Positions 1-31,807 of a stretch of DNA of 31,807 nucleotides are shown piece by piece. Origin of the DNA: a virus. Taxonomy: Duplodnaviria > Caudoviricetes. Under the pieces are notes generated by a model that was not told the DNA's origin, did not search any database, and saw only the letters and a list, made by a program, of their open reading frames with translations. The stretch's first letter is position 1. Every line of letters starts with the position of its first letter. Both the position numbers and the translations under genes were made by a program. The stretch lies in IMG/VR virus record IMGVR_UViG_3300010376_000097, positions 1-31,807 of that record; one strand, given 5' to 3'.

Positions 1-471
1 CTTGACCAGCTCGGTGACCGCGGCATCGATCTTGGCCTCCCAGCGTGCCAGGCCATCATTCTTGCGCCGCTTCGGGCGCCGCTTGCGCTTGGGCGGCGGC
101 AGCTGTAGGGCCTCGAACGCTCGATCGATCTCCTCGCGAACCTCCGCATCTCGCTCCGCTTGGAATCGCTTGATCATCTCGGACAGCGGGATGTCCCAGG
201 CATCTCGTGGGATCTGGCGCTGGTACAGGATGGTGTCGCCAGCCGGCCAGTAGAAGCGCGTGCAATCGCTATGCACGACGGCATAGAACTTGTGACACGA
301 GTTGATGTAGGCAACGAACCACCGGCTCTCGTCGTCTGGCCCGCGGGCTTCGCCGGCCTCGCGCACGGCATCGGTCTTCTTGCGGTAATAGGTGTAGCCG
401 GTGACGTGATTGTGGCACTTCAGCATGCCTGGCACCCAGCCGAGACACTCGCCGCATTGCCACTCGATCAT
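1..471 (-). CDS. Hypothetical protein, truncated at window edge
   Basis: ATG at 471 overlaps the upstream stop (ATGA); frame MIEWQCGECLGW... stays open to position 1; not in ORF track. Confidence 0.65.
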   Translation of the reverse strand, partial: MIEWQCGECLGWVPGMLKCHNHVTGYTYYRKKTDAVREAGEARGPDDESRWFVAYINSCHKFYAVVHSDCTRFYWPAGDTILYQRQIPRDAWDIPLSEMIKRFQAERDAEVREEIDRAFEALQLPPPKRKRRPKRRKNDGLARWEAKIDAAVTELVK

Positions 472-842
472 TTGGCCTTCGCCATGCGCTTGGCAGCGCG
501 CCCGTTGAGCGGCACGGCGGGGCCGAGAGAGATGCACCAATCGACGGGAACCATGTGCCAGCCGGACTTGCCAGGCGGTTTGAAGCTGGCCCAGAACACG
601 CACATCATGCCGAGATCGAGGGCCTCGTCATAGCCTGGCACGCGATGCCGCTCGATCTTGTGGCAGTTGAAGACCTTGCCGCTGCCCCAATGCGTTGACC
701 TGGCGATCTTGAAGTTGTCGCCGGCCTTGAGCGGCCTGACGGGCTCTGGCTTCTTGAGCCTTACTGGCTGGGTTTTTCGGGCCATTTCACGGGTATCCCC
801 GTTGCCTTCAGTTCGGGCGCCTTGCGAGGGCTTCTTGCTCAT
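468..842 (-). CDS. Hypothetical phage protein
   Basis: ATGA coupling at both ends. Confidence 0.65.
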   Translation of the reverse strand: MSKKPSQGARTEGNGDTREMARKTQPVRLKKPEPVRPLKAGDNFKIARSTHWGSGKVFNCHKIERHRVPGYDEALDLGMMCVFWASFKPPGKSGWHMVPVDWCISLGPAVPLNGRAAKRMAKAK

Positions 843-1339
843 GCTCGCTTTCCCAGGATCTCCTGCTGCTGCCCAAAACAGGCGCGGCTGTAGCTCAACA
901 CGCAGAGGGCATCACAGGCATTGGGGTCGGAACTGGGCCAGCCCAAGACCTGGCAGCGATGCAGGACATCGCTCTTCATGGCGCGGGCATTGCCGACAAA
1001 ATGCTTGCGGGCGGAGCCGAGATGCACGTCATAGCACGGCAGGCACAGCCTGTCCGCGGTGAGTTCAACGATGGCCGCCAGGCCCAGGAGCTTGCGGTTT
1101 GCGGCCATGCTGGTCTTGCCCCAGATGGGCGTGATCGCCGCCTCGCAGGCGATGTAGTCTGGCTCGTATTTTCTGAAGGCCGAAATTATTTTCTCCTCCA
1201 GCTTGCGATAGGCCGGGCCGAGAGCGGAGCCCGTGTGGCTGCATTCCCAGATGCCGGCCAATGGCACAGTAGAGCCTGAGGGATCGTCGCATGCCCATCC
1301 ACAAATTCCGCCTAAATCCAATGCCAAGCCCCGGATCAT
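839..1339 (-). CDS. RuvC-like Holliday junction resolvase
   Basis: LALDLG..GWA N-terminus, IACE, K(S)DV and NACDAL acidic motifs of the RNase H fold; ATG 1339 coupled to HNH stop. Confidence 0.85.
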   Translation of the reverse strand: MIRGLALDLGGICGWACDDPSGSTVPLAGIWECSHTGSALGPAYRKLEEKIISAFRKYEPDYIACEAAITPIWGKTSMAANRKLLGLAAIVELTADRLCLPCYDVHLGSARKHFVGNARAMKSDVLHRCQVLGWPSSDPNACDALCVLSYSRACFGQQQEILGKRA

Positions 1340-2013
1340 AAAAGTTGTATCCGCTTGTTGTGCTTCGAGTTGTTGCAGTGGCGGCAAAGGGGCTGAATGT
1401 TTTCGATGCTATCGTCGCCTCCTCGACTAATAGCGATGATGTGGTCGCGCTCTAGCCGCTTTGTTGAGCCGCACATGGCGCAACGGTGCTTGTAGCGCTC
1501 AAGTAGCGCCAGCCACTGGGCACGCGTATGTGTATTGATATGCTTAGCTGCCCTTCGGCGTTGCTCGCAGCGTCGGCTGCATTCGCGGCGCATTGTTTTG
1601 TCATCGGGATAGATCCTCAGTCGGCTGGCTCGTGCATGGCGGCAGACATCACCACATAGCACTTTAGTCGAGCCAGGATCGACATCGAAGGCCTCGCCGC
1701 ATTCCTTGCAATTGCGAGTGATCTTGCCGCCGCGCCAATGAGGATTGCTTTCGCCCGCGCGATCAGCAAGTTGGCAGGTTTGAGAACAATAATTGCGCTT
1801 TATTCCGCGCATTGCTGAGAGAAATCTGCGATATTCTTTGCCACATCCGCTACAAGATCGAACCACTAAGCCGCCGCGCCAAGCAGCATTAGCTGAGCCT
1901 GACTGATTGCGATCGAGAAAACAGGCTTTGGAGCAATAGTGACGCTGCGTCCGGACCACTTGCGAAGGCAGCTTGTCAAATTTCTGGCCGCATTCAGCGC
2001 AATCAACCAGCAT
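1336..2013 (-). CDS. HNH endonuclease with three N-terminal Cys-rich zinc-finger repeats
   Basis: CxxCG...YCSxxC repeats with NP/AxWRGG linkers; CAMCG...DHIIAISRGGDDSIENIQPLCRHCNNSKH core. Confidence 0.92.
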   Translation of the reverse strand: MLVDCAECGQKFDKLPSQVVRTQRHYCSKACFLDRNQSGSANAAWRGGLVVRSCSGCGKEYRRFLSAMRGIKRNYCSQTCQLADRAGESNPHWRGGKITRNCKECGEAFDVDPGSTKVLCGDVCRHARASRLRIYPDDKTMRRECSRRCEQRRRAAKHINTHTRAQWLALLERYKHRCAMCGSTKRLERDHIIAISRGGDDSIENIQPLCRHCNNSKHNKRIQLL

Positions 2014-2022
2014 CCAGGCCTC

Positions 2023-2103
2023 TCATGGCTCTTGCAGCAACCACCAGAGGAAGACGGCGCCCAGGCAGGCCATGACGATCGCGAAGCCCTCGCTGTAGCT
2101 CAT
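2023..2103 (-). CDS. 26-aa membrane peptide
   Basis: MSYSEGFAIVMACLGAVFLWWLLQEP, ATGA-coupled, fills the gap exactly. Confidence 0.55.
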   Translation of the reverse strand: MSYSEGFAIVMACLGAVFLWWLLQEP

Positions 2104-2927
2104 CTGCTTCTGGCCATGTCTTCGTGCTTCCAGCCCCTGATCCAGGCATTATGCTGGGCGGGTGCCAGGCGTTCGTTATAGGGGTTGGTGGCAATGGTCC
2201 GATCCAGCTTCCTCGACCGCGTCCCTTGAAGGAAAGCGCTCGCCGTCTCCTGCGTTTGTTCGAAGACTTCGTTGCCCGCCGCGGCGGCCTGGTCCGGACC
2301 CTGTTCCTCGCCTTCCTCTTCGTCTGGCTCGTCATCTTCTGGTTCGTCATCATCCGGCCCTGGCACGGGATCGCGGGGAGGTGACGCCGCCGCCGCGGAG
2401 ATCTCGTCCAGCCTTTGCTGGATCTCCTGCTGCATGGGTGACATCTCCGGGGGCTTCGCGTCACCTTGACGGGGCGTGGCGGAATCCGGCTTGGATTTCG
2501 GCTCGATCTCCGCCAGGCCGTCGAAAGTGAACTGAAAGCCCAGCGGAATATTGGTCAGCCGGGCCATGCGCAGGCGTTCGCTGATCTCCCGATCGACATC
2601 GAGCGGATCTCGGCGGAGCGCTTCCAGGGTCCAAGCGATCTCTGTCGCCCCGACTCTCCGGGCGTCCTTTACCAGCTGGGCATAGACGCGATAGGCCGAT
2701 CGATAATCCTGCTTTTTCCTCTCCGCCTCCAAGAAGGCCAGCCTGCCGCGCTCCAGAAACTCCAGGCGCGTGGCATCGGAGACGTTGCCCCCAGGTGCCC
2801 GGCGCCCCTGGCGCGCTTCCTGGGGCTCCGCAGCGGCTCTGGGGCGGGGCGGGGAGCCATCCTTGCGGGGGCGACCCCGCGGGCGCTTGGGCTTGAGGCT
2901 CATCGAGCCTGGGGTCAATCGTTCCAT
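2100..2927 (-). CDS. Protein with AT-hook, helical domain, acidic linker and C-terminal Rmf-like domain
   Basis: SD AGGAG before ATG 2927; KRPRGRPRK; C-terminal AFLQG...NPY...AWIRGW. Confidence 0.7.
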   Translation of the reverse strand: MERLTPGSMSLKPKRPRGRPRKDGSPPRPRAAAEPQEARQGRRAPGGNVSDATRLEFLERGRLAFLEAERKKQDYRSAYRVYAQLVKDARRVGATEIAWTLEALRRDPLDVDREISERLRMARLTNIPLGFQFTFDGLAEIEPKSKPDSATPRQGDAKPPEMSPMQQEIQQRLDEISAAAASPPRDPVPGPDDDEPEDDEPDEEEGEEQGPDQAAAAGNEVFEQTQETASAFLQGTRSRKLDRTIATNPYNERLAPAQHNAWIRGWKHEDMARSR

Positions 2928-3394
2928 GGGGCATCTCCTATGAATATTTGGCACGCCGTGCATTTTCCGCCTTGGTTATCCATCGGCAGTTTTGCGGATT
3001 ATAGCCCTGGCAATTGTCAACGCGATCGATCGACAGCCCCAATTGGTAGCCATTGGCCAAAGCCCAATCGCGAAAGGCTTCAAAGGCCTGCCATTCCGGG
3101 CAAATCGTTATGCCCTTGTCGCCATAATATTTTTTGTAATTGGGACGCGTGCTGGCCGCACGATTTTGCCATATCGGCCATCAGCGACTTCATGTCCCGC
3201 CATCTCGATAGGTTGCCATATTTTAAAAAATACACCAGCATCCTGGGATTGGCGCGAGGGGAGGCCAGGTGTTCCCCCAAGTCGCCGGGCCACGACCGCG
3301 CCGATAGCTCGCTACGCCGGATTCCCTCGCCAGGGAGGCGTCAAACGGACAAATGCCTCGCTCTTTTGAGTTCTCTCGGGGCGGCGGGCCTTAT

Positions 3395-3640
3395 TTACTC
3401 CTTGTCCCATTTCTTCGCCTTGCCTCTGGCATGACGCGGCGTTTTGTAGCCATCGAAGCGGGTGGGCAACTCCATGCTACGTCGCTGGAGCTTGCCCTTG
3501 GCCGTCATCTCCGGCGTGAGCTTGCGGACCTGCATCGTCGGGTCAGGGGGCCAGTCGCGTCCGATATAAGCCTGATCTTCCGGCGTCGGGCTTGGCCGTA
3601 CCGGGCGATTGCCGCCGCGGTTCATTCTCGTTGGCCTCAT
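3395..3640 (-). CDS. Small basic hypothetical protein (start may be ATG 3625)
   Basis: ORF in operon orientation, GAGG upstream of the second ATG. Confidence 0.45.
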   Translation of the reverse strand: MRPTRMNRGGNRPVRPSPTPEDQAYIGRDWPPDPTMQVRKLTPEMTAKGKLQRRSMELPTRFDGYKTPRHARGKAKKWDKE

Positions 3641-3661
3641 CGAGCTATTCCCACTTGGGTC

Positions 3662-3696
3662 TAAGAAAGGGGCTCCCGGTCGGCGCCGAGAGCCCC
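3662..3696 (-). terminator. Intrinsic terminator
   Basis: GGGGCUCUCGG-loop-CCGGGAGCCCC then UUUCUU, just after the stop at 3711. Confidence 0.7.
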
Positions 3697-3710
3697 AAGT
3701 CGTCGCTCAG

Positions 3711-4595
3711 CTATTCGAGTTCAGGCGCACCCTTCTTCGGGTCATAGCGTCCGATCTTGTCCATCGAACGATGGTTGCGATAAGCATTCCAGGCCACAGC
3801 GCAGGCCCGGTAGATCGCCATGACGGGCGGCTTCTGCACCTTTTCCTGCTTGGCGGCCAGAAGGTAGGCATCCAGCACTTTGGTCGGATGCGTCTCCTCG
3901 TTGCTGCCGCCTTGCCGGGCAACGTCGGTCCAGAAGGTTTCGGCCTCTTCCGGCGAGGATTCGTAGGTGCCATACATGGCCCCCATCACAGCCTGTGTGA
4001 ACTCGGGAGTCTTCACCGACAAGATGCGGCCCGTCATTTGGATGAACGGGTGATATTTCGCTTCGGCGAATAGATTGAACTTGTCGTCGCTGGTCGGCAT
4101 GTAGTCACCGACGACACGTCCGAGATACCAAGCAATGCCCTCGACGGCAGCGCGCGCCGCCTTGGGTGGGATATCGACAAGAGGCGTCTGGAGCCTCTGA
4201 TAGACAGCGGAGATCTCTTCGATCTTGCGGGTTGACATCCGGCTGTCGAATTGCCGGAACAACAAAGCCAGCGAGAGCGTGGTATCGACCTCATAGTCAT
4301 CGATGTGGACTCTCAGCCCCGGCGGCAGGCTGCCATTGAGCTTTGCCGCGGCCGTGCTGGAATGATGCCCATTTACGCGGTAGATCTTATCGTTCTCAAG
4401 GACGTGAGCCCGCGCCCAACTGAAGGCAATTGCTCTACCGCCGACGATGGTGTCCGTGAGATAATCGAGCCGCTTCTGGTACAAGTCGCGCTCGGTGAGC
4501 GAAGCCGGCATGTTGGCAAACTCAAGGGCGAGATCCTGGGTCAGATCCAGAGTCTCGCTCTTGATCAACCTGTAGTGTCTCATTGTCGCGTCCAT
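3711..4595 (-). CDS. ParB/Srx-fold (DGQHR-like) domain protein
   Basis: ERDL...RVNGHHSS...FRQFD pattern; SD AAGGA before ATG 4595. Confidence 0.6.
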   Translation of the reverse strand: MDATMRHYRLIKSETLDLTQDLALEFANMPASLTERDLYQKRLDYLTDTIVGGRAIAFSWARAHVLENDKIYRVNGHHSSTAAAKLNGSLPPGLRVHIDDYEVDTTLSLALLFRQFDSRMSTRKIEEISAVYQRLQTPLVDIPPKAARAAVEGIAWYLGRVVGDYMPTSDDKFNLFAEAKYHPFIQMTGRILSVKTPEFTQAVMGAMYGTYESSPEEAETFWTDVARQGGSNEETHPTKVLDAYLLAAKQEKVQKPPVMAIYRACAVAWNAYRNHRSMDKIGRYDPKKGAPELE

Positions 4596-5439
4596 TGGTA
4601 CTTCCTTGATAAACCGGACGAGAGGATGAAACGATGCGCAGGCCCGTCCGGTCTGCCTTGCCATCGTCATTCTCCCAATCTCTGAGGATGACCTTGCCGC
4701 GCGCACCGATGAATCCGATCTCCGTCTTGGAGATGAGAGCATCGTGTCGCTTGGCTTGCTCTATCATCGCTCTGAAGAGCGGGAGGAATTGCTTCTTGAC
4801 CTCGCTCAGGCGGACAAGCTTCTCGCTTTTGTCCTTCCTCACGATATCCTTATCTTTCTGGGCGGCTAACTTGTGGGGCGTTCGCAGAAGACGTCCCTGG
4901 CTCTTGACGATCTTGGGATCGGCGACTTGGTCTTCTCTCTTGGTATGATAGCTGTAAGCAACCGCATTCTTGAGCCCGACTTTGTCATCGCGGACCAAAT
5001 CGATGATCGCAGGGATCGCTGTGCGCTCAAGGGTGCGTGCATTGTCGATGAGATTCACATGGACCCCTAATTGCTCAGCGATTTGACTTCGGGATTTAAT
5101 CAACTCTCGAGTTGATTTATTCGGGCGACCGCGTCTGAGCCTCTCAAGCTTAGAGCCGATCAGCGCAAGCTGCGCGGGCGTGTGTTGCTGCCGGAGCTTG
5201 TTCTCTGAAATGGTATAGCCGATAGGATCGTCGCCGTCGTAAATCTCGACGCGTAATTCAAGCCCCAGCATCTCGCAGGCCCGCTGCCGATTCTTGCCGC
5301 AGAGCAATTGACCATCCTTGGTGATGACAGCGGTAACGCGCTGACCGTGCTGGCGGAAGTCAGCGATGAACTCGGCGAACTCAGTCGAGGTCTCGCTCAT
5401 GGCGGGCCAAGCGGCATTGGCGGGATGGAGGGGATACAT
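4522..5439 (-). CDS. ParB N-terminal-domain protein with HTH
   Basis: LHP..AWP.MS...F.ADFRQHGQ...GQLLCGKNRQRAC...SENKLRQ; HTH-like RSQIAEQLGVHVNLIDNA. Confidence 0.8.
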   Translation of the reverse strand: MYPLHPANAAWPAMSETSTEFAEFIADFRQHGQRVTAVITKDGQLLCGKNRQRACEMLGLELRVEIYDGDDPIGYTISENKLRQQHTPAQLALIGSKLERLRRGRPNKSTRELIKSRSQIAEQLGVHVNLIDNARTLERTAIPAIIDLVRDDKVGLKNAVAYSYHTKREDQVADPKIVKSQGRLLRTPHKLAAQKDKDIVRKDKSEKLVRLSEVKKQFLPLFRAMIEQAKRHDALISKTEIGFIGARGKVILRDWENDDGKADRTGLRIVSSSRPVYQGSTNGRDNETLQVDQERDSGSDPGSRP

Positions 5440-5518
5440 GAGCGGCAGACTGACACTGCCGCTATGCGCTGTCAATACAGGATTGCCGAGACGACGGAAA
5501 TGTTGCTATCGTACAGGC
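5440..5518. promoter_or_regulatory. Divergent promoter pair with palindromic operator candidate
   Basis: Minus TTGACA(5475-5470)-17-CAGTCT; plus TTGCCG(5483)-18-TATCGT(5507); inverted repeat AGCGGCAG-N7-CTGCCGCT (5441-5463). Confidence 0.65.
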
Positions 5519-5722
5519 ATGGAACAGGCACTGACGGAAGCGATTCGCCGGGCCGGGGGTCTCCGGGCTCTGGGCCGGGCTCTTGGCATCAGCCATCAGA
5601 CGATCACGCAGTGGCGCCAGGCGCCGCCGCTGCGCGTGCTGGCGATCGAACGCTTGACAGGCGTCAGCCGGCATAAGCTCCGCCCGGATATCTACCCGAT
5701 CGAGAGACGAAAGCGCGCATAA
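5519..5722 (+). CDS. Cro/YdaS-family HTH regulator
   Basis: AI..AGG..ALGRALGISHQTITQW...P..RVLAIERLTGVSRH.LRPDIY signature. Confidence 0.92.
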   Translation: MEQALTEAIRRAGGLRALGRALGISHQTITQWRQAPPLRVLAIERLTGVSRHKLRPDIYPIERRKRA

Positions 5723-5730
5723 TCGGAGAA

Positions 5731-5822
5731 AGCCCGCTACCGCAACGGACCCCCCAGTCTCTGCGGCCAATAAAGCAAATGCTGCCGGCCAAATCCCCCA
5801 ACCCCACCGGCAGCGGCGGGCT
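5731..5822 (+). ncRNA. Candidate structured RNA (three-way junction, C-rich loops)
   Basis: Stems 5731-38/5815-22, 5740-50/5757-66 and 5781-88/5807-14 paired by eye. Confidence 0.5.
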
Positions 5823-5836
5823 ACAGAAGGGGACAA

Positions 5837-6088
5837 ATGACCGACTGGCGCCCGATCGCTGAGCTTCCGGAGGACTCTCAGGCGCATTACGACATCCTGT
5901 GCCGGCGCTGGAACGAGGTCGTCGGGCATTGGGAATGGCGCCGCTTCACCGATTGCTGGAAGAATCCGCGGCAGAGGCCCGCCTGGCGCTGTCTCAGCGG
6001 CGGGATGGAGCGCGGCGGGTGGCAGCCTATGTGGTGGACTGAGGTAACGCTCCCAGCCGAAGTCAAGGCTCATGGCGCTCCGGTCTGA
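5837..6088 (+). CDS. DUF551-like small phage protein
   Basis: WRPIAELP N-terminus and QPMWW..V.LP C-terminus. Confidence 0.65.
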   Translation: MTDWRPIAELPEDSQAHYDILCRRWNEVVGHWEWRRFTDCWKNPRQRPAWRCLSGGMERGGWQPMWWTEVTLPAEVKAHGAPV

Positions 6089-6299
6089 AATCATGCAGGC
6101 CCTCCTGGGCGCGATCGGCGGTCCCAGCAAGCCGAATCACGACGAGGTCGAGGCGGCGCTGATGCAGCTGGCAGACGCCACGGCAGCGATCATCAGGGTC
6201 ATGCCCAGCGGAACGCGGGAAAGACTGAGGGAAAAATTCGACATGCAGCTTGCGACGGGATTAGAGCGCCAGCATGGGCTGCCCGGAGACGAGGAATGA
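6072..6299 (+). CDS. Hypothetical protein
   Basis: Overlapping/coupled operon ORF. Confidence 0.6.
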   Translation: MALRSEIMQALLGAIGGPSKPNHDEVEAALMQLADATAAIIRVMPSGTRERLREKFDMQLATGLERQHGLPGDEE

Positions 6300-6466
6300 A
6301 AGACAGGCTGGGCATAGAAGCCCTACGTATGGTTGTCATCATCGCTGAAGCGGGCGGCGCCAAGCGGCTCGCGGAATTGGATGGACCGGGCCAGATCGAG
6401 GCGTTGAAAGCCGCTATTGAGCGCATTGAGCGCGTTGAGCGGCGGATCGCAGCGATGGTCCGATGA
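6296..6466 (+). CDS. 56-aa hypothetical protein
   Basis: MKDRLGIEAL...AAMVR, ATGA-coupled at both ends; not in ORF track. Confidence 0.65.
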   Translation: MKDRLGIEALRMVVIIAEAGGAKRLAELDGPGQIEALKAAIERIERVERRIAAMVR

Positions 6467-7296
6467 ACATCGTGATTCGCGCGAGCTATCTGTCTCAATA
6501 TCCGGACTGTCCGCGGCGCACGGCAGCGCGGATCTTTCGCAGCGAGATCGAGGCCGCAGGCTTCCGGTTGCGTGAGGTGATCAGGGGTGTCGGCGCCGCC
6601 ATAGGCAGCGCCGTCCACACGGGCGCGGCCACTATCCTGAAGGAAAAAGCCAGAATCGGAAGGATGCCATCATCAGACCTGGGGCTGGATGCGGCGCGTG
6701 ACCAACTGCGATCAATGTCCCACGAGGGCATCGTCTATGATGAAATGTCACGCAAGCTGGGCGATGCAGAGGCCGCAGCTTTAAGAATGACCGCGATATA
6801 TCGCGATACGCTGGCTCCATTCATCGATCCTATGCTGGTCGAGGAGCGGCTGGAAGCGCGAGCCGGCGCCGGGCTCATCCTCAGTGGCCAGAGCGATGTC
6901 ATCGCCCGTGAGCCGGGCAGCATCCGTGACCTGAAGACGGGCAAGAGCATTGGCTTCAACAGGCCGCAGATCGGCGCCTATAGCTTGTTGGCACGGGCGC
7001 GCGAGCTAAACATCACGCGCGCGGTCATCGACTTCATTCGGCGCGTGGGCAATCGCCAAGAGCAACCGCCGCCGATCAGCATCGAGCATGACGTGGACGA
7101 AGTCGAAAGCGCGGCTGCGAACGTCTTGCGCGCCATGAACAACGACTTCCGCGCTTTCCGCGAGGGCGATAGCCGGCGCCAGATCCAGCCTGGCGATCCA
7201 TGGGCCTTTCTGGCGAATCCGCAATCCAAGCTATGTTCGCCAGACTATTGCTCGGCTTGGGGCACTGATTTCTGCAAGGAGCATGCGAGAAAATGA
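6463..7296 (+). CDS. PD-(D/E)XK exonuclease, Cas4/RecB-like
   Basis: RAS...CPRR, GSAVH, VEERL, GQSDV, IRDLKTG, QIGAY; 1+3 cysteine pattern. Confidence 0.88.
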   Translation: MNIVIRASYLSQYPDCPRRTAARIFRSEIEAAGFRLREVIRGVGAAIGSAVHTGAATILKEKARIGRMPSSDLGLDAARDQLRSMSHEGIVYDEMSRKLGDAEAAALRMTAIYRDTLAPFIDPMLVEERLEARAGAGLILSGQSDVIAREPGSIRDLKTGKSIGFNRPQIGAYSLLARARELNITRAVIDFIRRVGNRQEQPPPISIEHDVDEVESAAANVLRAMNNDFRAFREGDSRRQIQPGDPWAFLANPQSKLCSPDYCSAWGTDFCKEHARK

Positions 7297-7427
7297 GCGA
7301 TCCACGCGAACCCTTAGAGTCACTCGATGATGGCATCGACCGCGTCGTCATCTATGTAACGATCGGCATCGTGGTGATGACCATCGTCATCGCCGGCATT
7401 GTCGTTTTCATTTCCGGAATCTTTTAG
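7293..7427 (+). CDS. 44-aa single-pass membrane protein
   Basis: MSDPREPLES...VVIYVTIGIVVMTIVIAGIVVFISGIF; ATGA-coupled. Confidence 0.65.
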   Translation: MSDPREPLESLDDGIDRVVIYVTIGIVVMTIVIAGIVVFISGIF

Positions 7428-7437
7428 GAGGATCTCA

Positions 7438-8490
7438 ATGGCTCAGAACGATCGTCCCGCGCTCCCTTCGCTGCGCGATAGCCGTACCATCGATATGGCC
7501 CGCAATGCTTCCGGCGGCTTCGACGCCGAAGCCTATTGGGTCATGGACCGGCGCGACAATCAGCTGATCGAGGACGAGATTCTCCAGGGGGCCGGCAGCA
7601 AGACCTTCGTCTACAGCTTCAAGATCTCCAACAAGCAAGTCTCCGGGGTCAGCGTCATCGGAGCCCAGCATCTGGCCGCGCATTACGGAGGCTTGAAGCA
7701 CCGCATCATCGCGACCATCGAGAAAACCGGCGCTCTGCATATCTACACGTCCTATCCCACCGCAGAGCGCGACATGAAGGCCGCTCCCGCTGTCCATCAT
7801 GAACTGGCGGAGGAGCCGGATTACTTCAAAGTGCTGGTGGAGATGACGGATCTGAAGACCGGAAACACTCGGCAGATCGAGACGGTCGAGCGGCGCCTGG
7901 AGTATCGCGATGACGGGACAAGCTGGGAGAAGCCGCACTACCAGCGCATCGCCCAATCGAAGGCTTACAGGAACGCGGTCCTGGCTCTGATCCCGCAGGA
8001 CGTGAAGATCCGCTGGTTGCAGCAGCAACTGAAGCTGACGGAGATCATCACCGACGATGTGATCGGAGAAAAGCGCAAGGCGGTCTTGAGCTACACCGCC
8101 AAGGCATCGATTCCCCTCGCCCGCGAGGCCGTCAATCAGCTTACGATGGAACAGATCTCGGCCCTCTCCGACGTGGCAAAGGAGAGGGACCGGGATCGTT
8201 TCCTGAGTGCCCTGGATGGGCTGGGGCTGATGAAGGAGGGCGTGCATGGGGAAGACGACGAAGATAAGGGGCAGGAGAAGGAGCGAGGTAAAAAGACGCG
8301 CCCGGCAGCAAAGGGACAGCCATCGACAGAGAAGGAAACGACAGAAGGCTCCGCCAAAGCCGGAACACCTCCCGCGGACGAAGGACTGAAGACTGAGACG
8401 GAACAGGTCGGACAGAAGGGCGAACGCAGGAGCGGCCCGGCACAGACCGGCAAACCGCACCGTCCCTCTTTGTTCTCCAAGGACGACTGA
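7438..8490 (+). CDS. Putative ssDNA-annealing/recombination protein
   Basis: SD AGGAGG; follows the exonuclease; globular N-domain plus charged disordered tail; function inferred from synteny. Confidence 0.5.
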   Translation: MAQNDRPALPSLRDSRTIDMARNASGGFDAEAYWVMDRRDNQLIEDEILQGAGSKTFVYSFKISNKQVSGVSVIGAQHLAAHYGGLKHRIIATIEKTGALHIYTSYPTAERDMKAAPAVHHELAEEPDYFKVLVEMTDLKTGNTRQIETVERRLEYRDDGTSWEKPHYQRIAQSKAYRNAVLALIPQDVKIRWLQQQLKLTEIITDDVIGEKRKAVLSYTAKASIPLAREAVNQLTMEQISALSDVAKERDRDRFLSALDGLGLMKEGVHGEDDEDKGQEKERGKKTRPAAKGQPSTEKETTEGSAKAGTPPADEGLKTETEQVGQKGERRSGPAQTGKPHRPSLFSKDD

Positions 8491-8519
8491 GCATCATCGA
8501 ATAAACCGAGGGAGCATTT

Positions 8520-10199
8520 ATGAAAGTCCGAATCGTGAACTACGTCGGGTGCGCGCGGGCAGAGTTGGATCTGGACGGCGGAATCACCCTGGTTGCCGGC
8601 GATAATGCGGTCGGCAAGTCGAGCGTCCTGCGCGGGATCGGCGCCTTGCTGACCGGCGACACGATGCCGAAGGGCGTGAATAAGGGCGACAGCCAGGTCA
8701 TGATCATGGACGGAGCCAAGGCCGGCGAATTGATCCTAACGACCGGGGATTCCGCGGCAACCGTCACCTACCCCAATCCGAAATTTGTGACGCAAGGCGA
8801 GCCGCCCCAGGCGAGTCCCATCGCCGCCGGCCAGGCAGCCTTCACCGATTTCAAGGAGGACGATCGCGCCCGCTTTCTCCAAATGCTCCTGAACGCGCTG
8901 CCGACGCATGAGGGCCTGAATGAGGCCCTCAAGGATTACATGAGCGCGGAGGATATCGACAGCCTCACCGGCATGATCGAGCGGGAGGGATACGATGGCG
9001 CCTGCGAACGCCTGAAGGAGAAGCGCGTGAAGCTCAAGGGGCACTGGGAGGAGGTGACAGGGCAGCGCTGGGGCGACGTAAAGGCGCAGCAATGGATGCC
9101 AGAGGGCTGGGGCGAGTACGACGAGCAATCCGCGGAGCAAGTCTCTGCGCGCCTGGCAGCGAGCCAGGAGGCCTATGAGCGCGTGAGCAAGCAAGCGGCG
9201 ATAGACGAAGGAGAATACCAGGCCCTGGTCGATCTCCTGGGTAAACGCGAGCCCACCCAGATGGCCTTGGATATGGCGCGGCGCCAGCTGCCCACCATCG
9301 AGGCCGACTGGGCGAACCTACATGGTCAATTGGAGACATTGCCGCCGGAAGTCGAAACGGGTGTTCCCTGTCCACACTGCGGCGCGCATGTCGTGATCCG
9401 CTACGAAGACAACGGTACTTTCAGCCTGGACCCGATCGAGCCGATGACGGAGGGCGAGCCAGAGCGGCGCAGGCGGGCGATCGAGGCAAAGCGCGAGGAA
9501 GTGGCGGAGGCCTATCGCAAGCTCGAATACCAGCAAGGCCACATCGGCGCTTGCGAGCAAAGGCTCCGCGAGATCTCCGCCGCTGAAAGCAAGCTCAAGG
9601 GCGTCAAGAAGGGCGCGCAGGGCGATCCCAAAGCCGTTGAGAAGGCCAAGGCGCAAATGGAGAAGGCAGCGGCGAGTGCCGTGCGCGTCAAGCTCGCCAA
9701 GGACGCCGACAGTACCGCGGAGCGCGTCAGGCTCTATACCCTGGTCATCGACCTCCTGGCCCCTGACGGGCTGCGGCGCCGGGCGCTGAACGCCAAGCTG
9801 GCGGCGTTCGAGGCGGGCCCCCTCACGCTATTGGTCAAGGACGCGCCGACGTGGAAGGCGGTCACGATCGATCGCGAGACGCTCATGCCCCGCTATGGCG
9901 GGCGACCGTTCGTGCTGTGCAGCAAGTCGGAGCAATGGCGCACGAATACCATCCTCCAGATCGCCTTCGCGCAGGCAGAAGGTGCCGCGGCGGTGTGCAT
10001 CGACGGGGCCGACATCCTCTCACAGGACGGGCAGGACGATCTGTTTTGGGGCGTGCTGGGCAAGCTGCCATTCCCTGCGGTCGTCGGCTCGATGTACTCG
10101 CGCACCAAGCTCGTGCCCAATCTCGAAAAGGCCGGGATCGGCCATAGCTTCTGGATGACGGATGGCAGCCTCTACACGCTCGCGGAAGCGATGACGTGA
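8520..10199 (+). CDS. Rad50/SbcC-like ABC ATPase
   Basis: Walker A GDNAVGKSS, coiled coils around CPHC hook, CSKSE signature, VCIDGAD Walker B. Confidence 0.85.
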   Translation: MKVRIVNYVGCARAELDLDGGITLVAGDNAVGKSSVLRGIGALLTGDTMPKGVNKGDSQVMIMDGAKAGELILTTGDSAATVTYPNPKFVTQGEPPQASPIAAGQAAFTDFKEDDRARFLQMLLNALPTHEGLNEALKDYMSAEDIDSLTGMIEREGYDGACERLKEKRVKLKGHWEEVTGQRWGDVKAQQWMPEGWGEYDEQSAEQVSARLAASQEAYERVSKQAAIDEGEYQALVDLLGKREPTQMALDMARRQLPTIEADWANLHGQLETLPPEVETGVPCPHCGAHVVIRYEDNGTFSLDPIEPMTEGEPERRRRAIEAKREEVAEAYRKLEYQQGHIGACEQRLREISAAESKLKGVKKGAQGDPKAVEKAKAQMEKAAASAVRVKLAKDADSTAERVRLYTLVIDLLAPDGLRRRALNAKLAAFEAGPLTLLVKDAPTWKAVTIDRETLMPRYGGRPFVLCSKSEQWRTNTILQIAFAQAEGAAAVCIDGADILSQDGQDDLFWGVLGKLPFPAVVGSMYSRTKLVPNLEKAGIGHSFWMTDGSLYTLAEAMT

Positions 10200-10369
10200 C
10201 GGTGCTGGAGTTTGGCCTGCGCCTGGGCCGGTTCTTGCTGCAATGCATAGGCGCCTATGTCGCGGTGCTGATGACGCTCGATGAACTCTGGTGGACCTAT
10301 CGGCGCTACTGGCGCTATCTCGGCTCTGGCATCCTGGCGCTGGCGATCGTAGCTCTGTTCAATGCATAG
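10196..10369 (+). CDS. Small membrane protein
   Basis: GTGA-coupled 57-aa ORF with two hydrophobic segments. Confidence 0.55.
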   Translation: MTVLEFGLRLGRFLLQCIGAYVAVLMTLDELWWTYRRYWRYLGSGILALAIVALFNA

Positions 10370-10382
10370 AAAGGAGAACCCA

Positions 10383-10643
10383 ATGAGATCGCGCAATTTG
10401 ATTATCGCTCTGATCTTTGCCGGCGCTACCGCCTCATTGCTTGCCCAGTGCATCACAGCACGGGCTGGCGATGCTGGGCGTCAGGGCGAAGCGGGCATCG
10501 ACAGCCGGGCCGGCGGCGGCATCTGTGGTTGTCTCGGCAATGCGCCACTCGCCGATCATCCCGGCGGCGGCGGCCTCTATAACGATGGTGGCTACTCTGG
10601 TGGTCTGGGTTCAGGGACCACCGCAAGCGGCGCGGACTACTGA
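10383..10643 (+). CDS. Gly-rich exported peptide
   Basis: SD AAGGAG; signal-peptide-like N-terminus ending ARA. Confidence 0.6.
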   Translation: MRSRNLIIALIFAGATASLLAQCITARAGDAGRQGEAGIDSRAGGGICGCLGNAPLADHPGGGGLYNDGGYSGGLGSGTTASGADY

Positions 10644-10656
10644 AAGGGGGAATCCC

Positions 10657-10989
10657 ATGAATGAAATGTTAGACTTCTGGCTCTGCCGGCACAGCCAGCC
10701 GTTCAAAGGCCCCAACACGACGCTGTGCGGCCTTTTCCGCTTCCTCTGGTGGGAGTTCGTCCAACTCCCTGTGCTGCGCCGCTGGCATCTCTTCTGGCGC
10801 CGGCACTATCAGATCGAGCGCCCCGATCTGATAGAACGCGACCGGCTGATTCAGATGCACCTCGACGCGAAGCTTAGCCGGCGCCCGCTTACCGACGAAC
10901 AGAAGAAGCGCCTGCGCGACATTCTCAAGGCAGAGGAAATGCAGGAATATCCCGACACCACGATGAACGGTCGTCCGAAAGGCTCATGA
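10657..10989 (+). CDS. Hypothetical protein
   Basis: SD AAGGGGG before ATG 10657. Confidence 0.6.
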   Translation: MNEMLDFWLCRHSQPFKGPNTTLCGLFRFLWWEFVQLPVLRRWHLFWRRHYQIERPDLIERDRLIQMHLDAKLSRRPLTDEQKKRLRDILKAEEMQEYPDTTMNGRPKGS

Positions 10990-11150
10990 GGCGCTTCCCT
11001 GGAACTGAGGGCGGCAGGCCCAAGATTCCGACAGAGGTGTTTCGCCGCATGGAGAAGATTTACAAGCGAGGCGGGCGCACCTGGGCCGAAGTCGCCCGCC
11101 TCGTCGGGGTGTCGTATAGCGCGTATACCAAGTGGAAACGCAGGCAATGA
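10986..11150 (+). CDS. 54-aa stand-alone resolvase/Hin-type HTH protein
   Basis: GGRPKI...TWAEVARLVGVSYSAYTKWK; ATGA-coupled at both ends; not in ORF track. Confidence 0.75.
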   Translation: MRRFPGTEGGRPKIPTEVFRRMEKIYKRGGRTWAEVARLVGVSYSAYTKWKRRQ

Positions 11151-11404
11151 TGAGAGCCGCGGTGATCGTGGTCGCCGCTAGCGCCTTCGGTGGCCAGGCC
11201 ATGAAAGTCACCATCGACCAAACGTTGGTTTGCGAGTTCTCGCTGCCCGTCCCGCGGAAGCTGATCATTCAGCCTGATCATTCGGTGTACTACCAGCCAT
11301 GGTCCGGACACGCCGGCTTGCGGACGATCGGCCCATGGAGCCACGCCAAGAGAGACTGCACAGGCGGATATCCGATTCCGCCCAAAGAAAAAGGCCCCGG
11401 CTGA
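11147..11404 (+). CDS. Hypothetical protein, possibly exported
   Basis: ATGA-coupled, hydrophobic N-terminus. Confidence 0.55.
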   Translation: MMRAAVIVVAASAFGGQAMKVTIDQTLVCEFSLPVPRKLIIQPDHSVYYQPWSGHAGLRTIGPWSHAKRDCTGGYPIPPKEKGPG

Positions 11405-11414
11405 AGCCGGGGCC
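11384..11414 (-). terminator. Intrinsic terminator for the minus-strand virion operon
   Basis: GGCCCCGG-CUUCAG-CCGGGGCC then UUUUUCUUU on the minus strand. Confidence 0.8.
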
Positions 11415-11439
11415 AAAGGGCTCTGGGAGGAGCCACGTC

Positions 11440-11571
11440 ATGACGATTGTCTGGTCGGTTATAGCTTCACTCGGTGCGCTGGTTGTCCTCTACTTTCTCT
11501 TCATCCTCGCTGCCTATGCCATCTGGGGCTCTGAGTTGGAGGACGACGATTGGTGGACGACGCCTAAATAG
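11440..11571 (+). CDS. 43-aa membrane protein
   Basis: SD GGAGGAG; hydrophobic helix and acidic tail. Confidence 0.6.
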   Translation: MTIVWSVIASLGALVVLYFLFILAAYAIWGSELEDDDWWTTPK

Positions 11572-12451
11572 GCGTCAGCGTCACCGTTCCTTCAATCCGG
11601 TATTGCTGGGCCGTGCTTGGTGGTTCGCCGCCACCGCTCGGCGGCTCGCCGCCACCAGAGGAAGGGGGCGCATCACTGTCACCGCTCCAGGCATGGATGT
11701 TGCCGTGCCTAGCATAAGAATCCCATCGGCAGGCGTTCGTCGCCCCGCCGCCAGCGAAAAATGCGAAGTCATATAGGACATCATCGTCGGCGCCGACTTG
11801 CAGATGATGGCCGGGGATGCTGTTGGCGTGGAAGCCGTCATCGATCCAATATTCGGCGGAGCCATTATCGCCGCCGTGAATCCGAATGCGGATGTGATAG
11901 ACGTGGTTCGTTTCGATGACGGGTCCGTACTGCACGGGCTGGATTAGCTGATCGCCAGAGCGCTGATCCTGGCACGAGGGACTGAACTTGCCGTTCTGGT
12001 ATAGGCTGCCATTCCCGTTGTACCACATCATGGCGCGGGTTCCGCGTTTGGCGTCCTCGCCACCCACTTCCCCCCAATTGATACATGGCCCGATTTTTCC
12101 CCCACCGAGCTTCTCTGGATTCGGCGGCCAGAGATCGAACCCGTCCTCGAAAAGCCAATCAAATTCCAGATTGGCCGTCACCTTTGGGCTCTTGATCCGC
12201 AGGATGTAAAACTGTTGCCCTGCCGGCGGATTGGGGCCAGCCATGCCATAACCGTTTGCCGGATATTTCATGCGGCACGCCCGGTTGCCGTCGAAGCGGT
12301 CATCGTCCACGATGGAGAAATAAATCCCATTCGGGTCCATGTCTTGGAGCGTGTAGAGCGCGGAGTTGGGCCACGCCTTCTTCTTGTTGGCCGTCGTGAA
12401 AGCGCCAAGCGGCGCGAGGGTGAAGTCACTGCTGAAATTGTAGTCCGTCAT
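11564..12451 (-). CDS. Polysaccharide lyase-like (PL14/jelly-roll) protein
   Basis: RMKYPAN, F..GFD...GGK, R.MW pattern; Pro/Ser/Gly linker near the C-terminus. Confidence 0.55.
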   Translation of the reverse strand: MTDYNFSSDFTLAPLGAFTTANKKKAWPNSALYTLQDMDPNGIYFSIVDDDRFDGNRACRMKYPANGYGMAGPNPPAGQQFYILRIKSPKVTANLEFDWLFEDGFDLWPPNPEKLGGGKIGPCINWGEVGGEDAKRGTRAMMWYNGNGSLYQNGKFSPSCQDQRSGDQLIQPVQYGPVIETNHVYHIRIRIHGGDNGSAEYWIDDGFHANSIPGHHLQVGADDDVLYDFAFFAGGGATNACRWDSYARHGNIHAWSGDSDAPPSSGGGEPPSGGGEPPSTAQQYRIEGTVTLTPI

Positions 12452-12460
12452 GCATCTCTC

Positions 12461-12766
12461 CTATTCCTTTGGTGCCGTCGTCCCTGTCGTGCCGGTGCGC
12501 CTCTTGATCCATTCATCGACCGCGTCTCTCTCGGTCAGGTAGTCTCTCGCTTCAAGGACGTACCTTTCCCACAGCGGGCCGGGATAAGGGAAGGCCTCAT
12601 GATCGGGATCGAGCCCCTGCGAGCGGGCGAGCGCTCGCGCCACGACCTCGATGCGTGGATCAGCCGCGGCAATGCGCTCAAGGTCGATCTGTTGCCGCGT
12701 CTTCTGGCCAGCGGCACTGACGAGGATGAGGAGACAGATTGTGAGCAACACCCAACGCCAGCGCAT
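12461..12766 (-). CDS. Hypothetical membrane-anchored/exported protein
   Basis: Basic then hydrophobic N-terminus. Confidence 0.6.
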   Translation of the reverse strand: MRWRWVLLTICLLILVSAAGQKTRQQIDLERIAAADPRIEVVARALARSQGLDPDHEAFPYPGPLWERYVLEARDYLTERDAVDEWIKRRTGTTGTTAPKE

Positions 12767-12769
12767 GCA

Positions 12770-14170
12770 TCACGAGTACTCATAGATGATCGCGAAGGCG
12801 CTGCCCCCATTGCCGCCCTTCATCGAGCCCGATGTCATCATGGCGAGCGCACCGTCGCCGCCGCCGCCCCAGTTGACGGCGTTGTTGGCCACTGATGGGC
12901 CTCCGCCGATCGGGACGATGAGCATCGGAGGGCTGGGCGCGAAGTAGGAAGGGCCGCCGCGGCAGCACGCGCCGCTGTTGCCGGTGATCAGAGTCGGCGA
13001 ACCATAGCCGCCGGGAATGCTGGCATAGCCGGCGTTGCCGCTGTTGCCGCCCTGCGTTGCGGAGCCAAACCAAGCATCACTGACATAGGGAACGATCGAG
13101 CCTCCGGTCCCGCCATGGCCGGCAGCGGCGACCAGCTGACCGCCTGGCAGCGACACCGTGCCGAAAGTAGCGTCAGCCGGCGTGGTGCCATTGTTCGCGG
13201 CGCCCGCCGCACCGCCAACGCCGCCGGCAGGAAGGACGAGATTCTGCCCCGTGATGTTCGCCCCGGAGTAAGTCGCCCAGCGTGTCTCCCCGGCGCCGCC
13301 AGCATTGGCAATGGCAAGCTGGCCCGCCCCTGCCGCGGGCACGCCGCCGCCGCCGCCACCAGGCGCCTGCAAGATGATGGCGATGCTGTTGGCGCCGCCG
13401 GATGGCACGTAAGGCGTCTGCGAGGTGGAGAAGGTACGGATCGCGATCAGCTGCCCGCCGCCAACCTGGGCATCCACGTACTGTTTCGTGGCGATGCCGA
13501 GAGCCACCGTCGGGTTGGCGGAGACGGTCGCGCCGACGAGAAAGTTGGGCGCGTTCACCCATCCGGCATTCTTGCGAGCGTAGCTATTGCCGTCTGACGG
13601 CGCATCGCCGCCTGGAATCCCGCCGCCGCCGCCGCTCGCATAGTTCGCGGGCACCGACACCAGCTGCCAGCTGGTCCCGTCATAGACCAACTCGGCTTTT
13701 ATGCCGGCGCCAAGCTCGCCGCCCGTCAGCGCATGATTCAGGAAGGTGATCGGCTTGGCTGCACCGCCATTGACCGAGAGCGTGGCCGCGCCTGTGTTGG
13801 CAGCTATCGGGATGTAGTTGACGCGCTCACCCGCCGCGAGCGGGACTCCGGTGATCGCGGTCGTCACCGTCTGAGCATTGCCTGAACCGCCGACACTGGT
13901 GCCCCATACGCCGACGTCATTGACGAAGCTCCGGACATTCACCGCGTCCTGTGGCCCGGTCGGATCTCCGACATTGATGATCGGATAGTTGTTCATGTTG
14001 ATCGGGCCGGCAGGCGAGTTCTGACCATCCTTGGTCAGGCACATGCTCAACCCGGCGGCGAAGTCGTCGTCCTCGCCGTCGAAGCGCGAAGCCGTGATCG
14101 GGATGCCGTTGTTCTTGTCGGAAACCCAATTATAGAGTCTAACGAAGACTCCTGACCCGTTATACGGCAA
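12770..14170 (-). CDS. Tail fibre protein (TTG start)
   Basis: SD AAGGAGG; MPYNGSG anchor, DAVN and ATKQYVD shaft motifs, foldon-like motif, Gly-rich C-domain ending IIYEY. Confidence 0.85.
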   Translation of the reverse strand: MPYNGSGVFVRLYNWVSDKNNGIPITASRFDGEDDDFAAGLSMCLTKDGQNSPAGPINMNNYPIINVGDPTGPQDAVNVRSFVNDVGVWGTSVGGSGNAQTVTTAITGVPLAAGERVNYIPIAANTGAATLSVNGGAAKPITFLNHALTGGELGAGIKAELVYDGTSWQLVSVPANYASGGGGGIPGGDAPSDGNSYARKNAGWVNAPNFLVGATVSANPTVALGIATKQYVDAQVGGGQLIAIRTFSTSQTPYVPSGGANSIAIILQAPGGGGGGVPAAGAGQLAIANAGGAGETRWATYSGANITGQNLVLPAGGVGGAAGAANNGTTPADATFGTVSLPGGQLVAAAGHGGTGGSIVPYVSDAWFGSATQGGNSGNAGYASIPGGYGSPTLITGNSGACCRGGPSYFAPSPPMLIVPIGGGPSVANNAVNWGGGGDGALAMMTSGSMKGGNGGSAFAIIYEYS

Positions 14171-14185
14171 GTAATCCTCCTTCTG

Positions 14186-14854
14186 TTATTGAGAAGGAGG
14201 AGTAGCCTCCTTTCTCATTACTGCACGTTTACTTGCGCGAACCCGATGGCACGCTCTGCATTCCCGCGCACCAGTGCGGAGATTGATGTAGGTGTTTGCC
14301 TCGTCGTAGGGATGCCCATGCGGGCAATGCGTCTTCGCCAGATTCCTGGCGCCATTGGCCTTGCCGCCAAGTGCGAGCCCAGTCAGGTCGCGGCCCTTCT
14401 TGGGGATCTTTGCGTTGTAAGCACGCTTCCGTATCAGGCGGCAGGCGAGGCAGACGCGCTGACGCCCGACGATGATGATGTTGTCGCCCGATAGAGGATG
14501 CCCACGCTTGCAGTGCGTCTTAGCAAGCTGATGAGCGCGGGCGAGTTCAGCGCCTGTCCCTCGTCGTGTGTTCTCGGCGATGGTGACAACTTCCAAGTGA
14601 TCAGGGTTGACGCAGCGCCGCACGCGGCAGAGGTGATCCAAGACCATGCCGCGTGGGATGTCGCCGCGCTCCAGTTCATAGACCAAGCGGTGAGCCAGCC
14701 TGGGCTGCCCCATTATTCCGGTCACCCCATATCCATCGTCTCTGATGCTGCCGGTCCAGAGCCAGCACCCGGATGGCGCGACCTCGTATCGGGCCAGCTT
14801 TGCCCGGAAGCGGGCGATGCAGTGGCGGAGATACCGTCTCAGGATGGGCTGCAT
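14186..14854 (-). CDS. Free-standing HNH endonuclease
   Basis: CWLWTG..GYG..AHR..DHLCRVRRCVNPDHLEVVT..EN plus two KTHC..GH zinc-finger repeats. Confidence 0.92.
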   Translation of the reverse strand: MQPILRRYLRHCIARFRAKLARYEVAPSGCWLWTGSIRDDGYGVTGIMGQPRLAHRLVYELERGDIPRGMVLDHLCRVRRCVNPDHLEVVTIAENTRRGTGAELARAHQLAKTHCKRGHPLSGDNIIIVGRQRVCLACRLIRKRAYNAKIPKKGRDLTGLALGGKANGARNLAKTHCPHGHPYDEANTYINLRTGARECRACHRVRASKRAVMRKEATPPSQ

Positions 14855-14927
14855 GGCATCCTCCCAAAGGGCTATGGCTGGGAGGCGTAAACTATCCTAT
14901 CCTAGGACGAAAGGAGAACCCATCCCC

Positions 14928-15158
14928 ATGACTGACAGTGAGATTCTAGATTTCCTGCGCGAGAGATTCGCTCGCCTCGATGCCCGGCTCGACGGCATCG
15001 CGGCGGATATCCGCGATCTGAAGTTTCGCGTCACCAGCATCGAGCAACAGCTGGCTGGCTTGCGAGCCGATCTGGCCAATCAATCGCTGCGGATGGATCG
15101 CATCGAACTGCGCCTGGATCAGATCTGGCGCCGGCTCGATCTGGCGCCGATTGCGTAG
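14928..15158 (+). CDS. Small coiled-coil protein (moron)
   Basis: SD AAGGAG; heptad pattern; antisense to the operon. Confidence 0.75.
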   Translation: MTDSEILDFLRERFARLDARLDGIAADIRDLKFRVTSIEQQLAGLRADLANQSLRMDRIELRLDQIWRRLDLAPIA

Positions 15159-15171
15159 GAGAACCCATCCC

Positions 15172-15576
15172 ATGTTCAAACTGATGCTAATCGGCGCGAT
15201 CGGCTTCGTTCCCGCTGTCGCCTCCGCGAATCCGCTAAGCGATCAGCTTCTGACCTACCCGCCTGCGACTCAGGCCAGCATGCTCGGCCAGACCATTGTG
15301 GGATGCGTCGGCAAGAAGGCGGTTTACATGACCACGACCGACAACATCGATGCTGCCATCTGGCTTGTGCAGTGCGCCGGCCAAGAGGGGCATGACGGAT
15401 ATGTCCTTCGCATCACGCATGAAGGGAATACCGAAGCTCTGCCGTGCGCCGACTTCCAGCGCCGCTTTGGCATCGGCTGCTACTTTGGCGATCCACCCGA
15501 ATCTGAACGCACGGACGATCCCCACACCCAGGCACTGAAGGCGCTTCTCGGCGAGGAGTTCACGCCGCTGAACTAG
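15172..15576 (+). CDS. Exported Cys-containing protein (moron)
   Basis: SD AGGAG; signal peptide ending ASA; four Cys. Confidence 0.75.
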   Translation: MFKLMLIGAIGFVPAVASANPLSDQLLTYPPATQASMLGQTIVGCVGKKAVYMTTTDNIDAAIWLVQCAGQEGHDGYVLRITHEGNTEALPCADFQRRFGIGCYFGDPPESERTDDPHTQALKALLGEEFTPLN

Positions 15577-16754
15577 AAGGGCTTCGGGGGCGGAGGTGTG
15601 TTACTGCCGGGATCATGCCTGGCATAGTACTCGGCGAGCGCAGAGGGCGTCGTCGCCCCAGCTAGATAAGGCGCAGCAACCGCGGCGGGGATGGCGGTGC
15701 GCGGAGGCGGAAACCTTCCCGGCACGAAGCGGCCCGCAACGCGCGCCGGCCCGCTCGGTGTGCTGAGAGGGCGATAGATATTGCTCAGGAGGTTCTTTGC
15801 CCCAGTCCACATCTCCTCAGGTCCGCTGAATATAGCGTGTCTGACTTGCGGAGAAAAAATGGCCAAGGGCGTCAGAGTCTCCAGATCCAACGGTATCCCT
15901 GTAAGCTCTGAAAGCTTGTGTGCCAAATATCCTCCGCCGGCCGTCAACGCCGTCTTGCCCGCCCCCACGGCGATCGGTTTCACCACGGGCTTCATGGTTG
16001 GCATCCGTCCCGTCTCGATTCTGTTGACGAGATTGCCGCCCGCATCGGACATCAACTGTCCTCCCGCACCAGTGAGCGCGCCTAGCACCGTGTTGATCAG
16101 CTTTGCGCCTGTCGAGCCCTCGTCAGGTGAGTTGACATACCCCTGCGCCGCACCAATGCCCGTACTCGGGAGATATCTCACGAGGGCCTGCAATAGGGGC
16201 CGCGCCGCAAGCGGCGCCGCTGCGACATCGGCGAGCCAGCCGCCAGCTATCGTGGGGGCCGCGCCGCCCACCATGTTCGCGAGCCGCCCCTCTGTCGGGT
16301 ACATACCGGCGTAGGATTCGGCGCGTTTCTTGAGTCCGGGGTAGAAATAGCCGGCGCCCCCGAAGCTCGCTCCTTGCGCGACATTAGCGGCAAGCCCAGC
16401 GGGATCATCAGTGAGGGCTGCTTTAGTTAGAGCCCATGGTTCGACCGGGACGGATTGCTGCCCATATGGCAGCGGCGTTCCATACTTGTTGTGGAGAGCA
16501 AGCGCCAGATTCGCCCGGTAGTCGTCTTCAGGATTGGTGGTCGCCGCGCGAAAGGGTGTCATCCCTACCTGTGGCGGCAGCGTCAGCGTGGTCGTATTGC
16601 CGGCGACAGTAACAGGATTATCTCCCCCCTTCAGGCCTGGCAGAAGCGGTGCGCCAGGAGCGACGGTCGCGGTCGTGGCGGGGGCGGATTGCGATTGGTT
16701 GCTCGATTGCGATTGATCGTCACCCTTTAGTCCCGGCAGAAGTTGCTGACCCAT
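15573..16754 (-). CDS. Internal virion/DNA ejection protein
   Basis: Gly/Ala-rich amphipathic helices; position after other ejection genes. Confidence 0.65.
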   Translation of the reverse strand: MGQQLLPGLKGDDQSQSSNQSQSAPATTATVAPGAPLLPGLKGGDNPVTVAGNTTTLTLPPQVGMTPFRAATTNPEDDYRANLALALHNKYGTPLPYGQQSVPVEPWALTKAALTDDPAGLAANVAQGASFGGAGYFYPGLKKRAESYAGMYPTEGRLANMVGGAAPTIAGGWLADVAAAPLAARPLLQALVRYLPSTGIGAAQGYVNSPDEGSTGAKLINTVLGALTGAGGQLMSDAGGNLVNRIETGRMPTMKPVVKPIAVGAGKTALTAGGGYLAHKLSELTGIPLDLETLTPLAIFSPQVRHAIFSGPEEMWTGAKNLLSNIYRPLSTPSGPARVAGRFVPGRFPPPRTAIPAAVAAPYLAGATTPSALAEYYARHDPGSNTPPPPKPF

Positions 16755-16766
16755 GGCAATGCATTC

Positions 16767-19364
16767 CTAGTAATGCAGTATAGTAAGCTGGTCGGCCTGA
16801 CCTGCGGGCGGCGGCGGCAACCCTTGCAGATAGTTGTAAACTTTGCGAGGCACCCATGCGCTGGCCTGCGGGTTCGCTTTCAACTCACGGTCGAGCAAAC
16901 TGATGGCGAAGGCTTGCTGGTCTTTCGGTATGGTGTTCCACGGATTCCAATCGCTCGGCATGTTCTTCGGGTTGGTCATAAGCTCGCCAACCTTGGCATA
17001 GGTTTCAGCGGAATGGGTCCGATCAAACCATGTGTTGAAATTCTCGTTATTACCTCCTCCAGTGTCGATCGGATCGGTCAAGCTTTTGTACCGGCCCGTG
17101 GCTCGCGATTCGCTTTCCCGATTGTCCGCCCATGTGGATTGGCTGGCGTTGATATCTTCATCTCGGCGTCTTTGCATGGTCTGGCCATTGCTGAAGAAGT
17201 CGAGCGCTCCTGGCATCGAAGTGATGTGGGGAAAGGTCGAGGTATATTGGCCCAGGACCGCTTCGGTGGAGATCCCTCCTTGCTGCGCCCCCTGGCTGGC
17301 GAATTGGAACTCAACCTTTTGCAACGCTTCTAGAGCATCCGGCGCGCTCTCCGTTATCTTCTTGACGTCATCCTCGCTCATGTTTGGATTCCATTGCTTC
17401 AAGAAAGCGGCGACCTTCCCCCGCCATTCCGTCGTCGGTCCCATTGTCCCGGCTTCCTGCGCCAGCATGCGAACCTCAGTAGCGAAGGCGCGCTGCTGCT
17501 GCGCGGCCTGCGCGTTGCCATAGCCAGCCTGGTTTCGCGTGTTGTCTGCGAGCCTCTTACTTGTGTTGTTGGGATCTTCGATGGCGACATTCATGGGGCC
17601 GGTCGGCTGGAACCGCTGCGCCGCCGGCACGGCCTCGCCAGGGATGGTGCCTGGCTTGTATGGCGTGATAGTCCCCTGCACTGGCGTTTCCGGCTGCTGT
17701 GGCGTGGCGGGCTGCGCTGGCGCGGTCTTAGGCGGCTGCGCGGCTGCCGTCTGCGTCGGCGCTACTGCTGGCGCGGTCTGAGCCGGGGTCAGCGGCGTCC
17801 TTGTCGTCGGCATGGGCTCCGCGTTGATCTCCGCCTGATCCGCGGGAGAGATCTGGCCCGGCCCCGTGATGGGAGGCACGTTCTTGTTGACCGGCACAGG
17901 GACTTGCAGCGGCTGTTGCGGCCCCCCTTGTGCCACCGCGGGCGGCGCTCCGCCCCCAATCGGATGGATGCTCCGATAAGCCTGGTTCGAGCCCAGCCAG
18001 GGAAGCTCGCCGCGGTCGTGGTAGAGCCTGCGCGCGGCGTCCCACTGCACCGCTTCGGGCGCGTCCATGGCCGTCGCATAGAGCGGCTTGCCGGTCCTTG
18101 GATCTTGGGGACCGTATTCCTTCCACGTCGATCCGCCGAATTGGAAGATGCCGGTGGAGTCTTCGTTCAATAGGCTATGCCTGTTCGTCTTGGGGCCGAA
18201 GTTGGTTCCGTCATAGCCGCTCTCCCGTAGTGCGATCCCGCGGAGCGCCTGATCAACCACGGTGGGGTCGGTGCTGGGGCGCCCAAGCCCGTAGCGATCG
18301 TAAAGGCCCGTCTTCGGCGCAGGCGTCGTCGTGCCTGCCGTGGGCGTGGATGCGGGTGCGCCAGGCGGCGGCAGGGGCTGCACTGTCATTTGCCCCCCTG
18401 GCGCTGCGGGAGGCGTTCCTGGCGCTGGTGCGGAAGCTGCGGAGCCTGGTGCGGATGCTGCGGAGCCGCCGCCCTGAGCGCTGGGAACGCTGCCGTACAG
18501 CGCACCCTGATTGGCGTCGATCCAGTTTTGCGAGATCAGGCCGCCGCCGATATTCTGTAGCACCCAGGATTTGGGATGCTTCTGCGTCTCCCAGCCACCT
18601 TGCCCGTTGTTGGCTTGCTGATTCCAAACCGGAACGTCCATGATCTCGAACGGTGCCTCTCCCGCCTTCGTCCCCGCCGCGGTCGCGGCAGCGCTCGTCG
18701 CCTTGTAGCCTGGCGTAGTCTCGCCAACCGGCGTGAAAGTGATGTTGCCTTGCTGATCGGAGCCATATGCCCAGCCCTTGGCATAAAGCTCGCCGTTAAG
18801 CTGTTGGAATGTCTGCTGCCGCTGGAGCGGCGTCATCTGATCCTTGGTCTTGTTGTAAAACTGGATCTGCTGTTGCAGTTCGCCGACAGGCATATTGCCC
18901 TGTTGCTGCTGACCCGTCGTGGTGCCGTAGGTGGCGAGTATCTCTGGTCCCTTTGAGAGCCTGGTGTATTGCTTCTCAAAGTCGGTCATCGATTCCCACC
19001 AGTTGCGCTGCCTCGTTCCCGGTGCGCCCAGTAGCTCGCCGAAGCGGTCGTTCTCCGCCTTCATCTGCGCCGCGGCCTGCGGATCTTGCTGCCCCTGGCC
19101 CCCTATCAAATCCTTCATCATCATGCCGCCGGTCAGGGCGGAGCCCAGCCGCGACAGCGCGCCCAATGGCGTTGCCACCGGCCCCGTTTGCATCCCCTGC
19201 TGGATCAAGCTCTGACCCAGGTTCATCTTCATGCGCGTGCGCGGGTCCCAGAGCATCGTCGGATCGAAGCCGCCCATGCCGCCCTGGCCGCCGCCCATGT
19301 TGCTCATCGCCATGAGGTACATAAGGCTCTGTGGGTTCATGCTGGGCGAGAAGGGGTCAACCAT
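16767..19364 (-). CDS. Large ejection protein with lytic transglycosylase domain
   Basis: IALRESG...GIFQF...TW...A.DAP..VQ..AA..L....G..PW motif between Pro-rich linkers. Confidence 0.8.
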   Translation of the reverse strand: MVDPFSPSMNPQSLMYLMAMSNMGGGQGGMGGFDPTMLWDPRTRMKMNLGQSLIQQGMQTGPVATPLGALSRLGSALTGGMMMKDLIGGQGQQDPQAAAQMKAENDRFGELLGAPGTRQRNWWESMTDFEKQYTRLSKGPEILATYGTTTGQQQQGNMPVGELQQQIQFYNKTKDQMTPLQRQQTFQQLNGELYAKGWAYGSDQQGNITFTPVGETTPGYKATSAAATAAGTKAGEAPFEIMDVPVWNQQANNGQGGWETQKHPKSWVLQNIGGGLISQNWIDANQGALYGSVPSAQGGGSAASAPGSAASAPAPGTPPAAPGGQMTVQPLPPPGAPASTPTAGTTTPAPKTGLYDRYGLGRPSTDPTVVDQALRGIALRESGYDGTNFGPKTNRHSLLNEDSTGIFQFGGSTWKEYGPQDPRTGKPLYATAMDAPEAVQWDAARRLYHDRGELPWLGSNQAYRSIHPIGGGAPPAVAQGGPQQPLQVPVPVNKNVPPITGPGQISPADQAEINAEPMPTTRTPLTPAQTAPAVAPTQTAAAQPPKTAPAQPATPQQPETPVQGTITPYKPGTIPGEAVPAAQRFQPTGPMNVAIEDPNNTSKRLADNTRNQAGYGNAQAAQQQRAFATEVRMLAQEAGTMGPTTEWRGKVAAFLKQWNPNMSEDDVKKITESAPDALEALQKVEFQFASQGAQQGGISTEAVLGQYTSTFPHITSMPGALDFFSNGQTMQRRRDEDINASQSTWADNRESESRATGRYKSLTDPIDTGGGNNENFNTWFDRTHSAETYAKVGELMTNPKNMPSDWNPWNTIPKDQQAFAISLLDRELKANPQASAWVPRKVYNYLQGLPPPPAGQADQLTILHY

Positions 19365-19373
19365 GGCTCGTCC

Positions 19374-20402
19374 TCAATGGAACATCGAATAGAGCGCGAC
19401 GGTGGTGGCGAGGTTAGAAGCATCGCCCAGCGTGTTCTGATACCGATTCAGGCCGGCCTGATAACCTACATTTTGCTGCCCCAGGCTCGTGCCGTAGGCA
19501 CCGCCATAGTCAGGCGCCGGGATGTTGGGCTGGGCTGCCGCGCCCTGCGGGACTTGCACGCCGCCCGTGCCGGTATAGGCGTTCATCAGCGTGGCGAGAT
19601 TGCTCACCGGCATGGAGTATTTCGACTCCGCCTCGCTGACGCCCTGTTGACGGGCCGCCATGCCCTGTTGGAATTGCTGGTTGGCCACATTGTATCCTTC
19701 TTGGATCGCGGCATCGCGCGCCTGGCCATAGGCGAAAGTCTTCTGACGATTGAAGGCATCCATCTGCTGATTGAAAGCATCAGAGCCTTCGGGGATGCCC
19801 TGGTCGCGCAGCTGATCCGCCATTTGCTGTTGCTCAACCTTGAATTGCGGATCGAGATAGGCCGCCTGCTGATTGTAGACCGCGTTCGCAGCTTCGGTGT
19901 TGTACTGCCCCATCGTCGGCGCCGCGGCGATGCCGCTGAGATCGAGGCCGCCTGTCGGCAGCCCGCTGAGCATGGCATTGCCAGAGCCCAACAAGCCCGT
20001 CTGAAATTTCTGCTGAGCGTCGAGGATCGCTTGCTGTTGCGGAGACAGCGTGATCGTCTCGGTGGTGCTGGGGACATAATTCTGGCCGACATATGCTCCG
20101 CCAGGATTCGGCGTCGTGGCGCCAGCAGTGCTAGGCTGGCCTGCCGTTATCCCCGATGGATTGGCCGGCGAGGTGTACGGCTGCGTCGGCTGCGTGGTGC
20201 GAGCCTGGTTGCCCTGCCCAGCCATCGAGTAAGGCTGATAGCCGCCGCCGGTATTGCCGCCATAGGTGTTGCCGGCGTTCGCCATGCCGAAGGGACTGCC
20301 GCCGCCGCCGAAATATTTGCTCGCAGCGTACTGCTGATAGGTCGGTGCTCCGCCCCAGGCGGGATTGCCGCCGCGACCCGCGCCTCCATCACCCCATGCC
20401 AT
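19374..20402 (-). CDS. Internal virion/pilot protein (C-terminal part)
   Basis: Gln/Gly-rich; TLSPQQQ..LDPQF..L..QGI..GSDAFN pattern. Confidence 0.7.
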   Translation of the reverse strand: MAWGDGGAGRGGNPAWGGAPTYQQYAASKYFGGGGSPFGMANAGNTYGGNTGGGYQPYSMAGQGNQARTTQPTQPYTSPANPSGITAGQPSTAGATTPNPGGAYVGQNYVPSTTETITLSPQQQAILDAQQKFQTGLLGSGNAMLSGLPTGGLDLSGIAAAPTMGQYNTEAANAVYNQQAAYLDPQFKVEQQQMADQLRDQGIPEGSDAFNQQMDAFNRQKTFAYGQARDAAIQEGYNVANQQFQQGMAARQQGVSEAESKYSMPVSNLATLMNAYTGTGGVQVPQGAAAQPNIPAPDYGGAYGTSLGQQNVGYQAGLNRYQNTLGDASNLATTVALYSMFH

Positions 20403-20404
20403 GG

Positions 20405-20620
20405 CTACACCATCGTGAAGGGCTGTTTAGCAAGCTGCGCCCGGCTGGGACCGCCGCTCGCTGGCGGCGTCCCCGTGGTATAGGTCACGGTCCCATAGGG
20501 CGTAATCATGTTGGTGTCATTCAGGATCTTGTTCGCGATCGCGTTCTTGATGCCGAATTGCGATTCGGTCTGTGCCATCTGGAAGGGATCGGGTGCTGCG
20601 GGTGGTTTGGGGCCTTTCAT
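20405..20620 (-). CDS. Pilot-protein N-terminal-type ORF
   Basis: KPPAAPDP...TPYGTVTY; out of frame with the next ORF. Confidence 0.65.
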   Translation of the reverse strand: MKGPKPPAAPDPFQMAQTESQFGIKNAIANKILNDTNMITPYGTVTYTTGTPPASGGPSRAQLAKQPFTMV

Positions 20621-21029
20621 GGCGATAGATCTCCAACCATTTCTGTGCGTCTCGTTTCAGGAGTCCGTAGCTCACGCCATCGTCATTCTCGAATAGCTCG
20701 GGATGGTGACCTTCTTCGTGGAAGCCGAAGCGCAGGAGGAAGGCCCTGGCATCCTTGTTTCGCCTGCCCGTCACCGCGGTGATGCGCCGGCAGTCAAGCT
20801 CGATGAAGGGATAGCCGATGATGCGGGCGATCATTTGCCGCGAGGCCCAGCGGGGCGAGGTCGTAGCAAAGGTGATCTCAATCGAGGGCCAATCGAAGTT
20901 ATTGAAGAGCGCGACCGCGAGAAGCTCCGCACCGCGCGCAACTCCGATGCACTGGTAGGGCGGTAGGAACTCTTTATGTAGCTGGGTGCCGATCCACAGA
21001 GCCAGAGCTTCATTGTCGTATACGAGCAT
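20517..21029 (-). CDS. GNAT-fold protein of the virion module
   Basis: YPF.EL.C.RITA....N..A..F..RFGF.EEG; TGATG coupling. Confidence 0.8.
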   Translation of the reverse strand: MLVYDNEALALWIGTQLHKEFLPPYQCIGVARGAELLAVALFNNFDWPSIEITFATTSPRWASRQMIARIIGYPFIELDCRRITAVTGRRNKDARAFLLRFGFHEEGHHPELFENDDGVSYGLLKRDAQKWLEIYRHERPQTTRSTRSLPDGTDRIAIRHQERDREQDPE

Positions 21030-22582
21030 CAAATCTGCTTCGAGACTTCCAGCACCAGATCCGTCCGCATCCAGACCATGGGCGCTGTCGTCGCGGCTAC
21101 TATCTGGACGCTGATCACCGTGCCGCTTCCGGCGGCAGCATGGACTGCCGTAGGGATCTGCCCTTCGGTCGCCCAGTAGCTCACGTCCCAGAGGGCTATG
21201 TCCCACCAGGGGCCATAGGAATAGTTCTGGGCGATGATGGCGAGGAGTAACGTCTTGTAGTCATAGCCGACATAGAATTTATAGCTGTCATTGGCGACGA
21301 CGACGGGACGCAAGCCCGCAACCCGCTTGCCCGTGGGAATCGTGGCGTTGCTCCACGCTTGCTGGCAAAGCGAATTGATCGGCAGTCCGTTATCGGTGCT
21401 GCCGGTGTCGGCCTGCCAGACGACACCGCTCGATGCGCCGAAATAGAGGTTCTGATTGAACTCGCTCCAGCACAGCGCGTTCATGCCCTGGAAGCGCTGC
21501 CACGACTGATTGCTGGTATTGTAAACGTGCTGATCCCACAGGCTGACGCTCGGGTTGGGGCTGATCAGAGTGCTGGGCACATTGAAGATGACGCGGCGCC
21601 CCTTGCCGTAATACAGCGACTGGAAGCCGTAGCCCGGCGGGTGGGTGGTGCTGTGCTGACTGATCATGATCACATCGCGCACAGCGCCACTGATCTTGCT
21701 GCGCGGCGGAGTCTGGCCAACTTTCAGCGCTGTCAGTTGCTCCTGCAGGGCGACATGATCATCGAGCGTCGTCAGATAGACATCGCCGCCATAGGAAGCG
21801 ATCGAGCGCTGACTGATCGGCGCCGCGAGCTTGTACTTGCCGACGATCTGCCAGTTGGTTGATAGGCCCGGATCGTCGCCCAGGTAGAGAAGGATCTCGC
21901 CCGTGGTCATGACGATGCAGAAGGTATTGGTGATGCCATCTCCGCCGTCGTGCGAGAAATTAGTGAGGCAGAGAATGTTGCCGCCCCATTGGGCGATCGT
22001 GCTGACATCGAACGCCGCCAGGGCGCCGGTCACGTTGTACAGCGGGGCATACCAAAATACCGGACTGTCCGACAGCCAGAAGAAGAGGCGATTCTTAAAG
22101 ACGGTCACACCGATCGGGTTCGTCGCCGGCCCGGTGAAGCCGGCAGCCGCCATGGTCGCACCATTGATCGCCTGCACGGGGTCCGCGCCATTGGCGAGGA
22201 AGAGACGCGCGGAGAAATTGGCCGCGGTCCAGAGGTTATTCGCGAAGCCGGTGCCCAGCACGACGCCCGCGCCGCCCGCTGTTATGTCGAAGATCTTGCC
22301 GCTGGCACAGGCGATCAGCTTGCGCGTGGTCCCAGTGTGGTACTCCGCGAGCGTCTCGACGGCACCGCCCAGGTTGCCGCTGAAGGGCTTCGATCCGCGG
22401 CGCACGTTCAAGCCGCCCGCGTCTGCATACCAGTTATCTATCGTGATGGCATCTGTGGGGTCCATGCCGTCGAAGTCATCGCGCGTGTTCCAACCCGTCA
22501 TCGGCGGGCGTACAGGCATGGGTTGCGTGAACGGCTGGGCCGCCATCATGATACGCTGGTCGCGCGCGAGGCGTTTCGGCAT
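21029..22582 (-). CDS. Tail nozzle/DNA stabilisation protein (P22 gp10/T7 gp12-like)
   Basis: About 520-aa beta-rich protein, GWNTRD motif, between adaptor and GNAT. Confidence 0.75.
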   Translation of the reverse strand: MPKRLARDQRIMMAAQPFTQPMPVRPPMTGWNTRDDFDGMDPTDAITIDNWYADAGGLNVRRGSKPFSGNLGGAVETLAEYHTGTTRKLIACASGKIFDITAGGAGVVLGTGFANNLWTAANFSARLFLANGADPVQAINGATMAAAGFTGPATNPIGVTVFKNRLFFWLSDSPVFWYAPLYNVTGALAAFDVSTIAQWGGNILCLTNFSHDGGDGITNTFCIVMTTGEILLYLGDDPGLSTNWQIVGKYKLAAPISQRSIASYGGDVYLTTLDDHVALQEQLTALKVGQTPPRSKISGAVRDVIMISQHSTTHPPGYGFQSLYYGKGRRVIFNVPSTLISPNPSVSLWDQHVYNTSNQSWQRFQGMNALCWSEFNQNLYFGASSGVVWQADTGSTDNGLPINSLCQQAWSNATIPTGKRVAGLRPVVVANDSYKFYVGYDYKTLLLAIIAQNYSYGPWWDIALWDVSYWATEGQIPTAVHAAAGSGTVISVQIVAATTAPMVWMRTDLVLEVSKQI

Positions 22583-23563
22583 TTACTGATTCCCGTAGCC
22601 GCTCTCGGGCACGTTCCACGGCCCGATGAGGCCAAGGTCTGGATCGGGCGAGATCGACAGGATGCCGGCACCGCCGTCATTCGCCACGTAGACATCCGCG
22701 GCGCGCTCATATTCATCGAACTCAGTGCTGTAGTCATAGCCGAAGCGCTTCAGCATGCGCCATCTGACGCCCAGTTCGATGATGTACTCATCGAGCTTGC
22801 AGCCATCGGTGTCGGCCTGCCAGTCCTTTTGCGGATTGCCAAGGGCGGAAAGGATGGGCGAATTGCTGTTGTACTCGAACACCAGCTGCGAGCCGACATC
22901 GGTGGGCGTCGGATCGATGAAAAAGTAGGTGACGCCAAGCTGTGGATTCGGAATGTTATCCGGCCCCATCAAGGTGATGTGCTGCTTCACTCTCCAGCGC
23001 CGCTGAATGCTCGCCTTGCCCATCATCGAGGATTTGTATAGCTGCCACTGCTGCGGCGTCATCGGCCCGCGCATGGCCCAGAAGCGGCTGCGATCCCACA
23101 TGGTGCTGTCAACGAAGCTCTTAAAATCTGTCGGCAGCTGATAGCCAGCCTGGCCGAAGACATGACGCTGCGCGAGGCCTCCCGCGGTCGCGTTCTGATT
23201 CATCGTTATCTGGGTTGGGCTGTCCACGCTTTGAATGATCGAGTTATTCGGGAACATATTGCCCGCGTAGTTGAAGATGCCGGCTTGCAGCCCCACGGTG
23301 GTGGAACAGTTGCTGATGATGCTCCCGCCCAGTGTCACGTCGCCCGTGATCGTTACGGCATTGGTGGTGAAATTCCACTCGCTGATGAGCGCGGTCCAAC
23401 CTCCGTTATTGTGACGGATGAGATCCTCCACGCTGCGCCTGGCACAGGTGAGGAGCGCGATCGCCGTCTGATCCGGATTATTGATGATCGCCGGCATCTG
23501 GGGGAAGGAGGTGTCCCCCACAGCGTTGGCGCACAAAGTTAAAAGTGACGTAGGTGCCTCCAT
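22583..23563 (-). CDS. Head-tail adaptor protein
   Basis: SLLTLC N-terminus, YQLP.DF...MWDR, LG..WR..K..G.DY motifs; synteny. Confidence 0.7.
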   Translation of the reverse strand: MEAPTSLLTLCANAVGDTSFPQMPAIINNPDQTAIALLTCARRSVEDLIRHNNGGWTALISEWNFTTNAVTITGDVTLGGSIISNCSTTVGLQAGIFNYAGNMFPNNSIIQSVDSPTQITMNQNATAGGLAQRHVFGQAGYQLPTDFKSFVDSTMWDRSRFWAMRGPMTPQQWQLYKSSMMGKASIQRRWRVKQHITLMGPDNIPNPQLGVTYFFIDPTPTDVGSQLVFEYNSNSPILSALGNPQKDWQADTDGCKLDEYIIELGVRWRMLKRFGYDYSTEFDEYERAADVYVANDGGAGILSISPDPDLGLIGPWNVPESGYGNQ

Positions 23564-24069
23564 ATAAGGTGGCGCCTAACCCTGCTGATGGTGTTATTCG
23601 ATACACCAAAACGCTCAGCAAGGCGCACGCCGGGTTCATGGGATGCGCGGATATACTCCACGTCGGCTTCCGTCAGTTTAGCCATGTGATGTTCTTCGCC
23701 ATGCCTCGTTCGTTGGCGATGCCAAGGCTGCCAATCCATTCGCCCCTTTGCGGCAGCGTCTTGCATGTTGTCAGTGTAGGTGCCGAGAAAAAGATGGTCG
23801 GGATTGACACAGCCCGGCACATCGCAGTGATGGCAAATGACCATCCCTTCTGGGATAGGACCATTGAACAGGTGCCATGCGGCGACATGGCCGCAGACAT
23901 TGCCAGAGCCACGCGAGCCCGCTCCTCGTGGTCGAAGATCGGAGTAGTGGAAGCCCGCGTAGCCAGTTTTTTGGTAATGATGCCCCATCCAGAGCCAGCA
24001 TCCGGAATCTCGGTCGAGATAGACCTTCTCCATAAAGCGCTGAAGAGGATCGGTGCGCGGCCTCGCCAT
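23539..24069 (-). CDS. Free-standing HNH endonuclease with C-terminal HTH
   Basis: CWLW.G...CHHCDVPGCVNPDHLFLGTYTDNMQDA; AKLTE...LAERFGVS. Confidence 0.92.
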   Translation of the reverse strand: MARPRTDPLQRFMEKVYLDRDSGCWLWMGHHYQKTGYAGFHYSDLRPRGAGSRGSGNVCGHVAAWHLFNGPIPEGMVICHHCDVPGCVNPDHLFLGTYTDNMQDAAAKGRMDWQPWHRQRTRHGEEHHMAKLTEADVEYIRASHEPGVRLAERFGVSNNTISRVRRHLIWRHLRHF

Positions 24070-24083
24070 GGAGCCAGTCTATC

Positions 24084-24293
24084 TCATTTGCCCTCGACCA
24101 TGTTCCGCATGCCTTTCGGTGCGGGTATGCGGGCTCCAGCGCTGCGGGCCTTGCTCAGAGAAATCGCGATTTCCTGCCGCCGCGCCTGTGCTGGCCCTTC
24201 TTTCTTTCTCGTTTTTGCCAAGATGGCCGGGGGATTCTTTTTGACCTCCGAAAAGGCCGCATGTACCTTGCGGGCGGTCTTCTTGCCGGTCAT
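24084..24293 (-). CDS. Small basic protein
   Basis: Lys/Arg-rich, QEIAISLSKAR.AGARIP motif. Confidence 0.7.
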   Translation of the reverse strand: MTGKKTARKVHAAFSEVKKNPPAILAKTRKKEGPAQARRQEIAISLSKARSAGARIPAPKGMRNMVEGK

Positions 24294-24553
24294 ACCATCA
24301 TCCTCCCTCGATCGCGGGCGCGCAGCCGGTTCTGAAGCTCGCCGGCAATTTGCTTGGTCTGATTGCGGTCGAAGGGGGCCTTGTCTCCGCCATTGGTCGG
24401 GCTCGGGCGGCGCGATTGCTTGTTGGAGATCTGAGGCCCCTTCGTCTTCCTGGGAGTCGCGGCGTCCGGAGCGCCGCCCTGGCGCTGATTGCCGCCGCCT
24501 CTGCCGATTGTCGTGGCTGGGACTTTCTGAGTCCCCTTCCCTTTGAATTTCAT
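24290..24553 (-). CDS. Small basic protein
   Basis: SD GAGG; coupled to the next gene. Confidence 0.65.
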   Translation of the reverse strand: MKFKGKGTQKVPATTIGRGGGNQRQGGAPDAATPRKTKGPQISNKQSRRPSPTNGGDKAPFDRNQTKQIAGELQNRLRARDRGRMMV

Positions 24554-24557
24554 GGGG

Positions 24558-24716
24558 TCACCTCTTCGTGTGTTTGCCGTAGGCTTTTTCTAAAGCCTTG
24601 CGGATGCCGCTGACCTTGCCGCCCAGCGTCGTGCCGGGGCGTGGCTCACGAGCCTTGGCCGTCAGGGGCGTCGGCCCTCTCCGCATGTGTCCTGCGCTGG
24701 CTGGTTTCTTGGCCAT
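24558..24716 (-). CDS. 52-aa basic protein
   Basis: SD AAGGAGGAG; MAKKPASAG...KHTKR; not in ORF track. Confidence 0.65.
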   Translation of the reverse strand: MAKKPASAGHMRRGPTPLTAKAREPRPGTTLGGKVSGIRKALEKAYGKHTKR

Positions 24717-24725
24717 GTCTCCTCC

Positions 24726-25463
24726 TTATGCGGCTTCCGGCGAGGGCCGGATTGCAGCGAAGCTCGCGAGCGGATCGACGGGTACTGCCGGCTGCGGCAG
24801 CATCGCCGCCGGCTGCGCTGGGACAAGGTTGGCGAAGGGGTCAACCTGGCCGGGGATGATCTGGGCGATGTTGGGCCGGTTGGCGAGGCCCTGGATCTGA
24901 AGCTGCATGCCAGATATCAGCCCCTTCAATTCGGTGATCTGCTGCTTCGCTTCGATTAGCTCGATGCTCAGTTGATCATTCTGGGCCATCAGAGTCTTCG
25001 TCATGGCGTTGCGCTGGGCAGAGTCGAGGAAGGCTTTCGCCAGGTCGCGCAGCTGGCGGGCACCCATGCCAAGCTTCGTGAGATTGTAGTCGCTCACCTC
25101 CGCCATTTGCTCCACGGTCCAGATGTCGTTGTGCTTGAGGAACAACACCTGGGCCTTGGAATGAACCATCGGCCACATGTCGATCGGCGTGCCCTCGTGG
25201 GCCATTTCCTGGCCCTTCTTGAAGCGCTCATAGGCCTCTGGCCAGCGCATGCGATGCTCGTCATTGACCCTTTCCACCGGCACCGACAGCGAGTTGCCGG
25301 GGATGTGAATCTTGACTCTCTCCTCGTCCCTGTAGATCGGATGACCCTGCCGCTGCGTGGCCAACTCATCGAGAACGGCTTCGGTGTAGAACTCGGGGAA
25401 AGTCGGATCGCGATTATCGCCGAAGCGCTCGGTGCGAGTGAAAGCGCCGGTCTGGATTTCCAT
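24726..25463 (-). CDS. Conserved phage virion-module protein
   Basis: SD GAGG; GTP...WP...TVEQ.A motif then coiled coil. Confidence 0.7.
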   Translation of the reverse strand: MEIQTGAFTRTERFGDNRDPTFPEFYTEAVLDELATQRQGHPIYRDEERVKIHIPGNSLSVPVERVNDEHRMRWPEAYERFKKGQEMAHEGTPIDMWPMVHSKAQVLFLKHNDIWTVEQMAEVSDYNLTKLGMGARQLRDLAKAFLDSAQRNAMTKTLMAQNDQLSIELIEAKQQITELKGLISGMQLQIQGLANRPNIAQIIPGQVDPFANLVPAQPAAMLPQPAVPVDPLASFAAIRPSPEAA

Positions 25464-25473
25464 TTGGTTTCCT

Positions 25474-25668
25474 CTATGGCTGAATGAGGCGTGGCGTGCC
25501 AAGCGGCACGACGCCGATTAGGCTGAGCAAGATCAGAATCAGGATGAGCGCGGCGAGGACGATGACTACGTTCTTGAAGGGCGGCGGGATCGGGAGGTAC
25601 TGGATCACGTAGATCACCAGCCCGAAGATGACGCACAGAACGATGAGGTAGATGAGTAGCGCGATCAT
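25474..25668 (-). CDS. Two-helix membrane protein
   Basis: Two hydrophobic helices joined by LPIPPPFK. Confidence 0.75.
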   Translation of the reverse strand: MIALLIYLIVLCVIFGLVIYVIQYLPIPPPFKNVVIVLAALILILILLSLIGVVPLGTPRLIQP

Positions 25669-25708
25669 CGGGTTATCCCTCCATTCCTGACCGCATCAGG
25701 TCAGGTTT

Positions 25709-26068
25709 TCAGGCCGACAGAAGCGAGATCCAGCCCTTGTCGCCGGGGAAGAACACCATCGACTTCGCGGTCGCCAGCGAGATGGCGGTGTTGGCGGTCA
25801 GCGCGTTGATGGCATCGCCGACAGCCGGATAGATGTTCTGGGCGTTGCCGGAATTGTTGTAGACGACGGTGATGCCCTGGCCTCCGGAGCTTGGCAGGAT
25901 CACGCCGGCAGCGGCTCCGGTCCCCAGGATATTGCCCCCGCTCGGAAGTGGTGTGGCGGTGCCCTGGCTTGCGCCAGCCGCGGTAACGGTGACGATGGGG
26001 CCGGTGTCGAGCATGTTCGCGGCGGCGCTGGGAATCCCGGCCGCCATCAGATTGGCAGTGGTTGCCAT
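25709..26068 (-). CDS. Putative capsid decoration/minor structural protein
   Basis: SD AGGGAG; beta-rich, small-residue composition; follows capsid genes. Confidence 0.65.
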   Translation of the reverse strand: MATTANLMAAGIPSAAANMLDTGPIVTVTAAGASQGTATPLPSGGNILGTGAAAGVILPSSGGQGITVVYNNSGNAQNIYPAVGDAINALTANTAISLATAKSMVFFPGDKGWISLLSA

Positions 26069-26083
26069 ATTGGTTTCTCCCTG

Positions 26084-26114
26084 GAAAGGAGAGAGGGGCC
26101 TCGCGGCCCCTCTC
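26084..26114 (-). terminator. Stable GNRA hairpin, possible weak terminator/attenuator
   Basis: GAGAGGGGCC-GCGA-GGCCCCUCUC followed by UCCUUU. Confidence 0.55.
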
Positions 26115-26121
26115 GTGATGG

Positions 26122-26631
26122 TCAGGTTATAGGGCCTTGAGCTTGGGGCCTGTTGCAGCTGAGCAAGACCTGATTGGTCCCCGGCACGTTGTTCGCCGTC
26201 AGGCTGGTAGCGCCCAGGATCATCTTGCCGGCGACGACGCCGCCGACGACCTGACCTGCGGCGCCGATGGAGGCAGCGCCGGCAGCCGCGAAGGTGCCGG
26301 TGGTGGCGGCAATCGCGACACCGCCGATCTGATACCACCCGTATTGGTTGGCCAGGATCGCCGCGGTGGCGAAGGCCACAGGAAGACCCTGGAGGGTGGT
26401 GTTGGGCAGCAACGTCGTCTGGAAGGTGGGCAGATTGCCCGCGGTGACGCCGCCCCAAATCACGGCGGAGCCAACCACGGTGTTGGCCACGCCCTGCAAG
26501 TAAATGAACTCACCAGAGCCATAGCTCGGGTCGTCCGCCCTGACGATTGTGCCAGGGGCAACAGCGGCAGCACTGCCGATCGAGCCGATCGCCGGCAGCC
26601 CCGCCTGGTTTTCTCTGATGATGAAAGCCAT
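26122..26631 (-). CDS. Capsid cement/decoration protein
   Basis: Directly after MCP; GEFIYL.G, YGWYQI.G motifs. Confidence 0.75.
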   Translation of the reverse strand: MAFIIRENQAGLPAIGSIGSAAAVAPGTIVRADDPSYGSGEFIYLQGVANTVVGSAVIWGGVTAGNLPTFQTTLLPNTTLQGLPVAFATAAILANQYGWYQIGGVAIAATTGTFAAAGAASIGAAGQVVGGVVAGKMILGATSLTANNVPGTNQVLLSCNRPQAQGPIT

Positions 26632-26686
26632 AGCCTAGCTCCTTGATGCGGGGGGTTAGCCCGCTGATGCGGGTTGCGTAAGGTGA

Positions 26687-26849
26687 TCAGGCTGTGATGA
26701 CGCCCTGCAAGAAACGATTGGACATCGTCAAGTTACCGGCCCAGCCAATTAGTTTGATCATCGCATCTTGATTGATCGAGAAGCGATTCGGATCTAGCGG
26801 GACCATGTTCCGGCGGGTGTGCGGGCGGTAGAAAAGGTAGTTCGTGTTG
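26687..26849 (-). CDS. Major capsid protein exon 2
   Basis: NTNYLFYRPH...NQDAMIKLIGWAGNLTMSNRFLQGVITA-stop, a capsid C-terminus without its own start; not in ORF track. Confidence 0.92.
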
Positions 26850-27602
26850 CAAGCTGTTAGCCCCTAATGTAATCTCTGTCACGAGCCTACATTAAGTCGG
26901 CTGGTCATTTCTGCCAGCCTCTGCATGTTCCCATGCAGATCGGAGCACATCTTCCCTTTCGGGGCTGGCCCATGCTCTCTACGCACGCCCGGCGATTACT
27001 CGCCTGCTTGGTTCGGGATTACCCTTCCGCGCCCTTTCGGGCCGGGCATCGGGTTTCCCCCGACTTCGCCAGCATATCGTCTGCTTCTCTCGGAAGAGGC
27101 GAACATGCTTGATGTTCGATATGTGGCTGGCCTCTTCGATGGTGATGGCTATGTCAGGATCAATCGGTGGGAGAAGCCGGAAAGCACGCATATCCGGTAC
27201 AACATCCACGCTGGCATCAACATGACCCATCGTCCCATCATCGAGGACTTGCATCGACAGTTCGCCGGCAATCTGCACAAGACCCGGCGCCCATCGATAA
27301 AGCCGACGCATCGAACGCTCTACAGTTGGACTGTCACAAGCGCCGCCGCTGCGGCGTTCCTGCGGCTGATCCGTCCGCACTGCATCGTCAAGGCGGATGA
27401 GATCGATATCGCCCTTAAGCTTCAGGACTCAATCGATGAGTGGAATCACCGCCTTGGCTGGCATTACGGTGTGCATCCTCGGCGACCAGAGATAAGAGCT
27501 TATCGCGAGAGGTTGTTCGCCGAGATTGCAGAACTCAAACGTGTTCGCTTCGATCCTACTTAGGCAGCGAGCCCATGCGGCAGATCGTCGTTTGCCGCGT
27601 TA
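26850..27602 (-). ncRNA. Group I self-splicing intron (753 nt)
   Basis: 5' exon ends in U, intron ends in G; P3 GCUGGC/GCCAGC, P4 UCGGG/CCCGA, P7 GAGCA/UGCUC, P8 CCC-GAAA-GGG, P9 CUGCAUG-GGAA-CAUGCAG; removal restores the frame. Confidence 0.93.
27105..27563 (+). CDS. Single-motif LAGLIDADG homing endonuclease, antisense within the intron
   Basis: YVAGLFDGDG motif, FL..I.PHCIVK; SD GAGG before ATG 27105. Confidence 0.92.
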   Translation: MLDVRYVAGLFDGDGYVRINRWEKPESTHIRYNIHAGINMTHRPIIEDLHRQFAGNLHKTRRPSIKPTHRTLYSWTVTSAAAAAFLRLIRPHCIVKADEIDIALKLQDSIDEWNHRLGWHYGVHPRRPEIRAYRERLFAEIAELKRVRFDPT

Positions 27603-28471
27603 AGCGCGTACATATGATTAGTTGGTGCGCCGGCACCAGAGAGCCACGAGCCGCCCGTGCCGAGAGCGGAGACGTTACCCGCAGCATTGCCTTGAAAACC
27701 GCCGTCATACACAACATCGGCCTGCATGAATTTGAGCCTCATGAAGCCGGCCATGCCGTCGTCTTCCTGCTGTATTCTCTGTATCGCCTGGAGGCTTTCC
27801 AAGTAATACCGAAAATACGTATTATCCGCGATCCAGAGGTCGGGGTAGTCCTGCCCTCGCGCCTGGTTGAGCCAGGTGCGATTCATCATCGTCTGCATGG
27901 TCGAGGCGCCCGGCGTCAAACCCGCGGTGGCGAAGGACGAGACGTTGTCCCTCCAGAAGGCCCACACGCTGGTGTCGATGCCGCCGATCGTGCCGCTGTT
28001 GTTCACGTCAGCGACGAGAAGCTGCAAGCCACCGATCTGCTTGCCGCCCGAAGCGCTGCCGTTTGAGTAGCAGTCGTTGGAGAGGTTGTTCTGGAAGGTG
28101 CGCTCGGCGTTGCCAATGCGCGACTCCAGCAGATTGATCATGCGCTCCTTTCCGTCGTTCTGAATTTCCTCAAGGCCGCTGATCGAGACAGCCACCGCTG
28201 CCTGGGCGATCGGGAACTGTGCAGCCGTGAAGACATCGCTGGGACTTACATTGAGAATATCATAGCCCGAATATCTCTGATAAGTCCCATTTTCGGAATA
28301 TTCCATTTCCTGCACTATAGCCTGACCGCCATCAAATGTTCTGATGTTGCCTTTTCTTTGAAGGCGGCGTAGAAGTGCGTTGTTCTTGGTCACGTTGTCG
28401 GCGAGTTCACCACTTCTGTTGAAAAGTGTAGTCGTGGTGATTTCTCCCCAGTTGACATTTGGGATAGCCAT
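27603..28471 (-). CDS. Major capsid protein exon 1 (spliced product 343 aa)
   Basis: LADNV..NNALL, YSGYD.L, SISGLEE.QN.G.E..I.LLE.R capsid motifs; SD GAGGAG. Confidence 0.93.
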
Positions 28472-28536
28472 GTAATCACTCCTCGGATTACTTGGGGTTG
28501 ACGGAAGACGCGACTATAGAATCGAACTTGGCCGAC

Positions 28537-29838
28537 TCAGTCCTGATCGGCCAGGTGCTGTTCGAGTGCCGCGTCGATGGAGGCGCGAATGCTCTGCCCC
28601 TTTGCGGGTGCTGCCGGCGTCCGACTGGTCGGTCGTCCCGATCCAACGACGCTGGAAGCCGCACGTCGCGCTTGATCCGTCTTATCCCTGGCTGCCAGAG
28701 TTGCGCGTTGACGTTCTGACTGCGCCGCTTGGGTGGCAGCGAACATCTTCGCACGCGTGGCAGGGTTGACGTTGACGGCATCGATATAGAGTTGTTTCAG
28801 CGGAGGGATCTTGCCTGTCGTCTCGCCATAGTGCTTGGCGAGCATGGTCATATAGTCCTCCACCTCGTTGAAGTACGGGTGCAACAGGTTGCCCGTATTG
28901 TCCCGCGCTTCCTTGAACTGGTTGATCGTGGCCATGGCGTTATTGGCCGCTTGGCGCAGCTGCTGATTATAGGCGATCGTCGCCCGCTCCTGTTGCTCCT
29001 GGCGCTCCGCCATGATCATATCGACGCGCGGATCTCTGAACTCGCCACCAGGCTGAGCGAAGCCATTGCCAGCGCCATTGGGCGGCGCAGCCGCGGGCTG
29101 CCCTCCCGCTGCGATTTGGTCGGGCGTGCGGGGGTCGAAGCCGAAGAAATGAGCGATCACCTCGCGCGGCACCTTGTAGCCCTCCGCGATGCCGCGGAGC
29201 ATGCGGGCCGCGCTCTCCGGACCCTGGAGCATTGCCCTCTCGCAATTCGCCCAGCCTTCGATCAATAACCTGGGGGTGTAGCCAGCTGCCTGGATCGCCG
29301 GCAAATCGGGTTCGAGCATCTGGTGGATCGGGCCATATTCATTGACGAAGGCCGAGAGCCCCTGCGTCTTCTTGAAATAGGCGCGATCCATCTCCCCGGC
29401 GCGATCGACAAGGAAGTCCTGCACCTCCGGAGTCTGGTGACTGAGGAACTCCTTATGATCCTGCCGCCAGTTAGCTGTGAGCTTCTGGAGGCGAACCTCG
29501 CGCGATTCCCTCTTTGGCTCGGCAGGCTGTTCCTCTGGCGCGGGCTCTTCGGGGCGCCGCTCCTGGGGCTGCGGCTTCGGTTCCGGCCCCTCAGGCTGGC
29601 GCTCTTCGCCCTCCTGCGGGAGGAAGCGTCCCTTCTCGTCACGCGGGCGATCCTCCGGGCGCCGCTCGATGCCCTCCGACAGATCGTCCTTGTCGAGGTC
29701 GTCCGCGGGTGGACGCCTATCGGTCCTTTCGGGGCGACTGGTGTCCACCTCGTCGGCAGGCTCGCGCTCCGCCTCGTCCAACGCCTCCGCCAGCCGCTCG
29801 CGGATGGAAGGGGTCGGCTTATCGTCGTCGTCAGCCAT
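28537..29838 (-). CDS. Putative capsid scaffolding protein
   Basis: Acidic disordered N-terminus with RDEKGRF, helical core, directly upstream of MCP. Confidence 0.75.
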   Translation of the reverse strand: MADDDDKPTPSIRERLAEALDEAEREPADEVDTSRPERTDRRPPADDLDKDDLSEGIERRPEDRPRDEKGRFLPQEGEERQPEGPEPKPQPQERRPEEPAPEEQPAEPKRESREVRLQKLTANWRQDHKEFLSHQTPEVQDFLVDRAGEMDRAYFKKTQGLSAFVNEYGPIHQMLEPDLPAIQAAGYTPRLLIEGWANCERAMLQGPESAARMLRGIAEGYKVPREVIAHFFGFDPRTPDQIAAGGQPAAAPPNGAGNGFAQPGGEFRDPRVDMIMAERQEQQERATIAYNQQLRQAANNAMATINQFKEARDNTGNLLHPYFNEVEDYMTMLAKHYGETTGKIPPLKQLYIDAVNVNPATRAKMFAATQAAQSERQRATLAARDKTDQARRAASSVVGSGRPTSRTPAAPAKGQSIRASIDAALEQHLADQD

Positions 29839-29871
29839 GTTTCGTTCCTGTGGATATGTTCCCGTGAAACA

Positions 29872-30132
29872 TCAGCGAGCGGCGCCCGTGGCCCCCGTTG
29901 CCCCCGTTGCCCCGGTATCGCCGGCAGGCGGCGGCTCCGTCGCCTCGACGGCGGCTTTCACGCGGCCCATGGCGGCGCCCACCTTCAGGTCGTTCGCCCA
30001 GTGATCCACGATGCCGGCGGTCTTCATCAGTTCGAGAAGCTCCTTGGCGGCGTCGTGAAGCTCGTCGGTGGCGGCATCGCGTGTGCTTGGGCCGGCGGCC
30101 CCGGTGACGGTGGTGCGAGTGACGGTGACCAT
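29872..30132 (-). CDS. Small protein with short collagen-like tail
   Basis: SD AGGAG; GDT(GAT)3GAA. Confidence 0.65.
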   Translation of the reverse strand: MVTVTRTTVTGAAGPSTRDAATDELHDAAKELLELMKTAGIVDHWANDLKVGAAMGRVKAAVEATEPPPAGDTGATGATGATGAAR

Positions 30133-30143
30133 GGCTTTCTCCT

Positions 30144-30181
30144 GTGAATGGAAAATCAGTTGCGTGAACGGAAAATCAGTT
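30144..30181. repeat. 18-bp direct repeat, 2 copies, period 20
   Basis: GTGAA(T/C)GGAAAATCAGTT at 30144 and 30164. Confidence 0.85.
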
Positions 30182-30578
30182 ACTCTTCCTCGTCGCCGAG
30201 ATCCTCGCCCACCTGGCGCGCGGAGCGCTTGATGGCATTGCGGACGCTCTTGCCCTTCGGCGGAGCTTCCTCCTCTTCTTCCTCGGGTTCGTGAGGCTCA
30301 ACGTGGAGCTTGTGCATCTGCACGCGAACGCGGCTGTCCTTGCCGTTGTCGCCGGGACCGACGCTGTCAACGACGCCATGGCCGCGGAACTTCACGGGCG
30401 TATTGCGCCCCGGCGGCTGGTCGCCAAACATCTTCTGGGCGTGGTCCCCGCTCACATGAAAGGAGGCGTCGGGCGGATAGTCGCTGGGCGGGCCGCCGAT
30501 GATGAAGCCCGCCCTGCCCTTGCCTTCGCTCTTGCCGCCCTTCGATGCGCGCTTCAGATCAACCAATTTGCTACCCAT
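30180..30578 (-). CDS. Capsid staple-like protein (epsilon15 gp10-like)
   Basis: KLVDLKR...YP...PP...V.SV...RV.VQ pattern; SD AAGGAG. Confidence 0.5.
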   Translation of the reverse strand: MGSKLVDLKRASKGGKSEGKGRAGFIIGGPPSDYPPDASFHVSGDHAQKMFGDQPPGRNTPVKFRGHGVVDSVGPGDNGKDSRVRVQMHKLHVEPHEPEEEEEEAPPKGKSVRNAIKRSARQVGEDLGDEEE

Positions 30579-30921
30579 CGATCTCTCCTTCCGTACCGGC
30601 GACCTTCCTGCCGCCGCCCTGGCTGACTTGCTCATAGGCTCGCTCGATCGCGTCCCGGCGGCTCTGCGTGGTCATGGCGGAGCTTTCCGGCGCCTGGTCG
30701 AGCGGCTGTCCGCGGCTGTACTCATTTCCAACCTCGATGAGCCTGTGGGCTCGGAGATGATCCCTGTGGGCAGAGCGGGAGTGGATTCTTTCCCCGGTGA
30801 ACATCGAGCGGTATGGGTCGATGTCGCGCATAATGAGCGGTGCCAGGGGGCGCGGGCGCGGTGCGTTTGGATCGTACTCGGCCCAGCGAAAACTCTCACG
30901 ATCCCAGAAGTACTTGGGCAC
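30571..30921 (-). CDS. Conserved phage protein (GTG start)
   Basis: SD AAGGAG; DI.PY.S..TGE.I.SRS.HR.HL......EVGNE. Confidence 0.75.
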   Translation of the reverse strand: MPKYFWDRESFRWAEYDPNAPRPRPLAPLIMRDIDPYRSMFTGERIHSRSAHRDHLRAHRLIEVGNEYSRGQPLDQAPESSAMTTQSRRDAIERAYEQVSQGGGRKVAGTEGEIDG

Positions 30922-30951
30922 ATTGGCTCCTTCCTGATAGTATTCGATCCC

Positions 30952-31404
30952 ATGCCATACAGCGATCCGGAGAAACGACGAGCCTGTTGGCGGCGCTACG
31001 CCAAGAGTGAACGGGGTCGCGAATCTGCGCGGAGATACCGGACTTCGGCCAAAGGGCAAGCCACATACAAGGCTTGTCTGGAGCGGTGGTGCGCTACCTC
31101 CGAGGGCAGAGCATCACGAAGAGAGGCCAGCAGGAAATACGAGGCGAAGCCTAAGAGTGAGGCCGTCCAGGAACGCAAGCGTGAGCGTGACCGGCTTTAT
31201 CGCAAGGCCAATCGAGACAAGAAACGAGCGCAGCACATTCTCCAGCGCGCCGTGAAGCGTGGCCTTATCCAGAGCCACCCCTGCGAAGCCTGTGGCGCCC
31301 CGGCTGAAGCACATCACGATGACTATTCCAAGCCGCTTGAGGTACGATGGCTCTGTCACAGCCATCACTCCTGGCACCATCGGGGCCACGGGCCTTACGT
31401 TTAG
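30952..31404 (+). CDS. HNH-like endonuclease, antisense to the virion operon
   Basis: CEACG..AEAHHDDYSKPLEVRWLC..HH; basic helical N-terminus. Confidence 0.85.
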   Translation: MPYSDPEKRRACWRRYAKSERGRESARRYRTSAKGQATYKACLERWCATSEGRASRREASRKYEAKPKSEAVQERKRERDRLYRKANRDKKRAQHILQRAVKRGLIQSHPCEACGAPAEAHHDDYSKPLEVRWLCHSHHSWHHRGHGPYV

Positions 31405-31807
31405 GCGTTGCCATAAGGACCAAGGAGCATCCCCAGCCTGGCGAGCGCATAGGCGCGCTGCCGATCGGAACCGCCGCGCTCTCCCATCCGAGAAACGCCC
31501 TGACCTGGCGCCAGGCCGCCCGCGCGTGCGATCGGCGTGCTGGTTCCGCCGCCGCCGAAGAGGCCGCCGATCGCGTTGGAGATGTCTGCGGCAGTGATGC
31601 CCGTGCCGAGAATCCCGCCGCCGCCCGTGCCGGGGCCGGCGGCTGATGTGGGGCCGGTGGTGGCGCCACCAGCGCCAGCTAGGGTCGGGCCGCCGAAGCC
31701 GGGGGCACTACCCCCGCCCAGAATCACGTCGCCAATTCCTAGCTTGTTGGCAAGCTGGCCCGCCCCAAATCCCAGACCGGGGACACCCAAGGCTGTGCCC
31801 AAGATAC
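31401..31807 (-). CDS. Gly-rich protein, 5' end outside window
   Basis: Open frame reaching the window edge. Confidence 0.6.
   Translation of the reverse strand, partial: ILGTALGVPGLGFGAGQLANKLGIGDVILGGGSAPGFGGPTLAGAGGATTGPTSAAGPGTGGGGILGTGITAADISNAIGGLFGGGGTSTPIARAGGLAPGQGVSRMGERGGSDRQRAYALARLGMLLGPYGNA

Follow-up and report, generated by a model that had tools for sequence, protein, structure and literature searches.

Why does the major capsid protein gene of a tailed phage appear to end in a peptide resembling a tmRNA tag, with the remainder of the capsid C-terminus found 753 bases further on? The gene lies on the minus strand of the window, i.e. the whole stretch of DNA analysed here (31,807 nucleotides of the Caudoviricetes record IMGVR_UViG_3300010376_000097), and its open reading frame (28471..27560, 303 aa) has the C-terminus ...HMYALNAANDDLPHGLAA-stop. 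A first-pass annotation had proposed that a group I intron hard-codes an SsrA-like degradation tag onto the unspliced product, and the tag codons that it quoted at the end of the capsid frame are exact. Our main reading, to which we assign a probability of roughly 0.7 on the basis of sequence comparison, is that the first 43 bases of the intron extend the capsid frame with a tmRNA-like tail that is likely a built-in, selected degron. The feature belongs to a broader pattern, in which two kinds of degron-like ending are seen.

Exon 1 (27603..28471, minus strand) comprises residues 1-289 and two bases of the Leu290 codon; it was delimited by a match to phrog_9953 (major head protein, E 3e-87), the splice point and the capsid fold. 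The intron (26850..27602, minus strand; 753 nt) starts after a U and ends with a G, as indicated by the in-silico junction, the core helices and intronless relatives, and exon 2 (26687..26849, minus strand) supplies the last base of codon 290, residues 291-343 and the stop, in line with the C-termini of intronless relatives. Excision of 27602..26850 in silico restores the host reading frame and gives a 343-aa product, which is exactly as long as P0026, a member of the cluster that lacks the intron. The 5' splice site is placed inside the Leu290 codon, with the U at 27603 as the exon end and omega-G at 26850. The interval 27560..27602, to which the tag had been assigned, is exactly the intron-coded part; Asn291 is intron-coded too, so that the tail comprises 13 residues (Asn plus the 12-mer). 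With the junction inside Leu290, an exon 1 ending at Asn291 is ruled out, as are a group II intron or a frameshift by the U|...G| ends and the group I core. Intronless capsid relatives bridge the insertion site in two runs, intron inserts are present in 5 of 86 capsid loci (intronless alleles predominate), and contigs from two soil DNA runs, X2 and X3, carry the tag unchanged; one of these runs may be the source sample.

The proposed group I identity was upheld by a covarying core. The predicted ribozyme core (P3-P9; 26850..27073, minus strand) has its P7 strands at 26977-26973 and 26947-26943 and lacks the P7.1/P7.2 insertion. Across 11 related introns, helices P3, P4, P5, P7, P8, P9 and P9.1 are paired in 95.2% of cells and 20 of 36 core pairs show double-sided change, a level of pairing reached by 0 of 500 shuffles and set against 32-39% in slid controls; the core structure was drawn from the window sequence, which makes control (b) lenient, and P6 is outside the count. 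In all nine same-site introns P1 pairs 1-3 are kept with compensatory changes despite differing exons, pair 4 is mismatched, and a U.G pair stands at the 5' splice site. An Rfam scan of the window gave 0 matches at gathering and three chance matches (E 3.5-5.3), with the group I model unmatched; we read this as divergence from the model, the covariation being direct evidence of a group I intron. The 753-nt element is thus a group I intron by its conserved pairing, and its splicing is predicted. Its core had no match among annotated phages, and a promoter and terminator scan remained at chance level. An unanchored automatic finder of splice sites and guide sequences misplaced known sites, including that of the window, and its overlap counts were discarded.

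Between P1 and the ribozyme core lies an antisense ORF of 152 aa (27105..27563, plus strand), a predicted LAGLIDADG-type homing endonuclease preceded by the Shine-Dalgarno-like sequence GGAAGAGG at 27092-27099. It contains the AGLFDG motif (as AGLFDGDG) and matches phrog_5046, whose PHROG label reads HNH; the window ORF has no Pfam match, and its relatives match LAGLIDADG_1 (5/14) and LAGLIDADG_3 (3/14). A single-sequence query with the endonuclease found no viral loci. Its stop codon and that of the tag overlap tail to tail at 27560-27563. Some of the endonuclease protein relatives extend further and end in GPM, residues that would be read from the strand opposite the AUG/guide segment described below, and the intron endonucleases of L010 and L578 end in Ala-Ala (PIPNAA and KPFAA; 2 of 13 looked at). 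Two other endonuclease-like ORFs occur in the window, one (30499-31404, plus strand; phrog_2340) antisense to head genes and seemingly between genes, the other (23539-24069, minus strand) an HNH_3 protein.

Reading through from exon 1, the unspliced frame appends (L)N-AANDDLPHGLAA-stop (27560..27602, minus strand), and the tmRNA-like part, from AND to LAA, begins at 27595. As had been noted from the sequence, the read-through ends in an ssrA-like tag: it has the AND start and a free C-terminal LAA directly before the stop, i.e. the hydrophobic-Ala-Ala end of ssrA-like ClpX degrons. ClpX binds the last three residues of the tmRNA tag and SspB its N-terminus (PMC3064785). Terminal AA is required but insufficient for degradation, and H-G-L-A-A misses positions -5 and -4 of the consensus [LFYW]-[LAR]-L-A-A from an E. 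coli screen (PMC10862746). The same bases also have roles in the RNA. A P1-loop hairpin (27577..27598, minus strand) is predicted by MFE folding, and at the corresponding place in several same-site relatives; it carries Ala-Ala on the 5' strand of its 6-bp stem and Asn-Asp-Asp in its unpaired 10-nt loop. The tag codons His-Gly-Leu-Ala overlap the P10 partner (AUG) and the internal guide sequence (27568..27576, minus strand), assigned from P1 pairs 1-3, as well as a family-conserved CT. Of the tag features proposed to match, AND, LAA and the length of 11 residues agree; position 4 is Asp, and LAA is partly dictated by the RNA, part of it being written by the guide.

The tag is more than chance would be expected to give. 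In 14,940 residues, read in three frames around 90 tails, AND occurs three times, one of them in frame, and this one is the window tag. Simulated tails end in AA in 2.4% of cases with the window geometry fixed and in 0.4% with free geometry, a His-type ending appears in 0.3-0.6% and AND in about 0.1%; with the guide sequence fixed, AND plus AA arises at 2.5e-6 to 1.3e-5. The tag is also the only AND[NDE] in a long ORF of the window. Elsewhere in the window, one ORF ends in PEAA (24726-25463, minus strand) and another in GAAR (29872-30132, minus strand), and the C-terminal part of a third (2100-2963, minus strand) gives a sub-threshold match (E 1.2e-5) to the Pfam family RMF (ribosome modulation factor).

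Would the machinery for such a tag be present in the host? From the labels and bins of metagenome-assembled genomes, the host likely belongs to the Alphaproteobacteria: among capsids carried by genomes, the nearest come from alphaproteobacterial MAGs (68% and 92% over 59 residues), and capsids of such MAGs reach 81-83% to P0350, a same-site relative. Alphaproteobacterial tmRNA frames begin with AND and span 10-13 residues in 31 of 32 loci; 30 of 31 tags end in AA, and the commonest length, 11 residues (14/31), is that of the window tag counted from AND. Its AND matches 31/31 of these tags and its Asp at position 4 matches 0/31 (Asn 30, Gln 1), while ANDN, the SspB-type motif of the host group, is present in the relatives P0132 and P0350. 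SspB is confined to certain proteobacteria (PMC8138137); an SspB-alpha-like gene, matching PDB 2qas, 2qaz and 2nys, adjoins the tmRNA in 23 of 32 alphaproteobacterial loci (L537-L569). No tmRNA was found in the window (ARAGORN 0 genes, Rfam 0), and the element itself is ruled out as a tmRNA gene, the tRNA-like domain and the tmRNA fold being absent; only the tag is alike.

Since a single case is weak proof for LAA, a comparative test was needed. Introns were gathered blind to their tails, by way of endonuclease relatives, capsid relatives and patterns in the core; the last of these yielded 122 and 121 loci from viruses and 43 from genomes. A capsid HMM trained on 166 full-length proteins served to assign exon 1, or else mid-profile PHROG matches were read by hand. 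This gave 90 distinct tails, 35 in the capsid family of the window and 55 elsewhere. Left out were 78 of 177 candidates, among them all genome-collection loci (outside the PHROG scan); six capsid loci extending more than 16 residues past the profile, by frameshift or long tail (L025, L096, L097, L320, L419, L447), were left out, as were upstream ORFs without a PHROG match, including the AA-ending L234 and L242.

Read-through tails end in Ala-Ala in 24 of 90 cases (two of them non-blind, the window itself and L359, which was added by hand once its tail was seen) and in [LIV]-His in 13 of 90 (a class defined post hoc, with 7 of the 13 from one site or an adjacent codon). Out-of-frame stops in the same RNA regions gave 1/617 and 2/617, respectively, and later in-frame stops 3/201 and 1/201; among natural C-termini AA is fairly common in these phages (28/522) and [LIV]H is found in 2/522. 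Where the last residue is Ala, the preceding one is also Ala in 24/35 tails versus 4/53 controls, and where it is His, L, I or V precedes in 13/16 versus 3/13. All four Ala codons are used at both positions, and all three stops. Related tails are non-independent and kinship inflates the AA and His counts; of 40 hand-collapsed sites, 12 have AA and 5 have the His type, and drawing one random tail per site gave a mean of 8.2/40 AA (P 0.001 against the natural rate). Neither ending is present in 53 of the 90 tails. The enrichment for AAND...AA endings that the first-pass annotation had suggested looking for is thus seen for the terminal AA, while the full AAND...AA form is rare. Truncated capsid proteins known without DNA ended in AA in 25/75 and in the His type in 10/75, contig ends being indistinguishable from stops in these. 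Virion-structural host genes have AA or His tails in 36/70 cases versus 1/20 in other genes, or, by site, in 14/27 versus 1/13, intron lineage and host gene being confounded in both comparisons. Trees of 16 cores and 13 endonucleases had no resolution, hence no order of events was inferred.

The site of the window allows a closer comparison. Fifteen tails map to Leu290 (10 from DNA, 5 protein-only), of which ten end in Val-His or Ile-His, one in TTIQ and four have the form AND...AA: the window, P0025 (AANDDQPHGLAA), P0132 (AANDNFVAIGVAA) and P0350 (ANDNGSVQIAA), the last three known as proteins without DNA. These four represent three lineages, in which AND[ND] and [LVI]AA flank middle parts that are unrelated, and the length counted from AND is 11-12 residues. 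The expected conservation of AAND and LAA in relatives was therefore found in part, AND...AA recurring in P0132 and P0350 in different tails and most same-site relatives having a hydrophobic-His end instead. The latter are mostly T-V-H or T-I-H, with CAC or CAT as the His codon and TGA, TAG or TAA as the stop. A tail-blind DNA pattern returned 10 loci, among which the three new same-site introns were two of the His type and one of neither. A DNA pattern designed to find AAND introns at this site had 0 matches in viruses and yielded no second DNA copy of the full tag; its two genome matches, L533 and L534, are chance hits outside capsid genes. Both AA and His endings are present at capsid sites about 69, 106, 138 and 290, and at site 138 the tails KPRYALAA, RPQYALAA, RFHYAVAA and RPTFALAA vary upstream and keep an ssrA-type end, with RLIH alongside. 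From this enrichment, AA (ClpX-type) and His (Lon-type) endings would seem to be interchangeable at one site.

The endings could also be a by-product of constraints on the RNA (the guide sequence, GC-rich P1/P2 stems, GNRA stop loops, the endonuclease stop), with the early stop alone under selection. Early in-frame stops in group I introns are already accounted for by the exclusion of ribosomes from the core (PMC3073962). The overlap of Gly-Leu-Ala with the guide sequence fits such an explanation, as do the G-TAA or G-TGA present in 10 of 24 AA tails, which would suit a GNRA loop, and the stop located in the 3' hairpin strand of the His-type relatives. AA codons lie mostly in RNA stems, according to pairing profiles; however, a structure-matched control (a stem, then a stop in the loop) gave AA in 3/139 cases versus 19/38 tails, and the out-of-frame control (1/617) is low as well. 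The spread over synonymous codons, with His kept through both of its codons and all three stops, and the position of N-D-D in an unpaired loop also argue against it, and the simulated frequencies given above stand against 14 of 15 same-site tails. We consider an RNA by-product unlikely.

As to its origin, recombination with the tmRNA gene of a host might have brought in the tag, which may by now be a relic in decay; this would be compatible with a degron role. It shares 23 of 36 bases with frames of the ANDNNRLALAA type, with equal length and identical last four codons, and P0350 starts directly with AND, the second Ala being absent. The guide sequence, however, also accounts for the shared Leu and Ala codons, the five codons in the middle differ, and no tmRNA was found in the window. 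Moreover, none of 31 tmRNAs has an Ala codon just ahead of its resume codon, whereas this Ala is encoded in the window and in P0132; the encoded first Ala favours convergence, and capture of a tmRNA tag appears quite unlikely.

A selected degron would work as follows. Ribosomes on unspliced exon 1 would translate 13 codons of the P1 region before reaching the stop, releasing a 303-aa fragment; splicing would yield the 343-aa capsid protein free of the tag. Because normal termination at a stop codon would escape tmRNA tagging, the fragment would go untagged by tmRNA, and the intron would supply the tag itself. The tagged fragments would then be cleared by host ClpXP, probably with the adaptor SspB. 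The predicted fold of intronless P0026 resembles solved phage capsids (model mean pLDDT 76.7), and exon 2 corresponds to three beta-strands of this model (295-307, 319-332 and 339-342); the fragment, which lacks these strands, likely misfolds, and may do no more than that, or it might poison capsid assembly as the first-pass annotation supposed. The tag may serve to make the intron less costly to abundant virion assembly genes, whose misfolded or truncated subunits would accumulate or interfere. Capsid mRNA is presumably plentiful, which would also suit an unspliced fragment made deliberately. That the fragment is such a product (an SspB/ClpXP or Lon decoy late in infection, or a timer) could draw on the activation of Caulobacter Lon by a V-x-V-H end (PMC10665427), matched by the SVTVH and RVTVH tails, but the mobile introns that carry these tails sit at many sites with no relation to one another, intronless alleles dominate and the tag is the sole AND[NDE] in a long ORF of the window, all of which makes this highly improbable.

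The selected-degron reading has a true precedent in yeast HAC1, which is the closest known case of an intron-coded degron (PMC5114014). There too, read-through of the unspliced intron adds a short tail (10 aa in Hac1u) that is lost on splicing. Unlike here, HAC1 has one regulated, Ire1p-spliced nuclear intron, and its tail acts via Duh1p, with destruction shown (PMC5114014); the phage introns are mobile group I ribozymes whose tails appear to imitate bacterial ClpX/SspB or Lon signals. The tmRNA tag, with SspB and ClpXP (PMC9382460, PMC8138137, PMC3064785), shares the AND start, the hydrophobic-Ala-Ala end and 11 residues with the window tag. The latter is, by contrast, hard-coded in the mRNA, has its own first Ala, and involves no tRNA-like domain or trans-translation; its position 4 is Asp, that of the host-group tags Asn. 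In integration-dependent immunity, the tag of the repressor is removed on integration. Phage repressors and integrases of this system carry, like the window, an ssrA-like C-terminus hard-coded in a phage gene, but attP lies within the tagged repressor gene (PMC5559632). In the window, the tag would be lost through RNA splicing, and an aborted structural protein would be its target. The window intron is typical of group I introns with an early stop in that the exon-1 frame stops soon after the 5' splice site and before the core (PMC3073962); what it adds to that account is that the codons preceding the stop spell degron-like ends. In SIBR-Cas, an ssrA-type tag figures only as an engineered part (PMC8565351).

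The His-type ends have their own counterpart. Lon reads C-terminal x-L/I-L/I/V-H in Yersinia (PMC11986505), and in Caulobacter it reads the V86-x-V88-H89 end of LarA, a V-x-V-H end also activating the protease (PMC10665427). Same-site relatives mostly end in Val-His or Ile-His, and the tails SVTVH and RVTVH fit V-x-V-H. This signal is absent from the tail of the window itself, and the strict Yersinia motif, with L or I at the third-last position, is found in 0/13 DNA-level His tails, where this residue is mostly Thr or Ser. Our literature search, with subscription papers mostly outside it, found no report of group I introns from phages or bacteria that encode degrons, nor any publication on a complete tmRNA-like tag inside an intron or its His-type alternative.

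Many phage introns may act alike, the interrupted frame ending in Ala-Ala (ClpX type) or [LIV]-His (Lon type), as suggested by the enrichment. We find it somewhat more probable than its opposite that mobile phage group I introns practise a general quality control, carrying in their own 5' ends degrons for host proteases that are dual-coded with the guide, switching per site between the ClpXP type (up to a full tmRNA mimic for SspB plus ClpX) and the Lon type, and thereby enabling the colonisation of capsid and tape-measure genes. If true, this would add a protein-level layer to the ways in which selfish introns limit harm, with the early stop also labelling the aborted product, and would offer a testable reason for the tolerance of introns in virion assembly genes. 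For uncultured bacteria, intron tails would then amount to a natural library of C-terminal degrons, and the recently described His degron of Lon would gain support beyond its test organisms. In annotation, an LAA or VH end on a split capsid gene may flag an intron missed by Rfam. The finding is also of relevance to intron-based expression switches, in which leaky exon-1 products are undesirable.

Several minor observations concern other introns of the collection. Tails ending in hydrophobic-Asn (6/90; L518, L410, L413, L012, L187, L346) are possibly decayed His ends or a third class, and L192 and L518 have the same tail, with His in one and Asn in the other. Two introns are often present per capsid gene of the window's family (L227, L192, L411, L012, L410); both tails end in LAA in L227 and in [LV]H in L192. 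In tape-measure introns (for example L174, L215, L222, L331, L341, L349, L511, L516), several of them in Bacillota genomes, the frame ends in xAA, which by eye forms the 3' strand of a GAAA-capped P2-like hairpin, so that structure and degron are hard to separate. At capsid site 27 (L006, L099, L162) the intron follows only 27 codons and the frame stops immediately, leaving no tail; this would be expected if a degron were unnecessary for peptides of such small size.
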